This document shows, piece by piece, positions 1 to 64,000 of a DNA stretch of 64,000 nt. The notes beneath the pieces are model-generated. The model made no database searches. It was not told where the DNA came from and saw only the letters and a list, made by a program, of their open reading frames with translations. The position numbers and the translations under genes were made by a program. Every line of letters begins with the position of its first letter. The stretch's first letter is position 1. The stretch is from a virus: positions 1 through 64,000 of the IMG/VR virus record IMGVR_UViG_3300009161_000023; one strand, 5' to 3'.

Positions 1-180
1 ATGAATGCTGGCGGTGGTATGAATGCTGGCGGTGGTATGAATGCTGGCGGTGGTATGAATGCTGGCGGTGGTATGAATGCTGGCGGTGGTATGAGTGCTG
101 GCGGTGGTATGAATGCTGGCGGTGGTATGAATGCTGGCGGTGGTATGAATGCTGGCGGTGGTATGAATGCTGGCGGTGGT
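1..180 (+). repeat. 18-bp tandem repeat ATGAATGCTGGCGGTGGT x10
   Basis: Ten copies, one variant (ATGAGT at 91); no spacers. Confidence 0.95.
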
Positions 181-519
181 ATGAATTCTGGTGGTAACAA
201 TGGCGGTATGAATAATGCTGGTGGTAACAATGGCGGTATGAATAATGCTGGTGGTAACAATGGCGGTATGAATAATGCTGGTGGGCAAATGGGCGGAAGA
301 ACTACTACTACAAAAAAACCTACTACTACTACATCTACCAGTACATCTACCAGTACATCTACCAGTACATCTACCAGTACATCTACCAGTACATCTACCA
401 GTACATCTACCAGTACATCTACCAGTACATCTACCACTACATCTACTACAGCAGCAGGAGCTTACAGAAGTAGAAGTAGAAATATAAACAGAAGAAGAAG
501 AAGATTTATTCCTGAATAA
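1..519 (+). CDS. Low-complexity Gly/Met/Asn + Thr/Ser repeat protein with Arg-rich tail (probably C-terminal part of a longer gene)
   Basis: Open frame from base 1: (MNAGGG)n, (NNGGMNNAGG)n, (TS)n, then RSRSRNINRRRRRF and TAA. Confidence 0.7.
   Translation: MNAGGGMNAGGGMNAGGGMNAGGGMNAGGGMSAGGGMNAGGGMNAGGGMNAGGGMNAGGGMNSGGNNGGMNNAGGNNGGMNNAGGNNGGMNNAGGQMGGRTTTTKKPTTTTSTSTSTSTSTSTSTSTSTSTSTSTSTSTSTSTSTTTSTTAAGAYRSRSRNINRRRRRFIPE
196..283 (+). repeat. 30-bp tandem repeat AACAATGGCGGTATGAATAATGCTGGTGGT x about 3
   Basis: Read directly from sequence. Confidence 0.9.
331..450 (+). repeat. 12-bp tandem repeat ACATCTACCAGT x8 plus 2 degenerate copies
   Basis: Read directly; encodes (TSTS)n. Confidence 0.95.
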
Positions 520-557
520 TAATAAAACTAAGATTTGAAATAAAAATCAAAAGGATA

Positions 558-1037
558 CTAAGCTTCTAATTCATTTATTATACCACCAAATGTTTGTTCA
601 TTATGATCATTTGGCACAATAAATGAATTAGACAGTTTATCCATTTCTTTTCTAAGCATATGACCACGATTATGTGCATCTTCTCTTGAAGAATTCAAGG
701 ATTGCAAATGATGATAAATAATATCCTTTATATGCTTTGCTTCAATTAAAGCTTTTTTATATTTCTGAACCTCATCAGATCCTTTAGCAAACAATTCAGC
801 GGACTTATCACTTTTTCCTTCTTCTTTACATTTTTTAAATTCGTTAATAAAAGAAAGATCTGTTTTTTGTTCTATTAAAGAACAAATTCTTTGTGCATTT
901 GCCAAACAACGACCAATATAATCTATTTTCCCAGATATTTTTTCAAAAAAAACATTTATAGTAGCATCTGTAAATTTTAAATCATCAGGATTAATTTCTA
1001 CTATTGATTCACCAACTTTAACTGTAAAACTACTCAT
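558..1037 (-). CDS. uvsY: UvsY-like recombination mediator
   Basis: Helical ~160 aa protein with KSDKSAELFAKGSDEV...LRKEM pattern, directly downstream of the helicase in a T4-like genome. Confidence 0.55.
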   Translation of the reverse strand: MSSFTVKVGESIVEINPDDLKFTDATINVFFEKISGKIDYIGRCLANAQRICSLIEQKTDLSFINEFKKCKEEGKSDKSAELFAKGSDEVQKYKKALIEAKHIKDIIYHHLQSLNSSREDAHNRGHMLRKEMDKLSNSFIVPNDHNEQTFGGIINELEA

Positions 1038-2550
1038 CTTCTACCTCGTTTTCTTTTGTTTCATCTTTTGCTTTATGCTTACTCTTTATTCCAGATGAAT
1101 CTATGTTAGTTAATTGTGCTTTTTTTGATTGTACATCATTTAAAGTTATTCTGTATTTTGTTTCAGAACACTCATACATTGAGAGTGTATTATAATTAAA
1201 ATTAACATAAAAATGAAATCTGCTTTTTCCATTTCTATGTTTAATAATAAATATTCTTCCTACGCTACCATCTTTTTCTTCATTAGTTTGATTAATTGAC
1301 CACAAACCATCAAGTGGTTTAAATTGATCAAAACTACCTCCAATATTACCCTCATCAATAAAACCACTACTATCAATATCAGCAGCAGATTTACTTGGTT
1401 GAATACAAGTTACACAACAAAATTGATATTCCATTGCTAAACCACGCAAATCACGCATGATTCTATATTTTGATTCCCAACTAGGAATATTAGGAGTGTC
1501 TTTCATTTCTCCAACATAATCTATAATTACCATATCAGGCTTGTAACCATAAAGATTAAGTTGAGAAACAAAAGAACGAACATCATTTACATCAATGCTT
1601 CCTGAAGGAAATTGTTTTACAACCAATAAATTCTTATCATCTTGATCTTTTACATGCAACTGCATCAAATCAATAATTTGGTCTTTGTTATTAAGCAAAA
1701 AGTTATAAGGAAGCTCTGTAAACTGGCTAGTAAATCTTTGGCAAATACCAACCCAATCCATTTCAATTGTAATATAAAGAACCTTCTTGTTGTTTTTCAC
1801 ATTTTCAACAGCAGCTTTTACAAGAGCAAGAGATTTACCTTTGCCTGGTAGTCCAATCCATGAATATATTTCTCCTCTTTGTAATCCACCACCAGCTAAC
1901 GAATTATCAATTTTAACAAAGCCACTTGTAAACTTATCTTTCAAAGCGTTACTTTGAGCAATTTTATCAAAAAACTGATTGAGGTTTAAAAAATATTCAA
2001 ATCCAACATCGAAATTTTTATTAACTAACATAGCCTTTTGAATATTATCATAAATTTTAACCCAAACATCTTCGTCTTCAGAATTATTTTTTAATTCTCT
2101 TTGTGCTTTTTCTATCGCAAGTTTTAAAGCTTGTATTTTTGCAAAAAAAAGAATTTTATCTAAAAGAATTTCTCTTGAAGATACTTCTGGAACAAAGAAT
2201 TCTAAAATGTTATCAAACTCATTGAGATAATAATTTCTTATTGCTTCATCTCTATTTTTAATTCTTGATTCCAATGATTCTTTAATAAGAAAAATATCTG
2301 CTTTGACATCATATTTATCAAAATTTTCCAAGCAAATCTTTATTATTTCAGAATGACATTCATTAGCAAAATATTCAGGAAGTATTAAGCTTTTTGCTTG
2401 AGTTAAAAAATATTTATCAGTTAATATTAAACCAACAATTCTTCTTTGGAAATTATCATCCCAAGAATATTTTGGTTTTTTTGAAACATCAGGGTTCGTA
2501 AGAGATTCAACAATCTCTTTTGTTCTATCATCCATAATATTACTATGCAA
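1030..2550 (-). CDS. dnaB: Replicative DnaB/T4 gp41-type helicase
   Basis: Walker A GLPGKGKS, ITIEM, Walker B VIIDY, GSFDQ, IIKHRNG arginine finger. Confidence 0.92.
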   Translation of the reverse strand: MHSNIMDDRTKEIVESLTNPDVSKKPKYSWDDNFQRRIVGLILTDKYFLTQAKSLILPEYFANECHSEIIKICLENFDKYDVKADIFLIKESLESRIKNRDEAIRNYYLNEFDNILEFFVPEVSSREILLDKILFFAKIQALKLAIEKAQRELKNNSEDEDVWVKIYDNIQKAMLVNKNFDVGFEYFLNLNQFFDKIAQSNALKDKFTSGFVKIDNSLAGGGLQRGEIYSWIGLPGKGKSLALVKAAVENVKNNKKVLYITIEMDWVGICQRFTSQFTELPYNFLLNNKDQIIDLMQLHVKDQDDKNLLVVKQFPSGSIDVNDVRSFVSQLNLYGYKPDMVIIDYVGEMKDTPNIPSWESKYRIMRDLRGLAMEYQFCCVTCIQPSKSAADIDSSGFIDEGNIGGSFDQFKPLDGLWSINQTNEEKDGSVGRIFIIKHRNGKSRFHFYVNFNYNTLSMYECSETKYRITLNDVQSKKAQLTNIDSSGIKSKHKAKDETKENEVEDE

Positions 2551-2645
2551 TAAATAAAAGCATTAAGCAATAGCAAAAAAAATTAAACAAAAAGAAAAAT
2601 TGTAAAATAAAGTTTATTTTTTAATTAAATGTTTTTTATAAAAAA

Positions 2646-3524
2646 TCAATGAAAAAGATTGGTGTATTTTGAATAATCTCCCCAATAATCATTTAATAGA
2701 CTTTTTTGCTTGCTATATATTTCATAATGTGATGTAAAATGATAACCATGATTAACATGAACCGATGAATTAATTGAATTCCATTCGCCAATATTATTAT
2801 TGTCATGTGAGGGTTCTACAATACCATTGTTTGTAATTAAAGCATTTGGTAAAATTGATTCAAAGTGCTTAATAGCATAATCAAACTTCATAGTGATTTG
2901 AGATAAAGGCTTGTGGTTTTCGTTTTTGTATTGCCATCCGTCTTTAGATAAACCAATGTAATTCATATTGCATATACAATTTTCAGAAAAATCTTCATAG
3001 TTAAAATACCCTTCTGGATACAAGCAGTCATGCTCTAAAAAACTAACATATTTGTAATTTTTATTTAATATTCTTGAAAAATATAAAAGCTGTAAAATTT
3101 GAGTTACTTGATTTAAATGGCTACTTACTTTTGTTTGTGCAGTTAATTCTATAAATGGATTATTAACTATTTTATTCCATACACAAGTAAAAACATCTGC
3201 TCTTTCGTATGCTGCTTTTTTAATTGTGTTCAAAGAAAGATCTATTGCATCATATACTTTCTCATTATGATTATTAGTGTAAAATATTCCAAGTCTTTCT
3301 TTTGTCAATTTTGGATATACTAAAAATTCATTTTCATTAACACTCAACAAAGAACCATCGTCAATTTCTACAATTATTTTTTTAAAATGTCCCACATTTG
3401 GATCACCAAATAAATCATTACTAACCATAAAAGTTAATCTGTTGTTAAAAATTAATGATTGAACATCTTTAGTAACATCTTTAGTAACATCTTTACTGCC
3501 ATAGGTTGCTTTAATTATTTTCAT
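2646..3524 (-). CDS. Putative glycosyltransferase-like protein with N-terminal lectin/DUF3395-like beta domain
   Basis: N-terminal ATYG..DVT..V.NDLFGDP.VG..K motif; C-terminal FLEHDCLYP DxD-like motif. Confidence 0.5.
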   Translation of the reverse strand: MKIIKATYGSKDVTKDVTKDVQSLIFNNRLTFMVSNDLFGDPNVGHFKKIIVEIDDGSLLSVNENEFLVYPKLTKERLGIFYTNNHNEKVYDAIDLSLNTIKKAAYERADVFTCVWNKIVNNPFIELTAQTKVSSHLNQVTQILQLLYFSRILNKNYKYVSFLEHDCLYPEGYFNYEDFSENCICNMNYIGLSKDGWQYKNENHKPLSQITMKFDYAIKHFESILPNALITNNGIVEPSHDNNNIGEWNSINSSVHVNHGYHFTSHYEIYSKQKSLLNDYWGDYSKYTNLFH

Positions 3525-3547
3525 TACATTAACTCCAAATAATAATA

Positions 3548-3555
3548 TATTTATA
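3548..3555 (-). promoter_or_regulatory. T4-type late promoter TATAAATA
   Basis: Exact TATAAATA on minus strand 23 nt upstream of ORF 2646-3524; gp55 homolog present in window. Confidence 0.55.
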
Positions 3556-3594
3556 TTTATTAATATTTGTTGTTTTTATTCTAATTAATTTTAA

Positions 3595-4155
3595 TTATAT
3601 AAATGTAGATAAATAATCAAAATCTGACAAGCTTACTTGTCCTGTCCTAATAGGTCTTTCTTTTGAAATTTTCTTACCTAATGATCTTTGAGCATTCCAT
3701 AATATTTGCTTGGCGTAAGTATCAAACTTTGAATCCATAATCAAACCAGCATTTTTTTGTGGTTTTGATTTTTTAACAGTAGTAAGATTAACAAGTTTTT
3801 CCAAAATCTTCTCTTCTGGGATTCCAAAAAGCTGTCTGTTTGCTCCATGCTTGGTTCTATTAAGCCATAAATTGTAAATCGTATTTAACTTTTTCAAAAT
3901 TGTTTTATTTTTAGTATTTTCATTTACAGCAGAAAATGAATTTTCAATATAACATTGTCTTTTGTAATAAGATCCTGCTCTTAATACAGATATCATAAGC
4001 TCTTGTTGAAAATCCTCTATTTCATAATCATGATTATTATTGCTATTCTTCCTAGATAATTGCCAAGAAGCATAATAACAAAGCTTGCCAAATTTTTTAT
4101 TAAGAGTTTCGTATTCTTCTGCTGTAATTGGAAAATTTTTAGATATTAAATTCAT
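3595..4155 (-). CDS. Sigma-70 region-2-like protein (truncated, with insertion)
   Basis: FGKLCYYASWQL..EIEDFQQELMISVLRA and SKFDTYAKQILWN resemble split region 2.1-2.3 motifs; no region 4. Confidence 0.4.
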   Translation of the reverse strand: MNLISKNFPITAEEYETLNKKFGKLCYYASWQLSRKNSNNNHDYEIEDFQQELMISVLRAGSYYKRQCYIENSFSAVNENTKNKTILKKLNTIYNLWLNRTKHGANRQLFGIPEEKILEKLVNLTTVKKSKPQKNAGLIMDSKFDTYAKQILWNAQRSLGKKISKERPIRTGQVSLSDFDYLSTFI

Positions 4156-4185
4156 ATACTATTATAACAATTATTTTTATTTAAG

Positions 4186-5550
4186 CTAGATTGCATCTTT
4201 TTTCTTTAACTCAATCATATTATTAAGTCTTTTTCCTATTTTTAAAGATGCTGTTAAATTACAGTTTGGCATGAATTGGCTCTTTGATTCTAAGACTTTT
4301 TTTATTTGTGGATAAATAGCTAAAGAATTTGATTTGTTTGTTGTAACGCCATATCCGTCATGAATAGAAAAAACTATTTTTTCATTTTTTATATTTAAGT
4401 TCTTATGAAGACAAACAAGTTTTTCTAAACACAAAAGGGCTGCTGGTGACTGAACAACAAAATTTCTAGCTTTGTAATAATTATCTTCAAAATATCTTAT
4501 TCTTGAAAAAAAATCCTTAACATACCCATTACGCTTTGCCTCTTCTTGAGCATTATCTGAAAATTCAAAAACAGTTGGAAACAATTTTCGTAACCTAAAA
4601 ATTATTTCTTTTGCCGTGTTCTCAGATATCTCTAATGTTTGCGAAAGCGAATTAGATAATTGCCCATAAACAATTGGCAAAAAGAACTTCTTTGCTATAT
4701 TTCTAGAATTTTCATTTTCTCCACCTATTACAAGTTTATAAATACTTTCATAAAAATCTTTTTTAGATTCTAATATTTTATTAAGATTTTTATCATTGCA
4801 TATTTCTGCCAATACTGAAACTTCCATGTTTTTATAATCAAACAACATAAATATATCATGAGGATAACAAGGTCTTAGATAGTTTCTTTGGTACTCACCT
4901 ATTGAATGCGGGTTAAAACTCTTCTTTAAATGCATTTGGCAAGACAATCTGCCGTTTTCCTGCCCTTCAACTTTATAAAAAGAAAAAACTTTACATTCCT
5001 CATCTATGTCAATCAAACAATTGTTTTCTATGCAAGGAATTACATCCCTTAATAAAAGCCCATAAATCGATTTATAGAGGTTTATTCTTTCAGACGACAA
5101 AAGAGTTGTTATTTCAGAGAAGTGCTTTAAAACATCATTTATTGAAGATAATTGGATGTCTCTTTTGCCAGAATAAGAAAAGAACCATTGCATGTCTAAA
5201 AATGAACATTCAAAAATAGATGGATTAATATTTTTTGATAACAAATACGAGAAAAAAGGTTTTGAATTAAAACAAAGTACCTTCTTGTCTTTTCCAAATA
5301 TTGTTTGTTTCAAAAACTTTGAATATAAACCTAAATTATCTTTTTTTAAGCTCAAGTTAATTACCGAACCTTTTACTCCTTCAATAATTAAAATTGGATT
5401 TGTTAAATTGTGAGAATGATCATAATCCAAATCATTTGTAATTGAAAAAAAAACAATAGGTTCCTTGTTGGAAAAGTTCATTAAGCTCTGAAGTAAATCC
5501 GTGTCACTGTTCATAACCAAAATATTACAACATTCTAAGCAAAAGTTCAA
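4186..5550 (-). CDS. polA: Family A DNA polymerase, short form without recognizable 3'-5' exonuclease motifs
   Basis: GRLSC; motif A FDYKNMEVSVLA; motif B RNIAKKFFLPIVYG; ARNFVVQSPAA; motif C SIHDGY. Confidence 0.85.
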   Translation of the reverse strand: MNFCLECCNILVMNSDTDLLQSLMNFSNKEPIVFFSITNDLDYDHSHNLTNPILIIEGVKGSVINLSLKKDNLGLYSKFLKQTIFGKDKKVLCFNSKPFFSYLLSKNINPSIFECSFLDMQWFFSYSGKRDIQLSSINDVLKHFSEITTLLSSERINLYKSIYGLLLRDVIPCIENNCLIDIDEECKVFSFYKVEGQENGRLSCQMHLKKSFNPHSIGEYQRNYLRPCYPHDIFMLFDYKNMEVSVLAEICNDKNLNKILESKKDFYESIYKLVIGGENENSRNIAKKFFLPIVYGQLSNSLSQTLEISENTAKEIIFRLRKLFPTVFEFSDNAQEEAKRNGYVKDFFSRIRYFEDNYYKARNFVVQSPAALLCLEKLVCLHKNLNIKNEKIVFSIHDGYGVTTNKSNSLAIYPQIKKVLESKSQFMPNCNLTASLKIGKRLNNMIELKKKDAI

Positions 5551-5600
5551 TTACTATTTTAGTTTTAGTTTTAGTTTACATCTTATATTTACATAACGGG

Positions 5601-5919
5601 GGGCGGTTCCAAGATAATCTCTTTAATATATAAGTACTTAATATATAAGCACTTATGTAGTTAAAAGTATTATCTTGGCTTTAGCTAACTTATATTCTTT
5701 GTTAAGAATACTGAAGCTTCTAGGTTGCAACTAAATGCATTGTACTTGTTAAGTATTATTCTAACTTAAGTTATTTTCAGTTTATAAATTTAATTATAAA
5801 CTAAAGCTTCCGCCCTTACTGATGCTAACTTAAGTAACTGTAATATTACCGTTCTTGTAGAGATCCCGTATTTCTCCAAGGTTCAGAACAGGTGGGATGT
5901 TAATCCTTCTGCCACGGTA
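5601..5919. other. Intergenic region with multiple inverted and direct repeats (candidate structured RNA or origin)
   Basis: CCAAGATAAT/ATTATCTTGG (5609-5678), GGGCGG/CCGCCC (5601/5810), CTAACTTA x3, GC-rich TACCGT..ACGGTA multi-stem (5847-5919). Confidence 0.35.
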
Positions 5920-6138
5920 AGTTTTTTTGTATTTCAAAAGAAATACTTCCATAATTTTATTTAAGCGAGTACTGGCTTTAAACTTATGGAAATTAATAAT
6001 TTAATTTATTGTAGTTAAAACAAAAAATAAAATTATTAGTTGAATTAGTTTATACTAAAAAATAAATAAAATCAACAAGCTTAAACAAAAAACTTGTTTA
6101 AATTGGTTATTTTGTTATATTTAAGGGAAGGAGACAAA

Positions 6139-6387
6139 ATGCGAGAAAAAATAGAAACCTTCTGTAAAAACAATGAATTAGAAGTTCTTTTTTTAGATAA
6201 TTTTGATGAAGCAATAATTTGCTTAATACAATCTTTTAATATATACAAAATATTATATGATACAAATAAAATATTATCAATATTATCAAAAGATATGACT
6301 GAAGAAGATGCAATTGAATACTTTGAATTTAATATACTTGGTTCTTATGTAGGAGAAAGCACACCAGCTTTTACTGAAGATGTTTAA
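6139..6387 (+). CDS. Conserved phage hypothetical protein
   Basis: AGGAGA RBS before ATG at 6139; EYFEFNILGSYVGESTP motif typical of a widespread phage family. Confidence 0.7.
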   Translation: MREKIETFCKNNELEVLFLDNFDEAIICLIQSFNIYKILYDTNKILSILSKDMTEEDAIEYFEFNILGSYVGESTPAFTEDV

Positions 6388-7072
6388 ATTTAATATTCAT
6401 ATGCCACAAAAATATGATATGACACCAAAAGAAACTTTGGCGTATCAATGTTGCATAATATATGAGCACTGTTCAAATATGATATTTCCAAATTACATAC
6501 ATGCAAGGTTAAAAAGAAAAGGTGACCCTAGAAACTGCTCATTGTTTAAGCATTGTTACAAAATGGTTAATTCTTTAGAAGGTAAATTAGATAAAAAACT
6601 TTATCCATATTTTATAAAAGCACAATTTGATATTTTTCTTAAGATTTTTCAAACTACAAATCAATGCCCTTTAATATCTCCAGCAATTATATCTAGCGAG
6701 AAATCATTTAGCAGATGGAAAGTTTGGAAATACTATAATGAAAAAATTAAATATATTAAAAACGAAAATAATATTATTACTGCTTCTCAGCCTCTGTTAG
6801 TTAATGAGTTTTCAAAAACTCTTGATTTTATGAATTCTAATTCAGAATTATTCAAAGATATTGCAAGTTTTATTGATAATAGTAGTAATATTCTTAAGCT
6901 TTGTATTATAAAAAAATTAAGTCCTTATTATATTGCACTTTCTCCTTGGATTGAGAAATTAAAATCTAAAGAAGAAATTTATACAATTTCAAATTCTGAA
7001 ATAATATTAGAAATATTATCAGACGAAGATAAACAATTACATAAGAAATATTTTTATAAAGAATATGTTTAA
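6380..7072 (+). CDS. Hypothetical protein
   Basis: 230-aa ORF overlapping the previous stop. Confidence 0.7.
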   Translation: MFKFNIHMPQKYDMTPKETLAYQCCIIYEHCSNMIFPNYIHARLKRKGDPRNCSLFKHCYKMVNSLEGKLDKKLYPYFIKAQFDIFLKIFQTTNQCPLISPAIISSEKSFSRWKVWKYYNEKIKYIKNENNIITASQPLLVNEFSKTLDFMNSNSELFKDIASFIDNSSNILKLCIIKKLSPYYIALSPWIEKLKSKEEIYTISNSEIILEILSDEDKQLHKKYFYKEYV

Positions 7073-7085
7073 ATTTAATAAAAAA

Positions 7086-7787
7086 TTATTTAATTTGATT
7101 TAATCTATAGATTTCATCTGGTGATTGATCAATATGTCCAGCTTTACCTTCTGCATCAAAGAAACCATGTGCCAAGTATTTTCCTCCTTTGTCGGAAGTA
7201 ACATAATGAAAAGCACTTAATTTTTTGTTTAATCCACGAAGAACAGTATGATCACCTGCTGATAACGAATTAGCATTTTTATTTAAAGCATTTTTTTCCG
7301 CAGTCGTAAGCACATTATCTGTGATTCCTTTTCCTTGCATGTAATTTTTAATATCTTTTGGCAACATTGATGTTAGTTCGCTATGACTTGATTTAAGATC
7401 TATGTTGCTTTGCATAGTTGTAAAATCATCTGGATCATCTTGGTTTGCACTTCTTACAGAATATTGGAAGTCATCTTTTTTACGGCTGTCCCTTGTGAGG
7501 TTGTCGATTGTATCAACATCATATGTAGCATGTGGGTCGTTAGGCACATCTTTTTCACCTTGAATCAAGGTATCATGATCTGGAGAAAATTTAAAATTGT
7601 TTCTAACATCATTAGGAGCATAAGATTTTCCTGCAAATCCTAATCCAGCACCAAGCATCGCAGCACCCATTACGCCTTTATGTAATCCTTGTTTAACTCC
7701 TTTCCAAGAAGGAAGTTTAAATTCATTTAAAAGTTCATCGTAAAGTTCTGGATCTCGTTGTTCTAAGAATGTTTTAAATGTTTTCAT
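7086..7787 (-). CDS. Putative internal head/ejected protein (capsid-targeting-like leader + hydrophobic helix)
   Basis: Starts MKTFKTFLEQRDPELYDELLNE followed by GVMGAAMLGAGLG; start trimmed to ATG at 7787. Confidence 0.6.
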   Translation of the reverse strand: MKTFKTFLEQRDPELYDELLNEFKLPSWKGVKQGLHKGVMGAAMLGAGLGFAGKSYAPNDVRNNFKFSPDHDTLIQGEKDVPNDPHATYDVDTIDNLTRDSRKKDDFQYSVRSANQDDPDDFTTMQSNIDLKSSHSELTSMLPKDIKNYMQGKGITDNVLTTAEKNALNKNANSLSAGDHTVLRGLNKKLSAFHYVTSDKGGKYLAHGFFDAEGKAGHIDQSPDEIYRLNQIK

Positions 7788-7841
7788 TTTTCTCTTTTTT
7801 AACATAAGACAATTTAAATTATATATGTTTTAAGTTTTAAA

Positions 7842-9128
7842 TTAAACTACTGTTTTCGCTGGTTCATTTTGTTTTTCTTGTACATATTTATCAAAATTAG
7901 ATTGTAAATATTTGCTAAAGTTTCTAATTCTATTTCCTATTTTTTCTTTATCTTTTTCTTTATCTTTTCCTTGATCTTCTTCTTTGTCTTTATCTTGAAA
8001 ATTTTGAAACATATCAAATATTGCTTGAACATCTTTTGTATAACGATCACGATTTGTCAAGAAATGCGTTAAAACAACATTCATTTTTTCTGGATCTTTT
8101 CCTGTATATTCTGAATATTGCTTCTTCATACTTGAAACTCTTACTCCTATTTCTGCATAATCTAATAAATAAGTCATATAAGTATCTTTGTATTCAGTAT
8201 TTGAATCATGTGAATCATTATCTGATTTAACATTTTTCTGCATTGCATGTGCAAGTTCATGTTCAAGTGTACCATCTGAAACTGCACTAGGATCAATTAT
8301 ACAAATGCTTTTTCTTGTTCCTCCTAGTGTAATAGTCATGCAAAAGCCTTTAGTTCCTTTTGATTGATTGAATTTTTGAGGACTTTCAAATATCACAGGT
8401 ACCTCATCATATAACTTGTCAATTAATGGTATAGAAGAATCATTCGGGCTTTCTTTTTGTGCTTTTCTTGCTCTTTCTATTACAGCATCTGCATGTATTC
8501 CATAAGATTTTCTTACTAAGTCTATCGGTCTATAAGTTTTAATTTTTTCTTTTTCAACATCTACATTAAATTTAGATTTTGCATACTTAACAAAAGTATC
8601 TTTTTCTTGATCACTCCATTTAGAATATTTAATATTTTCTATTTTAGCTACTGGTTTAGCCTCTGGCTTAGATACTATTGGTTCATTGACTTTTTCTTTT
8701 TGCACTTCTATTACTGCGTTATAAAAAGTTTTAGTTCCAAATGAACTTGGAACCCAAGTCAAATCTGGTTCACCTTTGTTGTTTAATATTCCTGATTTTA
8801 TTAGTATTTCTTTATGCTGAGGTGTTTTACTAAATTCTATGAATTTTTTTGCTGCATCTTTTAATTCTTTTTCTGTATTAATACCTGATATGAAATTAGG
8901 GCCACCATTTTTAATATATGTTTGATTAAATGAATATTCAGTGTTTTTGTCATGATGAGGTGCGACATATGGTATATTTGTTCTATCTGTTGCTTGGACA
9001 TCGCCTCCAAAGAAAGATGCTGCTAACGCACTAGCACCTAATGCCAAACCATCTCTCCATCCTTCATTTAAAAGTTCATCGTAAAGGTTTGGATCTCGTT
9101 GTTCTAGGAATGCTTTAAATGATTTCAT
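7842..9128 (-). CDS. Putative packaged zincin metallopeptidase (capsid-targeting-like leader + hydrophobic helix)
   Basis: MKSFKAFLEQRDPNLYDELLNE leader, GLALGASALAASFFG, then LEHELAHAMQ (HExxH) and downstream YAEIGVR. Confidence 0.6.
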   Translation of the reverse strand: MKSFKAFLEQRDPNLYDELLNEGWRDGLALGASALAASFFGGDVQATDRTNIPYVAPHHDKNTEYSFNQTYIKNGGPNFISGINTEKELKDAAKKFIEFSKTPQHKEILIKSGILNNKGEPDLTWVPSSFGTKTFYNAVIEVQKEKVNEPIVSKPEAKPVAKIENIKYSKWSDQEKDTFVKYAKSKFNVDVEKEKIKTYRPIDLVRKSYGIHADAVIERARKAQKESPNDSSIPLIDKLYDEVPVIFESPQKFNQSKGTKGFCMTITLGGTRKSICIIDPSAVSDGTLEHELAHAMQKNVKSDNDSHDSNTEYKDTYMTYLLDYAEIGVRVSSMKKQYSEYTGKDPEKMNVVLTHFLTNRDRYTKDVQAIFDMFQNFQDKDKEEDQGKDKEKDKEKIGNRIRNFSKYLQSNFDKYVQEKQNEPAKTVV

Positions 9129-9139
9129 ATTACATATAT

Positions 9140-9469
9140 CTATAAGGGAACATGAAATAATTTTATTATTAAAATTCCAATAACAACTAGGGTTAATCCT
9201 ATTATTTGATTTATGTTAAATTTAAACTGAAATATAAAAATTGGAATCAAATAACCGATAAAAATAAGCATAAAATCCCAATATATACTATTTATTAATA
9301 TGTCTTCTTTATTGTTTAATTTTTTAATAAGTAGAAAATAGCACATTGAACTAAATAGATTACAACAAATTGACATTGGTAAAAACCAATTTGTTTTTCT
9401 CATAGGTTCATGGAATGTCATCAACATTACTATTAAGTAGAAAAAAGAAGCAATTATATAATACTGCAT
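9140..9469 (-). CDS. Small 4-TM membrane protein, SMR/EamA-like
   Basis: 109 aa, four hydrophobic segments, C-terminal NINQIIGLTLVVIGILIIK. Confidence 0.55.
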   Translation of the reverse strand: MQYYIIASFFYLIVMLMTFHEPMRKTNWFLPMSICCNLFSSMCYFLLIKKLNNKEDILINSIYWDFMLIFIGYLIPIFIFQFKFNINQIIGLTLVVIGILIIKLFHVPL

Positions 9470-9520
9470 ATTTTTATTTATAATTAAAATTTAAATTTCA
9501 TAATGCAATATGATAATTTT

Positions 9521-10249
9521 TTATTGATTTCTTTTTGGATATGCTTTAACTAAATTTTCAATTGCTTTATAATGTTGATTTTGTGCTTTTTTACTTCCCC
9601 TAAAGCAAAAATATCTACATTTGCTTTTTTGTTTTACAAATTGAGCATCTGGCCATTTTTTTAATATATCTTCTTTTTTTTGCGATCCTATTTTTGATCT
9701 TATAGCTCTACTTCCGTAAAGTTTTCCATTTATTAATACACCAAATCTACTACTTCCTTTGCTTTTTATATTTGGATTATTATCTCGCATACTTCCGACA
9801 TAAGTAAATCCACAAGCTTGATAAATAGTTCCAATTTCACCAGCTAATTCATCAACAGTGCATGTAATTACTTCGTATTGTGGCGGTAATAGTTTCATGC
9901 TTTGTCTGATTAGAAATGAACCTGAATAATCTGGTGCCCAATGAACACAAGCACCTCTTGCCAACAATAGCATTTTGCCTGTAAATCCAAATTTATCCCA
10001 ATGTCCAAGGTTTTCACTATATTCTGTTCCATAAACTACAACACCAGCACAATGATCTCCAAAAAACAATCCAAAGCTATATTTGGATATTGTTGGCATA
10101 CATTTTAGCCATTCATATTCAAGAATTATTTTCTTTGATTCAGAGTGTGAGATACTTCTAACTACTGCACTTTTAGAACTTAGATTTATATCTGGAATAG
10201 GATCTGTTTTAGATTTCTCTTCTCTGATGATTCTTTGATGAGCTTTCAT
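9521..10249 (-). CDS. mom: Mom-family (GNAT-fold) DNA adenine hypermodification enzyme, divergent
   Basis: VRSIS..II....MPTISKYSFGLF...GVVVYG, SFLIRQSMKLLP, D...GEIGTIYQACGFTYVG, KCRYFCF, terminal YPK: the Mom-like motif series. Confidence 0.8.
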   Translation of the reverse strand: MKAHQRIIREEKSKTDPIPDINLSSKSAVVRSISHSESKKIILEYEWLKCMPTISKYSFGLFFGDHCAGVVVYGTEYSENLGHWDKFGFTGKMLLLARGACVHWAPDYSGSFLIRQSMKLLPPQYEVITCTVDELAGEIGTIYQACGFTYVGSMRDNNPNIKSKGSSRFGVLINGKLYGSRAIRSKIGSQKKEDILKKWPDAQFVKQKSKCRYFCFRGSKKAQNQHYKAIENLVKAYPKRNQ

Positions 10250-10262
10250 AATAAACCTAAAG

Positions 10263-10335
10263 AGCGAAATTTTGGAACTGCCCCAAACCCTCTAGTCTGG
10301 ATGACTAGCGTTTCTTCTCTTGAAACTTATTTCGC
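10263..10335 (-). tRNA. Non-canonical tRNA-Gly(UCC), no encoded CCA
   Basis: GCGAAAT-AA-GTTT-CAAGAGAAG-AAAC-G-CTAGT-CATCCAG-ACTAG-AGGG-TTTGG-GGCAGTT-CCAAA-ATTTCGC-T; four fully paired stems, 73 nt. Confidence 0.88.
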
Positions 10336-10341
10336 AATTAA

Positions 10342-10370
10342 ATCTTACATTTTTTATAAATGTTTTTCAA
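10342..10370 (-). promoter_or_regulatory. Sigma70-type promoter for the tRNA-Gly/mom unit
   Basis: TTGAAA-N17-TAAGAT; tRNA G1 is the 7th nt after the -10 box. Confidence 0.7.
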
Positions 10371-10386
10371 GTGTATTTTCTTAAAA

Positions 10387-11193
10387 TTAATAAGTACTTA
10401 ATATTCTAATAATGTTTTCAATAATTTCTTTAGGTTCTTGAGAAGTCGAGAAGACTTCATCCCATTCAGAAGGTTGAATGTCCCAAGTGGTAATTTTTTT
10501 AGTTGTTGAAACTTCATTTCCCCAAGATCTTATTAAGCCTAAAGATGGGATATATTGCATGTGAATTTGGAATTGTAAGCCTCTACGCCCCATTGGAAGC
10601 TCAACTCCTCCTGCTTTGTAGATCATAGAAACAATGTAATTGTAATCATCAATTCGTACTACTTCATCAAACACCATTACGACAGGGTGATTTTGTCTAA
10701 CTTTTTCTGCTAATTTAATTACTAGTTTTAAAAAGTCTTCTTTAGAAAATTCATTTTTACAATAATCAAGATTTTTTTCATCAATACTTTTTATGTTATC
10801 GTAGATGTATTCAGCTAGTTTATTTTCATCGTTAATTCCTGATAAATGTTTGAAGTCATTTACTAAAGGATAAACTCTTTTACATATTGGTGCTGGACTT
10901 CCTTTTAGAGTTTTAATATATCTTCTTAATATTATTTTATATGATCCGAGAGGAGATACTGATATTAAAAATTTTCCAAGTCCTTCTCCAAATTCTAAAA
11001 CACTACTATTTGCTCTGTAAGGTTCTTTAGATCCAATTGATCCAAATCTCTGCATATTATTTAATAATTCTTCTGATTTCAAATATTCTATAGGATTATT
11101 TTCATAAGGATCTTTATTTGTTTGATCTTGTTTATTACCATAACCATACATTTCTTCTGGTGTTTTATTAAACCATGATTGAAATTCTAGCAT
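10387..11193 (-). CDS. Hypothetical late/virion-associated protein
   Basis: Leader MLEFQSWF..; ~268 aa. Confidence 0.65.
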   Translation of the reverse strand: MLEFQSWFNKTPEEMYGYGNKQDQTNKDPYENNPIEYLKSEELLNNMQRFGSIGSKEPYRANSSVLEFGEGLGKFLISVSPLGSYKIILRRYIKTLKGSPAPICKRVYPLVNDFKHLSGINDENKLAEYIYDNIKSIDEKNLDYCKNEFSKEDFLKLVIKLAEKVRQNHPVVMVFDEVVRIDDYNYIVSMIYKAGGVELPMGRRGLQFQIHMQYIPSLGLIRSWGNEVSTTKKITTWDIQPSEWDEVFSTSQEPKEIIENIIRILSTY

Positions 11194-11211
11194 TATCATA
11201 TATATATCTAT

Positions 11212-11520
11212 ATGAGAAAGCTTAATTTTTATGAATGGTTATTAAAAGAAGATAAAACTGCGTATAAGCAAAAGCTTACTGCATTATGTAATGCTTTAGG
11301 TTTAAAATTTAATCTTGACGATGAAGATAGTATTAAGGCTGCTGGAAATACTGATTTAAATACTTTAGACCAAGAAATTGTTCTTAATATTAAAAACAAT
11401 ATTATGTATGTTGATATAAAAAATGATGCTAAGAAAGATGCAATTGATAAATTATTAGCCAAGGCAGCTTCTGATACAGTTAAGGTTGGAGAATTAGTTA
11501 ATACAATGCTTGATAAGTAA
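11212..11520 (+). CDS. Small protein with capsid-targeting-like leader
   Basis: MRKLNFYEWLLKE start. Confidence 0.65.
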   Translation: MRKLNFYEWLLKEDKTAYKQKLTALCNALGLKFNLDDEDSIKAAGNTDLNTLDQEIVLNIKNNIMYVDIKNDAKKDAIDKLLAKAASDTVKVGELVNTMLDK

Positions 11521-11529
11521 AGGAAAATT

Positions 11530-11766
11530 ATGAATAAATATATGTTGTATCTTGCTGGTGTTATATCTGAAAATCAATTATTAGACAATGAACGACTTAC
11601 ATTAAGTGGTTCCTTAGTTTCTAAGGAAAAAGTCGAAGACCATAAAAAAATCGAAAAGATTTTTAACCTTATTAATGCAGAGATTCTTCCTCAGATTCAC
11701 GATGAAGGAACTAAAAAGATTTTGACAAATATCATACATCAATTAGTTCCAATTTTACAAGATTAA
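11530..11766 (+). CDS. Small hypothetical protein
   Basis: AAGGA RBS; LAGVISE leader typical of phage internal proteins. Confidence 0.65.
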   Translation: MNKYMLYLAGVISENQLLDNERLTLSGSLVSKEKVEDHKKIEKIFNLINAEILPQIHDEGTKKILTNIIHQLVPILQD

Positions 11767-11770
11767 ATAA

Positions 11771-11802
11771 AAAAAGCAGCCCTTTTTACAGGACTGCTTT
11801 TT
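11771..11802. terminator. Bidirectional intrinsic terminator
   Basis: AAAAAGCAGCC-loop-GGACTGCTTTTT between convergent genes. Confidence 0.75.
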
Positions 11803-11821
11803 AAATATTATATTTATAATA

Positions 11822-12379
11822 TTACATTTCTGGTATTTCAAAATCTGCTGGTTGAAATTTATGATCTTTTAGAATTTTTTCAATTTGGTGTAATGGATTT
11901 TCAATAAGTGTTCCAAGAGCACGAACATAATTTGAGTCGTTCATTCTACCAAAAGCCATTCTACCTTGCTCACCCTCCTTGTATTGACTTCTTGGATCTT
12001 TAATGTTTTGCATTGTAAGAGAAAAACCACGAATGATATCAAGTTTGTCATTATCTTCACCACTAGCAAAATTCTTTTGAAAACGAGTTAGATCATTTTG
12101 CAAATTTTTTATTATATGTTGCTCAACCCACTGTGTTTTTTCTGGATGGTCAGTATGTAGTAAAGCGAGTCCTTCTAGATTAGTATGGTGATCTTTTTCA
12201 TTATCACCTAATAACTCATCTATAGTTCTAAGTGCATAATGAATCGAATCTTGAACTCTACTGGCACTATCTGCTTTATTTCTATCTAAATGGCTATCGG
12301 TATTAAGTCTAGCCATTTCAGAGAATTCTCTGTAAAGTGATTTATCACGACTTTTAATAAACTGATTGAAACTTTTCAT
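11822..12379 (-). CDS. Putative internal head protein
   Basis: MKSFNQFIKSRDKSLYREFSE leader related to those of 7086 and 7842. Confidence 0.6.
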   Translation of the reverse strand: MKSFNQFIKSRDKSLYREFSEMARLNTDSHLDRNKADSASRVQDSIHYALRTIDELLGDNEKDHHTNLEGLALLHTDHPEKTQWVEQHIIKNLQNDLTRFQKNFASGEDNDKLDIIRGFSLTMQNIKDPRSQYKEGEQGRMAFGRMNDSNYVRALGTLIENPLHQIEKILKDHKFQPADFEIPEM

Positions 12380-12448
12380 TTTTTTCCTTTTTGATATAAA
12401 ACAATTTAATTTATATATAATTTAGCTTTTATAAATTTTAAATATAAT

Positions 12449-12850
12449 TTAAAATTTTAAATTTTCTAAAACATATTGAAAGTCTTCTGGGAGTTCACTT
12501 ATTTTAATTAATTTAGATTTAACAAACGGTAAATCATTTTTAATTGATTTTTGCACTCTATGATTACCATCTAATACATATTTGATTTTATTATTATCGC
12601 TAACAATGATTAATACAGGATATTGCAAATCAGATTTTTCAATCTTTTCAATTTCTTCTGGATTGTTTTGCCAATTTAAAACTATTTCTTTTAATTTATC
12701 TGTTGGTATATTTTCTACAGGTATATTTTTTGTTACATCAAGCAATTGTTTTAATGTTACAGTTACATCATCTCGTATCCATTTATCATCCAAGCCTTGA
12801 TTATAAATTTCTAGATGTAATTGTTCCAAGAATGTTTTAAATGATTTCAT
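12449..12850 (-). CDS. ParB/Srx-like domain protein with capsid-targeting-like leader
   Basis: MKSFKTFLEQ leader; YPVLI...VLDGNHRV motif. Confidence 0.65.
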   Translation of the reverse strand: MKSFKTFLEQLHLEIYNQGLDDKWIRDDVTVTLKQLLDVTKNIPVENIPTDKLKEIVLNWQNNPEEIEKIEKSDLQYPVLIIVSDNNKIKYVLDGNHRVQKSIKNDLPFVKSKLIKISELPEDFQYVLENLKF

Positions 12851-12874
12851 ATTACATATATTTATCATGGAACA

Positions 12875-15118
12875 TTAAAATTTTAAATCATCTAAAGAAT
12901 CAATTATTTTAATTTTATGTCCTTGTTTTTCTAATATACTTATTCTTTTTTCAGAATGCTTTTCTAAATATTCATTATTTTCAAATAAGAAGTCATAATA
13001 ATTTAAACCATTTTTATCTTTAGCTATTCTTAAGCCTCTACCCATGCGTTGAATAATTAAATGGTCAGCTGAACCACCACATGAATTTATTATGTTATGT
13101 ACGAAAACATTAATACCTGTATTAAAAATTTGTTGAGTAGCGATTGCTACTACATTACCTTGTGCTTTTTGAAGTTGGTCTATAACTTCTTGTCTTACTT
13201 CGTTGTTATCTTCGCCTTTAACCCAAAAGGCATTAGGTAATCGGTATTTTAAAATATCACCATGTTGTATTCTATCAACTAGAATTAATGTTCTTCCTGT
13301 ACATTTATTAGCAAGATTTTCAACTATATCATGAAAATAGTGATTTTCTACAATACCATGTTGTACTGCATCTTGATAAATTACATGTTCTAGCTTTGTT
13401 CCTTTTATTTTAATAAAGAAACAAGAGCTTTTTGATAGTCTTCCACGGTCTTGAAGTTCTTTAGTAGTTAAAACACCAGATTCAGTAGCAGAAGTTTTAA
13501 GAACAGGCCCAAAGAAACCTTTTACATAATATTTTTGTACCTTATCTGTTTCTCCATATTTAAATGGTGTGGCAGAAAGTCCTATTCTTATACCGCAGTT
13601 AATCATTTTCTTGTAAACAGCTTTAGGGGTTTTACTCATCATATCGTGAATTTCGTCAACAATAAGAACTTTAAATTTTGGTAATAATTTAGTTATTTTG
13701 CTACAAGATTGAACAGTAGCAACGGTAATAAGACTTGGTTGATTATAAGTATGATAAAGTCTTCCTACATTTTTAAATCCCCATTTTATTAATTCATTGT
13801 AATTTTGAATAGCAAGTGATTTGCGATTTTGAACAACTAAAATAGGAGTATTAGGAGGAAGGCATTTTATAATGCTTGTTAATATAAAAGTGTTATGAGT
13901 TACAATAAAATTATTTGTCAAATATAATTGATCTGGATGATCAACACTAATACAGATACATTCTTTAGATTCTGTATAATCAATTTTCTTAATATATCTT
14001 TTTTTGTTTTTATGATTTTTTTCGTGTAAATGTAAGGATTTTTCATTTTTTAAAATTAGCATATCTTTTGGTAAATGAATTTTATTTATAAAACATATTT
14101 TACTTTTAATTAATTTTATTTTAGTAAAAACTAATCCCCCTAAAGAATGAATTAAAAGTCTTATTTGTTCATTAAACTTTTTAGAATAAGAAATAAAATA
14201 AACTGCTTTGTTACCAATAAAGCATTTTGCTTCTAATAATCCATTTAAGAATTTTTTTCTAACTTCATAAGAGTTAAAGATATACTCATTTGGTATTTCT
14301 AATTCAGATGCTTCTACATTTTTAATATCATTAACTACTAATCCTACCATTAATCCAAAAAAGACAGGATCTGATTTAGTGGATTTTTCTTCAAAATCTA
14401 TTCTTTTTGCATTCTGAACAAAAACTTTTTTGGTTTTTATTAAATCAATAATATCTTTTGTTTGTTTTACTTCTGTTGTCTTGTTGTAAGATATTTTCCA
14501 CAAGTGATCTTCGCAGCATTCTACGACATCATTATTACTAAATGTTATTTTGCATATTTTCTTTTTACCTTGAGGAAATATCCCTTTTACAGAAGCATAT
14601 CCACCGCTTGGAACACATATTTTTTCTTTCAATTTTAAATCTTTAATTTTTTTAAACCCAGAAGGTGTTGCTACTAAAGAATTTAACGGTTGTGCTTTTC
14701 CTGAGCTTGTTGGTGCAAATACGATTCCTCTTTTGTGTTTAATGGCTTGATTGGTAAAGTCAACTTGATAATCTTCTAGTTTGATTTTTTCATGATTTTC
14801 TGGCAACCAATTGTTTAAAAAATTTTCATCTATTTCGGTTTTTACAAATTCAAATTTATCTCTTGTATCTTGAATATCATAATTTATTTCTTTTATTTTA
14901 AGTGCCATTAATATTTCTGGTAATAAACCTGTAAGAAACTTACCAGAATCTTTATTAAAAAAAGATGTATAGCCATCCCAAATTTTTTGTTTATAAAGTC
15001 TATTATGAAAATAATTTCTTTCTCTAAATTTAAGACAATTATATAGCATATCTTTTGCGGAAGTATCATTTGTAACTACTTGGCTGATATCATGCTTAAC
15101 AATTATTTTGATGGTCAT
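12875..15118 (-). CDS. uvsW: UvsW-like SF2 DNA helicase, intein-containing
   Basis: WDG, DYQ, APTSSGK/T, DEIH, GLSATP, QRMGRGLR motifs. Confidence 0.88.
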   Translation of the reverse strand: MTIKIIVKHDISQVVTNDTSAKDMLYNCLKFRERNYFHNRLYKQKIWDGYTSFFNKDSGKFLTGLLPEILMALKIKEINYDIQDTRDKFEFVKTEIDENFLNNWLPENHEKIKLEDYQVDFTNQAIKHKRGIVFAPTSSGKAQPLNSLVATPSGFKKIKDLKLKEKICVPSGGYASVKGIFPQGKKKICKITFSNNDVVECCEDHLWKISYNKTTEVKQTKDIIDLIKTKKVFVQNAKRIDFEEKSTKSDPVFFGLMVGLVVNDIKNVEASELEIPNEYIFNSYEVRKKFLNGLLEAKCFIGNKAVYFISYSKKFNEQIRLLIHSLGGLVFTKIKLIKSKICFINKIHLPKDMLILKNEKSLHLHEKNHKNKKRYIKKIDYTESKECICISVDHPDQLYLTNNFIVTHNTFILTSIIKCLPPNTPILVVQNRKSLAIQNYNELIKWGFKNVGRLYHTYNQPSLITVATVQSCSKITKLLPKFKVLIVDEIHDMMSKTPKAVYKKMINCGIRIGLSATPFKYGETDKVQKYYVKGFFGPVLKTSATESGVLTTKELQDRGRLSKSSCFFIKIKGTKLEHVIYQDAVQHGIVENHYFHDIVENLANKCTGRTLILVDRIQHGDILKYRLPNAFWVKGEDNNEVRQEVIDQLQKAQGNVVAIATQQIFNTGINVFVHNIINSCGGSADHLIIQRMGRGLRIAKDKNGLNYYDFLFENNEYLEKHSEKRISILEKQGHKIKIIDSLDDLKF
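13892..14695 (-). mobile_element. Class 3 intein (268 aa) with degenerate LAGLIDADG remnant, inserted in the Walker A motif
   Basis: GK/AQPL...THN/T junctions; W (DHLW), C (CISVD), T (VTHN) triplet; eroded FFGLMVGLVVND and FLNGLLEAKC. Confidence 0.88.
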
Positions 15119-15199
15119 TATGTCCTCTTTAGTTCTTGGGTTTATTTTAAAAAAATGTAATTAAAAAAGCAAATTATTTATCTAATTAATAAATAAAAT

Positions 15200-15706
15200 A
15201 TGAAAAAATATAAAGATTGGTTAAAAGAAGAGACTGAAATTAGTCCGCCAGCACAAGTTATGACTCCAACAGCTAGTGCTGCACCTAATACTGCACCTAA
15301 TGCTGCACCTAATGCTGCACCTAATGCTGCACCTAATGCTGCAAATTCAGTTGCACAAAAAGTTGCTTATGATTTGAATAAAAAGCAACTTAAGAAAAAG
15401 GCATGGAAAGCAAGCAAAGATGAAATAATGACATTTTGGAAATCTCTTGCGTTAGATATACCAATTCAAATTCATCCAATAACTTATGATCACAAGGGAA
15501 CGACTATTCAAGAAGATGGAATAAGAATTACTGGAACTAAAGAATTTATTGCTAGTGTCTTATCTAAGCTTAAAGATCTGGTTAATTATGAAAACGATCA
15601 AAATAAATTAATTATTTCTTATAGGCAATCACCAAAAAGCTTAGTGCCTGGTAATAAAGAAAGTTATATGTTTTATTTACAAGTTAAAAGTAGAGGTAAA
15701 GATTAA
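15200..15706 (+). CDS. Hypothetical late protein with leader and (AAPN)n repeat
   Basis: MKKYKDWLKEE; TAAATA just upstream; 12-bp GCTGCACCTAAT repeats. Confidence 0.7.
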   Translation: MKKYKDWLKEETEISPPAQVMTPTASAAPNTAPNAAPNAAPNAAPNAANSVAQKVAYDLNKKQLKKKAWKASKDEIMTFWKSLALDIPIQIHPITYDHKGTTIQEDGIRITGTKEFIASVLSKLKDLVNYENDQNKLIISYRQSPKSLVPGNKESYMFYLQVKSRGKD

Positions 15707-15876
15707 ACAACATATCTAAGATTATTTAATTTTAACCATACACAAGTACATTCTTTTTTATCTAGAATATTGAACATTTTTTTATTTATTTCTATGTTAT
15801 TTTTTTCTAAATATTCGGCAGTATTGTATATTTTTTTAGCTTTATTAATTATTAAATTTAAATCTTGTTGAATCAT
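15703..15876 (-). CDS. Small hypothetical protein (57 aa, not in ORF track)
   Basis: GGAGG RBS upstream; MIQQDLNLIINKAKKIYNTAEYLEK...LRYVV. Confidence 0.55.
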   Translation of the reverse strand: MIQQDLNLIINKAKKIYNTAEYLEKNNIEINKKMFNILDKKECTCVWLKLNNLRYVV

Positions 15877-16005
15877 AATAATTAAACCTCCAATGATATT
15901 AATAATTTATTTATATTTTTAAAAATTTTTTTGAATTATTATTCCTACCAATAATAGCATTAATAACTTTTTAAAAATATTAAATAAAAAATACTACATA
16001 ATATT

Positions 16006-16353
16006 ATGAATATTAGTTTTAAGAAATGGTTATTTAATGAAATTGAGGGTGGCTTAATAAAACCAACTGGAATTGGTTCTAATAGTACAATGTCAGCAGT
16101 TAAAGCTGCACCTATAAAACCAATAGCCTCTGCTAAAACAAATCCAGAAGATGCTTTAATATCATCAATTAAAGATGCTGCTACTTTGTATCAAAATAAA
16201 CTTAAAAATTCTGGTGTTAAGGTTAACGATTTGGCAAAAAAAGATCCAGAAGGCACATTTGATACTTTAACAAAATATGATAAAAGCCAGAGTTTATTAA
16301 AAAACAAACCAGCAGTTATGGCTGCAATTAAAGTTCTTTCTGGAGAAAAATGA
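16006..16353 (+). CDS. Small protein with capsid-targeting-like leader
   Basis: MNISFKKWLFNE start. Confidence 0.65.
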   Translation: MNISFKKWLFNEIEGGLIKPTGIGSNSTMSAVKAAPIKPIASAKTNPEDALISSIKDAATLYQNKLKNSGVKVNDLAKKDPEGTFDTLTKYDKSQSLLKNKPAVMAAIKVLSGEK

Positions 16354-16685
16354 TTAAGTTTAACGAATACATTAATTTATTTATTGAAGCCGATGCTCCT
16401 CCTCCTCCTCCTGCTGGTGGTGGTGGTGCTCCTCCTGCTGGCGGTGCCCCTCCTGCTGGTGGTAGTGATTTAGGTGGTGGATTAGGTGGCATGGGAGGTT
16501 CTTCTGCTCCAAGCCCAGTTCCTGCTGCTTCAGGTGGAGGTGGAGGTGGAGCACCACCTTCTCCTATGGGTGGAGATTTAGGTGGTGGTGGAGGCGGAAA
16601 CGCAGCTGGATTAAAATCTGCGGATATAAATTTAAAAGATGCATTTTATTATTTAAAAAAGTATTTTAACAAAGAGAAAATTTAA
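16350..16685 (+). CDS. Pro/Gly-rich disordered protein with leader
   Basis: MIKFNEYINLFIE then APPPPPAGGGG repeats. Confidence 0.65.
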   Translation: MIKFNEYINLFIEADAPPPPPAGGGGAPPAGGAPPAGGSDLGGGLGGMGGSSAPSPVPAASGGGGGGAPPSPMGGDLGGGGGGNAAGLKSADINLKDAFYYLKKYFNKEKI

Positions 16686-16689
16686 TTTC

Positions 16690-16718
16690 TTGACAAATAT
16701 AAAATAAAACAATAAATT
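16690..16718 (+). promoter_or_regulatory. Sigma70-type promoter for the gp47/gp46/RNR operon
   Basis: TTGACA-N17-TAAATT, ~30 nt before the ATG at 16750. Confidence 0.6.
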
Positions 16719-16749
16719 AAAAATATATTTTATACTTTGAGAAATTTAA

Positions 16750-17841
16750 ATGGCCAAAGTTCTATTGTTTTCAGACATTCACATCCATAATCATAAAAAA
16801 TCTTATGAAAGATTAGATGATTGTTTAAAGGCACTTCAATGGGTATTTGATACTGCTAAAAAAGAAAACATAAAAAATATAATATTTGGTGGTGATATAT
16901 TACACGAAAGACAAAAAATTGATATTTTTGTTTACAATAAAATTTATAATAGCTTGAATGAAAACCTCACAAATTCTAATATTAATTTTTATTGTTTATT
17001 AGGAAATCATGATTTATGGTTTAATGAAAAAACAAGCATTAGCGGAGTGTATCCTTTTCAATCTTTAAAAGGATTTAGAGTTGTTTCAAACCCAGAAACA
17101 ATTATAATTGAAAATTCAGAATGGGATTTTTTACCTTTTACTCATGATCCAATTGAATCATTAAGTTTTTTTGAAAAAAGTAATATTAAGAATAGATTTT
17201 TAATTGGTCATATATCAATAGATGGTGCATGTTTAAATTCTGGATCAATTTCAGATGTAATAATAGAGCATGATGGTGAAATGGTAAAGATATCAAAAGA
17301 CATCTTTGTTAATTACAAGCATTCTTTTTTTGGTCATTATCATAAATCTCAAAAGCTTGCAAAAAATGTTGAATATATTGGATCTCCTTTGGAACTATCA
17401 TTTGGAGAAGCAAAAGAAGAAAAGCATATCATTGTTTTTGATACTGATAATTGTAATAAAAAATATGTAATAAATGATTTTAGCCCAAAACACATTTATA
17501 TAAAAGAAGATGATATTGATAAAACACCAAAGGAAATATTAAGTAATAATTTTATTTGTTTACTAACCTCAGATATTTCTTCTTTAAAAACAAAGGAATG
17601 TTCTGAATATATTAAAGAAAATTGTAATCCTATTTCTTTTCAGGTAAAAACTGTTTCAACTAAAGAAGATCAGTTTTTAGATGCATCATTAATTGCAGAT
17701 GCAAAATCATTGATTATTGACGAAGAAAAAATGATTAAAATGTATGTTGAGAGTCAGGAATTGAAAACATTAGATAAAAGCATATTGATAGAAGTAGGTT
17801 CAAAAATAGTTAAAACTACAAGCGATAAATTAAATGATTAA
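16750..17841 (+). CDS. Mre11/SbcD-like recombination nuclease (T4 gp47-like)
   Basis: SDIH, GGD, GNHD, GHYH, YIGSP metallophosphoesterase motifs; adjacent to Rad50-like gene. Confidence 0.9.
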   Translation: MAKVLLFSDIHIHNHKKSYERLDDCLKALQWVFDTAKKENIKNIIFGGDILHERQKIDIFVYNKIYNSLNENLTNSNINFYCLLGNHDLWFNEKTSISGVYPFQSLKGFRVVSNPETIIIENSEWDFLPFTHDPIESLSFFEKSNIKNRFLIGHISIDGACLNSGSISDVIIEHDGEMVKISKDIFVNYKHSFFGHYHKSQKLAKNVEYIGSPLELSFGEAKEEKHIIVFDTDNCNKKYVINDFSPKHIYIKEDDIDKTPKEILSNNFICLLTSDISSLKTKECSEYIKENCNPISFQVKTVSTKEDQFLDASLIADAKSLIIDEEKMIKMYVESQELKTLDKSILIEVGSKIVKTTSDKLND

Positions 17842-18544
17842 AAAAATTATTCTACCATTAACATTAGATTATTACAACAACAATACAACTTTTAATCTTC
17901 TAGCATATTACAAAAATGTTTTAAAATTCTCAGGAGAAATAATTTTAAACATTGAAAAAAGAATGGATGATATAAATACATCTTTCACTCCCATTTCAGA
18001 TGTTTGCTTTTTTGATATTTCTTTTTTTGAAAGTAGCAGTAAGTATTTTTCAGAAACAGATGGCAATGATGATGATTATTTTGCATTAGTTTCAAATGAT
18101 TTAATTATTCAAAAGTTTAATTTGGATTGTAACTTTGATGGATTTGTAAGATATGAATCAAAAATGATTGGATTTAATAATTGCAATAAAATAAATTCAA
18201 ATTTAATAATACTTAAGAAGAAAGTTTGGCTTGAGATATATTCCTTTTATGAAATTTTTAAAAATAATTTTTCTATTTATAGAAAATTAAATCAAAAAAT
18301 ATTATTTGAAAAAATACTTGGATCTTTGTGCTTTAAAATAAAAAATATAAACAAACTAGAAATGATAAAATATAATATTAATTTAGATTATTTAAACAAT
18401 GAATTTCTTTTTGATTATTACAAACCAAATTATTTATATTTTCAAAAAAGTATTATTAAACATAGGCAAATTCACGATATTTTATTTGATCAAAATAAAG
18501 ATTTAGTTTATGCTTGGAGAGAGTTTTGTGGTGAATTCTCTTAA
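17834..18544 (+). CDS. Hypothetical protein
   Basis: 236-aa ORF coupled between gp47 and gp46. Confidence 0.6.
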   Translation: MIKKIILPLTLDYYNNNTTFNLLAYYKNVLKFSGEIILNIEKRMDDINTSFTPISDVCFFDISFFESSSKYFSETDGNDDDYFALVSNDLIIQKFNLDCNFDGFVRYESKMIGFNNCNKINSNLIILKKKVWLEIYSFYEIFKNNFSIYRKLNQKILFEKILGSLCFKIKNINKLEMIKYNINLDYLNNEFLFDYYKPNYLYFQKSIIKHRQIHDILFDQNKDLVYAWREFCGEFS

Positions 18545-18556
18545 AGCAAGAAAAAT

Positions 18557-20563
18557 ATGAAACAGTTAAATTTTAAAAATATAAAAGCAAACAATTTTTT
18601 TTGTTTTGGAAACAAAGGAATTGAATTAAATTTTGATAGTTTTCAAAATATAGTTTTTATAAAAGGAATAAACAAAGATATAGTAGATCAGAATGGTAAA
18701 TTTTCTTCTAATGGTTCAGGAAAGTCTACTATTCCTCAAATTATAACATATTGTTTTTATGGTAAAACAATTAAATCACCTAAGAAAATTAGCCATAAAG
18801 ATATAATCAACAATAAAAATGGAAAAAAATTAAGTGTAGAAGTAATTTTTGATAATTATAAAGTTGTAAGAACAAGAAAGCCTGATTCTTTAAGGGTTTG
18901 GAAAAGTGATGCTGGAGTTTGGGATGATTCCACGGAAATAACATTAGGAGGAATGCCTTCTACTCAAGAATTAATCAATAATATCATAGGGCTTTCTTAT
19001 GAGTCATTTTTAAATGTATGTGTTTTTACAGACGATAATAATTCTTGTTTTTTAGAATTAGATCATGCTGAAAAAAGAAAAATTGTTGAAAATCTTTTAA
19101 ATTTAGAAAAGTACAGAGATTATCTAGATACTGCTAAAGAGCTTTCTAAAACAAATAAAGATAAAATTAAAAGTTTAGCACTGGAATTATCATATATTGA
19201 AACTAACAAGAAAAATATTGAATTTAATATTTCTTCAATAAAAGATAATATAAAAAAATATGAAGATAATATTATTAGTTCAATTTTAATAATTGAAAGA
19301 AAAATAGAAGCATTTAATAATGAAATAAAAAATTCTTCTTATGAAGAAGATCTTAAGGTTTACGAAGACAATCAAGATAAAATAAAAAAAATCGATGTAT
19401 CTTTAGATGCATTTTTTGTCAAAAAAGAAGAAGTAACTGCAAAAACAACAGAAGTATTCAAAATCTACAATGAAAAGCTTACAGAAAAAACTGACTATGA
19501 AAGTAAGATGCGAGAATTTTCATTAGAGATTAATACTACAGAAAAAAACATAAACACATTTGATAATAAAATTAATAAGTTTAAAAATCTTGAACCAAAT
19601 ATGATTTGCGATAAGTGTTTTGGAACTATTAAACCAGAAAATTATCAAGAATTTATTGACAATGCATTAAAAGATAAAAAAATTAGCGAGATTGATTTAA
19701 TAACCTTAAATAATAATTTTAATGAAGTTAAAATTATTCACGATGAAATAATAAAATCAATACAAGAATTGATTGAAAAGCTAAATAAAATTAAATCTTT
19801 CTCAACAAAATTAAACGAAGAAGAAAATAAATTAAAAATATTAAAAGCTTCTTTAATGAATTTTAAAAAACCAGAGCTTACTAATCAAGAACTGATTATT
19901 AAAACTCAAATTAAAAATCTTGAACAAGAAAAAGAAGAAAAAAACAAATTACTAACTGGTAAAAATCCAAATCAAGATTTATTAGATCAAAATAATATTA
20001 AGCTAAATGAATCAGCCGAAGATGATAAAAATACTAGAATTGAAATTCAAAATCTTGAAACATTGAATTCTTATTATGAATTCTGGTTTGAAGCTTTTGG
20101 AGATGAAGGAATTAGGAAACTTGTAGTCAACGAAATTATACCTGCACTTAATTCAAGGCTTAGTTATTGGCTTCAAATTTTAATCGACAATAAAATTGAA
20201 ATTAAATTTGACAGTAGTTTAAATGAATTTATTTCTAAATTCCCAGATTGTGATAAAGAGTTAATTTATGCTGTTCTAAGCAATGGTCAAAAAAGAAGAA
20301 TTAACTTAGCGGTAAATCAAGCATTTGCTCATGTTATGATGTTAAGTCATGGCGTAGCTCCAAATATCATATTTTTAGATGAAGTCACATCTAATATTGA
20401 TCAAATTGGCGTTCAAGCTATTTATGATATGATTTGCGAGCTTTCTAAAAGTAAAAAAGTTTTTGTTACAACTCATGATCAAGATTTAATTTCCATGTTA
20501 AGTGGTTGTCAGGAAATGGTACTGGAAATGAAAGATGGAGAAAGTTTTTTAAAATCTATTTGA
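18557..20563 (+). CDS. Rad50/SbcC-like SMC ATPase (T4 gp46-like)
   Basis: NGSGKS, coiled coils, CDKC zinc hook, LSNGQ signature, FLDE, TTHD. Confidence 0.92.
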   Translation: MKQLNFKNIKANNFFCFGNKGIELNFDSFQNIVFIKGINKDIVDQNGKFSSNGSGKSTIPQIITYCFYGKTIKSPKKISHKDIINNKNGKKLSVEVIFDNYKVVRTRKPDSLRVWKSDAGVWDDSTEITLGGMPSTQELINNIIGLSYESFLNVCVFTDDNNSCFLELDHAEKRKIVENLLNLEKYRDYLDTAKELSKTNKDKIKSLALELSYIETNKKNIEFNISSIKDNIKKYEDNIISSILIIERKIEAFNNEIKNSSYEEDLKVYEDNQDKIKKIDVSLDAFFVKKEEVTAKTTEVFKIYNEKLTEKTDYESKMREFSLEINTTEKNINTFDNKINKFKNLEPNMICDKCFGTIKPENYQEFIDNALKDKKISEIDLITLNNNFNEVKIIHDEIIKSIQELIEKLNKIKSFSTKLNEEENKLKILKASLMNFKKPELTNQELIIKTQIKNLEQEKEEKNKLLTGKNPNQDLLDQNNIKLNESAEDDKNTRIEIQNLETLNSYYEFWFEAFGDEGIRKLVVNEIIPALNSRLSYWLQILIDNKIEIKFDSSLNEFISKFPDCDKELIYAVLSNGQKRRINLAVNQAFAHVMMLSHGVAPNIIFLDEVTSNIDQIGVQAIYDMICELSKSKKVFVTTHDQDLISMLSGCQEMVLEMKDGESFLKSI

Positions 20564-20645
20564 TTTTTTATAAAAGTAAATTTAGAATAAAAATTACAAG
20601 CATAAATAAGTTCCATGAATTTTAAAGTTTAATTGAAAGGCTGAA

Positions 20646-22889
20646 ATGTCTCTGAAATCATTATCTGATTATACTTTTGCAAGTCGTTATGCACGATACG
20701 ATAAAAATCAAAAAAGAAGAGAAACTTGGCATGAAGCGATTGAGCGTGTTAAAGGCATGCATCTTACAAAATATCCAATGGCAGCAGATGATATTAATTG
20801 GGCATTTGAACATGTTCATAATAAAATAGCACTTGGTAGTCAAAGAGCATTACAATTTGGTGGTGATCCAATTTTAAAGCGTAATGCAAAAATTTATAAT
20901 TGCATTAGTTCCTACTGTGATAGATCTAGCTTTTTTCAGGAATGTACTTGGCTTTTACTTAATGGTTGCGGAACTGGTTTTTCTGTTCAACGACATCATG
21001 TTGATAAACTACCAGATTTTCACATTACTAAATCAACTGATTTATCAGAAGAAAAAATTTATAAAATTGATGATAGCATTGAAGGATGGTCAGATGCTCT
21101 TGGGGTGTTAACTGCAAGCTATATTCCGCACTCAGAATTTTCTGATTTTCATGGTAAAAAAGTAACTTTTGATTATTCTTCTATTAGACCAAAAGGTTCA
21201 TCTTTGTCGTATGGCGTAGGCAAAGCACCAGGTCATGAGCCACTTGAAAAAGCTTTAGAAAAAATTCGTGAAGTTTTTAATAAATCTGTTGATTTTGGTA
21301 ATAAAAAATTAAGAACAATTGATGCATATGACATAATTATGCATGCCTCTGATGCTGTCCTTAGTGGTGGTGTCCGAAGATCTGCTACTTTGGCCATGTT
21401 TAGTGTTGATGATGAATTAATGCTTAATGCTAAAATTGGTAATTGGTATTATGAAAATCCACAAAGAGCAAGATCTAACAATAGTGCATTACTATTAAAA
21501 AACAGTACAGGAATAGAAGATTATCATCGTTTATTCGAATCTACTAGACAATTTGGAGAACCAGGTATTATTTGGAGTCATAGTACTGAACAATTATTTA
21601 ATCCTTGCGTAGAAATTGGACTTTATGGTTATGATGAGCAAGGCAATTCTGGATGGCAAGCTTGTAATCTTTGCACTATAAATGGTTCAAAATTAGAAAC
21701 TAAAGAGAACTTTGCTTTAGCTGCTAAAGTTGCTTCTATCATTGGAACTTTACAAGCTGGTTATACCGATTTTGGTTATCTTGGTAAGGTAAGTGAATCT
21801 ATTATAAGAAGAGAAGCCCTTCTTGGTGTTAGCATGACTGGTATTATGGATCATCCAAACATTACATTGGATAAAAATAATCTTCGTGAAATGGCAGGTA
21901 TAGTTCTTCAGACTAATGAAGATGTTGCAAATAAAATTGGAATTAACATTGCAGCAAGGGCAACTTGTGTAAAACCAGAAGGAACGGCAAGTTGTTTGCT
22001 TGGAACATCTAGTGGAATTCATCCTGCACACGCTAGAAGATATATTCGTAGAGTTCAAAGTAATGCTACTGAAGTGCCAATTCAACATTTTAAAACTTAT
22101 AACCGTACTGCTGTTGAAACATCATTATGGAGTGCAAGTGGAACAGATGAAGTAATTAGTTTTTTAATTGAAATGCCAGAACATGTAATAACAAAAGATA
22201 GTATTTCTGCTGTTCAGCTTCTAGAAACGGTTAAATTAGTTCAGGAAAATTGGGTTGAAGCTGGTAAAAGGCCAGAAAAGTGTGTGCATCCTTGGATGTC
22301 GCATAATGTTAGCAATACAATTAATGTCAAGGAAAGTGAATGGGAAGATGTAGAAGCTTTCATTTATGAAAATCGTGAAAGTTTTGCTGGGATTTCTTTA
22401 TTACCAGCTACTGGTGATCTTGATTATCAGCAAGCTCCATTTACTAAAGTTCTCACAGTTGATGAAATAGTTGAAAAATATGGAAAAGGTTGTATCTTTG
22501 CCTCTGGCTTAATTGTTGATGGACTCCATGCATTTAATAATAATTTATGGCGAGCTTGTGATGCTGCCTTGGGTGTTTTTGAAGTTCAAGAGCCAAAGGT
22601 TCCAGAAAAATTAAATGATGAAATAGTCCAAAAATTACAATTAGAGTGGGTTAATTGTAATTTGCAAAAAGATTGGGTTCGCAGAGCTAAACAATTTGCA
22701 GAAAGACATCTACAGAATAATGTAAAAGAACTTACTTATCTTTTAAAGGACATAAATAACAATAAATTATGGGAAGATTTGAGTAGAGTTCACAAGAATG
22801 TAGATTATACTGAAATGTACGAAGAAGAAGACAATACCAAACTTATGGAAGCTATTGCTTGTGCTGGTGGATCTTGTAGTACTTTTTAA
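20646..22889 (+). CDS. nrdJ: Class II (adenosylcobalamin-dependent) ribonucleotide reductase, monomeric type
   Basis: GGVRRSA, FNPCVEI, CNL, VKPEGT, C-terminal CAGGSC; no nrdB in this window. Confidence 0.82.
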   Translation: MSLKSLSDYTFASRYARYDKNQKRRETWHEAIERVKGMHLTKYPMAADDINWAFEHVHNKIALGSQRALQFGGDPILKRNAKIYNCISSYCDRSSFFQECTWLLLNGCGTGFSVQRHHVDKLPDFHITKSTDLSEEKIYKIDDSIEGWSDALGVLTASYIPHSEFSDFHGKKVTFDYSSIRPKGSSLSYGVGKAPGHEPLEKALEKIREVFNKSVDFGNKKLRTIDAYDIIMHASDAVLSGGVRRSATLAMFSVDDELMLNAKIGNWYYENPQRARSNNSALLLKNSTGIEDYHRLFESTRQFGEPGIIWSHSTEQLFNPCVEIGLYGYDEQGNSGWQACNLCTINGSKLETKENFALAAKVASIIGTLQAGYTDFGYLGKVSESIIRREALLGVSMTGIMDHPNITLDKNNLREMAGIVLQTNEDVANKIGINIAARATCVKPEGTASCLLGTSSGIHPAHARRYIRRVQSNATEVPIQHFKTYNRTAVETSLWSASGTDEVISFLIEMPEHVITKDSISAVQLLETVKLVQENWVEAGKRPEKCVHPWMSHNVSNTINVKESEWEDVEAFIYENRESFAGISLLPATGDLDYQQAPFTKVLTVDEIVEKYGKGCIFASGLIVDGLHAFNNNLWRACDAALGVFEVQEPKVPEKLNDEIVQKLQLEWVNCNLQKDWVRRAKQFAERHLQNNVKELTYLLKDINNNKLWEDLSRVHKNVDYTEMYEEEDNTKLMEAIACAGGSCSTF

Positions 22890-22916
22890 TTATTTTAAAT
22901 ATAAAAGAGATTATTT

Positions 22917-23390
22917 ATGAAACAGGAATTAGAAGATAAAATATATAATTCTTTTCCTGTTTTATTTCCAAATAATCTTGCTTATGGAAATAGTCTTGCT
23001 TATGGAATCGAGTGTGAAGATGGTTGGTTTGAATTGATATTCAATCTTTGTAAGCAATTGGTTGATGAAAAGATTGAAGTAACTCAAATAAAGGAAAAAT
23101 TTGGCACTCTTAGGTTTTATCATAATTTTGGAAATGATAAAGTTAAAGAATTGGTTAGACTTACAGAGATTAAATCTTCTAGCATTTGTGAATTTTGTGG
23201 AACAGAAGAAAATGTTAAATTATATTCTGCTGGATGGAATAAAACATTATGTGTAAGTCATGCACATCAATTTTACAAAGTAAATTACGCTTGTTTAAAT
23301 TGTAATTTTAAATTTGATTATGAAGCTGATTTTAAACCATTTCAATGTCCTAAATGTAGATCAGAAGATTTAAAAGAATTGTTTCAATAA
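22917..23390 (+). CDS. Conserved phage protein with Zn-ribbon tail
   Basis: CEDGW..QIKEKFGTLRFY..CEFCG plus CxxC..CPKC. Confidence 0.7.
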   Translation: MKQELEDKIYNSFPVLFPNNLAYGNSLAYGIECEDGWFELIFNLCKQLVDEKIEVTQIKEKFGTLRFYHNFGNDKVKELVRLTEIKSSSICEFCGTEENVKLYSAGWNKTLCVSHAHQFYKVNYACLNCNFKFDYEADFKPFQCPKCRSEDLKELFQ

Positions 23391-23397
23391 TTTAAGC

Positions 23398-23925
23398 TTA
23401 ATTTGATATTTGAAATCTCCACACAGGAACAATAGGTGGTAATAATCCTTTGTAGAAATTTTCTTCTCCAATTAATTTTTTCAACTCATTGAGTGATTTT
23501 CTTTTCTTAATTAATGAAAATCCATCACAAAAAGCATCATCTAATAAATCATAGCATTTATAAATCTGTTCTGATTCTATTAATGCATTTGAATAAAAAA
23601 TTATTGTATCTTGATTTCCATTTTCCATTTTAGATTTACAGTTAGATTGATATAATCTATTAAATTCAAGCATTTGTATTGTACAGCATCTGCCAATGTA
23701 ACCAAAATGATATGCATGGCATAAATTAGGATAATTGTTTTCTTTAGCCTCTTTATATTCTTTTAAAAATGTTTTTATTGTACAGCAATTATCATGTGTA
23801 TTTTTATTATCAAGTGGCATTCTCAATTCATGCTTAACATGAAGTTCAAAAACATACTCTTCAAGTTTTTTTTCTTGAATGAATAAATTAAATTTAATAA
23901 TTGCAAACAAAACAAAGCTTGTCAT
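23398..23925 (-). CDS. Hypothetical protein
   Basis: 175-aa ORF. Confidence 0.55.
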   Translation of the reverse strand: MTSFVLFAIIKFNLFIQEKKLEEYVFELHVKHELRMPLDNKNTHDNCCTIKTFLKEYKEAKENNYPNLCHAYHFGYIGRCCTIQMLEFNRLYQSNCKSKMENGNQDTIIFYSNALIESEQIYKCYDLLDDAFCDGFSLIKKRKSLNELKKLIGEENFYKGLLPPIVPVWRFQISN

Positions 23926-24052
23926 ATTTTATATAATATTTTATATAATAATTAATAAAAAATACTTGTGAAAATTAAATTAAAACATTGCATTTTTTAT
24001 AATTATGTTTAAAATTGTATTTTGATTTTATTGAAAATTAACTTTTACTTTA

Positions 24053-24640
24053 TTGGTAAAAATGGTATATTCTGAAGCCTGTGATGAAATTTTAGCAATT
24101 AAGTTAAGTTGTGGAGACAACATAGCATTTGAAGTTATTTATCAAAGATATTATTCTTCTGCTTATAATATATTTTTAAAAAGATTATCAAATAAAGAAT
24201 CGGCAGAAGATGCAACTCATGATCTTTTTGTTAAACTAAGATGTAAAATAAAGACCTTTGATAAAGTAAGATGTTTTAAGGCTTGGTTTTTAATAGTAGC
24301 TAAAAGATTTGCAATTGACATTTTAAGAAGAAGAAAAAATGAAATAAGCTTAGATGTTTTCAATGCTTATAATAGCAGAGAGTGTTACCTTGAAGGGCTA
24401 AGTTACAATGAAGATTTGTTAGAAAAAATTACAATAGAAGAAAATGTTAATATTGTAAAAAAAGTATTTAATCAAATGTCAGATATACAAAGAAAAGTAT
24501 TAATTTATTATTATTTTGATGATTTATCTTGTGAAGAAATAGCAACATTGATGAATACACCTATTGGCACTGTAAAATCAAGGATTTCTAGAGCTTTGAA
24601 ATTATTCAAGGAATTCTTTGAGAACATTAAAGGAGTTTGA
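24053..24640 (+). CDS. ECF-type RNA polymerase sigma factor
   Basis: GDNIAFEVIYQRY..AEDATHDLF..FKAWFLIVAKRFAID (region 2); LSCEEIATLMNTPIGTVKSRISRA (region 4.2). Confidence 0.9.
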   Translation: MVKMVYSEACDEILAIKLSCGDNIAFEVIYQRYYSSAYNIFLKRLSNKESAEDATHDLFVKLRCKIKTFDKVRCFKAWFLIVAKRFAIDILRRRKNEISLDVFNAYNSRECYLEGLSYNEDLLEKITIEENVNIVKKVFNQMSDIQRKVLIYYYFDDLSCEEIATLMNTPIGTVKSRISRALKLFKEFFENIKGV

Positions 24641-24855
24641 CATTGAATGGATTTTGTTTTTTTGGAAATTTATCAAGTAAATTATTTTGGGAAGTTCAAG
24701 TTCTTTCTAGGATAAGGAAATTTAAAGACGGCATTACATTTATGAAAATAAATTTAAACTATGATAGTTATGAATGTGAACATAATCCTTGTTTTATTTT
24801 TGAACTTACAGTATTTAATGTTTACAATCATTTTATTATTTTTAGTAAAAACTAA
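24637..24855 (+). CDS. Small hypothetical protein
   Basis: 72-aa ORF coupled to the sigma gene. Confidence 0.5.
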   Translation: MTLNGFCFFGNLSSKLFWEVQVLSRIRKFKDGITFMKINLNYDSYECEHNPCFIFELTVFNVYNHFIIFSKN

Positions 24856-24864
24856 GGAGTTGTA

Positions 24865-25296
24865 ATGAGTACTAAATCTTCTTTGTATTATTCTGATGAA
24901 ATGCATCTTTTTATAGAATCTTTTTCAGACAATTCAATATTTTTAAAACTTAATAAAAAAGATTTAAAATTAAAATTAGAATTCCCATTGTTAGATTTTT
25001 TAAAAATGGCAAAAACATTTGACTTTAAAGAATTTGAAAAACAAGCTCTTTTGACAGATAAACAAATTAAAGATTATTGTGAATCAAAAATAGAAAAAAG
25101 ATTAAGTGAAGAAGGTTATTTTCCAATGCTTGGATTTATGGTTTATGGCGACAGTAGTTCTCCTAGAGAAGAGCAAATACAAAAAGGATTTGATTATTAT
25201 TCTAAAAAAAGAGATGAATTAAGAAAATGGTTTGATGAATTTAACAAAATTAGTGTTAATAAATTGCATTTTGGATTAGAAAGTATTTCTGATTGA
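24865..25296 (+). CDS. Hypothetical protein
   Basis: AAGGAG RBS; 143 aa. Confidence 0.7.
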   Translation: MSTKSSLYYSDEMHLFIESFSDNSIFLKLNKKDLKLKLEFPLLDFLKMAKTFDFKEFEKQALLTDKQIKDYCESKIEKRLSEEGYFPMLGFMVYGDSSSPREEQIQKGFDYYSKKRDELRKWFDEFNKISVNKLHFGLESISD

Positions 25297-25340
25297 TTCT
25301 GCAAGCCATTGGAAGATATTGTTAATTGATATGTTTGAAA

Positions 25341-26489
25341 TTAAAATATAGTTGCCAATAGTACTTTAGGGCGAACACCTAGTACCTTGGATATCGACAA
25401 ACGGGTATTTCCTGCTACGCAATAAGGAATCCCATTGTAAATTAATACCATTGGTGCTGGAAGAGTTTCGCCTTCTTTTATTCTTGTTATAATACGATCT
25501 ACATCTTTGCCATCTTTCTTCAATGTTTCTATTTTTTCCATGCTAATATTTGGATTGTTTGAATCAGTGTTTTGCATATTCAACCAATTAGTATCGTCAA
25601 GGGTGGTTATTTTTGCTCTTACGAAAGCTAGCTTGACAGTTTTTTCATCAATATTTAAATCTTTAGCTTGTCTTACCATCTCTTCTCTTTCTTCGTACAA
25701 ATCAGGTTTAGCCCATTTAGGTCGGAATGCTTGAAAAGGATTTAGAACACTTGATTCTAAAAACCAATCCTTAAAAGAAAAGCTTTCGCTTGTATATTTT
25801 AGTTGGTGTCTTTGTGTAGTTGAAAGTCCTTCTGGAGTAGAAGCCTGTGGAATATACATAGATGCTTTTGTTTTTGGTGCAGTAGCGGTTTTTAAAATTT
25901 GACCTTCTTCTAATTCTCCAAGCGTATAACTTCTAGATTGATTTGTTTTGTAAGAGAAAACTTCAAGTTCTTGTTCTTTCAATTCATTTTCGTCTAAGAC
26001 ATCTAGAACATCCATGTCTTGTGCTATATCATACGCTGCATTAACAACTTTCTTAGCTGTTTCTTGATTAAATTCCCATACTTCAAAATTATTTTGTCTA
26101 ATGATAATGTATCCTAAATATTTGCATCCATATTTTCTAGAATCTCCATGTAATGCTTGCATGGCTTCTGTTAATTTTGGATTAGAAACCAATTGAGATT
26201 TAATATCTTTAATGCTATCGTAAAGACTATAAATATTATCTGGGTCATAATCTTCTTGACGAATATTTCTTTCAACTTTCATTTTGTTTATTTCTAATTC
26301 TCGAAGAAGGTCTTCTGATATTTCTGATGTTTCTATTAAGCCTTCTGCAACATCAACTAGTTCTTCTGCATATGTTCCGCAAATTGCTTGCATGATATGT
26401 GCTTCATGACCCATATCACTTATATCACCATCAGCACCTATTAAAGTGTAGCCATCATAAATATATTCACCCATTAAAAAGTCAGTCAT
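25341..26489 (-). CDS. Two-module protein: shared N-domain + linker + ParB-like C-domain
   Basis: Paralog of 26515-27963; internal SESFSFKDWFLE; C-terminal PAPMVL..CVAGNTRL. Confidence 0.65.
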   Translation of the reverse strand: MTDFLMGEYIYDGYTLIGADGDISDMGHEAHIMQAICGTYAEELVDVAEGLIETSEISEDLLRELEINKMKVERNIRQEDYDPDNIYSLYDSIKDIKSQLVSNPKLTEAMQALHGDSRKYGCKYLGYIIIRQNNFEVWEFNQETAKKVVNAAYDIAQDMDVLDVLDENELKEQELEVFSYKTNQSRSYTLGELEEGQILKTATAPKTKASMYIPQASTPEGLSTTQRHQLKYTSESFSFKDWFLESSVLNPFQAFRPKWAKPDLYEEREEMVRQAKDLNIDEKTVKLAFVRAKITTLDDTNWLNMQNTDSNNPNISMEKIETLKKDGKDVDRIITRIKEGETLPAPMVLIYNGIPYCVAGNTRLSISKVLGVRPKVLLATIF

Positions 26490-27054
26490 AATTAATCCTT
26501 ATTCAAAGTGCTTATCATTTATGTATTTTCTTTGTATCTGTAGAAAATGTTCCTTTGTTTTTAATTGATTTCAATTGTTTTGGATCAAAAACTATGGCGT
26601 TAAATGTTCCATCTTTATCTTTTAAAATAACGCCATCGTATCTATCTCTAATCAATTCATCGATGCCTTTTTTATCATATTCATCCCACCCAGCAGGATT
26701 TTGTATAGATGCATAAAGTTCAAAAACGGCACCACTAACACCAGCACCAGTTTCATTTTTATCAGCAGCGTTTTTATCTGATGTCACCCAAATTATTCCG
26801 CCCATAGCAGATTTCTTAGAATCAAATCCAAATTTCTTTATTTTTTCTGCTGCTTCTTTGCTTGTCTGATGATAAACAACAATTGGATTTCCTTCTGAGT
26901 CTATTACTTTGGAATTTTTAAACCAATTTTTAAAATCAGGATTTTCAATTATGGAGTTTTCTAACCATATTTTAAAAGAAAAACTTTCGCTTGTGTATCG
27001 CAATTGGTGTCTTTGTGTAGTTGAAAGTCCTTCTGGAGTAGAAGCCTGTGGAAT
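25803..27054. repeat. 51-bp exact direct repeat (25803-25853 and 27004-27054)
   Basis: TTGGTGTCTTTGTGTAGTTGAAAGTCCTTCTGGAGTAGAAGCCTGTGGAAT identical in both paralogs. Confidence 0.9.
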
Positions 27055-27963
27055 GAAATGATTTGATTTACCTTGACTTATTGTAGGTGTTACATATAAT
27101 TTTTTATCTCTTAATTGCTCAATAGTATATTCACTGCCTTTATTGGTTTTATATGAAGTAATTCCTATAGTTTGCTCATCTTCTCTGCTTCTGTCTTCTC
27201 TGTTTTTTTCCATAATTTTTTCTGCTGCATCTACAATCTTATTTGCAGTATCTTGATTGAGTTCCCACACTTCAAAGAAAGGCCCTCTAATAATAATAAA
27301 TCCTAAAGATTTACATCCATATTTTCTGACATCTCCATGTGATAATGCTTGCATGGCTTCTGTTAGTTTTTGATCAGAAACTAATTGCGGATTAATATCT
27401 TTAATAGCATTATAAAGGGTGCCAATATTAGTAATTTCTTTTTCTCCAATATTATCATCTTCAATATAATCTGGAAGATTTTTAATTTTATATTTATATC
27501 TCTTTAATTCCTCTAATTTTTCTTCTAATTCTTCATCTATTTCTTCTGGTTTTTTTGATTCAATTTGTTTAATTAATTTTTCTGCAATATTTACTAATTC
27601 TTCTCTATGATTTAAAAAAATTGCTGCTTCTATCGTTTCTTCATGAGTTTTTACATCTGCTTCTGTTAATTCTCCGTGATCATAAATCCATTCACCTTTT
27701 AAAAGATCTACTTCTTCCTTGTCTTCAAATGGTGGCTCAATTATTTCAAGTTGTTCTTTCCACCAATTTAATTCTGCTTCAACATTATTTACTTTAGTTT
27801 GTTCTAAAAGAGATTTGATCCATATCATAGATTGTTCAATTTTAAATTTTTCTATTTCTTCCCATCCCAACCCATCTAAATTATTTATTATGTTGTGAAA
27901 TGCTATAATAAAATCTTTTTGTATTTCTTTATTTATAAATTTGATAACTGCGTCTTTGTCCAT
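26515..27963 (-). CDS. Two-module protein: shared N-domain + linker + ADP-ribosyltransferase-like (ART-PolyVal type) C-domain
   Basis: FKNWFKNSKVIDSEGNPIVVYHQT..LYASIQNP..YDGVI..VFDPKQLKS..NKGTF. Confidence 0.7.
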   Translation of the reverse strand: MDKDAVIKFINKEIQKDFIIAFHNIINNLDGLGWEEIEKFKIEQSMIWIKSLLEQTKVNNVEAELNWWKEQLEIIEPPFEDKEEVDLLKGEWIYDHGELTEADVKTHEETIEAAIFLNHREELVNIAEKLIKQIESKKPEEIDEELEEKLEELKRYKYKIKNLPDYIEDDNIGEKEITNIGTLYNAIKDINPQLVSDQKLTEAMQALSHGDVRKYGCKSLGFIIIRGPFFEVWELNQDTANKIVDAAEKIMEKNREDRSREDEQTIGITSYKTNKGSEYTIEQLRDKKLYVTPTISQGKSNHFIPQASTPEGLSTTQRHQLRYTSESFSFKIWLENSIIENPDFKNWFKNSKVIDSEGNPIVVYHQTSKEAAEKIKKFGFDSKKSAMGGIIWVTSDKNAADKNETGAGVSGAVFELYASIQNPAGWDEYDKKGIDELIRDRYDGVILKDKDGTFNAIVFDPKQLKSIKNKGTFSTDTKKIHK

Positions 27964-27972
27964 ATTATTTTC

Positions 27973-28023
27973 TTATATTTTTCTGGAATAGTTTCTATTT
28001 TCTAACCATATTTTAAAGTTCAT
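27973..28023 (-). CDS. 16-aa mini-ORF consisting of a capsid-targeting-like leader, in frame with the next gene
   Basis: ATG AAC TTT AAA ATA TGG TTA GAA = MNFKIWLENRNYSRKI*; TATATA element just upstream. Confidence 0.5.
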   Translation of the reverse strand: MNFKIWLENRNYSRKI

Positions 28024-28068
28024 AAAATATATATTGATTTTTTTTCATTATTAGATTATTTTTATCAT

Positions 28069-28251
28069 ATGGATAAAATAAAAAAAGAAGAAAAAGTTTG
28101 TTATAATTGCGAATATATTCTTGGACAAAGTGATATTTCTTTTGGGTTGAGATGTAAACACCCAGAAAACCAAAAAGAAGAAATGTTACCTATTGTTCCA
28201 AGTCCAATGCATAATTGCAAACATTTTAAAAATAAACTTACAGGGGAATAG
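28069..28251 (+). CDS. Small Cys-rich protein
   Basis: KVCYNC..CKHPEN..HNCKHF; paralog of the next ORF. Confidence 0.65.
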   Translation: MDKIKKEEKVCYNCEYILGQSDISFGLRCKHPENQKEEMLPIVPSPMHNCKHFKNKLTGE

Positions 28252-28252
28252 T

Positions 28253-28429
28253 ATGTTTAATTTAGAAATAAAGCCAGAAGACAAAGTTTGTTATAATTGT
28301 AAGTTTTTATTTTGGGGTGTTGGAATAGGGATGGGGATAAGATGTAACAATGAAAATAATAGAAAAGGTCAAGAATTACCGCCTATAACACATAGTAAAA
28401 GCACTTGTAATTTATTTTTGCAGAAGTGA
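28253..28429 (+). CDS. Small Cys-rich protein
   Basis: KVCYNC..CNNEN..STCNLF; GGGGA RBS, start trimmed to ATG at 28253. Confidence 0.65.
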   Translation: MFNLEIKPEDKVCYNCKFLFWGVGIGMGIRCNNENNRKGQELPPITHSKSTCNLFLQK

Positions 28430-29559
28430 AGGCAATTAAAATGACATGGTTTACTTCTATTTTAACTTTTGGTGGTATTTTTGTTGGCATATGGGCAACC
28501 ATTAAATATGTTATTTTGTTTGAATTAAGAATTGATAATAATACCTTTAGAACTTTATATGAATTATCTTTAAAAGAAGCTAAATTTATATTAGAAGAAG
28601 AATTCTTTTCTGAGAAAAGGCAACCTGTTATTTACAGAGCTTTTTGTTTTTTTAAAAATCAACCTTGGTTTTACTTAACCCATGGAGAAAGGCTTCTTCA
28701 GGCAGGATTCAATGGAAAAGATCAAATATCTTATGTAATTTGTGCAAGGTGGAACTTTAATAAGCTTAAAATATTTTTAAAATCTAATCTTCCATGTTTA
28801 CAATTAGAATATTTTGGTATTCCAATTAGAGTTGCAAATCCTTGGTTTACAGATAAAATTGGATCAATTAAAGAAGCTAATTATCCAATTCAAGCTGAAT
28901 CTTTTTGGAAGGATCTAGATGAAGACATTCAGCTTGTTGTTGATGGTAACATTTCAAAAGCTAGTGCAATTTTTTATGGTGAGCCTGGTAATGGCAAAAG
29001 CTCTTTAGTTAAGTACCTAGCAGTTAAATATAAATTGCCGATAGTAATTTTGACTTTTGTGCCAGAATATACAAATATGGAAATCATGTACATGTTTTCG
29101 CAAATAAGCGAAAATTGCATAGTTTTACTTGAAGATTTTGACAATTATTTCGATAAAAGAAAATGTATTATAGGAGAAAGCAATAGTGGAACTAATAATG
29201 TTGGCATTAAGTTTACATTTGACTCAATATTAAATTGTTTAGATGGCGTTTATAATAATTATAAAAAAACAGTATTTATTATGACTGTTAATGATATTGA
29301 AAAGGTTGATATTGCGTTGAAGAATAGACCAAGCAGATTTAAGCATTTGATGAACTTTGATAATCCAGATTTTGAATTAAGATTTAAAATAATACCATAT
29401 TGGGCAGAAGAAACTTCTGGATTAAACTTGGATCAAATTTTTAGGATGAAAGAATTTAAAGAAAAAGGATTTTCTTTAACCGATTCTTTATCTAAAATTA
29501 AAATAGAAAAACAAATAGAAGACATGGAAAATAAAGATTTAAACATGCCGTATATTTAA
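28426..29559 (+). CDS. Membrane-anchored AAA+ ATPase (BCS1-like)
   Basis: N-terminal TM, GEPGNGKS, LLEDFD, LNCLDG, RPSRF. Confidence 0.8.
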   Translation: MKAIKMTWFTSILTFGGIFVGIWATIKYVILFELRIDNNTFRTLYELSLKEAKFILEEEFFSEKRQPVIYRAFCFFKNQPWFYLTHGERLLQAGFNGKDQISYVICARWNFNKLKIFLKSNLPCLQLEYFGIPIRVANPWFTDKIGSIKEANYPIQAESFWKDLDEDIQLVVDGNISKASAIFYGEPGNGKSSLVKYLAVKYKLPIVILTFVPEYTNMEIMYMFSQISENCIVLLEDFDNYFDKRKCIIGESNSGTNNVGIKFTFDSILNCLDGVYNNYKKTVFIMTVNDIEKVDIALKNRPSRFKHLMNFDNPDFELRFKIIPYWAEETSGLNLDQIFRMKEFKEKGFSLTDSLSKIKIEKQIEDMENKDLNMPYI

Positions 29560-29617
29560 ATTGTAATTCCATAAATTTAAAGCTATTTAGTTTTATTACT
29601 TTAGGGATATATAAATT

Positions 29618-29995
29618 ATGGTAAATAACAATCAACAAATTTGGGATTTATTAGAAAAACAAGATATTTCAAAAGTTTATATTTCTTATTCTACTAAAAG
29701 AAAAAAAGTAGAAGACCAAATAAGTATTATAATTCAAGATGTTACAATTGTTTGCAAGCATGCAAATCATTCTATTTTTCACGATGAGATATTTAAAGAA
29801 GATTCATTTTTAAGAATGCCTATTTTTAATAGTCACAAAGAAATTATAGGAAAATCGGATGGGTTGTTAACATATGACAATATTAAAAGAAAAATAACAT
29901 TAAAAGGAAAGTACAATAAAAAAATTATAGAAGAATATAAAATAGAATTGGATGAAAAACATGAATGTTTTAAAGCCAACATTGACAACGATTAG
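29618..29995 (+). CDS. Hypothetical protein
   Basis: 125-aa ORF. Confidence 0.6.
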   Translation: MVNNNQQIWDLLEKQDISKVYISYSTKRKKVEDQISIIIQDVTIVCKHANHSIFHDEIFKEDSFLRMPIFNSHKEIIGKSDGLLTYDNIKRKITLKGKYNKKIIEEYKIELDEKHECFKANIDND

Positions 29996-30224
29996 TTCTG
30001 TTTTGATTGCTTATGGTATCTTTTTGATATCTTGGCCAGCTCCGTTTTTATTTTTAGTACCAGAAGACTTTAAGTTTATAATTTTTAATTGGATTTACAA
30101 TCTTGATAATGATAAAAGTAAAATGCCAGAATTACTTTTTTTGTGGTTTTTTTGGCATGTTCCTTGTGGAATTTTTTATTTTTTAATTGGATGTTTAGTA
30201 AAATTTACAAAAGATAATTTATGA
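29952..30224 (+). CDS. Small membrane protein
   Basis: Two hydrophobic segments. Confidence 0.55.
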   Translation: MKNMNVLKPTLTTISSVLIAYGIFLISWPAPFLFLVPEDFKFIIFNWIYNLDNDKSKMPELLFLWFFWHVPCGIFYFLIGCLVKFTKDNL

Positions 30225-30748
30225 AAAATATATTTTTAATTGCTGACACACATTTTGGGGATCAAAAATTATGTGATATACAATTTTTTAATGGAGAAAA
30301 ATATCGTCCTTGGGATAAGGCTTCTGACATGGATGAAGCTTTAATATGCAAATGGAATGAAGTTGTCGGGAAAAATGATATTGTTTATCATCTTGGTGAT
30401 GTAGCAGTTCAAAAAGAAAAATTAAAGCTGTTAGGCAAATGCAATGGTGAGAAAGTTCTTATAAGAGGAAATAAAGATAATTTTGGGCTTATTAATTATG
30501 TTCCTTATTTTTCTGATATTAAAGGTATTCATGTAATTGATAAGTTTATTTTAAGTCATGTTCCTTTATTTCATGCTTGTATTAAAGATGGAAGGGTTAA
30601 TGTTCATGGTCATTTGCACAGACAAGAAATTAAAAACAATAAATATTTAAATGTCAGTGTTGAAAAAATAAATTACAAGCCTGTTTCGATTGATGAAATA
30701 AAAATTAAATTAGATAGAGATCAAATGTATTCTTTGTTCGCAGATTAA
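30221..30748 (+). CDS. Calcineurin-like metallophosphoesterase
   Basis: ADTHFG, HLGD, GNKD (His replaced by Lys), HVP, HGHLH. Confidence 0.85.
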   Translation: MKNIFLIADTHFGDQKLCDIQFFNGEKYRPWDKASDMDEALICKWNEVVGKNDIVYHLGDVAVQKEKLKLLGKCNGEKVLIRGNKDNFGLINYVPYFSDIKGIHVIDKFILSHVPLFHACIKDGRVNVHGHLHRQEIKNNKYLNVSVEKINYKPVSIDEIKIKLDRDQMYSLFAD

Positions 30749-30750
30749 TA

Positions 30751-30776
30751 GCATGCAATAAAAAGCATGTTTTTTT
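30751..30776 (+). terminator. Possible intrinsic terminator
   Basis: GCATGC-loop-GCATGT followed by a T-run between convergent genes. Confidence 0.45.
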
Positions 30777-30815
30777 AAAAGTTAGTTTGTTTTTAAACCA
30801 AGAATTAACTATGGT

Positions 30816-31694
30816 TTATTTTCCTAAAATATAATCAACAAAATTTAAAGTCATTTGGAAATTTGGTTTTTCCAAAAATGAATAATCTTTTTTAATTTTA
30901 TCTACGATTAAAGAATCTTTAATAATCTGATCAACCTCTTGAGTTACTTGATTTTCAGTAATAATTTTTAATTCTGCGTTATGAATTGTGTCTCTATATT
31001 TTTTCATAGGATAAAAGTGTTTATTAACTTTAACTTCAATTTTTTTGCCAATAAAAGTTTCAAGTTCTTTTTCTGTAAGTGCTATATGAATAAATGCCTT
31101 ATTTGATTCATGGTATAAGTGACCTCCGTGTCTTGATGTCCAAGGATGCATTCTTGCATAAATTTTACCATCAGGAGACAATACTTCTTTTAATTTTTTA
31201 AATATTTCAATTTCTGATTCTCCTTCTATGTGATCAAATACATCATATAGAAGAATAATATCATATGGGCCACTTTCTACGACTTTTTCCCAATTAGTTG
31301 TAAAAGAGGTTGGCATTTTATTTTTTAATTTTGAATCAAATGTATCTTTTATATCATATCCAATGCAAACTGATGCTTTGCTATCTTCGGCAGCAGATAC
31401 AATATGTCCTTCTCCGCACCCAAAATCTAAAAATCTTTTATTTTTAATATTTTCTTCAATATAAAGGTCTAAAACACTAGTTGCTCTTTCTATTTTATCT
31501 TCTTCAGAATTTACATCACATATCATGTTGGGATCTACAGCTTCTGGCCAAAGAGGATTTTTTAAATCTTCTAAAGCAAGATAATATGTTGCTGAATTAT
31601 TAATATTAGGTAACAAAGATGTAATCTTTTCTCCCATGATATCAATTTTTTCATTAAGTTTTTTAATTTCTTCGATTAAAGTTTCTTCATTCAT
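30816..31694 (-). CDS. Class I SAM-dependent methyltransferase
   Basis: FLDFGCGEG, GYDI, YDIILLYDVFDH, LSPDGKIY. Confidence 0.85.
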   Translation of the reverse strand: MNEETLIEEIKKLNEKIDIMGEKITSLLPNINNSATYYLALEDLKNPLWPEAVDPNMICDVNSEEDKIERATSVLDLYIEENIKNKRFLDFGCGEGHIVSAAEDSKASVCIGYDIKDTFDSKLKNKMPTSFTTNWEKVVESGPYDIILLYDVFDHIEGESEIEIFKKLKEVLSPDGKIYARMHPWTSRHGGHLYHESNKAFIHIALTEKELETFIGKKIEVKVNKHFYPMKKYRDTIHNAELKIITENQVTQEVDQIIKDSLIVDKIKKDYSFLEKPNFQMTLNFVDYILGK

Positions 31695-31749
31695 AGTATT
31701 TTATTATAATAAATAAGTTAGAAAAATTTTTAAATTTCTTGGAAATAAA

Positions 31750-33375
31750 ATGGCAAAATATTTAGTTGTTCTAGGAGGAGTTTTTAGTGGCATTGGAAAA
31801 GGCATTTCCATTGCTTCGATTGGATATCTTCTTTTCTTAAGAGGATTGAAGGTTATACCAATAAAATTTGATCCTTATTTGAATACTGATGCTGGTATAC
31901 TTGCTCCAAGAGAACATGGAGAAGTATTTCTTTGTAATGATGGAAGTGAAACAGATTTAGATTTAGGGCATTATGAAAGAATTATTGGTTGTCAAGTTTC
32001 TAAAAACAACATTTATACAAGCGGAACTCTTTATAAAGAAATTATACAAGAACAAGAAGATGGTAAGTATTTAGGAGAAACAGTTCAAGTTGTTCCTCAT
32101 TTAACAAATAAAATCATTGATAAATTAAAAAGTATTGGCAAAGACAATGATGTTGTATTGGTAGAAATTGGTGGAACAGTAAGTGATATTGAAAGTATGC
32201 CTTTTATGGAAGCAATAAGGCAATTTAAGCAAAAAAATTCAAGTGATGTTATTATTGCTTTGTGTGCTCCAATTCTTTGGGTGCCAACTATAAAAGAATT
32301 TAAAACAAAGCCTTTGCAACAAGCTGTAAATTACATGCAATCTTGTGGTCTAATGCCAGAAGTATTATTGTGTAGATCAGATAGAGAAATTCCATCAAAG
32401 ATATTGGATAAAATTAGTGCTTTTACAAATGTTCCTAAAGATGCAGTTTTTGAAGCTTTAGATGTTAAATCAATATACCAAGTTCCAATTGAATTTTATA
32501 ATCGTCATGTAGACGATTTAATTATAGATAAATTTCACTTGCCAAGAAACGGTTTGAGAATTCATAAATATAAAGATTTAGTAGAAAAATATGTTAATTG
32601 TGAAGATTTACATTCAGTAAACATTGGTATTTTAGGCAAATATGATAATTGCGATGAAGCTTATTTAAGCTTAAGAGAAGCTATTTTTCACGCTGGCGTA
32701 GCAGAGAATGTTAAAGTTAATATTGTTTGGATGTCTGCTCAAGAATTAGAGCAGAATAAAGACTCTAAGTTAGCGTTTAAAATATTTGAAGATCTTGATG
32801 GTTTAATTATACCTGGTGGTTTTGATTCTAAAGGGGTAGAAGGAAAAATTAAAGGTATAAATTACGCAAGAAACAAAAAGATTCCATTTTTAGGTATATG
32901 CCTTGGTTTACAATGTGCTGTAATTGAATTTGCAAGACATGTTGGCCTTGAAAATGCTAATAGTCAAGAATTCGACATAGAGACAAAAAATCCAGTTGTT
33001 CACTTTATCGCAGGACAAGAAAAACTAAAGAAAAAAGCAGCTACTATGCGATTGGGAGCATACGATTGTGATTTAGTAAAAGATTCTTTGGCATTTGATC
33101 TTTATAAGAAAAAAACAATATCAGAACGCCATAGGCATCGTTATGAAGTAAACGATGCTTTAATTGATGATAGGTTTGAAAAAGAAGGATTTAGAATTAC
33201 TGGTAGACATCCAGAGACTAATTTAGTTGAAATTATTGAGATTGATAGAGAAAAACATCCTTACTTTATAGCTACTCAAGCTCATCCAGAATTCAAGAGT
33301 AGGTTGACTTCTCCTTCTCCTTTGTTTTTAGGATTAATTCAAGCTGCAAAAAAGAAGAGGAACATTAATATATAA
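31750..33375 (+). CDS. pyrG: CTP synthase
   Basis: GGVFSGIGKG, KFDPY, HGEVF, DLGHYER, GICLG nucleophile, ERHRHRYE, QAHPEF. Confidence 0.97.
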   Translation: MAKYLVVLGGVFSGIGKGISIASIGYLLFLRGLKVIPIKFDPYLNTDAGILAPREHGEVFLCNDGSETDLDLGHYERIIGCQVSKNNIYTSGTLYKEIIQEQEDGKYLGETVQVVPHLTNKIIDKLKSIGKDNDVVLVEIGGTVSDIESMPFMEAIRQFKQKNSSDVIIALCAPILWVPTIKEFKTKPLQQAVNYMQSCGLMPEVLLCRSDREIPSKILDKISAFTNVPKDAVFEALDVKSIYQVPIEFYNRHVDDLIIDKFHLPRNGLRIHKYKDLVEKYVNCEDLHSVNIGILGKYDNCDEAYLSLREAIFHAGVAENVKVNIVWMSAQELEQNKDSKLAFKIFEDLDGLIIPGGFDSKGVEGKIKGINYARNKKIPFLGICLGLQCAVIEFARHVGLENANSQEFDIETKNPVVHFIAGQEKLKKKAATMRLGAYDCDLVKDSLAFDLYKKKTISERHRHRYEVNDALIDDRFEKEGFRITGRHPETNLVEIIEIDREKHPYFIATQAHPEFKSRLTSPSPLFLGLIQAAKKKRNINI

Positions 33376-33378
33376 AAT

Positions 33379-33762
33379 ATGGAAAACTTTAAAGACTTCT
33401 TTTTTTTAGAATCAAAAGAATTTTTCGCTACTCAATGTGGTGACATTTTAAATGCAATTCAAAATTTAGAAGATGAATCTGAACATATTGGCACTAGAAA
33501 TTTAGTAAGATATGGTTCTAATATTGCTAATAGCATTAGAAATTTAATTCATTCTCATTGGACAGATGATCTAGAAGACCATTTGCGAATTTTGCAAAAA
33601 GCAGGTGTTGCAATTTTAAAAGCAATTGAAGAATCTTCTGATTTATTAGAAACTATAAAATCAGCTAGGTTAGCCTTAGATGAATTAGTTAAAAAATTAG
33701 GCATGCCAATCAATGATGTTGGAGTCCCAGAAAAAGAATCAAAATCTAAAGAATCAGAATAA
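33379..33762 (+). CDS. Hypothetical protein with leader
   Basis: MENFKDFFFLE start, TATATA upstream. Confidence 0.65.
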   Translation: MENFKDFFFLESKEFFATQCGDILNAIQNLEDESEHIGTRNLVRYGSNIANSIRNLIHSHWTDDLEDHLRILQKAGVAILKAIEESSDLLETIKSARLALDELVKKLGMPINDVGVPEKESKSKESE

Positions 33763-34550
33763 TGTGTGGATTAGCTGGATTTATTGGAACATCAAAAAAT
33801 AAAGATTTATCTTTTAAATTGATTACATCTATTTTTTTAAATTCTCAAGTTAGAGGAATTGATGCATGTGGATTTTATGCTTGTGCAAATGAAAATACTT
33901 TTTTTCACAAACAAAAAGGAAAAGCAAGCAGTTTAATAGAATCAAATATTTGGAATGATTTAAAACTTCAAGACTTAGATTTATTATTAGCACATACTAG
34001 AAGAACATCGTTAAATTCTGGATCTTCTGAATTTAATATTAACAATCATCCTTTTGTTCTTGATAATTCAGCATTAATACACAATGGAGTTATTCATGAT
34101 TATGAAAAAATAAAAGAATTTATTGAAACTGCTTCTACTTGTGACTCAGAAGTATTATTGAATTTTATCTCTAATTATACCGATAATTATTTTTTAGATA
34201 GATTAGAAAAAATTAAAGAACTTTTATTCTTTATAAGAAACAGCGAGTTTGCTTTTTGTTTATCAGATAAATTAAAAAATTCAAAGAATATATGGCTTGT
34301 TAAAAACGATAAAAGACCATTGTTTTTAATCAATTGTAAAGAAGACTTGAATCAATATTTTTTTCTTTCAACTATTGAAATTTGGCAAGATTCCATAGAA
34401 AAAATAAAAAATATTAATAAACTTTTACCAAATTATAGTATTTTAGAAATACCAAATTATTCAATATTAAACATTTGTTTTGAAAATAATAAATTTAAAG
34501 AAATTTTTTTTAACTATAATACTTTTGATTTTGAAGAAAAATATTATTGA
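33762..34550 (+). CDS. Class II (Ntn) glutamine amidotransferase-like protein
   Basis: MCGLAG, RGIDACG, HTR, NNHPF, HNG, CDSE. Confidence 0.85.
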   Translation: MCGLAGFIGTSKNKDLSFKLITSIFLNSQVRGIDACGFYACANENTFFHKQKGKASSLIESNIWNDLKLQDLDLLLAHTRRTSLNSGSSEFNINNHPFVLDNSALIHNGVIHDYEKIKEFIETASTCDSEVLLNFISNYTDNYFLDRLEKIKELLFFIRNSEFAFCLSDKLKNSKNIWLVKNDKRPLFLINCKEDLNQYFFLSTIEIWQDSIEKIKNINKLLPNYSILEIPNYSILNICFENNKFKEIFFNYNTFDFEEKYY

Positions 34551-34566
34551 TTAATTAGGAGGATAT

Positions 34567-35100
34567 ATGAATGAAGATTGGGAAAAAGATTATGAAGTTG
34601 ATGATATTTTGAAAAATGAGAAAAAAACAAAAAAAGTAAATGGTAATAGCAAGGGTAAAAGAACTGAAAGATCTTTAGCAAATATATTAAATAAAAGATT
34701 TACTAGTGGTTTTAGTCGTACAGTAGGTTCTGGAAATCGTTGGGCACAAGTAAAAAACTTACCTCAACACGCAAAAGACACTTTGACAGGCGATTTGTGC
34801 TGTCCTGAAGGATTTAAATTTGTAATTGAATCTAAAGGTGGCTATTCAAAGGTTGATTTAAACAACATATTTGATAAGGGAAACTCAGAGTTAGATGAGT
34901 TTATCGAGCAAGTTTCTAAAGATTCAGAAAGATGTGAAAAAAAACCATTGCTGATATGGAAAAAAAATCATAAGCCTTGGCTTGCTTTTGTAAAGAGTCA
35001 AGATTTACAAGGGGACTATAACTACAAGATTATATATAGAGATTGGGTTATTGTACCATTAAAAGAACTTCTTGAATTACCAGATAGTTATTTTTTTTAA
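34567..35100 (+). CDS. Holliday junction resolvase (Hjc-like PD-(D/E)xK nuclease)
   Basis: KGKRTER, R..GSG, GDL, IESK, PLLIWK. Confidence 0.8.
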   Translation: MNEDWEKDYEVDDILKNEKKTKKVNGNSKGKRTERSLANILNKRFTSGFSRTVGSGNRWAQVKNLPQHAKDTLTGDLCCPEGFKFVIESKGGYSKVDLNNIFDKGNSELDEFIEQVSKDSERCEKKPLLIWKKNHKPWLAFVKSQDLQGDYNYKIIYRDWVIVPLKELLELPDSYFF

Positions 35101-35108
35101 TTATAAAA

Positions 35109-35741
35109 ATGAATATAGGAATATTACTAGCTGCTGGCAAAAGATCAAGATTTAATAGTAAAATCCCAAAGCAGCTGTATAAGATTAACGAAAAACCAAT
35201 TATAAGTTATTCATTTGAAGCAATGAAAGATTACTTGGATGATATATTAATTGTTACAAATAGCTCATGTTACAAAAAAATTAAAAGCATTTATCCTAAA
35301 ACAAAAATAGTTATAAACAATAAAGATTGTAGATTTGAATCTTTAAAAATAGCAATTAATAATATTAAAGGAGATGTTGAAAACATTGTAATACATGATG
35401 TAGCTAGACCATACATAAAGTCTAATAATATAAAAGAGCTTTTAGAAAAGTCAAAAACTCATATGTACTCTCAGTACTATTTGAAATTAACAAATGGATT
35501 AGTTGAGAAAAATACCAATGGTTATGATGTTGTGGATAGAAACAAATACATAGAATTGTGTACTCCAAAAATTATTGATTATCATTTGTTTAAATTTTTA
35601 TTTGATAAATATATTTATCCAAAAAACAGGATAACATGTGAAGTGCTTCCTTTAATGAATAAATTTAATATAAAACATTGTCTAATAGAAGGATCAAATA
35701 GATATTTAAGAAAAGTTACAACCGTAGATGATATTTATTAA
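35109..35741 (+). CDS. IspD/TarI-like cytidylyltransferase
   Basis: LLAAG.RSRF..PKQ, R.ESL, IHDVARP, KVT..DD. Confidence 0.8.
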   Translation: MNIGILLAAGKRSRFNSKIPKQLYKINEKPIISYSFEAMKDYLDDILIVTNSSCYKKIKSIYPKTKIVINNKDCRFESLKIAINNIKGDVENIVIHDVARPYIKSNNIKELLEKSKTHMYSQYYLKLTNGLVEKNTNGYDVVDRNKYIELCTPKIIDYHLFKFLFDKYIYPKNRITCEVLPLMNKFNIKHCLIEGSNRYLRKVTTVDDIY

Positions 35742-36477
35742 TAAAAAAATACCAGTAATAATATGGATGTACCACACTGAATTATGGGATGAATTTTTAC
35801 AATTACTTGTTAAAAATAAGAATTATGTATATCCAGTTGTTGGATTGTGTAAGGGCAATGATAATAAAACTATTATAAAATCAATTAAAGAAAATTTTAA
35901 TGAATTTAATATTGATTATTATGATAATTATGGCAAGGACATAGGCCCATTTCTATATCAAATACAAAAAATAGAATCTTCTTTTTTTATAAAGATACAT
36001 TCTAAAAAGTCTAAATTAACTTTTGACGAATCTATTAATTGGAGAGAATTGCTTGTAAACGACCTTTTAGGAGAGGTTCTGTTGTCTAATATAAAAACTT
36101 TAAGTTCAGATAAAATACTCTTACCTTGGAAAAAAATTGGAAATAATGATATTGGATTAATTTCTAATAGAAGATTTATAACAAGCAACCATGAATATAA
36201 AAATAAAGAAAACATAAAACAAATTTGTAATATAATTAATATTGATTATGAAAAACTTAAAAACGGTAGATTTATTAGCGGAACTATGTTCATGAGTAGA
36301 ACTGATATATTTAAGAAATACTTCAACTGTGTTACCTTGCCAAAAATTATAAAATTAATAAAGCCTGAAACAGGCGATGTAAAAGATACAGTATTTGGAA
36401 CATTTACTCATGCACTTGAAAGAATATTTGGATATATCATAACAAATGAAGGAATGAGAATAACTTCTCCTAATTAA
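35728..36477 (+). CDS. RgpF-like (rhamnan synthesis F) glycosyltransferase domain
   Basis: YHTELWDEF, NYGKDIGPF, KIHSKKS, FISGTMF, HALERIFG. Confidence 0.8.
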   Translation: MIFINKKIPVIIWMYHTELWDEFLQLLVKNKNYVYPVVGLCKGNDNKTIIKSIKENFNEFNIDYYDNYGKDIGPFLYQIQKIESSFFIKIHSKKSKLTFDESINWRELLVNDLLGEVLLSNIKTLSSDKILLPWKKIGNNDIGLISNRRFITSNHEYKNKENIKQICNIINIDYEKLKNGRFISGTMFMSRTDIFKKYFNCVTLPKIIKLIKPETGDVKDTVFGTFTHALERIFGYIITNEGMRITSPN

Positions 36478-38218
36478 TTTTAATATTATTTAAAAATGTA
36501 GTAATTAATTGTAATTTATCATTTCTTTCTACAGCTTCAGATAATTTAACATTTAATACATCTAAATATTTAATAAAATTATTTAAATTATTTGTATTGT
36601 CAGCTAAATATTTAAATTCAGCTAATCCATAATCTACAAATGTTATTTTTTCATCTAATACTAATATATTTTGAAGTCTAAATTCTGGATAAAAAATACT
36701 ATTGTTTGTTAATTCATTGAATATATCTTTTATTTGTGTTTTCCAATCTTTAGGCAAGTTAAAATTATCATATAATGATTCTCCACAATAAGACATCTTT
36801 ATTGTTTTGCTTTCTATATCAAAACTTATTAATTTCGGCACACTATTTAAATTTTGTATTTTTTTTAATATGTCTAATTCTTTTTTAAATATATCTAATG
36901 AATTTTCATGACCTTCTGTAATCCATCTTAATTTATCATTATATTTTTTAACTACAATATTATTTTTAGGAAGTAGATAAATATGAGCAGTTGACCCAAA
37001 TCCATAAGCTTTTAATTTTTCGTTAAATTCATCATCTATACTATTATGATATTTGAAATTTTCAATAGTATGTAAAAATATACTTATTAAGTTAACGGAT
37101 TCTGATTCATCTTTAATTCCTTTTTTACTACATTGCAAAAAGAATCTCATGCTTTCTAACATTTCAATATATGCTGGAAAATCAATATATTCATTGATAT
37201 TTATTTCGTAAGTTTCTTTATTTTTATTGTGTTTTTTAAAAGAATCTGGATTATGATGTAGCACATATTCATATAAAATATCATACATTAAATTCAATGA
37301 TATTATTTTATTTCTTTCATCATTATCAGATAAAATATTATCTATGAAAAAACTAAGACTATTTTCTATTTTTTTAATTCTTTCTCTAATTGGTTCGTAG
37401 TGGGGAGAATTAAATATAACATGAAGATTATTCTGTGTATTTGTTGATATGTTTTTTTGATATACAGTTTCTTGAATATTATAAATATTTAATTTTTTGT
37501 GTAAATTAGATATTAAAACATCGACCTGATCTATAATTGGATAAAGATTTTTAAATAATACAGGAATGCATTTGTGATTTATAATGTAAAAATGTGTAGA
37601 GTGAAATTCATCGTCAAATTTATACCAAATATTATTGTATATTTTGTTTTTAGAACAAGCATTTAGCATTACGATATCCCAATCATCTGGTATTTCTTTA
37701 ATGTATTTTTCAATGTTTTCTGTGTTTGCTACAGAGATATCATCTTCTGTTATTATTGTGTAATCTTTGAAATTAATATAACCATATATCATGCTTCTTA
37801 AATGAGAAATGTAACATGCCAAAGGGCCATCTTGAATGTGTATATTATCATCGTTTATTTTTGAAAACTGGTCTATTTTTAATGGCTTTAATTCTATATT
37901 TGGATTAAAATCTGAAAGAAAATGTAAAACAAAAGATAAGTCATTTATTAGTTGTTCTTTGTTTTTCCAATTAGTTGCTTTTAAATGGGAAAAATTATTT
38001 AAAGATATTTTTTTAAATTCATTTATTGTACTTTCATATCTTTTATAATCTTTTTCAAGATTTATCATAATGCAATTCATGTCAATTTTTTTTTTAAACA
38101 AATGCTTTTCTATGATTTCTTTAATGTTAATTTTTTTATCTGATAAATTACTTGCATATTCTTCATATTGGAATCTTTTAACATCTACTCCTATTAATCT
38201 CTTGTCTTTATTATTCAT
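36470..38218 (-). CDS. GT25-like glycosyltransferase fused to a kinase-like domain
   Basis: INL..R, ACYISHL, ITEDD, STHFY; C-terminal GFGSTAHIY, VVKK, NILV, DYG. Confidence 0.75.
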   Translation of the reverse strand: MNNKDKRLIGVDVKRFQYEEYASNLSDKKINIKEIIEKHLFKKKIDMNCIMINLEKDYKRYESTINEFKKISLNNFSHLKATNWKNKEQLINDLSFVLHFLSDFNPNIELKPLKIDQFSKINDDNIHIQDGPLACYISHLRSMIYGYINFKDYTIITEDDISVANTENIEKYIKEIPDDWDIVMLNACSKNKIYNNIWYKFDDEFHSTHFYIINHKCIPVLFKNLYPIIDQVDVLISNLHKKLNIYNIQETVYQKNISTNTQNNLHVIFNSPHYEPIRERIKKIENSLSFFIDNILSDNDERNKIISLNLMYDILYEYVLHHNPDSFKKHNKNKETYEININEYIDFPAYIEMLESMRFFLQCSKKGIKDESESVNLISIFLHTIENFKYHNSIDDEFNEKLKAYGFGSTAHIYLLPKNNIVVKKYNDKLRWITEGHENSLDIFKKELDILKKIQNLNSVPKLISFDIESKTIKMSYCGESLYDNFNLPKDWKTQIKDIFNELTNNSIFYPEFRLQNILVLDEKITFVDYGLAEFKYLADNTNNLNNFIKYLDVLNVKLSEAVERNDKLQLITTFLNNIKIN

Positions 38219-38220
38219 TT

Positions 38221-38874
38221 TTAATCCTCTTCGTTTAATAATTCATGGGAATTAATTGTTATAACATTGTCCATCCATTCTTCTGCTTTGTGAGAATAAG
38301 GGCTTGATTTAAATTTTTTATTATAATCAGATCCGTAATTCATTTGTAAAAATTTATTAGTATTTTTAGGAATAAATGTTTTTATACCTAAAAAATCTAC
38401 CATTTCAAATGGTAAAAAGTTATTTATATCCCATTCTTTTTTAAAAAATAATATTGATTTATCATTAGATTCATATGCGAATAAATCAACAAATGGCCAG
38501 CAATACTCTTTTCCTTTTAATGCACATTCTTTCCAATATTTAACCCTTGAATTTTCTAATATTTCATTTCCATTTGAATAACAAAATTTTATTGTTTCTT
38601 TTTTGTCTTTGTAGAAAACATTAATGTTATTGTATTTTTTTGAAATATCATAAATTTTTTTAAATATAGTATCGTCTACTAATAAGTCAATATCGTCATC
38701 CCAAGGTATAAAATCATTGTGTCTAACATATCCTAGAAGAGTCCCAGAAATTAAACAATGATTTATTTCAAAATCTTTTAGAACAGCAATAGTTTCTTCT
38801 AATAATTTAATTGCTATTTTTTTATGATTACCAAAGCCATTATTTTCATTAAAGTAATTTTTAAAATTTTCCAT
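38221..38874 (-). CDS. LicD-family phosphotransferase
   Basis: GTLLGYVRHNDFIPWDDDIDL, VDLF, YG. Confidence 0.88.
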   Translation of the reverse strand: MENFKNYFNENNGFGNHKKIAIKLLEETIAVLKDFEINHCLISGTLLGYVRHNDFIPWDDDIDLLVDDTIFKKIYDISKKYNNINVFYKDKKETIKFCYSNGNEILENSRVKYWKECALKGKEYCWPFVDLFAYESNDKSILFFKKEWDINNFLPFEMVDFLGIKTFIPKNTNKFLQMNYGSDYNKKFKSSPYSHKAEEWMDNVITINSHELLNEED

Positions 38875-38876
38875 TT

Positions 38877-39617
38877 TTAATTATAAATTTGTAAAGATTG
38901 ACGATCACTAATGTAAATGTTTTCTCCTAGCTCTAATTCAAACCAAACATCATAAATTGCTATTTCTAAATCAGTAGTATCAAGCATATAGTAACCATAT
39001 AATTTTTCACGATAATCCATATTTGCTTTTTCAACTACTAATCTTAAATCCTGTTCGCATGGTAAACAATTGCCAGTTCTCTGCTCAATTGAAATTTTTA
39101 AATCACCTCTAATAGCTAAATTTTCGTAATATCTTTGAAGATCGGTTCCTTTTGGAACATTAGGTGTAATCTGAGCGATTAAATACTGTTTAGAGCCTTT
39201 TCTAAAGCGATTAGGTCTAAATTGAAATGTAAAATCATAAACAACTGGAATTGGTGCTGTGTACCAAAGATCTGGATATGTTTGAAAAATATTTGTTATG
39301 CTTGTAGGTTCTTCACATCCTTCAAAAATAACATTCCATACATCTAAGTAATAGCCAATTGTATAAGTTGGTTCAGATGTTTGTAAGTCTAAAAGATACT
39401 TACCTGTACTTTCCCTGACAACATCTTCCCCATCTATTTTTTGAACTAAATAACTTTGGGTTGGGTTTGAAATATCAGAACTTGGAGATTCAACTTTGTA
39501 AATATCAATATAATTTATAGTTTTTATATTTGCAAAGTTGTTTGAGTTGTAAACAAATAATCTTAATTTTATCTTATCGCCAACAACAGGATTTTGATAT
39601 CTTTCTTTAATAGTCAT
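38877..39617 (-). CDS. Probable virion structural protein (beta-rich)
   Basis: Beta-strand pattern, TAAATA promoter immediately upstream, follows the gp26/gp51 pair. Confidence 0.5.
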   Translation of the reverse strand: MTIKERYQNPVVGDKIKLRLFVYNSNNFANIKTINYIDIYKVESPSSDISNPTQSYLVQKIDGEDVVRESTGKYLLDLQTSEPTYTIGYYLDVWNVIFEGCEEPTSITNIFQTYPDLWYTAPIPVVYDFTFQFRPNRFRKGSKQYLIAQITPNVPKGTDLQRYYENLAIRGDLKISIEQRTGNCLPCEQDLRLVVEKANMDYREKLYGYYMLDTTDLEIAIYDVWFELELGENIYISDRQSLQIYN

Positions 39618-39624
39618 ATATTAT

Positions 39625-39843
39625 TTATCGCTTTTTTTTGCTTTGTTTTTTAACTTCTTCGTTTTCTTTTTCTCTTTGATCGATAAATCTATTAATTAAA
39701 AAAACTCTTTCATTAATAGGTAATCTCATAGTTACAAACCTATCCATGTGAAGATGATACTGGAAAAAGAAAATAACTTCAGCTAGGTTATTCCATAAAA
39801 TTAGGCTTGCGTCTGTTCCTTCTTCCGCCTTGGGAAGAAAAAA
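39625..39843 (-). CDS. gp51-like baseplate hub/tail assembly chaperone segment in the -1 frame of gp26 (not in ORF track)
   Basis: ..LPKAEEGTDASLILWNNLAEVIFFFQYHLHMDRFVTMRLPINERVFLINRFIDQREKENEE..*; no in-frame ATG/GTG/TTG before the conserved part. Confidence 0.75.
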   Translation of the reverse strand, partial: FFLPKAEEGTDASLILWNNLAEVIFFFQYHLHMDRFVTMRLPINERVFLINRFIDQREKENEEVKKQSKKKR

Positions 39844-40916
39844 CTTGTATCTAGCGGTAGATCAATATCAAATTCAGCTAAACAGCTTGGACATCCCATT
39901 GGAATCTTAGTATCAAGCCCCCAACCTGGGTCGGTTACAATGCCTCTTAAATAAGAAATATCTTGCATTGAAAGGTTTTTAATAATATAAAGAATTTCAT
40001 TTTTATCTTTTACATTTTCAATACTTTCTACAAGTTGAGAAATTCTGTAAGTTAATGTATCATCTGCTGCTTGATCACCATATTTCTTAACTCTTCTTTC
40101 TCGATGATCTTGAATTTCAAATTCATCTTTTCCTAAAGACATTCTATAAGTAAAACTAAAATTACTTTTTGGTAATTTGCCACAAAGATCAGCAGAAGAA
40201 GAAAGATTTTCTGGAGGATTATCAACTGGAATACTATTCAGATCAATACTAGTTGCAAACTTAGAAGAGCATTCAGGACATTTGATTTCTACATCATAAG
40301 CTGGCCCATAACTAATACCACGAAGATAAATAAGCAAAAATGTACGATCAATAGAAAGCAAGCTTTGCGTTTGTGTTTTTTCTTCAATGCATCTTTGGAA
40401 TATCATATCCAAAGCTTGTCCTTTTTTTATAAATCTTGGAGTTGCTAAGATTTGTTCTTCCTCACCTGTCATCGGTCTAATGTGAAGCTTTCCGTTAGTA
40501 GGCCCATCTTCTCCATTATAAAACTTACCTAATGATGGAAGAGTTATTTCTTCATATAAAGAAGATTGATTTTTTAAAGATTCTAATAAATTAGTTAATT
40601 CTAAGCTAGCATTTCTTGGTACAACAAAATTTGGTTTAACAGGATTAACATTTACTCTTGATTGTGTTGAGTTTTCAAAAGAAGCATTTTCTTCATTTTC
40701 TTCTTGCACTCTTTTCAAAGCTTTGGCTACTGCTGGTGGCATATGACCAGAAACCCCAGGTATGTTCATAACATCACTTGGTTTCAAAGGTGCTTTTTTA
40801 TTTGAATCTTCTTTGCTTGAATTTTGTCTCAATGGATGATTTTCTGGTAATGAGTCAAGATCTGATTGATTTAATCCAATAGGTTGATTTTGCTGTCTTA
40901 ATATTTCATCTGCCAT
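39801..40916 (-). CDS. T4 gp26-like baseplate hub assembly chaperone
   Basis: ITLPSLG, RPMTGEEEQIL, DRTFLLIYLRGISYG, CPEC..CPSC, terminal LPLDTSFFF. Confidence 0.8.
   Translation of the reverse strand: MADEILRQQNQPIGLNQSDLDSLPENHPLRQNSSKEDSNKKAPLKPSDVMNIPGVSGHMPPAVAKALKRVQEENEENASFENSTQSRVNVNPVKPNFVVPRNASLELTNLLESLKNQSSLYEEITLPSLGKFYNGEDGPTNGKLHIRPMTGEEEQILATPRFIKKGQALDMIFQRCIEEKTQTQSLLSIDRTFLLIYLRGISYGPAYDVEIKCPECSSKFATSIDLNSIPVDNPPENLSSSADLCGKLPKSNFSFTYRMSLGKDEFEIQDHRERRVKKYGDQAADDTLTYRISQLVESIENVKDKNEILYIIKNLSMQDISYLRGIVTDPGWGLDTKIPMGCPSCLAEFDIDLPLDTSFFFPRRKKEQTQA
39837..39843 (-). promoter_or_regulatory. Slippery heptamer T TTT TTC, candidate programmed -1 frameshift
   Basis: In the gp26 frame AGT TTT TTC, 12 codons before its stop; a -1 shift enters the gp51-like frame. 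Confidence 0.7.
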
Positions 40917-40988
40917 TTTAAATTTGCTCCTGTCTTTACAAAAATATATAATTATTATAATACCAACTAGTTAAAAATTCAAAAAATT

Positions 40989-41354
40989 ATGATTTTTTTA
41001 AATATAAATAATGTAGAAGAAATAATATTCACCGATAAAAAGGTAAGAGAGCTACTACCTGATTATAAATATTTGTTTGATAGTTTTGACTTATCTAAAG
41101 TTAGCACAGGATTAAAACAATTGGGAGTAAGGTGTTTTAATGATTTTTTAAAAAAAGTTTCTCAAGAACAATTAATACAAGTAGAAAATTATTTTAAAAA
41201 CAAGATTAAAGTTGAATCTTTAAATTTAGATTTAATTAAAAATATAAATGGAAATATTGATGAAGTTGAATTTTATTTACCAGAAGTTTATAATAATATA
41301 GATTTGGCTGTTTACAGAAAAAAGGATGAAGTAAAAATAACATTATGGAAATAA
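40989..41354 (+). CDS. Hypothetical protein
   Basis: 121-aa ORF. Confidence 0.65.
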   Translation: MIFLNINNVEEIIFTDKKVRELLPDYKYLFDSFDLSKVSTGLKQLGVRCFNDFLKKVSQEQLIQVENYFKNKIKVESLNLDLIKNINGNIDEVEFYLPEVYNNIDLAVYRKKDEVKITLWK

Positions 41355-41425
41355 TATACTTTTTATTTGGTTGTTTTGTTTTTGTAGCAATCGTAGAAAA
41401 TCTTTTTCCGAACGAAGAGAAATAA
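41345..41425 (+). CDS. Possible 26-aa single-TM peptide (not in ORF track)
   Basis: MEIIYFLFGCFVFVAIVENLFPNEEK*, overlapping the previous stop. Confidence 0.35.
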   Translation: MEIIYFLFGCFVFVAIVENLFPNEEK

Positions 41426-41453
41426 ACATATAATTTATTAAGGAGACTTTAAG

Positions 41454-41861
41454 ATGAATGATTTAGTTGATTTTTTTGTATTTTTATTTGGATGTGTTGG
41501 TATTACAAGCATAATTGTTGATGGAGAAATATTTAAACCTGTAAAAGATTACATTCATAATAAAGTGCCTGAATTTTTTAATTCACTTTTAAACTGTTAT
41601 CAATGTTCTGGATTTTGGGTCGGCATTATTTTTGCAGCAGCAATAAATTATAATTATTTAGATAATATACCTAATATTGCTTCTTTGATTTTACATGGAG
41701 GTCTAGCAAGTGCTGCAAGTTATTTCTATGCTCTTTATCTTACTTATTTAGAAGCAAACTCCATGGTTCAATTTAATGACTATCCAGCAAGTGAACCAGA
41801 GGAAAATAAACCAGAGGAAAATAAACCAGAGGAAAATACAAATAATGTCGGAGATAATTAG
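41454..41861 (+). CDS. DUF1360-like membrane protein
   Basis: AAGGAG RBS; 3 TM segments with LLNCYQCSGFWVG; (EENKP)3 tail. Confidence 0.65.
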   Translation: MNDLVDFFVFLFGCVGITSIIVDGEIFKPVKDYIHNKVPEFFNSLLNCYQCSGFWVGIIFAAAINYNYLDNIPNIASLILHGGLASAASYFYALYLTYLEANSMVQFNDYPASEPEENKPEENKPEENTNNVGDN

Positions 41862-42225
41862 TTTATTAGATGTTAAAAGAGCCTTGCGTGATAGTAAATT
41901 CAGGGAAACACTACCTGAATCATTGTTATCTGATGTGCAAAAATTTTTAAATAACCCTGGTTGTGCTTGTAATGTTCCAATTTATAGAAAAGTAATGAAG
42001 CTTGGAGGAGAACAGCTAAAAGCTTTTTTCTCAGGCAAGGCATTAGTTACTCCAGAAGAAGAAGCAGAAAAACTAGCTAAAAATAACTGGACTGTTATAA
42101 ATTGTAGTATCGGTGAATTAGAATCTAGGTTAAAAAAACTAAGTCCAGGTAGAAAACAAATAGCTCTCTCTAGATTTGAAGATCAAGTAACGGCAATCAT
42201 AAACGAATTAGATGTTGTTTTCTGA
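41845..42225 (+). CDS. Conserved hypothetical protein
   Basis: Start trimmed to MSEII; NPGCACN motif. Confidence 0.7.
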   Translation: MSEIISLLDVKRALRDSKFRETLPESLLSDVQKFLNNPGCACNVPIYRKVMKLGGEQLKAFFSGKALVTPEEEAEKLAKNNWTVINCSIGELESRLKKLSPGRKQIALSRFEDQVTAIINELDVVF

Positions 42226-43164
42226 TGTAAAATTAGTTTGATTATCTAATATTTTCTTACAGGATTCTATCATTTTAGTAGGGTATTTTTTATACTTCTC
42301 AGGTATTAAAAACCAATCATCGTTAAAGTTTCTTTGTTTGCCAGAAATAATCGCATATTCATAAAATGTTTTGGCGTAATAAAAATTTTTATTCTCATAC
42401 CAATAATCACCACAAAAACACCAAAATTCTGCCATGTGTGGCATTTTTGCCAAGCAGGTAGTTATGTTTTGAATTATTTTATTCTTATTAGTATTTTTAA
42501 ATAATAATATAAGGCAAATATAATATCTTATTAATATTTCATTTTCTTCTTTTATATTTTTGTTAAATAGAAACTTTTCTGCTTCACATAAAAAATTATC
42601 ATATTCTTGGTTAATTAAAAAATTAATAGCTTTGTAATAGTTTATTTGATTATTTAAAGGTTCTTCTTTTTGCCACTCATTTAATATTTTAGAAAAATTT
42701 TTCCTTTTACACGCTGAAGCATTTATAAAAATGTTTTTATTTAATTCAAAACTTTGATCTTCAATAGATTCAAAAATTTTATTAGAAAAAATAAATTTAT
42801 TTTTATTTGATATTCTACTTTCTTTTACGATTGTAGAATCGTAAACGATTGAAACTTTATAATTTTTATTCTCTAAAAAGTCTTTTATGCATTTTGTCGT
42901 TAAAACTTCTCCAACATTTAAATGCAACAAAAGGTTGTCAGGTAAGAAAATTTTATTTTTATTTCTAATACTAGAAAAATCGTTTTCTATTAAATTGTCT
43001 TTAATTATAACTATATTTTCTTCTTTTAATTTTTTTATTGAATCTGTAGTTGTAATAATGTAAATATCATCAACTTCATCTCTTGCTGAATTTATAGTTT
43101 TTAATAAATCTTCTAATTTTTCATCGTGAAATAAAATTACTGCTGTTATTTTCAAATTTAACAT
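42208..43164 (-). CDS. TPR protein derived from a GT2-TPR architecture (degenerate GT domain)
   Basis: DFSSIRN, LHLNVGE in place of L.LDADE, then TPR helices (PHMAEFWCFCGD). Confidence 0.55.
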   Translation of the reverse strand: MLNLKITAVILFHDEKLEDLLKTINSARDEVDDIYIITTTDSIKKLKEENIVIIKDNLIENDFSSIRNKNKIFLPDNLLLHLNVGEVLTTKCIKDFLENKNYKVSIVYDSTIVKESRISNKNKFIFSNKIFESIEDQSFELNKNIFINASACKRKNFSKILNEWQKEEPLNNQINYYKAINFLINQEYDNFLCEAEKFLFNKNIKEENEILIRYYICLILLFKNTNKNKIIQNITTCLAKMPHMAEFWCFCGDYWYENKNFYYAKTFYEYAIISGKQRNFNDDWFLIPEKYKKYPTKMIESCKKILDNQTNFTSENNI

Positions 43165-43303
43165 TTTCTATAATATCTTCAAAAACTTTAGATTGTTTAG
43201 TTAAATTATTTTTATCATAATAATTTTTTATTTCAATTAAATCTTTTAAACTATTTGGATTATTAAAAAAGTTTAAAAAACTATCATAAAATTTATTAAT
43301 CAT
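43121..43303 (-). CDS. Small hypothetical protein
   Basis: 60-aa ORF coupled between neighbours. Confidence 0.5.
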   Translation of the reverse strand: MINKFYDSFLNFFNNPNSLKDLIEIKNYYDKNNLTKQSKVFEDIIENVKFENNSSNFISR

Positions 43304-43817
43304 TATTATAATCTTGATTTTTTTGAATTCTATCTCTTCTTTTAGCTGGTAAATAACTTGCTAAAGTTTTTTGATACATGTCATTTATTTTTCTTTTCAA
43401 TTCTTGATAGTTTCTTGCTGCTCTATAAAGCTGCTTGAAATGATTCAAGATACAGGTTGTCATATAGTTGAAAGCTTTTCCTTTTGAAGGATCAAATTTT
43501 TCTGCTCTTTCAAAACAAATTACTACTCCTTCTTGTACTGAATCATCTTCGTCTATGTGGCTGAATTTTGCGTATTTTACAATGTTCTTAGAAAGAGTGT
43601 AAAAAGCATTTGCTAATTCTATTTGTGCCAAGCTATGCTCTTCTTGCGACTTTGAAGGTTCGTTATTTGGAACTGCAAGTGATTTAAAAACATTATTGGT
43701 TTTTTGCATTTGAATATCTTCATGAAGTATTTCATATTTTAATTTGTTCTTTTTTGTTAACTGAAAGCTAATAATTAACTTCTCAAATGTTTTATTATTT
43801 AAATATTCATTGCTCAT
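43296..43817 (-). CDS. T4 gp55-like late-transcription sigma factor
   Basis: MSNEYLNNK.F, QEGVVIC..KFDPSKGKAFNYMTTCILNHF; start trimmed to ATG at 43817. Confidence 0.85.
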   Translation of the reverse strand: MSNEYLNNKTFEKLIISFQLTKKNKLKYEILHEDIQMQKTNNVFKSLAVPNNEPSKSQEEHSLAQIELANAFYTLSKNIVKYAKFSHIDEDDSVQEGVVICFERAEKFDPSKGKAFNYMTTCILNHFKQLYRAARNYQELKRKINDMYQKTLASYLPAKRRDRIQKNQDYNND

Positions 43818-43881
43818 TCTTTTAAAATAGTTTGTTTTTTTATTTTTATACGATAAAATATTATATAACGAAAGGCTTATT

Positions 43882-44121
43882 GTGATAAAAGATTTTGTGG
43901 AAATATTAGAGAGACAAGAAATATTACAAAAAATAGAAGAAGCAGGATATAAACAAACTATCGACACCTTGCTTCTTAATGAAAGTAAAGTATACACTAA
44001 AAAAGGAAGGTTAAACAAAAGCGGAGCTTGCAGAATATTAAAATGTAAACCTAAAGATTTAGATGATTTACTTAAAAAATTCAGAGAAATTATTAATGCA
44101 AATCAATTTTTGGAAAAATAA
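43882..44121 (+). CDS. Small HTH-like protein divergent from gp55
   Basis: RLNKSGACRILKCKPKDL helix-turn-helix-like pattern. Confidence 0.55.
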   Translation: MIKDFVEILERQEILQKIEEAGYKQTIDTLLLNESKVYTKKGRLNKSGACRILKCKPKDLDDLLKKFREIINANQFLEK

Positions 44122-44646
44122 TTATTTATTATATTCAATATAAGCTCTATCATATTTAAGTGATAGAGTTATATTTACTATGCCTTCTTCTTCCATGCTT
44201 AATTCATCAAAATTAATATCTTCTGGGTATATACCCTCAAAATTCCATGTTTCCATAACACTTCCGCAACCATCATAAAGCTTTAAAATTGCATCTTTTT
44301 TAAAGCTATTTTTTGAATTGTTACCATTACTTATTGGATATTTATAATTTTGGTTTTGAAGTTTTGGATTGTACATAGGTTCTATCCATTTATCCCATAA
44401 AGGATTCATGTTACATTTAGTATCAAATAATATTAATGTAATTGGTTTCCATTCTGGTTTTACTGGATAAGAAATAGTTTCATTTAAATGCTCAAAGCTT
44501 TGTGATTTAAAACTTAAAGTTGGCCTTGATGCTTTTGATGGTGGTAATACATTGATTCCATCGCCAATTATTCCATCAACGAAAAAAAGCCACCTAAATT
44601 TTCTTTTGAAAATTGCACTTGGCAAGTTTCCAAGTCCCATGTCCAT
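44122..44646 (-). CDS. Second gp19-like tail tube / tube-baseplate junction protein
   Basis: FKRKFRW, RPTLSF, EWKPITL, LKLYDGCG..W...YP..I.F.EL, L.YD. Confidence 0.8.
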   Translation of the reverse strand: MDMGLGNLPSAIFKRKFRWLFFVDGIIGDGINVLPPSKASRPTLSFKSQSFEHLNETISYPVKPEWKPITLILFDTKCNMNPLWDKWIEPMYNPKLQNQNYKYPISNGNNSKNSFKKDAILKLYDGCGSVMETWNFEGIYPEDINFDELSMEEEGIVNITLSLKYDRAYIEYNK

Positions 44647-44680
44647 ATTTTCCTCTTTATCTTATATATTATAATTAATT

Positions 44681-44713
44681 AAAAAAACCTACTTTATTTA
44701 ATAAAGTAGGTTT
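44681..44713 (-). terminator. Intrinsic terminator after the major tail tube gene
   Basis: 12-bp stem AAACCTACTTTA/TAAAGTAGGTTT with U-tract on the minus strand. Confidence 0.8.
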
Positions 44714-44771
44714 CAAATTAATTTTATTAACAACTAAAAATTTGATGTTGCTATCATTACTGAAGAATTAC

Positions 44772-45467
44772 TTAACGAGGTTCGACATCTTCGGGAATAC
44801 CAGTATTAGTAATGCTTTCTAATGATCTATTTCCTTGTTTATAAGTTGCATTTAGGGGATTACCATCTCCACCACAACCAGCACAATAAACATAGAAGTC
44901 AGTGGAACATCTTCCATTAGAAGTAAAGTATTCAAAATTTCTATATCTGAATGTGCATTCTATAGTACATTCATCTTCTGTTGCATAGTCAAGTTCTCCA
45001 AAATTTATCGTAGTTGGCCAAGGATTTAAATAAGCGAATCCATCAATTACTTCTCCACAACCATCTAGCATTTTTAAGAGTCCAACTTTAGCAGTATATC
45101 CACCTGCTACATTTTGTGCAGAAGATTGAGTTAGAGTTATTGAGTTTGTAAAATCATATACAGTTGCTAACCAAGTAAATAAACCACTAATAGATTGTGC
45201 TCCAGCTTGGCTTGCAACATCAAAAAATGTTACTTGGGTAGTATCTGGAGTACCCTTACCAGGAATCCACATCTTACCATTAAGATAATTTATTTCTGTT
45301 TCTCCAATTGTTAAGCTAGGTCTATTTGCATTTTTTACAAAACTTGGAGGAATATCAAATTCTCCATCGATACCACACACTCCTTGAAATTCCATAGTCC
45401 ATCTAAATTTTCTTTTAAATACTGTGTCGCCACTTCCTAAAATTCCAAGTCCCATTTCCTGTGCCAT
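44772..45467 (-). CDS. Tail tube protein (T4 gp19-like)
   Basis: FKRKFRW, RPSL.I.E, PGK, WP..I.FGELDY, F.Y; directly after the sheath gene. Confidence 0.88.
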   Translation of the reverse strand: MAQEMGLGILGSGDTVFKRKFRWTMEFQGVCGIDGEFDIPPSFVKNANRPSLTIGETEINYLNGKMWIPGKGTPDTTQVTFFDVASQAGAQSISGLFTWLATVYDFTNSITLTQSSAQNVAGGYTAKVGLLKMLDGCGEVIDGFAYLNPWPTTINFGELDYATEDECTIECTFRYRNFEYFTSNGRCSTDFYVYCAGCGGDGNPLNATYKQGNRSLESITNTGIPEDVEPR

Positions 45468-45499
45468 GATGCCTCCTTATTTAATTTTAAATAAATATT

Positions 45500-47836
45500 T
45501 TATATAGTGCCAGTTCTTTGTAAGGTGAATTCTATAAATATAAATTCAACTGCTTTTGTTGGTACAATACCAATTTTTGCCCTTAATTCATTTCTATCAA
45601 TAACATCTGGTGTGTTAATTGTTTTATCGCATAACACGCTGTATGCTGAAATTCCTCTGCCAAGTGATACAGTGTCTAAAACATCTTTTGCTATTCTAAC
45701 AAAATTAGCTCTTGTATTTTCATCATTTGGCTCAAACAACAAAGATTTTGATCTATTTTTAATTTGTCTTTCAACATAAAACATCATTCTGCGAACATTT
45801 ACTCTGTCAAGAGCAGTAGGTCTGCGTTGTAATGTTTTTTGACCAAAAATATTAAAGCCATTTGTATCAGAAAAAGTTACGATTGGATTGATGGCATTAC
45901 CATTTCCATACATTAAATCTCTTTCTACTAAACTCGGTCTGTTGTATACATCATTGACATTTGTTAATAATCCTCTGTCTAGACCAGCAGGAGCAAACCA
46001 AGGATTAGACATAGAATCACTTCTTGCATATGCAGCAGCTACAGATCCACTTGGAGGCACCCATACATTAATACCATTGTCAACATCGTTAATCATTAGC
46101 CAAGGCCAATAAAGTGCTGCAAAATCAGAATTTAACGGGAAAGTGTTTAAAGGATGAACACCATTTGACCAATCAATAATTTCTCGTACTGTTAATCCAA
46201 ATGGAGGATCGATTAATGCTAGACAATCGCCTCTTTCTGCACACATGTCAATTAATGCTCTAACTACTCTAGTAGAAGAGTGGCCAGGTACAGAAACAAT
46301 ATCAATTGTTAATTGATCTGGTTCACTCAAAGCATAAAGACCAGTAAAAGATACACGATTACCAATCAGCAATGAATCTTGATCATCTGGATCAGGTGGA
46401 ATACCGTCAGTTCCACCTACTAACAATGATCCGTTAGGGCCATTATCAGCTGGTGGAGCAGCAACAGTCGTGTTGTCTATTGCTCTGATGTAATCACTTA
46501 CAAGGTTTAAGTAAGTTTCAATATAGTAACGAGAGCCTTGCATTTTTGAAAGCTGTCCCCAAGATTCAACTTGTACACCTTTGTTGAATACTCTTAAGGT
46601 AAAGTTACCAGTTTCTATATCGTTATCTATTAATACAGAAGTATCATTTCCATCAATACCAGCTGAATCTGCTGTAATGGTTAAGCTTATATCTGTAGTT
46701 GTACTTACTCCGCCAATTATTCCAAGAGTATCAACATTGATATCATCGCTAACACCATTTGGAGAAATTCCTGATTTGGTTTTTCCATTAAAACCAAATA
46801 CAGTAAGTGCAGTTGCGTTTGTTTTGATTAAAATTCTTGCATCTCTACCACTATGAAGAGTTTCAAAGCTAAGTTTGTTTGCGTCAGAAACTGCTTTGAA
46901 TCCACCTGGTAATGATAAAATTTCAGCGTTGATTGCAATTACAATATCTGCAAGATCTTGATTGACTCCTTCAAGAGATGCCAAAGATATTTCTTGAATT
47001 ACACCATCAATATTTGGATTGTCAGTTCCATCAACAACTATTTGCAGTGAAGTACCAATTAATCCTGTAAAATCATAAAAGCCATCGTTTTGATAAGGAT
47101 CAGAAGTAGGATATTTTTGATTACCGCCAGAAGAAGAGGCTGATGTCATGCCAGTTCCTAAGCCTACTTCGCTACTTTGACCGTATAATGAATTAAGAAC
47201 AGAAACTAATTCTATTGAAGAATTTGAGCCATAAGCCCAAACACTTCTTAATCCTAAAGTTGCATCAATACCGTCATCAAATACAAAAAATTCAATTCCA
47301 TCTACATCTGGAATAAGTTGGTCATTTAACAATGATACTAATTCACTTGGTGCATATGTACCAATTGGAACGACTAATATTTTTGATGCAAGAACGCCAT
47401 TGAGCTTCCATCTAAAGAAGCTATCCATTGTTATGCTGTAAGTATCATATGAGCTTATATAATTTGAATGAATTTCTACAGCAGATCCTGATGCAACTAA
47501 GTCTACTTCAGCAGTTGTAGCAGCGTAATCGTTAACAGTATTAGTTTCTGCTACTCTTAGAATGTATGCACTATTAGAAGTTCTTAAGAATTGTGATACT
47601 GCATAATACAAGTATGGATCGCTAGTATCAGGATGAGGATATCCAAAGATTCTATTTAAATCAGATTGTGATCTAACTAAAGTTGGTAAGTTAATTGGGC
47701 CTTTTGAGGCAAAACCTACAAAAGCTCCAGCAGTACCACCTTGAAGAACATCTCCATAAAAACTTAAATCTCTTTCAGCAATTCTTACTGAAGGACTAAT
47801 AGTATTTGAAGGTGGAAAGCCTTTTAATAATGCCAT
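45500..47836 (-). CDS. Tail sheath protein (T4 gp18-like)
   Basis: SPSV...ERD, G..KGP..P, YWPW, PPSG, WFAPAG..RG, INPI, GQKTL, DRVNVRR, FEPND. Confidence 0.96.
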   Translation of the reverse strand: MALLKGFPPSNTISPSVRIAERDLSFYGDVLQGGTAGAFVGFASKGPINLPTLVRSQSDLNRIFGYPHPDTSDPYLYYAVSQFLRTSNSAYILRVAETNTVNDYAATTAEVDLVASGSAVEIHSNYISSYDTYSITMDSFFRWKLNGVLASKILVVPIGTYAPSELVSLLNDQLIPDVDGIEFFVFDDGIDATLGLRSVWAYGSNSSIELVSVLNSLYGQSSEVGLGTGMTSASSSGGNQKYPTSDPYQNDGFYDFTGLIGTSLQIVVDGTDNPNIDGVIQEISLASLEGVNQDLADIVIAINAEILSLPGGFKAVSDANKLSFETLHSGRDARILIKTNATALTVFGFNGKTKSGISPNGVSDDINVDTLGIIGGVSTTTDISLTITADSAGIDGNDTSVLIDNDIETGNFTLRVFNKGVQVESWGQLSKMQGSRYYIETYLNLVSDYIRAIDNTTVAAPPADNGPNGSLLVGGTDGIPPDPDDQDSLLIGNRVSFTGLYALSEPDQLTIDIVSVPGHSSTRVVRALIDMCAERGDCLALIDPPFGLTVREIIDWSNGVHPLNTFPLNSDFAALYWPWLMINDVDNGINVWVPPSGSVAAAYARSDSMSNPWFAPAGLDRGLLTNVNDVYNRPSLVERDLMYGNGNAINPIVTFSDTNGFNIFGQKTLQRRPTALDRVNVRRMMFYVERQIKNRSKSLLFEPNDENTRANFVRIAKDVLDTVSLGRGISAYSVLCDKTINTPDVIDRNELRAKIGIVPTKAVEFIFIEFTLQRTGTI

Positions 47837-47855
47837 GATTTTTCTCCCTTTTTTC

Positions 47856-48053
47856 TTATACGGTTCTTTTGGAAATTAATCCTGCTGCAACAGCACGATC
47901 TATATATTCAGTTTCTCTTTCATCTTGTAAGAAAAAAATATTTTTTTTAGCACCAACGCCAGGTATATTTAAACAAGTAAATGAATTTGGTATCTTTGTT
48001 GACTTTACTAAAATTTGTACAGGGTACTTTTTTTTATTTACCAATTCAATCAT
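47856..48053 (-). CDS. Small hypothetical protein
   Basis: 65 aa between gp15 and gp18; overlapping starts and stops. Confidence 0.6.
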   Translation of the reverse strand: MIELVNKKKYPVQILVKSTKIPNSFTCLNIPGVGAKKNIFFLQDERETEYIDRAVAAGLISKRTV

Positions 48054-49042
48054 TTATTTAACTCCTTAACAGATTCTTCTATTCTTCCTATGACTTCTGT
48101 GATGTCTTCTTCCTTTAAGCCATCTACCATTTCTATTCTTGTTTCCAAGACAGTTTTTTTTCTTACTAGAGGTTGTGCTATATATGTTTTAGCAGTCATG
48201 GAAAATTCATATTTAATTACTCTTAAAGCAGCATCACCTGGTTCATAATTAAGGTTATTTGCAATAGAGTCTAGTTTAACTAAAACTTCCCAATTAACTC
48301 CTCGTACTTTTATATATGAAACAGGTGAAAATTTTAAAAAAATTTGTTCTAAAATTTGATTAATATCTTCAACATATAAAGTCCAAGCTGATAATGTGTA
48401 AGAAATATTTATTGGTATTCCTCTTGTTTGTCCAAAGACAGTATCATTTTTATATTTTTCACTTCCATAAAAACTTGGCTTACCAGATTTATCTCTTATA
48501 AAATCTACAGCTGCATGATATGTGTATCTGCTTTGATCAAATTCATATCCAGAATTATGAATTGCCATTAATGGTAATTTGATTCTATCTACAACTAAAG
48601 TATTATCTTTTCTAGTATTTTCTTGAAGTAAAAAAGCAACTGCCCTTTCTTGTGTTCCCCACATAATTGGGATTGGATGTGCTTTTCCGCTTTCATCAAG
48701 CACAACAATATTTCTAAATAAATCCATTACTGCTTCATCTGTTCCTCTTAATGATTTTGCATAGCGATAAATATTATTTCTATTTGTAGAATCTAAATCA
48801 TTTATAATTTGTCCTGTTTGCATAGGATCGCAATTATTTTCTTTTCCAAGATTTGTTTTTTGATTTTGACTATCAGAAATCCAGCTTTCTTTTCCATTTC
48901 CAACATTATTTTGGTTTAATTCATCTTGATCACAATATCCAGGTGGAGGATCAATATTATTATTTTGTCCTAATGGACTTTGACAATTAATATTATTAAG
49001 CGTGTTTTCTTTTGAGTTAATATTACTACCTGATTTATTCAC
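48050..49042 (-). CDS. Tail terminator / sheath stabilizer (T4 gp15-like)
   Basis: F.NIVV..PIPIMWG, LPLMA..G...D..R, P.NISYTLSAW...QILEQI..KF.P. Confidence 0.85.
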   Translation of the reverse strand: MNKSGSNINSKENTLNNINCQSPLGQNNNIDPPPGYCDQDELNQNNVGNGKESWISDSQNQKTNLGKENNCDPMQTGQIINDLDSTNRNNIYRYAKSLRGTDEAVMDLFRNIVVLDESGKAHPIPIMWGTQERAVAFLLQENTRKDNTLVVDRIKLPLMAIHNSGYEFDQSRYTYHAAVDFIRDKSGKPSFYGSEKYKNDTVFGQTRGIPINISYTLSAWTLYVEDINQILEQIFLKFSPVSYIKVRGVNWEVLVKLDSIANNLNYEPGDAALRVIKYEFSMTAKTYIAQPLVRKKTVLETRIEMVDGLKEEDITEVIGRIEESVKELNK

Positions 49043-49100
49043 TTTTGATTTCCTGATAAAAGTTATTATGAATTATTTATAACAGAAGAATAAATAAATC

Positions 49101-49313
49101 ATGATTAATTTTAAAGAATGGTTGCATTTAAAACAAGAATCATTTTACAATTACTTTGGCCCTGTATATGGTACTGGAGTTAACGATGGTCTTTTTTCTG
49201 CCGTAGGTGTTAGATCAAAATACATTGGGCCATCTTCTTCTTTTAAATTAATTCGAAGAAAAAGTCCTGATTGTTTATTTTTAAAAAAAAATTGTTATAA
49301 AAAAGGAGATTGA
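49101..49313 (+). CDS. Small protein with leader
   Basis: MINFKEWLHLKQE; TAAATA upstream. Confidence 0.65.
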   Translation: MINFKEWLHLKQESFYNYFGPVYGTGVNDGLFSAVGVRSKYIGPSSSFKLIRRKSPDCLFLKKNCYKKGD

Positions 49314-49314
49314 A

Positions 49315-49743
49315 ATGAAAAACAAGATTATAAAAAAATTTACTAACAAAGCTATAGAAAAAATTAATATTAAACTTGGTATTGCAAAACCTAAGCTCGT
49401 AATTAAATGGTTTGGCGATAAAAGAAAAAAAGTTACAAAAATAAATAATTTAGTTGTAAATTATAAATTTTACAAAAGCGGAAATATAGATGATATAAAA
49501 GAAAAAAAAATCAATCAAGATTTTGCTAATAGTTTTGAATTTAACGAACAAAATGTTTCTCATGAAGAAGATTTAATGGAAGGAACTTACGAAATAGAAA
49601 TTAAGTATGAAGATCCAACCGAAAGTTTTAAAGATGGAGATACTGTAGTTTGTTGTAGAGAAAGAGATATTCAAAAAATTGGTTTAATTTTTAGTATAAA
49701 AAAACTTAATAAAAATAAAATTTTAAAGTTTAAAATAGTTTAA
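49315..49743 (+). CDS. Hypothetical protein
   Basis: AGGAG RBS; 142 aa. Confidence 0.65.
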   Translation: MKNKIIKKFTNKAIEKINIKLGIAKPKLVIKWFGDKRKKVTKINNLVVNYKFYKSGNIDDIKEKKINQDFANSFEFNEQNVSHEEDLMEGTYEIEIKYEDPTESFKDGDTVVCCRERDIQKIGLIFSIKKLNKNKILKFKIV

Positions 49744-49781
49744 TTATATTAAAGTTAATAAAATTAAAAAACAGGAGAAAA

Positions 49782-50066
49782 ATGACATCATTAGGATATT
49801 TAATAGAATCTTTAAGAAAAAAAGACTCTAATAACAAGGATAAAGAAAAAAAAATCAAAGAAATTATTTTTTTTGGTAAAAACATAAGAGAAGATTTCTG
49901 GGATGATTTTATTTTATTATTGAATGATTCTGAAGGTCTTGCAGCATTGTTAAATGTTCCTGAAGATACTGTTGCAACATGGCATCATGAAATTAAGAAA
50001 AATCTTAAAAATAAAGATCTTGATGGCGAGATATATAAACAAAAAAGAAAAATGATAAAGAACTGA
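49782..50066 (+). CDS. Hypothetical protein
   Basis: AGGAG RBS; 94 aa. Confidence 0.65.
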   Translation: MTSLGYLIESLRKKDSNNKDKEKKIKEIIFFGKNIREDFWDDFILLLNDSEGLAALLNVPEDTVATWHHEIKKNLKNKDLDGEIYKQKRKMIKN

Positions 50067-50076
50067 AAGGCAAAGC

Positions 50077-50424
50077 ATGAAAAAGTTTAATGAATGGGCA
50101 AGTAATAACATTAATGAAGATTTAAAAATTACAGGATCGTCTGCTTCATTATTTAAAGTTGATCCATCTTTTAGAAATAAAACTAAAAGATTTGAAGATA
50201 TTATTGATAATGTTACCTCTGAACATGATAAAGAAAATCCTACAGATGATGAACATCAGATGGATTTAGATAGAAGAGCAAGATTAATTAGATCTATAGA
50301 CATTCTTCATTATGATAATTTACAGAAATTTATGAAAGATTGGAACTTTATTAAGACACATGCAAAAGATGAAATTGTTGATGTTGCTAAAGAAGATGAT
50401 TTAAATGTTATAAGGAATATTTAA
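50077..50424 (+). CDS. Small protein with leader
   Basis: MKKFNEWASNNINE start. Confidence 0.65.
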   Translation: MKKFNEWASNNINEDLKITGSSASLFKVDPSFRNKTKRFEDIIDNVTSEHDKENPTDDEHQMDLDRRARLIRSIDILHYDNLQKFMKDWNFIKTHAKDEIVDVAKEDDLNVIRNI

Positions 50425-50429
50425 TTTCA

Positions 50430-51548
50430 ATGGAAAAAATTCGTTCTTATTTAAATAAAGAAGAAATACAGAAGCAGATTAAAATTGCTCTTGAGAATTA
50501 CAGAAAAGGTAATTCTGTAGATAAATTAAAAACGCAGTTTGATGTTAAAGATAATCATTTAATTGAAAAAATAAATAAAGAAAATAATAATACTTTACAA
50601 AAAGATAATTTTCAAATTAGAAAAAAAAATGTCAGAAGTAATACATCTACCGATTCTTTGTCTTTTGACAAGCTTATGATTTCTTTAGATGAATTTATGA
50701 AGGGCGATAAAAACATTTACATGTCGTTTGGAGGAGTTGGAGATTTATTACTTTTACTTGGTGTTTGTTATAATGATGAAAAAGCAAATGTTATTTTTAT
50801 GGCAAATCAAGAAGCGGATTCTTTTTCAAGAAGATTTTTTGAATTTTTTAAATTGAAAAATCTTATTTCTAAAAACTTAATGGGAACTAATTATTGTAGT
50901 TTGCTTTATAAAAAGGTTACTTCTCATCCTAACTTTACAATATCTGCACATTTGGCAGATAGATGTGATTATGGTGATTGGAAGAAATCTACTGAAAAAT
51001 ACAAAAACAGATTGGTTCTTGAAACAGACTGGATTGATTATATTGGGATTAAAAAAAGAGAGAAAAAATATGCAATAATTTGTCCTTCTGGATCTCATAA
51101 AACTGATTTGAGAAGAAGGTTTTTTACTCAAGTTGAATATAAAAAAATCGTACATGGTTATTTAGATAAAGGGTATGAGGTTATTACTACTAGCAGTAAA
51201 AACGATGTTAAAACATTTGGATTATATCCTGATAAAAATTGCTATTGGCTAACTGATTCTGAAATTATAAATCATAAAGGTGTAAGTCAGGAAATTGATT
51301 TTAAAACTTTTTTACAAACTATTATTTCTTGTGATGATATTGTTTCTACTGACACTTGGATTAAAACATTTATGTCTTTGTGTGGCAAGCCATGTCATGT
51401 TATAAAAACAAGGTATAATTCTAAATATCAAGAAATTGGACTTGAATGTTGCGATTATATATTTTTAAACAAAGAATTTTGGCCTAAGTTAAAAATTCAT
51501 ACTTACGAACAATTTATCGAATATTTAAGTCAAATGCCAGAAGCTTGA
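50430..51548 (+). CDS. GT-B fold glycosyltransferase (GT9/heptosyltransferase-like), paralog 1
   Basis: GGVGDLLLL, IICPSGS, ISCDDIVSTDT resemble GT9 motifs. Confidence 0.55.
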   Translation: MEKIRSYLNKEEIQKQIKIALENYRKGNSVDKLKTQFDVKDNHLIEKINKENNNTLQKDNFQIRKKNVRSNTSTDSLSFDKLMISLDEFMKGDKNIYMSFGGVGDLLLLLGVCYNDEKANVIFMANQEADSFSRRFFEFFKLKNLISKNLMGTNYCSLLYKKVTSHPNFTISAHLADRCDYGDWKKSTEKYKNRLVLETDWIDYIGIKKREKKYAIICPSGSHKTDLRRRFFTQVEYKKIVHGYLDKGYEVITTSSKNDVKTFGLYPDKNCYWLTDSEIINHKGVSQEIDFKTFLQTIISCDDIVSTDTWIKTFMSLCGKPCHVIKTRYNSKYQEIGLECCDYIFLNKEFWPKLKIHTYEQFIEYLSQMPEA

Positions 51549-51554
51549 TTAATA

Positions 51555-52463
51555 ATGAATTCTAATCCAATAGATCCAATCTCTGATGTTTATTTTTTAA
51601 AGTTAAATGAATTTATAAATGGCGACAAGAATGTTTATTTAACACTTGGTGGCATTGGTGATCTTTTATTGCTTCTTGCTGTTTGTTATAAAAATGAAAA
51701 AGTACATATAGTTTGCATAGCAAACGATGAATCAAGTCAGTTTTCTAAAAAATTTTTAGATTACTTTAATTTAAAATATATTTTTTATAAAAATTTAAAA
51801 GGACATGAATGTATTAAAAATTTATACAATAAAATTATTGTTCATCCTAATTTTAATTTATCTGCTCATTTACCTGATAATTTTAATTGGAACGATTGGA
51901 TAAATATTGATAAGTATAAGAATAGATTAGTAATTGAAACAGACTGGCTTAATTTAATAGGAATTAAAAAAAGAGATAAAAAATATGTGGTGATTTGCCC
52001 TTCTGGATCAAAAAAGTGTGAACATAGAAAAAGACATTTAAATGTTGAAGAATATAATACCATTGTAAGAGTATACTTGGAAAAAGGTTACGAAGTAATT
52101 ACGGCAAGTAGTAAAAAAGATCTTAATATTTATAATTTTTACCAAGATAAAAATTGCTATTGGCTAACTGATTCTGAAATTATAAATCATAAAGGTGTAA
52201 GTCAGGAAATTGATTTTAACACTTTTTTACAAACTATTATTTCTTGTGATGATATTATTTCTACTGACACTTGGATTAAAACATTTATGTCTTTGTGTAA
52301 CAAACCATGTCATGTTATAAAAACTAGATTTAATTCTAAATATCAACATGTAGGAAAAGAACCAAATGATAATATATTTTTAAATAAAGAATTTTGGCCT
52401 AAATTAAAAATTCATACTTATGAACAATTTATCGAATACTTAAGTCAAATGCCAGAAGCTTGA
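51555..52463 (+). CDS. GT-B fold glycosyltransferase (GT9-like), paralog 2
   Basis: GGIGDLLLL, VICPSGS, ISCDDIISTDT; long stretches identical to paralog 1. Confidence 0.55.
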   Translation: MNSNPIDPISDVYFLKLNEFINGDKNVYLTLGGIGDLLLLLAVCYKNEKVHIVCIANDESSQFSKKFLDYFNLKYIFYKNLKGHECIKNLYNKIIVHPNFNLSAHLPDNFNWNDWINIDKYKNRLVIETDWLNLIGIKKRDKKYVVICPSGSKKCEHRKRHLNVEEYNTIVRVYLEKGYEVITASSKKDLNIYNFYQDKNCYWLTDSEIINHKGVSQEIDFNTFLQTIISCDDIISTDTWIKTFMSLCNKPCHVIKTRFNSKYQHVGKEPNDNIFLNKEFWPKLKIHTYEQFIEYLSQMPEA

Positions 52464-52810
52464 TTAATATTAATTGCACAAAGTTTCTTTGCTTGTACAA
52501 GATCTGCTAATTCTTCGTATAAATAAGATTTTACAATTTCAACAGCTTCATTTTTTGTTAATAACTCATCTGGGTTATATAGAAAATTATTATTGTCTTT
52601 ATAAAGAACAAGCATTCTATTGGTAGAATAAACAGATCCATTAAAAAGTAGGTTTTTTATACTAATAACTTCTAATTTTCCTTTTTTTGCTTTGTATTTC
52701 AACCAAGCTAAATCTCCCACATTGAATTTATGAAATATATTGGTTTTTTTAAAATAACCAGTACAAGACTTAAATATTATTTTGCCACTTCCAGTGTAAT
52801 TGTAATTCAT
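52445..52810 (-). CDS. Hypothetical late protein
   Basis: 121 aa; TAAATA upstream. Confidence 0.6.
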   Translation of the reverse strand: MNYNYTGSGKIIFKSCTGYFKKTNIFHKFNVGDLAWLKYKAKKGKLEVISIKNLLFNGSVYSTNRMLVLYKDNNNFLYNPDELLTKNEAVEIVKSYLYEELADLVQAKKLCAININQASGI

Positions 52811-52821
52811 ATATTATTTAT

Positions 52822-53631
52822 TTAATTAATTTTCTTTTTTATATCTTTTTCGTTAAATATCTTTGTGGTATTCTTTCTAACGGCCTTATATTTAATTTTT
52901 TTATTGAATTCAAATATTTCAACCACAGACCATTCATGTTTGTTTTTATCAATAATTATATCATCTTTAATTATTTTTTTATTTTCTAGTTTTGTTATTT
53001 TAACTTCTTTGTTTTTTTTATTATCTATTTCTTTAATTTTTTTATTGTTCATTCGTTTTTTATTTTTAGCAGTTAAATCTTTTTTGTTCGAATTTTTACT
53101 TACTAAATTAGCATTAGGAACACATGATTCTATTTGTTTAATCTTATTTACAATTGATTCTATTTTAGAATCAAGATTGTTTTGATAAATATTATTTGCT
53201 TCAGAAGGGTTGTGAATATCAAAACTTATGTAATTTTCATGGACTGTTGATTTTACTAAATCAGCATTAGGAACACATGATTCTATTTGTTTAATCTTAT
53301 TTACAATTGATTCTATTTTAGAATCAAGATTGTTTTGATAAATATCATTTATTTCAGAAGCATTATAAAGATCAAAATTATCAAAAATTACAACTTTTGT
53401 TCCATTGAAAGCTTCATAAGAATAAGAATTATTATCATAATAAACACTGATTATTTTCCATTCAGTGCCATTTATATCATATCCAATATCATTGGGTTTA
53501 AATTTTAGTATTGATTTAAAATGATACAATACAAGTTTAACATCTGCTTCTGCTAATACTACTAAATTTCCTTCGCCTTTGTAAAGGTTATTTTTAAAAG
53601 GCAAGTTAAGAAGGTATTGAATAATATGCAT
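52822..53631 (-). CDS. Hypothetical late protein with internal 51-aa duplication
   Basis: IYQNNLDSKIESIVNKIKQIESCVPNA present twice. Confidence 0.6.
   Translation of the reverse strand: MHIIQYLLNLPFKNNLYKGEGNLVVLAEADVKLVLYHFKSILKFKPNDIGYDINGTEWKIISVYYDNNSYSYEAFNGTKVVIFDNFDLYNASEINDIYQNNLDSKIESIVNKIKQIESCVPNADLVKSTVHENYISFDIHNPSEANNIYQNNLDSKIESIVNKIKQIESCVPNANLVSKNSNKKDLTAKNKKRMNNKKIKEIDNKKNKEVKITKLENKKIIKDDIIIDKNKHEWSVVEIFEFNKKIKYKAVRKNTTKIFNEKDIKKKIN
53110..53345. repeat. 83-bp exact direct repeat, period 153 bp
   Basis: 53110-53192 identical to 53263-53345. Confidence 0.9.
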
Positions 53632-53668
53632 GATTTATTTATTTAAAAAAACAATATTGTTGTTATTA

Positions 53669-54205
53669 TTAATTTTTTTGTCCCATTATTTTTGCGTAAA
53701 CATTTTGAGGGTTAGGATTGTTATTTATTATTCTAACTCTAACACCATAAGGGTCTAATGTAGATGTTATTATTTCTGCTTGAACAAATTCCATTAAAAT
53801 ATACGGAACTGCACTTGAGTAAAATCCTGTAGCGATAGTAGTTGCATCAATAATATTTCCTGCATCTAATACTCCATAATCAACAACTACCTTACATGGG
53901 CCTCCAGAAGAGCTTGCCATAATACCTTTTAAATAAAATGTTGTAGAAGGAGCTAGGGTGTAATAAATATCGCCACTTGAGTAAGGAGCAACAGAATTTA
54001 CTTCTCCATATTCACTTACAACTTTAGTATTATCTGTAGTTAAATTGCTTGAAAATATAGTTCCTGATACTGGTTGAATAACGCTACTATTATCAACTTT
54101 TAAAGCGTTATTAATAACAACAGCTACTAAATCAGCTTGCCCAGCACCTCCAGTGTAGCCATCCCCGAATATTGTAACGCCTAAACCAGTATTTATATCA
54201 GGCAT
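53669..54205 (-). CDS. Probable virion protein (beta-sandwich)
   Basis: LKVD.S.V.QPVSG motif, beta-rich. Confidence 0.55.
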   Translation of the reverse strand: MPDINTGLGVTIFGDGYTGGAGQADLVAVVINNALKVDNSSVIQPVSGTIFSSNLTTDNTKVVSEYGEVNSVAPYSSGDIYYTLAPSTTFYLKGIMASSSGGPCKVVVDYGVLDAGNIIDATTIATGFYSSAVPYILMEFVQAEIITSTLDPYGVRVRIINNNPNPQNVYAKIMGQKN

Positions 54206-54341
54206 ATTATTCCTACTTTTAAATATAATATTTAATATTATGTATTATATTACATTGAAAAATATGCTTAAATATATAAATTATTTTTTAACAATTAAAT
54301 TTTTTATATTGAATATAATTGATATTTTTTTATTAAAGTAG

Positions 54342-54941
54342 TTAATTATCAGCAGTTTCAAATCCTAAAATAGTTGCTTCATAATTTGCAGCAGGAGGAC
54401 TTCCATTGTAGGCTGAAATTAAAGTTCCAATTATTCTTACAACATATCCTTCTAATATATTTCCTATTGGAATATTAAAGTTTACCATGCCGTTAAGATT
54501 GGAAGCGTTTGTTCTATAAGTAAAATAAGTGTTTTCTAAAGAATAGTCTTGTATTGTTAATTTGTATCTAACTGGCAAATCACCACTTACGCTAAATCCA
54601 GTAAGGCTGAAAGTTTTTCCTGTAGTTACGGTATAAGTTAAAATGTTTGTGTTATCTAGCACAACATTAGAAACACTGTTGAAAATTGGGTAAATATTAT
54701 TTACATAAGGTATAGCTCTAGTGATAAGTGCATATTCACAGCCTTCTGGGTTTTGATCTGTTATACTAGCTAATTGTTCTAAATTTTCACCACCAATAAC
54801 AATTCTTGCCCTATGTCTTAATTCTGTAGAACCTGGACCTATAGGATAAATTATTTTAGTTTCATCCATTATGCTTCCGCCAGAACCAGGATTTAGTTCT
54901 GTGAAAGTAGAACGATTTTCTATTGTATCATTTTCACACAT
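54342..54941 (-). CDS. Probable virion protein (beta-sandwich)
   Basis: RHR.RIVIGG..., YTVTTGKTF; TAAATA upstream. Confidence 0.55.
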   Translation of the reverse strand: MCENDTIENRSTFTELNPGSGGSIMDETKIIYPIGPGSTELRHRARIVIGGENLEQLASITDQNPEGCEYALITRAIPYVNNIYPIFNSVSNVVLDNTNILTYTVTTGKTFSLTGFSVSGDLPVRYKLTIQDYSLENTYFTYRTNASNLNGMVNFNIPIGNILEGYVVRIIGTLISAYNGSPPAANYEATILGFETADN

Positions 54942-55010
54942 TTTATTTATTATATTAATAATTCTTAACTAGTAATATATATTTAAAAGAAACAATATTT
55001 TTGAGGTTTT

Positions 55011-56099
55011 ATGAAAAATAATGATTATTTAAAAAACATACAATGTAATTTACTTCCTTATACAAAAGAAAATATATTATCTTTTCAATCATCATCTCAA
55101 GCATTAGGATGGCAAATAACTAATTTTCACATACCTGAAATTTGGAAGTTTTCTCAAGGAGAAAATGTAAAAATTGCTGTCTTAGATACAGGTGTAGATT
55201 TTAATCATAGTGATTTAAAAGAAAATTTATTAGAAGGCACTAATTTTGTAGAAAAAGATCTGCCCCCACAGGATTATGCTTCACATGGAACTCATGTAGC
55301 TGGAATAATAGCAGCAAAAAATAATGATTTAGGAATTGTTGGAATAGCACCACAAGCTAAAATTTTACCAATCAAGGTATTGAATAACTATGGTGCAGGA
55401 GATATGAAGGCAGTTTTAGATGGTATCAATTATGCTGTATCTCAAAAGGCAGACATAATTTGTATGTCTTTAGGCACAAGAGATCCAGTTGAAGAGATTA
55501 GAGTTGCTATAGAAGAAGCAGCTGAAAACAACACAATTTGCTTTGTTGCTGCTGGCAATGCTGGTAATACAGAACAGTTGCTTTATCCAGCTGCTTACAC
55601 TGAGTGTATTTCAATTGGTGCAGTTGATGAAAACTGTCTTAGGGCAAGCTTTAGTTGTACTGGCCCTAATTTAGATTTTGTTGCACCTGGAGTAAAGATT
55701 TACAGTTGTGTTCCAAAAAATACATATGCGTACATGAGTGGATCTAGCATGGCATGTCCTTTTGCCGTTGGTGTTGCAGCTTTAGTTCTTTCATCTAAAA
55801 GAAAGATAGATCCTGAAGCAGTAATGAATGCTAATGATTACAGAGAAGTGTTTAAACAAAATTCAATGACTGTTAAAAATTTAGAAGAATTATTAGAAAA
55901 ACAAGGATCTTCAAGATTTTGGCAAGGAATGGGAATTATCAACCCAGAAAGTTTTTCTGAATGGGTTGACATTAAAAACATAGAAACTATCAGAGAAGAA
56001 ATTACTAATTTATGTGATTTAATTGGTATGATAAAGAATAAAAATAACTTAAATAGACTTTTAAAGGAAAAAGAAATATTATTTAATAAATTTTCTTAA
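55011..56099 (+). CDS. Subtilisin-like serine protease (S8)
   Basis: VLDTG, HGTHVAG, AAGN, GSSMACP: catalytic D/H/N/S intact. Confidence 0.95.
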   Translation: MKNNDYLKNIQCNLLPYTKENILSFQSSSQALGWQITNFHIPEIWKFSQGENVKIAVLDTGVDFNHSDLKENLLEGTNFVEKDLPPQDYASHGTHVAGIIAAKNNDLGIVGIAPQAKILPIKVLNNYGAGDMKAVLDGINYAVSQKADIICMSLGTRDPVEEIRVAIEEAAENNTICFVAAGNAGNTEQLLYPAAYTECISIGAVDENCLRASFSCTGPNLDFVAPGVKIYSCVPKNTYAYMSGSSMACPFAVGVAALVLSSKRKIDPEAVMNANDYREVFKQNSMTVKNLEELLEKQGSSRFWQGMGIINPESFSEWVDIKNIETIREEITNLCDLIGMIKNKNNLNRLLKEKEILFNKFS

Positions 56100-56551
56100 T
56101 TTAATTTTTTTATTAAACTTAATATTTTTTCTTTTTCTTCTTCAGAAGATGTTTTTAATTTTTCCTCTAAATCTTTTAATACACAATGCAATAAAACAGA
56201 TTTATGTTTTTCTTTTGGTTTTTTACCTTCGTGCAAAATAGATTTTTGATAATAATAAATTAAAGTTGATAATTCTTTTTGGAAAAAGGAATAACATAGC
56301 GGACATCCAACTCTTGCACTTTTAAACATTTCATTTAATGTTGAGTTACAAGATGAACATTTTTTTTCTGGGTTATTTTCAATTTCATCTAAAGCTGATG
56401 GAATTTCATTTTCGGTATTAAAAGAGTCCTGCATTTTAAACAAGCATTTACTACAGCAATTTTGTAATTTTCCTTCACCCTCGACAATAACATGCAATGA
56501 TATGTCTTTAATTTCTAAACATTCAGTTTTGTCAAAAAAACATTTATTCAT
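56096..56551 (-). CDS. McsA-like Zn-finger/UVR protein
   Basis: CSKC, CSSC..GCPLCY..F...L......HEGKKP. Confidence 0.75.
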   Translation of the reverse strand: MNKCFFDKTECLEIKDISLHVIVEGEGKLQNCCSKCLFKMQDSFNTENEIPSALDEIENNPEKKCSSCNSTLNEMFKSARVGCPLCYSFFQKELSTLIYYYQKSILHEGKKPKEKHKSVLLHCVLKDLEEKLKTSSEEEKEKILSLIKKLN

Positions 56552-57000
56552 TTTTTTATTTCTAAAAATACTTCTTTATCAAGATCAGTAAACCAATCTG
56601 GCTTTAATTCATAAAGATCAATTTTTAATTTTTTACTCATTTTTTCTAAATAAACTGACGCATCTTTAAGTTTTACTAGCAATTCTTTAAAATTTTTATT
56701 TTCTTTTTCAATCTCTTGTATGGTTTTATCCAATGAATTTTTACAAGTCTTGCAAATAACTTGTTTTATTATAATCTTTTTTATTTCATCGAATTCATCA
56801 TATTTTATTTTTTCCTTACCTTTGTATATCTCTGTATCATTCCAAAATTTCTTATCGTCAAAATTATTCTTAAGTTTAATGTAGTTTTCATAAACTTCTG
56901 TAAACTTTTTTTCTTCGTCTGATAGTTGAAGTGCCATATAAACTTGTGGTAGAATGAAAAAAATAAATAATACAATTAAATAGAATTTTTTAAATATCAT
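56548..57000 (-). CDS. Hypothetical protein with N-terminal TM
   Basis: Hydrophobic residues 6-21. Confidence 0.55.
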   Translation of the reverse strand: MIFKKFYLIVLFIFFILPQVYMALQLSDEEKKFTEVYENYIKLKNNFDDKKFWNDTEIYKGKEKIKYDEFDEIKKIIIKQVICKTCKNSLDKTIQEIEKENKNFKELLVKLKDASVYLEKMSKKLKIDLYELKPDWFTDLDKEVFLEIKK

Positions 57001-57824
57001 AGTTTTTTGAATTCAATAAGGGCTTTGGTTAAAATACTACACCCATCGTCTTCTATAGGAATAATACCAGAGAATACTTCTCTACGCAACCATATTGGTA
57101 AAAAATCACCTATTTCTAATAATCCAAATTCTATTTTGTCATTTAAATTTAAAAAATTAACATTTGATGGTTCTAAATAAACATTATTTATTTTATTTTC
57201 AATGAAGTTTATCGGGCTACCAACTTGTTTTCTCACTATATAAATCATCGGACTTGGTGTTAAATTGAAACTATGTACTTTTATAAGCTGATGTTGTTTA
57301 TAACCAGCATACCCAACAAACTTAATATTTAAAACATTATTTCCGCCAGCATGCACTCCTTCTACAATAACATCTTTTAATGTATATATTTTCCTAATAG
57401 ATGTTTGAAAATTAGATTTAAAAATATTAATATTTCTATTGTATTTTACTTTAAACTTGTGTTCATCGTAAGAAAAAATTATATATTGATTATTAATAAA
57501 GTTTCCACCGCTTATTGTTATTGTCTGAATTTCATTCTTTAAATTAAATCCTAAATTAAAGGTGGCTCCTTTGAAGAAGTCATCTAAAAACAAAGATAAT
57601 TTATGAATTCTTTTATTAGAAATGTTTCTTAAATATAAGCATCTATAATCAATTAATCCTTTTTTGTAAAGATCTTGACTTATATTATTAAATATGTTTT
57701 CTTCGTTTATATTAATAATACTATTACTTATTTCGCCACCAATAGATAGCAACGGATCTTGATTGTCAAAGCCCCCAGAGTAATAGTATTTTAAAATTCC
57801 TTGTAAATTTTTATATTCTTCCAT
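56997..57824 (-). CDS. Probable virion structural protein
   Basis: YYSGG.DN.DP..SIGG.IS, DYRCLYLRN, PIWLRR; TAAATA upstream. Confidence 0.55.
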   Translation of the reverse strand: MEEYKNLQGILKYYYSGGFDNQDPLLSIGGEISNSIININEENIFNNISQDLYKKGLIDYRCLYLRNISNKRIHKLSLFLDDFFKGATFNLGFNLKNEIQTITISGGNFINNQYIIFSYDEHKFKVKYNRNINIFKSNFQTSIRKIYTLKDVIVEGVHAGGNNVLNIKFVGYAGYKQHQLIKVHSFNLTPSPMIYIVRKQVGSPINFIENKINNVYLEPSNVNFLNLNDKIEFGLLEIGDFLPIWLRREVFSGIIPIEDDGCSILTKALIEFKKL

Positions 57825-57897
57825 ATTTTTATTTATTTATCAAAGTTATTATTGTTATAATAATATACATATTTTTTACTAAATACGGGAGAAAAAT

Positions 57898-58755
57898 TTG
57901 ATAATTGGCACAAATTCTAAGTTTTTTGTGAATCAAAATAATTCCTTTGTTAAAGTTAATGACATATTAGGCCAGATAAACAAGAAAACTAATAATAAAG
58001 TATTAGATTTGCCTAATTTTACATTTGATGAATATTCTTTTAATTTAAAGTTTGAATCTAATAGCGAATACGATTTCATTAAAAAAATATGTGATAATTT
58101 TAATTCTATTCAAAACACTCTTAATATAGTCAACGCAAATTTATCGTTTTCTAAATTTATTGAAATACCAGATTCTAATTTTGTTATCGAATACAAAGAG
58201 AATTTGAAGAATTTTTTGAAAGTTAAAAATGTTTATGATATGAATTCTAAGAATTCTATGGATTATTATACTAATATTCTTCCTGCGTTAAATGGAATTA
58301 CTATAGCAGATAATTTATTTTTAGATAATAGATTAGTTAAAGTTTTTGTCAAGCTAGTAGACTTGTTTTTAACAGTTCCTTTAACTTTTTTTGAAGATGA
58401 CATGAATGAGTTTGTAAGAAAAAAATTCTTTTATGCTGGTGATTATTCTAAATATTCTAATGAAATAACATATTACTTTACCAGTAATTTCTGGCTCGCA
58501 CCAGAATATATTAATATTGCTAAGTTTGTACATGGCATTTTAAGTTTTTGTTATGAATTTGTATTAAATGAAGATTATTTAAAATTTTATAATATTAACG
58601 GTGATAATGTTGATGTTTTTGGTTATGACTATTTTGATTTAGTTAATTGTTTGAACAATAATAATAAAAGTTCTTTGAAGAAGTATTTATATTTCACTTA
58701 TAACTTCTTACCTGAATCATTAGTTAATGATATTGAAACATACATTAAACATTAA
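57898..58755 (+). CDS. Degenerate phiEco32-type COOH.NH2 ligase (type 2)-like protein
   Basis: IGTNSKFFV vs G.DPEFF; RKKFFYAGDY..SNFWL vs R..YG.AG.FR..LSNFW. Confidence 0.45.
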   Translation: MIIGTNSKFFVNQNNSFVKVNDILGQINKKTNNKVLDLPNFTFDEYSFNLKFESNSEYDFIKKICDNFNSIQNTLNIVNANLSFSKFIEIPDSNFVIEYKENLKNFLKVKNVYDMNSKNSMDYYTNILPALNGITIADNLFLDNRLVKVFVKLVDLFLTVPLTFFEDDMNEFVRKKFFYAGDYSKYSNEITYYFTSNFWLAPEYINIAKFVHGILSFCYEFVLNEDYLKFYNINGDNVDVFGYDYFDLVNCLNNNNKSSLKKYLYFTYNFLPESLVNDIETYIKH

Positions 58756-59400
58756 TCAAACATTACAAGATTTACATGACCATTTTTGATTTAATGATTT
58801 TAATTTTTTTAATTGTAAAATTAAAAAATCACCATTTAAGTGGAATTTATTTCTGCAATTGCTGCACCAAATAGCAGACTTGTTTTTACTTTTTGTTAAT
58901 TGTTTTCTTTTTTTTACAAGTGATAAAATATTAAAGTTTTTAATAAAGTCTGTTGGTATCTCAGGTAATTCTTTGACTGGAATTAAATCTTCTATCCAAA
59001 TATAATCTTCATTTGAATCTACATTACTAGGAGGAACTACAGATTGATGATTAAATCCTCTTATTTCAAAGTTTTTAATTTGAATTCTTGATATATTTAT
59101 GTGAGTGTTTTTAAACAAATGATGAAAAGATTTTTTACTTTTGTAAATAGGATGATTAATTGCTAAAAAATAATTATTAAGTATCTCATTGGCTTCTTCT
59201 GTATCTCCTTCTATATCAACGATGTTTCCAAGTAAAAATCCAATATTGTATTTTTTATTAGAATTTAATAAGTCGCAATAGTTTTTATGATTGTATTTAT
59301 TTTGCCATCCATAAAATATTGGCATTTTGGTATTTTGATGTAATAAAATTGGTTGGTAACCAAAATCTAAATATTTTAAAAATGCTTCTTTTGTTTTCAT
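58756..59400 (-). CDS. Bifunctional primase-polymerase (Prim-Pol) N-terminal domain protein
   Basis: PILL...K.P...W, NIGFLLG.IVDIE, FHHLF, EIRG....VVPPS; CxxC..CxxC tail. Confidence 0.75.
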   Translation of the reverse strand: MKTKEAFLKYLDFGYQPILLHQNTKMPIFYGWQNKYNHKNYCDLLNSNKKYNIGFLLGNIVDIEGDTEEANEILNNYFLAINHPIYKSKKSFHHLFKNTHINISRIQIKNFEIRGFNHQSVVPPSNVDSNEDYIWIEDLIPVKELPEIPTDFIKNFNILSLVKKRKQLTKSKNKSAIWCSNCRNKFHLNGDFLILQLKKLKSLNQKWSCKSCNV

Positions 59401-59445
59401 GAATTTCTTTTAATTTATAAAACTAAAAAAAACAATAGTAAAATA

Positions 59446-59474
59446 AAAAAAGCAGTCTTGTAGGACTGCTTTTT
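59446..59474. terminator. Intrinsic terminator, same family as 11771-11802
   Basis: AAAAAAGCAGTC-TTGTAG-GACTGCTTTTT. Confidence 0.8.
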
Positions 59475-59505
59475 AAAACTTAATGTAATGTTTTAAGCAT
59501 TACAA

Positions 59506-60528
59506 TTAATTATTGTTTCGTTGACTATAAAAGCTTTGAACATCTGCTGGGTTCATTTTACCAATAATATCAGCAATAACATGAGATTTTTCAGCTATAT
59601 CAGACATAGTATCTATAAGGATTCTTGGTATTTTTTCATCCTTTAATTTACTAAATAACACATCCATTTCTTGTTGTGTTCTTTGCAATTGCTGCATCAA
59701 CATACCATCTGAATTTTCATTTACTTTTTTTGAGTAATTTACATTACCTTTTTCAGTAAAATGCTTTTTTGTTTTTTTACCAAAATTCTTTTTTGATTTT
59801 TTGATTTTTTTTGATTCGTTTACCATACCATCAAAATTTTTCTTAGTTACACAAGAATTATCAAGCATATTAGCAACACTTTTTTGCCAATCTTTCATGG
59901 TAGGAATATGCTTTGGAATAGTATTTTCAGCTGCCATATAAGAACCACATCCAGACGAATACTTTTTCATGTGTTTCATTGAGCCAGATTCGTTGTCAGA
60001 AGAATCCTTGTTCATGCGTTTCATGTGTTTCATGTATTTCATTGAACCAGATTCTTTTGGCATATTTTCAGCTGACATATAAGAACCACATCCAGAAGAA
60101 TCTTTTTTCATGTATTTCATTGAACGAGATTCTTTGTCTTTTGGCATATTTTCTACTTCTATGCCCATGTCACCTTCTTCATCATGGTCTTCATCGTCAT
60201 GGTCTTCATCGTCATGGTCTTCATCGTCATGGTCTTCATCGTCATCATCGTAATCTTCATCATCTTCATCATCATCATCATCGTCTTCATCGTCATCATC
60301 GTAATCTTCATCGTCTTCATCGTCTTCTTCATCTTCATCATCTTCATCATCTTCGATATCTTCATCATCTTCATCATCTTCATCATCATCTTCGATATCT
60401 TCTTCATCTTCCATGTAAGATTCCATTTTCTTATCCATCATAACTCCCATGTTCTGAGGATTGGAAAGTCCAAGGTTGAAAGATAGCATGTTTTCGTTTA
60501 ACTTTTTCCATTTATTGTAATTAAGCAT
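59506..60528 (-). CDS. Highly acidic protein with leader (scaffold/core-like or disordered head protein)
   Basis: MLNYNKWKKLNE leader, AGGAG RBS, ~85-residue D/E tract, repeated MKHMK and SSGCGSYM.AEN. Confidence 0.7.
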   Translation of the reverse strand: MLNYNKWKKLNENMLSFNLGLSNPQNMGVMMDKKMESYMEDEEDIEDDDEDDEDDEDIEDDEDDEDEEDDEDDEDYDDDDEDDDDDDEDDEDYDDDDEDHDDEDHDDEDHDDEDHDEEGDMGIEVENMPKDKESRSMKYMKKDSSGCGSYMSAENMPKESGSMKYMKHMKRMNKDSSDNESGSMKHMKKYSSGCGSYMAAENTIPKHIPTMKDWQKSVANMLDNSCVTKKNFDGMVNESKKIKKSKKNFGKKTKKHFTEKGNVNYSKKVNENSDGMLMQQLQRTQQEMDVLFSKLKDEKIPRILIDTMSDIAEKSHVIADIIGKMNPADVQSFYSQRNNN

Positions 60529-60558
60529 AGTTTCTCCTAAAAAGGTTTACCTTATATA

Positions 60559-60816
60559 TCAAATAAAGAATTTTTTATTATCTTTTTTATTATTATTTTT
60601 ATTTAAATTTTTTTCCGACAATGCTTTTCGTATTATTTCTGCATTTTTACTCAATTTGTTTTGATTTGCTGGCAAAGGAGTTTTTTGATCGGCTTTTTTA
60701 TGTAACTCACTATAAATATTAGCTCTGCTAATTTTACTAGATATAACTTTATTTTTAGTAGGAGATGTGTTGAAGTTTTTTAATCTTGAGTTATTGTTGT
60801 TATTGCATCCACACAT
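60559..60816 (-). CDS. Small basic protein with N-terminal CGC
   Basis: MCGCNNNNN.., Lys/Asn-rich. Confidence 0.6.
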   Translation of the reverse strand: MCGCNNNNNSRLKNFNTSPTKNKVISSKISRANIYSELHKKADQKTPLPANQNKLSKNAEIIRKALSEKNLNKNNNKKDNKKFFI

Positions 60817-60836
60817 TTTTATCTTTCTAAAGTAAT

Positions 60837-60992
60837 TTATTTATTTCTTTTAATTCTTTTATTAACTACTTTTCTAATAATGTTTTTTCTTTGTTCGCTA
60901 TCGCCTCCACATCCACATCCTTGAGGTGAAGGTGGTACAGGTAACGAAGGAGCAATTCTTTTTTTATTTCTTTTTTTATTAAACTTCTGCAT
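60837..60992 (-). CDS. Small basic protein with GCGCGG motif (51 aa, not in ORF track)
   Basis: MQKFNKKRNKKRIAPSLPVPPSPQGCGCGGDSEQRKNIIRKVVNKRIKRNK*; TAAATA just upstream. Confidence 0.6.
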   Translation of the reverse strand: MQKFNKKRNKKRIAPSLPVPPSPQGCGCGGDSEQRKNIIRKVVNKRIKRNK

Positions 60993-61015
60993 GTAGTATT
61001 TATTGTCAATCAAAT

Positions 61016-61050
61016 AAAAAAGAGCAATTATTTTAAATAATTGCTCTTTT
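61016..61050 (-). terminator. Intrinsic terminator
   Basis: 15-bp stem AAAAGAGCAATTATT/AATAATTGCTCTTTT. Confidence 0.75.
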
Positions 61051-61065
61051 AAATAATTTTAAAAT

Positions 61066-61305
61066 TTATACAGTTGGTTCTTTTGGCAAAACAATGAAGC
61101 TTTTACAGCTTAATTTATTAGCTCTAGCATTACATGCTGATACAATAGCACTTTTGTTTTCATAAAGAGTACAGTTTGTATCTTTTTTCCTAATTTTCGT
61201 TGGCGTTAAACCGCTAATTGTGGCAATTGCTTCGTAGTATTCTTTGCCCTTAACAGTTGTTTTGCGAACTTGAAACTTAATCGTATCTTTAACACAAGTC
61301 TTCAT
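61066..61305 (-). CDS. Small hypothetical protein
   Basis: AGGAG RBS; 79 aa, basic. Confidence 0.7.
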   Translation of the reverse strand: MKTCVKDTIKFQVRKTTVKGKEYYEAIATISGLTPTKIRKKDTNCTLYENKSAIVSACNARANKLSCKSFIVLPKEPTV

Positions 61306-61355
61306 AACGATACTCCTAAAAAAAGGTTATATTCAATTATAGACAATTATTTATT

Positions 61356-61931
61356 TTACACAATAATATTTTTAGAATTTATAACTTCTCTTTTGTTTAA
61401 GGATTTAAATATTTTATTGTTAAAAAATGGAATTAACACTACTTTTCCCAAAGGTCTTTTGTTTTTTTCTTTAAAAGAACAAATAGCATTTACATAAGTT
61501 TTAACAAATAAATCTTTTTTAAAGTTTAATATTTTTTCAATGTTTAAAAATTGAAACAATTCTTCAAAAAAAAAGTTTAAATAATGCTTAAATAATTTAT
61601 CATCATTTATATTTTTTGTATTTATGAAAAACATTAAAGTTTCCCAGTTTACAGTTATAAATTTGTATTTATTTAAAATTATTATAATCGAATTGTAAAA
61701 AAAGGCTTTATTAATTTTAAGTATGGTTAAAAATTGTTTTATAGTAAAAACTATAGTGTTTTTTTTGGAAAAATTATTAAATGTACAAAATTCACATTTA
61801 TTTTTTTTAGTACAAAAATATGTTGGCTTGTAACTTATATCGCAGCAAAAACAAATAAAAAGCTTGTTTTTAATGAAAAATGAATTATTTTCAATTGTTT
61901 TAGGCACAAGAATAATTTGTTCTTTTGACAT
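61356..61931 (-). CDS. Hypothetical protein
   Basis: 191 aa, Cys cluster near the N-terminus. Confidence 0.5.
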   Translation of the reverse strand: MSKEQIILVPKTIENNSFFIKNKLFICFCCDISYKPTYFCTKKNKCEFCTFNNFSKKNTIVFTIKQFLTILKINKAFFYNSIIIILNKYKFITVNWETLMFFINTKNINDDKLFKHYLNFFFEELFQFLNIEKILNFKKDLFVKTYVNAICSFKEKNKRPLGKVVLIPFFNNKIFKSLNKREVINSKNIIV

Positions 61932-61959
61932 TTTATTTAATAAAAATTTAAAACAAAAC

Positions 61960-61967
61960 TATAAATA
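61960..61967 (+). promoter_or_regulatory. T4-type late promoter TATAAATA
   Basis: Exact match upstream of leader-bearing ORF 62063. Confidence 0.55.
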
Positions 61968-62062
61968 GATTAGAAACAATAGTTTATTTTATAACTATAA
62001 TCTTTTAGTATAATTAAAACCTTATAAAACTAAAAGATAAATTTTTTAAAGAAGAGGTAAAA

Positions 62063-62299
62063 ATGTTAACATTTGAAGAATGGGTTCACAGAAGTAATCC
62101 CCTTTTAGCAGAAAAAACATCTAGGGCTGGTATTGCTCATTGGGCTTATCCTCAAGGGTATGTAAGAGCACATTATCCTGCTAGTTATTTTACTCCTATA
62201 GCATCTGATGCTATACAAAAAATGGGTTCGACAGTTAAAGATACTGGTATTGATGTTAAGAAATTTAATTATTCTCAATTCAATGACACCGAATCTTAA
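62063..62299 (+). CDS. Small protein with leader
   Basis: GAGG RBS; MLTFEEWV....LAE; WAYP motif. Confidence 0.7.
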   Translation: MLTFEEWVHRSNPLLAEKTSRAGIAHWAYPQGYVRAHYPASYFTPIASDAIQKMGSTVKDTGIDVKKFNYSQFNDTES

Positions 62300-62317
62300 C
62301 ATTGAAATTTTACATTT

Positions 62318-62350
62318 AAAAAACTTGCATGTTAAGTGCAAGTTTTTTTT
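62318..62350. terminator. Bidirectional intrinsic terminator
   Basis: AAAAAACTTGCA-loop-TGCAAGTTTTTT between convergent genes. Confidence 0.8.
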
Positions 62351-62352
62351 AT

Positions 62353-62736
62353 TTAAAAAATAACATTTGAATATTCATCTTCAAAATCATCTTTATTTTC
62401 AACATTAATTACTATAAAATCTTGTATTCCTTTTAATCTAAGTTTATGATCATGACTTAAAATGGATTCAATTGGCTTATTTATTAAATCTGGTACATTA
62501 GTCCAATAAGCCCATTGAGTATCAGAACTAGGATTTTGAAAAACCATATTAAGCTTGTAATACTTATCAAGAATTTTTTCTACTTCTTCTTCTGAAATTC
62601 CAGCTTCTTTTGCTATAGCAGATACGCTTCTCCATTTCCACTTTTTATTTCTTGCTAAACTTTTAAATAATTTTTCTTCTATATCGCCTTGCATTGTACC
62701 TTTTGGGTAAACATCATACCAATTTGAAATATTCAT
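62353..62736 (-). CDS. Winged-HTH-like protein
   Basis: WRSVSAIAKEAGISEEEVEKIL. Confidence 0.65.
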   Translation of the reverse strand: MNISNWYDVYPKGTMQGDIEEKLFKSLARNKKWKWRSVSAIAKEAGISEEEVEKILDKYYKLNMVFQNPSSDTQWAYWTNVPDLINKPIESILSHDHKLRLKGIQDFIVINVENKDDFEDEYSNVIF

Positions 62737-62809
62737 ATAATTATCCTTTAAAAAATACTTAATGTTATTATAATAAATTGTTATATAAAAATATTGCTTA
62801 AAGGAAAAA

Positions 62810-63214
62810 ATGAAAAATAAAAAAAATGATTTTAGTGGAAAAGGAGTTTATATATATGAGAACAATACGAATGCAGATTTAATGTTGCCAAAATTAAATA
62901 TGGATAACAAAAAATTTGTTGGTCCTCATAAGATTTTTAAAGGAGATAGTTATTTCCTTAGATTAGTAAAAACAAATGAATTAAAACTAATTCAAGTTAT
63001 TGATAATGGAGAAGAAAAACCTATGAATGAAAATAAATTAATTTTAGATCAGCCTGATATTGTTAAATCCGCTGGTAAAATTGAACATGTGCAAACAAGT
63101 TCTAATGTTCCAATTAATGATTCAAAAAATAATTTAATTGATGATCCAGATGAAAAAAAAGATATATTGTTAAATGAAAATCCTTCTGGAAGCATTGAAA
63201 TTGTTATTAATTAA
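62810..63214 (+). CDS. Hypothetical protein
   Basis: AAGGA RBS; 134 aa. Confidence 0.65.
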   Translation: MKNKKNDFSGKGVYIYENNTNADLMLPKLNMDNKKFVGPHKIFKGDSYFLRLVKTNELKLIQVIDNGEEKPMNENKLILDQPDIVKSAGKIEHVQTSSNVPINDSKNNLIDDPDEKKDILLNENPSGSIEIVIN

Positions 63215-63614
63215 ATTTGTGTTTTGAAATTTCAAATTTTGTTAAAATATAATTTTTAAATAAATTTATTTTCTTATATAATCTTTCGTGAAGATTGTAA
63301 TATTCAACTTCATTGAAGTTTATCCAATTGTAATCTAAATGCTCTTCGCTTAGAGTACAGTGAAATTTATTTTTAACTAACATTACATATGTAACAAAAT
63401 ACCTGTTTTTGGTAAAATCAGGAAACTTTCCAATTTCTATGCCTTTAGGAAGAAATCCAATTTCTTCCTTGGTTTCTCTGCAAGCTGTATCCCAGCTGCT
63501 TTCTTTATTTTCTTCTTTTCCTCCTGGTATGCTCCAAATTTTATTTCTTGAATTTTTCAATAAAATTAAGAAACTTTCTCCATTTGTAAAAAATATACCA
63601 GCAGATTTCTTCAA
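63207..63614 (-). CDS. Nudix hydrolase
   Basis: GGKEENKESSWDTACRETKEEIG Nudix box. Confidence 0.9.
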   Translation of the reverse strand: MKKSAGIFFTNGESFLILLKNSRNKIWSIPGGKEENKESSWDTACRETKEEIGFLPKGIEIGKFPDFTKNRYFVTYVMLVKNKFHCTLSEEHLDYNWINFNEVEYYNLHERLYKKINLFKNYILTKFEISKHKFN

Positions 63615-64000
63615 TTTTTTGGCCCTCTTTTTAAATTAATACCTTTTAGTTTTTCTTTATGCATGTCTTTTTTATTTTTTAAATCATCCATTATGCTTTT
63701 TAAACTTTTAGTCATACTAGAAGCATTTATTTCTCCGCTAATTTTTTCATTGCTAGTTACAGAAACAGTTTTTTTACTTTTATTATAGAAACCTTTGCTT
63801 AGTACAAACATATCAATTTTATGATTGTAACTTATTAGTCCACACCAGCCTCCATCATCCCAGTTTCTTGCACTTACAATTATTCTATATGGTTCTTCAT
63901 CAAATATTAATTTAACATGATATCCTTCTCTTTTTAAAGCAGCACTTACATATCCAAGTGAAATTTTTGCAAATCCACTTAATGCATCTTCTTTATTTGT
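63611..64000 (-). CDS. Hypothetical protein, 5' end beyond the window
   Basis: Frame of ORF 63611-63811 stays open to base 64000 (..YRIIVSARNWDDGGWCGLISY..). Confidence 0.7.
   Translation of the reverse strand, partial: TNKEDALSGFAKISLGYVSAALKREGYHVKLIFDEEPYRIIVSARNWDDGGWCGLISYNHKIDMFVLSKGFYNKSKKTVSVTSNEKISGEINASSMTKSLKSIMDDLKNKKDMHKEKLKGINLKRGPKN

Follow-up and report, generated by a model that had tools for sequence, protein, structure and literature searches.

A tRNA-Gly-like RNA gene linked to the gene for a Mom-family DNA modification enzyme in phages: a candidate dedicated glycyl donor

The window analyzed here comprises 64,000 nt (positions 1 to 64,000 of IMG/VR virus record IMGVR_UViG_3300009161_000023) and derives from a T4-like freshwater phage. 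Its minus strand carries, from 5′ to 3′, a candidate sigma70-type promoter recognized from the sequence (10342-10370), the gene for a 73-nt tRNA-Gly-like RNA with a UCC anticodon triplet (10263-10335), a 13-nt spacer (10250-10262), and an ORF of 242 aa (9521-10249) that encodes a Mom-family GNAT protein. A previous sequence-only reading had placed a 73-nt cloverleaf 13 nt ahead of a Mom-like ORF, and the cloverleaf was found at exactly this position.

The window RNA forms a perfect 21-bp cloverleaf with acceptor, D, anticodon, and T stems of 7, 4, 5, and 5 bp, respectively, in which 21/21 pairs are Watson-Crick. Its spacing is canonical, with 2-nt and 1-nt connectors, 7-nt loops, and a 4-nt variable region (AGGG). 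The full bacterial GlyRS identity set (G1-C72, C2-G71, G3-C70, U73, C35, and C36, as given in PMC7826273) is present, as is A37. The RNA lacks the universal core nucleotides U8, G18G19, U33, and T54-Psi55-C56-R57-A58: it has A8 and A9, a D-loop (CAAGAGAAG) without G18G19, an anticodon loop (CAUCCAG) in which A33 precedes the UCC triplet, and the T-loop GGCAGUU (G54, G55, and G58). Both the intact identity set and the loss of features needed for translation (A8, no G18G19, A33, and the aberrant T-loop) had been noted in the sequence-only reading, and all were confirmed in the window copy. The T stem includes three U-A pairs, at 49-65, 50-64, and 51-63, and CCA is not encoded, with CUU following U73. 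The minimum free energy fold is the cloverleaf (-21.4 kcal/mol, z -3.2), which is retained within a 146-nt transcript context. When both strands of the window (128 kb) were scanned for canonical cloverleaf geometry, this RNA was the sole match, and it was still the only one when one mismatch and three G-U pairs were allowed; 20 composition-preserving shuffles gave 0 matches at 0 mismatches and 0.1 per window at ≤1 mismatch. ARAGORN called 0 tRNAs in the window, and Rfam (RF00005) returned no tRNA match for the RNA at E ≤10. The family covariance models R1 and R2, whose training alignments both include the window RNA, scored it at 88.4 and 85.9 bits, respectively.

The candidate promoter consists of a -35 element, TTGAAA (10370-10365), a 17-nt spacer, and a -10 element, TAAGAT (10347-10342), ending 6 nt before G1. 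It matches the consensus at 9/12 positions, and such matches are not enriched regionally (9 found vs. 16.6 expected). A -35/-10 pair with similar spacing precedes the RNA in relatives L014, L015, and L016 amid otherwise diverged sequence. The TTGAAA-N17-TAAGAT arrangement proposed earlier does exist, and its recurrence in these relatives makes a promoter ahead of the window RNA plausible. Across the family, TANNNT boxes lie ≤18 nt upstream of 21/36 elements, a count that is uninformative because the DNA is AT-rich. The spacer between the RNA and mom (CUUUAGGUUUAUU) holds an AGG Shine-Dalgarno-like core and leaves no room for a second promoter, and a terminator scan of its minus strand found none. 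Comparably short RNA-mom spacers of 7-25 nt occur in loci L014-L019, L023, L006, and L378. In one metatranscriptome run, a single 245-nt contig covers 10030-10274, spanning the last 12 nt of the RNA, the spacer, and the 5′ end of mom; this is a weak hint only, as an assembled contig reveals neither ends nor strand nor CCA tails and may stem from carried-over DNA.

The downstream ORF matches Pfam PF25680 Mom (E 4.4e-21, 75.9 bits vs. a 27.1-bit cutoff), with residues 29-239 aligned to profile positions 3-202 of 202, and phrog_1384, "Mom-like DNA modification protein" (E 5e-22). The protein shares only ~21-23% sequence identity with Mu Mom. In a phmmer alignment to Mu Mom in PDB entry 8bv8 (E 0.0024; chain numbering is natural numbering minus 9), Mu S124, which is Ala in the crystal, aligns with S111, and Mu R111 falls one column off R98, so that the Arg assignment is slightly less certain. 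R111 and S124 are the essential catalytic residues of Mu Mom (PMC13219725), and R98 and S111 are invariant across 29 Mom homologs. An AF2 model of the window protein (pLDDT 88.9, pTM 0.82) retrieved 8bv8_B and 8bv8_A as the best Foldseek matches in the PDB (E 1.8e-11 and 3.2e-11, TM 0.57-0.67), with other GNATs at E 1e-4 or weaker. The earlier assignment of a Mom-like ORF was thus borne out: the protein is a Mom-family GNAT, and Mu Mom 8bv8 is its closest solved structure by both sequence and fold. Because R98 and S111 are invariant and 8bv8 is the best structural match, the enzyme looks active, and it is predicted to be a Gly-tRNA-dependent N6-adenine DNA modifier.

The window RNA belongs to a tRNA-Gly-like family of at least 50 distinct phage RNAs. 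In a MAFFT sequence-only alignment of 13 elements, 97.0% of cells were paired vs. 44-49% with slid partners, and both-side changes were present in 15/21 pairs, a value reached by 0/500 shuffles. An alignment of 36 elements was 98.4% paired, with double changes in 17/21 pairs. The window element is a real RNA gene that is under selection and descends from tRNA-Gly(UCC). Invariant across the 36 elements are G1-C72, C2-G71, C35, C36, and A37, and U73 and G3-C70 are each kept in 35/36; the wider family includes two members with C3-G70 and one with A3-U70 and A73. The presence of 24 G-U cells in the alignment and of an encoded CCA after U73 in 15/36 elements identifies the RNA strand as that of mom.

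Other positions have changed extensively. U8 is present in only 4/36 elements and the D-loop GG in only 2/36, position 33 is U, G, or A (with A33 peculiar to the window copy), and 22 elements have an anticodon loop of 7 nt, 13 one of 8 nt, and a single element one of 24 nt, to which the 11-nt loop of the L378 element may be added. The canonical T-loop (UUCGAUU) is found in two members only, which are the same two that have the D-loop GG, so that the elbow co-varies rather than decays. Loop motifs are conserved within the family, and these novel D- and T-loop sequences therefore point to new constraints rather than to those of a standard tRNA, while the T stem is not uniformly weak. Judged from these alignments, the pattern of selection fits charging, not decoding. 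Although ARAGORN and Rfam overlook nearly all members, ARAGORN calls two of them tRNA-Gly (L025 and L027), L023 passes the Rfam tRNA threshold at 32.9 bits, and R2 assigns 46.7 bits to a canonical Mycolicibacterium tRNA-Gly(UCC), all of which argue for a glycine ancestry of the family; the neighboring canonical tRNA-Pro, Met, Leu, and Gln gave no match to the family model.

Among the sampled Mom relatives at 60-84% identity, 10/11 have the RNA within 300 nt of mom, and the neighbors of these loci vary (HNH, tail tube, chaperonin, HAD phosphatase, and Acb5). In a Mom tree, the window protein lies inside a fully supported 8-row clade, and the RNA is present in 8/8 rows. In the other direction, an RNA-first search with Mom-independent DNA patterns found Mom in 17/19 element-bearing viral contigs, the two exceptions being 3% and 17% complete, and Mom was found in 0/79 pattern-matched loci without the element and in 0/3 whole control contigs. 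The RNA and Mom are on the same strand in 22/22 distinct co-located pairs, and every Mom-adjacent tRNA-like gene of this family carries the CC of the glycine anticodon at positions 35-36. The placement of the RNA is variable: directly upstream of mom (as in the window), directly downstream, overlapping the mom 3′ end, or kilobases away. In some phages it lies between two mom genes, and an own -10-like box and an encoded CCA are frequent. The nearest Mom is 19-30 kb from the RNA in two jumbo phages; of these two RNAs, the one at a distance of 19 kb is a near-canonical tRNA-Gly(ACC), called by ARAGORN and not a core family member. Some cassettes have HNH genes beside them, a canonical tRNA-Met also adjoins Mom in L056 and L379, and the mom start of L022 was called too far upstream. 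The scan of Mom flanks for tRNA-Gly-like folds that the sequence-only reading had suggested was therefore positive for both co-occurrence and covariation.

The linkage is strong in both directions, but it is clade-limited and not universal. Among the 80 best IMG/VR Mom loci (53-67% identity), the majority lack an element within 3 kb, and a 48-kb phage that is 100% complete encodes Mom but not the RNA. Likewise, 25/29 metagenomic element-bearing loci have no Mom on the contig, these contigs being short (1-9 kb), and many marine copies of the RNA are arranged in tandem away from any visible Mom. An initial search of viral contigs with a single Mom sequence retrieved only relatives at ≤57% identity, with no element discernible upstream by eye; this apparent refutation was overturned by an exact-protein look-up of closer relatives, and the covariance model then found elements in two of those same loci (L006 and L011). 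Searching viral contigs for the exact 17-nt anticodon arm found nothing, since an exact string fails where the stem covaries. Neither the window region nor the L027 element gave a blastn match among isolate phages. In cultured phages, tblastn detected only Mom relatives at ≤30% identity (f2b1, CRP-902, SerPounce, and Thornton) with the element absent within 2.5 kb, so that no cultured model phage was identified. An RNA-pattern scan of genome contigs, covering 80 of at least 120 matched stretches, yielded chance matches and one canonical tRNA-Gly, with no prophage copy of the window RNA subfamily among those 80.

Three described systems bear on the possible function of this cassette. Mu Mom moves glycine from Gly-tRNA-Gly onto dsDNA (Silva et al., Nat Commun 2026, PMC13219725), as the sequence-only reading had correctly stated. 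It accepts all three tRNA-Gly isoacceptors and rejects Gly-tRNA-Ala (PMC13219725), and thus reads the tRNA body and not the anticodon wobble base. The window ORF shares its family (PF25680) and fold (8bv8), the catalytic Ser aligns with S111, and the donor chemistry is presumably shared as well, namely, transfer of a glycyl group from tRNA to the N6 of adenine in dsDNA followed by rearrangement. The gene arrangement differs: in the window phage, mom forms a cassette with a deformed tRNA-Gly of its own, whereas Mu has no tRNA gene and draws on whichever tRNA-Gly isoacceptor the host supplies.

In Staphylococcus aureus, non-proteogenic tRNA-Gly species escape EF-Tu and are preferred by FmhB via determinants in the D and T stem-loops (Rietmeyer et al. 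2021, PMC7826273), a precedent that had been correctly invoked for the window RNA. These species, NP1-NP3, are donors for FmhB/FemA/FemB (PMC7826273). Their genes lie on the chromosome and are confined to staphylococci, the acceptor is a peptidoglycan precursor rather than DNA, and the molecules are still recognizable tRNAs with 7-nt loops, whereas the phage RNAs are far more deformed (A8, no GG, non-U33, and 8-24-nt loops) and are physically linked to the transferase gene. The phage family comes from freshwater and marine metagenomes, and its D- and T-loop motifs differ from those of the NP lineage, to which it is an analog rather than a member.

The third system concerns the ssrA genomic islands of Dehalococcoides, in which a conserved tRNA-Gly-like "pseudo-tRNA" was recorded inside a mom homolog (McMurdie et al. 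2011, PMC3146451). There, a tRNA-Gly-like fold of ~76 bp lies at the start of a 270-aa Mom homolog. Compared by description, this locus almost certainly represents a cassette of the same kind in which, as in L022, the mom start was placed too far upstream. It was reported as an annotation curiosity and primer site in a bacterial integrative element (PMC3146451), and no function was proposed because the donor of Mom was unknown in 2011. The sequence-only reading, which was aware of no description of such a cassette, thus needs amending: the locus had been recorded, albeit with no function put forward for it.

Given that Mu Mom has been shown to use Gly-tRNA-Gly (Silva et al. 2026), the best explanation of the window RNA is that it is a dedicated glycyl donor for Mom, a reading we consider probable, if well short of assured. 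Under this mechanism, the promoter just upstream would start transcription at or near G1, making the RNA the 5′ part of the mom transcript. Host enzymes would cut after U73 and then add CCA; the cut would be of the RNase Z type, as CCA is not encoded, and maturation would depend on the host, since no CCA-adding enzyme was found among the 10 mid-sized window ORFs checked. As the glycine identity set of bacteria is preserved, charging of the RNA by host GlyRS would be expected. Mom made from the same transcript would then move the glycyl group onto the N6 of adenines in phage dsDNA, where the adduct would rearrange to N6-carbamoylmethyl-adenine and block restriction, as with Mu Mom and host Gly-tRNA-Gly. 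With its elbow, positions 8 and 33, and often the loop length remodeled, the RNA would be a poor substrate for EF-Tu and the ribosome. Mom would thereby have its own pool of activated glycine, produced in parallel with the enzyme and free of competition with translation. Both the donor function and the escape from EF-Tu are inferred and are proposed accordingly as probable properties of the RNA. Several considerations weigh against a dedicated donor, besides the limits of the linkage and the wider-family departures at 3-70 and 73 given above: the remodeled elbow (A8, no G18G19, and G54, G55, and G58) could impair GlyRS, RNase Z, or the CCA-adding enzyme; a private tRNA is dispensable, since Mu Mom works with ordinary host tRNA-Gly; and the argument for EF-Tu escape from the weak U-A pairs of the T stem does not extend evenly to the family, in which that stem varies in strength.

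Among the alternatives, an unlikely one that nevertheless deserves first consideration is that the RNA acts in cis as a tRNA-like leader of the mom mRNA and donates no aminoacyl group; it might direct processing by RNase P or RNase Z, act as a stabilizer, or be a sensor through which translation of mom responds to the glycine or tRNA status of the host. Mu mom is subject to elaborate translational control via Com, and the window RNA, separated from the mom start codon by only 13 nt that contain no terminator, is suitably placed for such a role, to which the 245-nt metatranscriptome contig across the junction adds its weak hint. A leader is difficult to reconcile with the arrangement elsewhere, where the RNA lies downstream of mom, overlaps its 3′ end, has a mom gene on either side, or is 2-30 kb off, often with its own -10-like box and encoded CCA; moreover, a pure leader needs neither invariant GlyRS identity nucleotides nor a discriminator with CCA.

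Slightly less probable is an ordinary decoding phage tRNA-Gly(UCC), reading GGA/GGG codons in an AT-rich phage and placed beside mom only through the tendency of mobile genes to collect in tRNA regions. tRNAs are indeed frequent in large phages, two family members with canonical T-loops are called tRNA-Gly by ARAGORN and one passes Rfam, tRNA-Met adjoins Mom in L056 and L379, and HNH genes flank some cassettes. The tRNAs of T4-like clusters are likewise phage-borne cloverleaves of tRNA size, some with an encoded CCA, but they are detected by ARAGORN and Rfam, retain U8, G18G19, U33, and T-Psi-C, carry diverse anticodons, and are clustered without being tied to one enzyme gene. The RNAs described here differ: most members, the window copy included, have lost the equivalents of U8, G18G19, and T54-Psi55, many have another base instead of U33, the anticodon loop has 8 nt in 13/36 elements, 11 nt in one, and a 24-nt insert in its place in another, nearly all members escape both programs, and the tRNA-like partner is always of the glycine type and on the strand of Mom. 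The novel conserved D- and T-loop sequences also point to new constraints and away from a standard tRNA.

It is still more doubtful that the RNA is a counter-defense decoy or a replacement tRNA, which would withstand or sequester host anticodon nucleases or other defenses directed at tRNAs, or buffer the drain of Gly-tRNA by Mom, without being its preferred donor. Phage tRNAs resistant to host anticodon nucleases exist, a variable anticodon loop would evade loop-specific nucleases, and the many tandem marine copies have no visible Mom nearby. Such a role leaves unexplained why, in many unrelated contexts, the RNA lies so close to Mom and on its strand, and a replacement tRNA must decode, against which the loop lengths and lost core nucleotides argue. 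Finally, a decaying tRNA pseudogene, attachment-site remnant, or chance fold, as rejection by standard tRNA finders and the "pseudo-tRNA" label given to the Dehalococcoides counterpart by automated pipelines might suggest, is effectively refuted by the covariation, since compensatory changes hold pairing at 98% in 36 or more diverged copies, the window copy has no flaw in any of its 21 pairs, loop motifs are conserved, and no shuffle gave such a fold.

Returning to the dedicated glycyl donor, the wider proposition is that some phages encode a translation-incompetent tRNA that shares a transcript with a DNA-modifying enzyme and serves only to deliver activated glycine to it, the remodeled elbow and free anticodon loop excluding EF-Tu and the ribosome and marking the RNA for Mom; we regard this as slightly better than an even proposition. 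If the RNA is the donor of Mom, it would be the first virus-encoded tRNA for a job outside translation and the first dedicated tRNA cofactor for DNA modification, and the staphylococcal principle of the non-proteogenic tRNA would extend beyond cell-wall synthesis into the arms race between phages and their hosts. In that case, the tandem copies of marine phages that have no visible Mom would indicate either a Mom elsewhere in the genome or further glycyl-tRNA-dependent transferases. From a practical standpoint, the RNAs would be a useful marker; they are invisible to ARAGORN and Rfam and cause miscalled mom start codons. Heterologous Mom homologs may be fully active only with their cognate RNA, a point of relevance to the use of Mom-type enzymes as DNA-labeling tools. 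The family would also constitute a natural experiment on tRNA identity, in which constraint comes from the synthetase and the transferase only, such that acceptor identity, C35, and C36 are kept and the features required by the ribosome are free to change.

The minus-strand ORF at 9521-10249 (242 aa, N-terminus MKAHQR) encodes a GNAT of the Mom family, the DNA modification enzymes known from phage Mu, as the sequence-only reading had proposed. It matches PF25680 over the entire profile (75.9 bits) as well as phrog_1384; Mu Mom (8bv8) is its only match in a sequence search of the PDB and the top structural match (E 1.8e-11) of its AF2 model (pLDDT 88.9), with generic GNATs ranking behind. S111 aligns with Mu S124, Mu R111 falls beside R98 and not in the same column, and both R98 and S111 are invariant among 29 homologues. 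The phage, from freshwater metagenomes, is a T4-like myovirus of 27% GC with genes for sheath, baseplate, gp15, PolA, DnaB, RNR, and CTP synthase. It also encodes an ART-PolyVal ADP-ribosyltransferase domain protein (26515-27963, minus) and a glucosyltransferase-like protein (phrog_2835; 36470-38218, minus), which, together with the full CTP synthase (31750-33375, plus), may equip it to modify DNA or nucleotides in further ways and to take over the host.

Immediately upstream of mom on the minus strand, beyond a 13-nt spacer (CUUUAGGUUUAUU), is a 73-nt tRNA-like element (10263-10335), folding as a cloverleaf with stems of 7, 4, 5, and 5 bp, Watson-Crick pairing at 21 of 21 positions, and exact tRNA spacing. 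Its acceptor end has G1-C72, C2-G71, G3-C70, and U73 with no encoded CCA, and its anticodon loop, CAUCCAG, places A33 before a UCC triplet. AA occupies positions 8-9, GG is absent from the D-loop (CAAGAGAAG), the T-loop is GGCAGUU, and the T stem has U-A pairs at 49-65, 50-64, and 51-63. TTGAAA-N17-TAAGAT stops 6 nt short of G1; on re-reading, this motif, the ORF, cloverleaf, spacer, loops, and acceptor end were all as originally described. Taken alone, the promoter is not significant (9/12 match, no enrichment of such matches); a comparable -35/-10 pair precedes the element in three diverged relatives. One metatranscriptome contig runs from the 3′ end of the element across the spacer into the 5′ end of mom, hinting only weakly at co-transcription.

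The cloverleaf is more than a chance fold. A script for canonical cloverleaf geometry, tolerating one mismatch, returned 10263-10335 as the sole match on both strands of the 64-kb window, and 20 composition-preserving shuffles gave no perfect matches and 0.1 per window at ≤1 mismatch. Minimum-free-energy folding returns the cloverleaf (z -3.2), which persists when the leader and mom 5′ sequence are included. ARAGORN called no tRNAs in the window and Rfam gave no tRNA match at E≤10; the element is an RNA of tRNA shape without the conserved tRNA core.

The scan of Mom-homologue flanks for tRNA-Gly-like folds suggested by the sequence-only reading was positive for both co-occurrence and covariation. 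Closer Mom relatives were obtained via exact-protein look-up, a sampling blind to the RNA, and the element is present at 10 of 11. In five of five relatives with 67-84% identity (P0002, P0003, P0004, P0005, and P0008), it lies 9-23 nt upstream of mom, with compensatory changes across all four stems and varying upstream neighbours (a 268-aa ORF, HNH endonucleases, a tail-tube gene, a HAD phosphatase). It is likewise upstream in P0021 and, with an 11-nt loop, 10 nt upstream in P0007; it lies within the miscalled mom N-terminus in P0019 and downstream of mom in P0013, where a 24-nt insert replaces the anticodon loop. The order in P0011 is mom, element, tRNA-Met, mom, and no element was found at the P0023 mom locus. 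Several phages carry two tandem Mom paralogues with the element beside or between them (L379:781-2798; L229; contigs of L027, L028, and L436), and a canonical tRNA-Met(CAU) directly precedes a mom gene in L379 and L056. A second, weak tRNA-like match (24-28 bits), with a short acceptor stem, a UUU triplet at the loop position, and no ARAGORN call, lies 400 nt downstream of mom at L019:3721-3786.

Among 13 elements aligned with MAFFT, 97.0% of cells were paired, versus 44-49% with slid partners, and both sides changed in 15 of 21 pairs, matched by 0/500 shuffles. For 36 elements the values were 98.4% and 17 of 21, figures that are somewhat favourable because these elements were aligned to the model. 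A pseudogene is a less likely reading of such a family. G-U pairs and encoded CCA (15/36) identify the mom strand as the functional one. G1-C72, C2-G71, C35, C36, and A37 are invariant across the 36, U73 and G3-C70 each occur in 35, and U8 in four; D-loop GG is found in two, the same two that have a canonical T-loop UUCGAUU. The bacterial glycine identity set is not kept by some members (A3-U70 with A73 at L011:903-973; C3-G70 at L382:14538-14609 and L385:5709-5780), departures that may track hosts with another type of GlyRS. U, G, and A all occur at position 33, and the anticodon loop has 7 nt (n=22), 8 nt (n=13), or 24 nt (n=1); A33 in the window appears to reflect the loss of one base from the common 8-nt loop CAU(U/A)CCAG. 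The 7-nt loop is replaced by an A/U-rich 24-nt insert with a 6-bp stem at L020:3241-3329 and by an 11-nt loop at L378:450-525, with acceptor, D, and T arms and a CCA motif in the loop retained. Judged from these sequences, decoding geometry would clearly be dispensable, and an ordinary decoding tRNA is a less likely identity for the element. A covariance model of the family (R2) scored core members at 76-90 bits (85.9 for the window copy, itself in the training alignment) and a canonical Mycolicibacterium tRNA-Gly(UCC) at 46.7 bits, and did not match the canonical tRNA-Pro, Met, Leu, or Gln genes at the same loci. Two family members are called tRNA-Gly (ACC, UCC) by ARAGORN, and one scores above the Rfam tRNA cut-off.

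Linkage was also assessed from the RNA side by scanning IMG/VR with two DNA patterns independent of Mom, true elements being told from chance matches by the covariance model. Mom is encoded on 17 of 19 element-bearing viral contigs, the other two being fragments (estimated 3% and 17% complete), and on none of 79 pattern-matched loci without the element or three whole control contigs. In the 22 distinct cases with both at one locus, Mom and the element always share a strand, with a gap of <100 nt or an overlap in about 20. In the Mom tree, element carriers cluster: the window clade (8 rows, 100% support) has the element in 8/8 and its sister clade in 3/5, and in one distant clade the element overlaps the mom 3′ end.

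The association is not universal. Among the 80 top-ranking Mom loci of IMG/VR (53-67% identity), the element lies within 3 kb in only three distinct phages; one 48-kb phage (100% complete) has Mom and no element, and Mu itself requires none. Two jumbo phages have their nearest Mom 19-30 kb from the RNA, which in the 19-kb case is a near-canonical, ARAGORN-called tRNA-Gly(ACC) outside the core family. Isolate-phage searches found no cultured phage with an element-mom cassette. Metagenome contigs (mostly marine, 1-9 kb) contributed 29 element loci, often tandem pairs, with Mom visible in only four. Marine copies, often as tandem pairs, are followed by ORF-free stretches of ~500 nt (L155:3200-3720(-), L186:5580-6160(-), L139:1250-1810(-), L212:2860-3420(+), L145:800-1360(+)) with conserved blocks in common, namely GGGTTCTCTCTCCACA, hairpins that end in TTTACTCCTTT...T-runs, and GTAACAGTTTGTAACAA in repeated copies; they have no Rfam match and could contain terminators, operators, or additional small RNAs.

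A conserved 76-bp tRNA-Gly-like 'pseudo-tRNA' within the initial 150 bp of a gene for a Mom homologue was reported in Dehalococcoides genomic islands, with no functional reading offered (McMurdie et al. 2011, PMC3146451). At L022:2008-2844, the called 278-aa Mom ORF runs upstream through the element (2021-2090); such gene-caller extension probably explains the Dehalococcoides 'tRNA embedded in mom' and possibly some longer (260-278 aa) database Mom entries. For at least one longer entry, P0005 (267 aa, L018), the element is upstream of the called start. Our literature search found no publication tying such an RNA to Mom function.

Gly-tRNA as the Mom donor, put forward in the sequence-only reading, is confirmed by published work: Mu Mom moves glycine from Gly-tRNA-Gly onto adenine N6 of dsDNA, accepting all three E. 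coli isoacceptors and rejecting Gly-tRNA-Ala, with phage-encoded tRNAs unmentioned (Silva et al., Nat Commun 2026, preprint 2023, PMC13219725). The staphylococcal precedent it invoked is also documented: non-proteogenic tRNA-Gly evade EF-Tu, and FmhB prefers them via D and T stem-loop determinants (Rietmeyer et al., PMC7826273). Our results show that the element represents a selected RNA gene family, derived from tRNA-Gly and genetically coupled to Mom. Action in cis as a leader, or as a decoy, is less likely than a donor role: on balance, we favour a model in which host GlyRS would charge the element and Mom would use it as a private glycyl donor ignored by the translation machinery.
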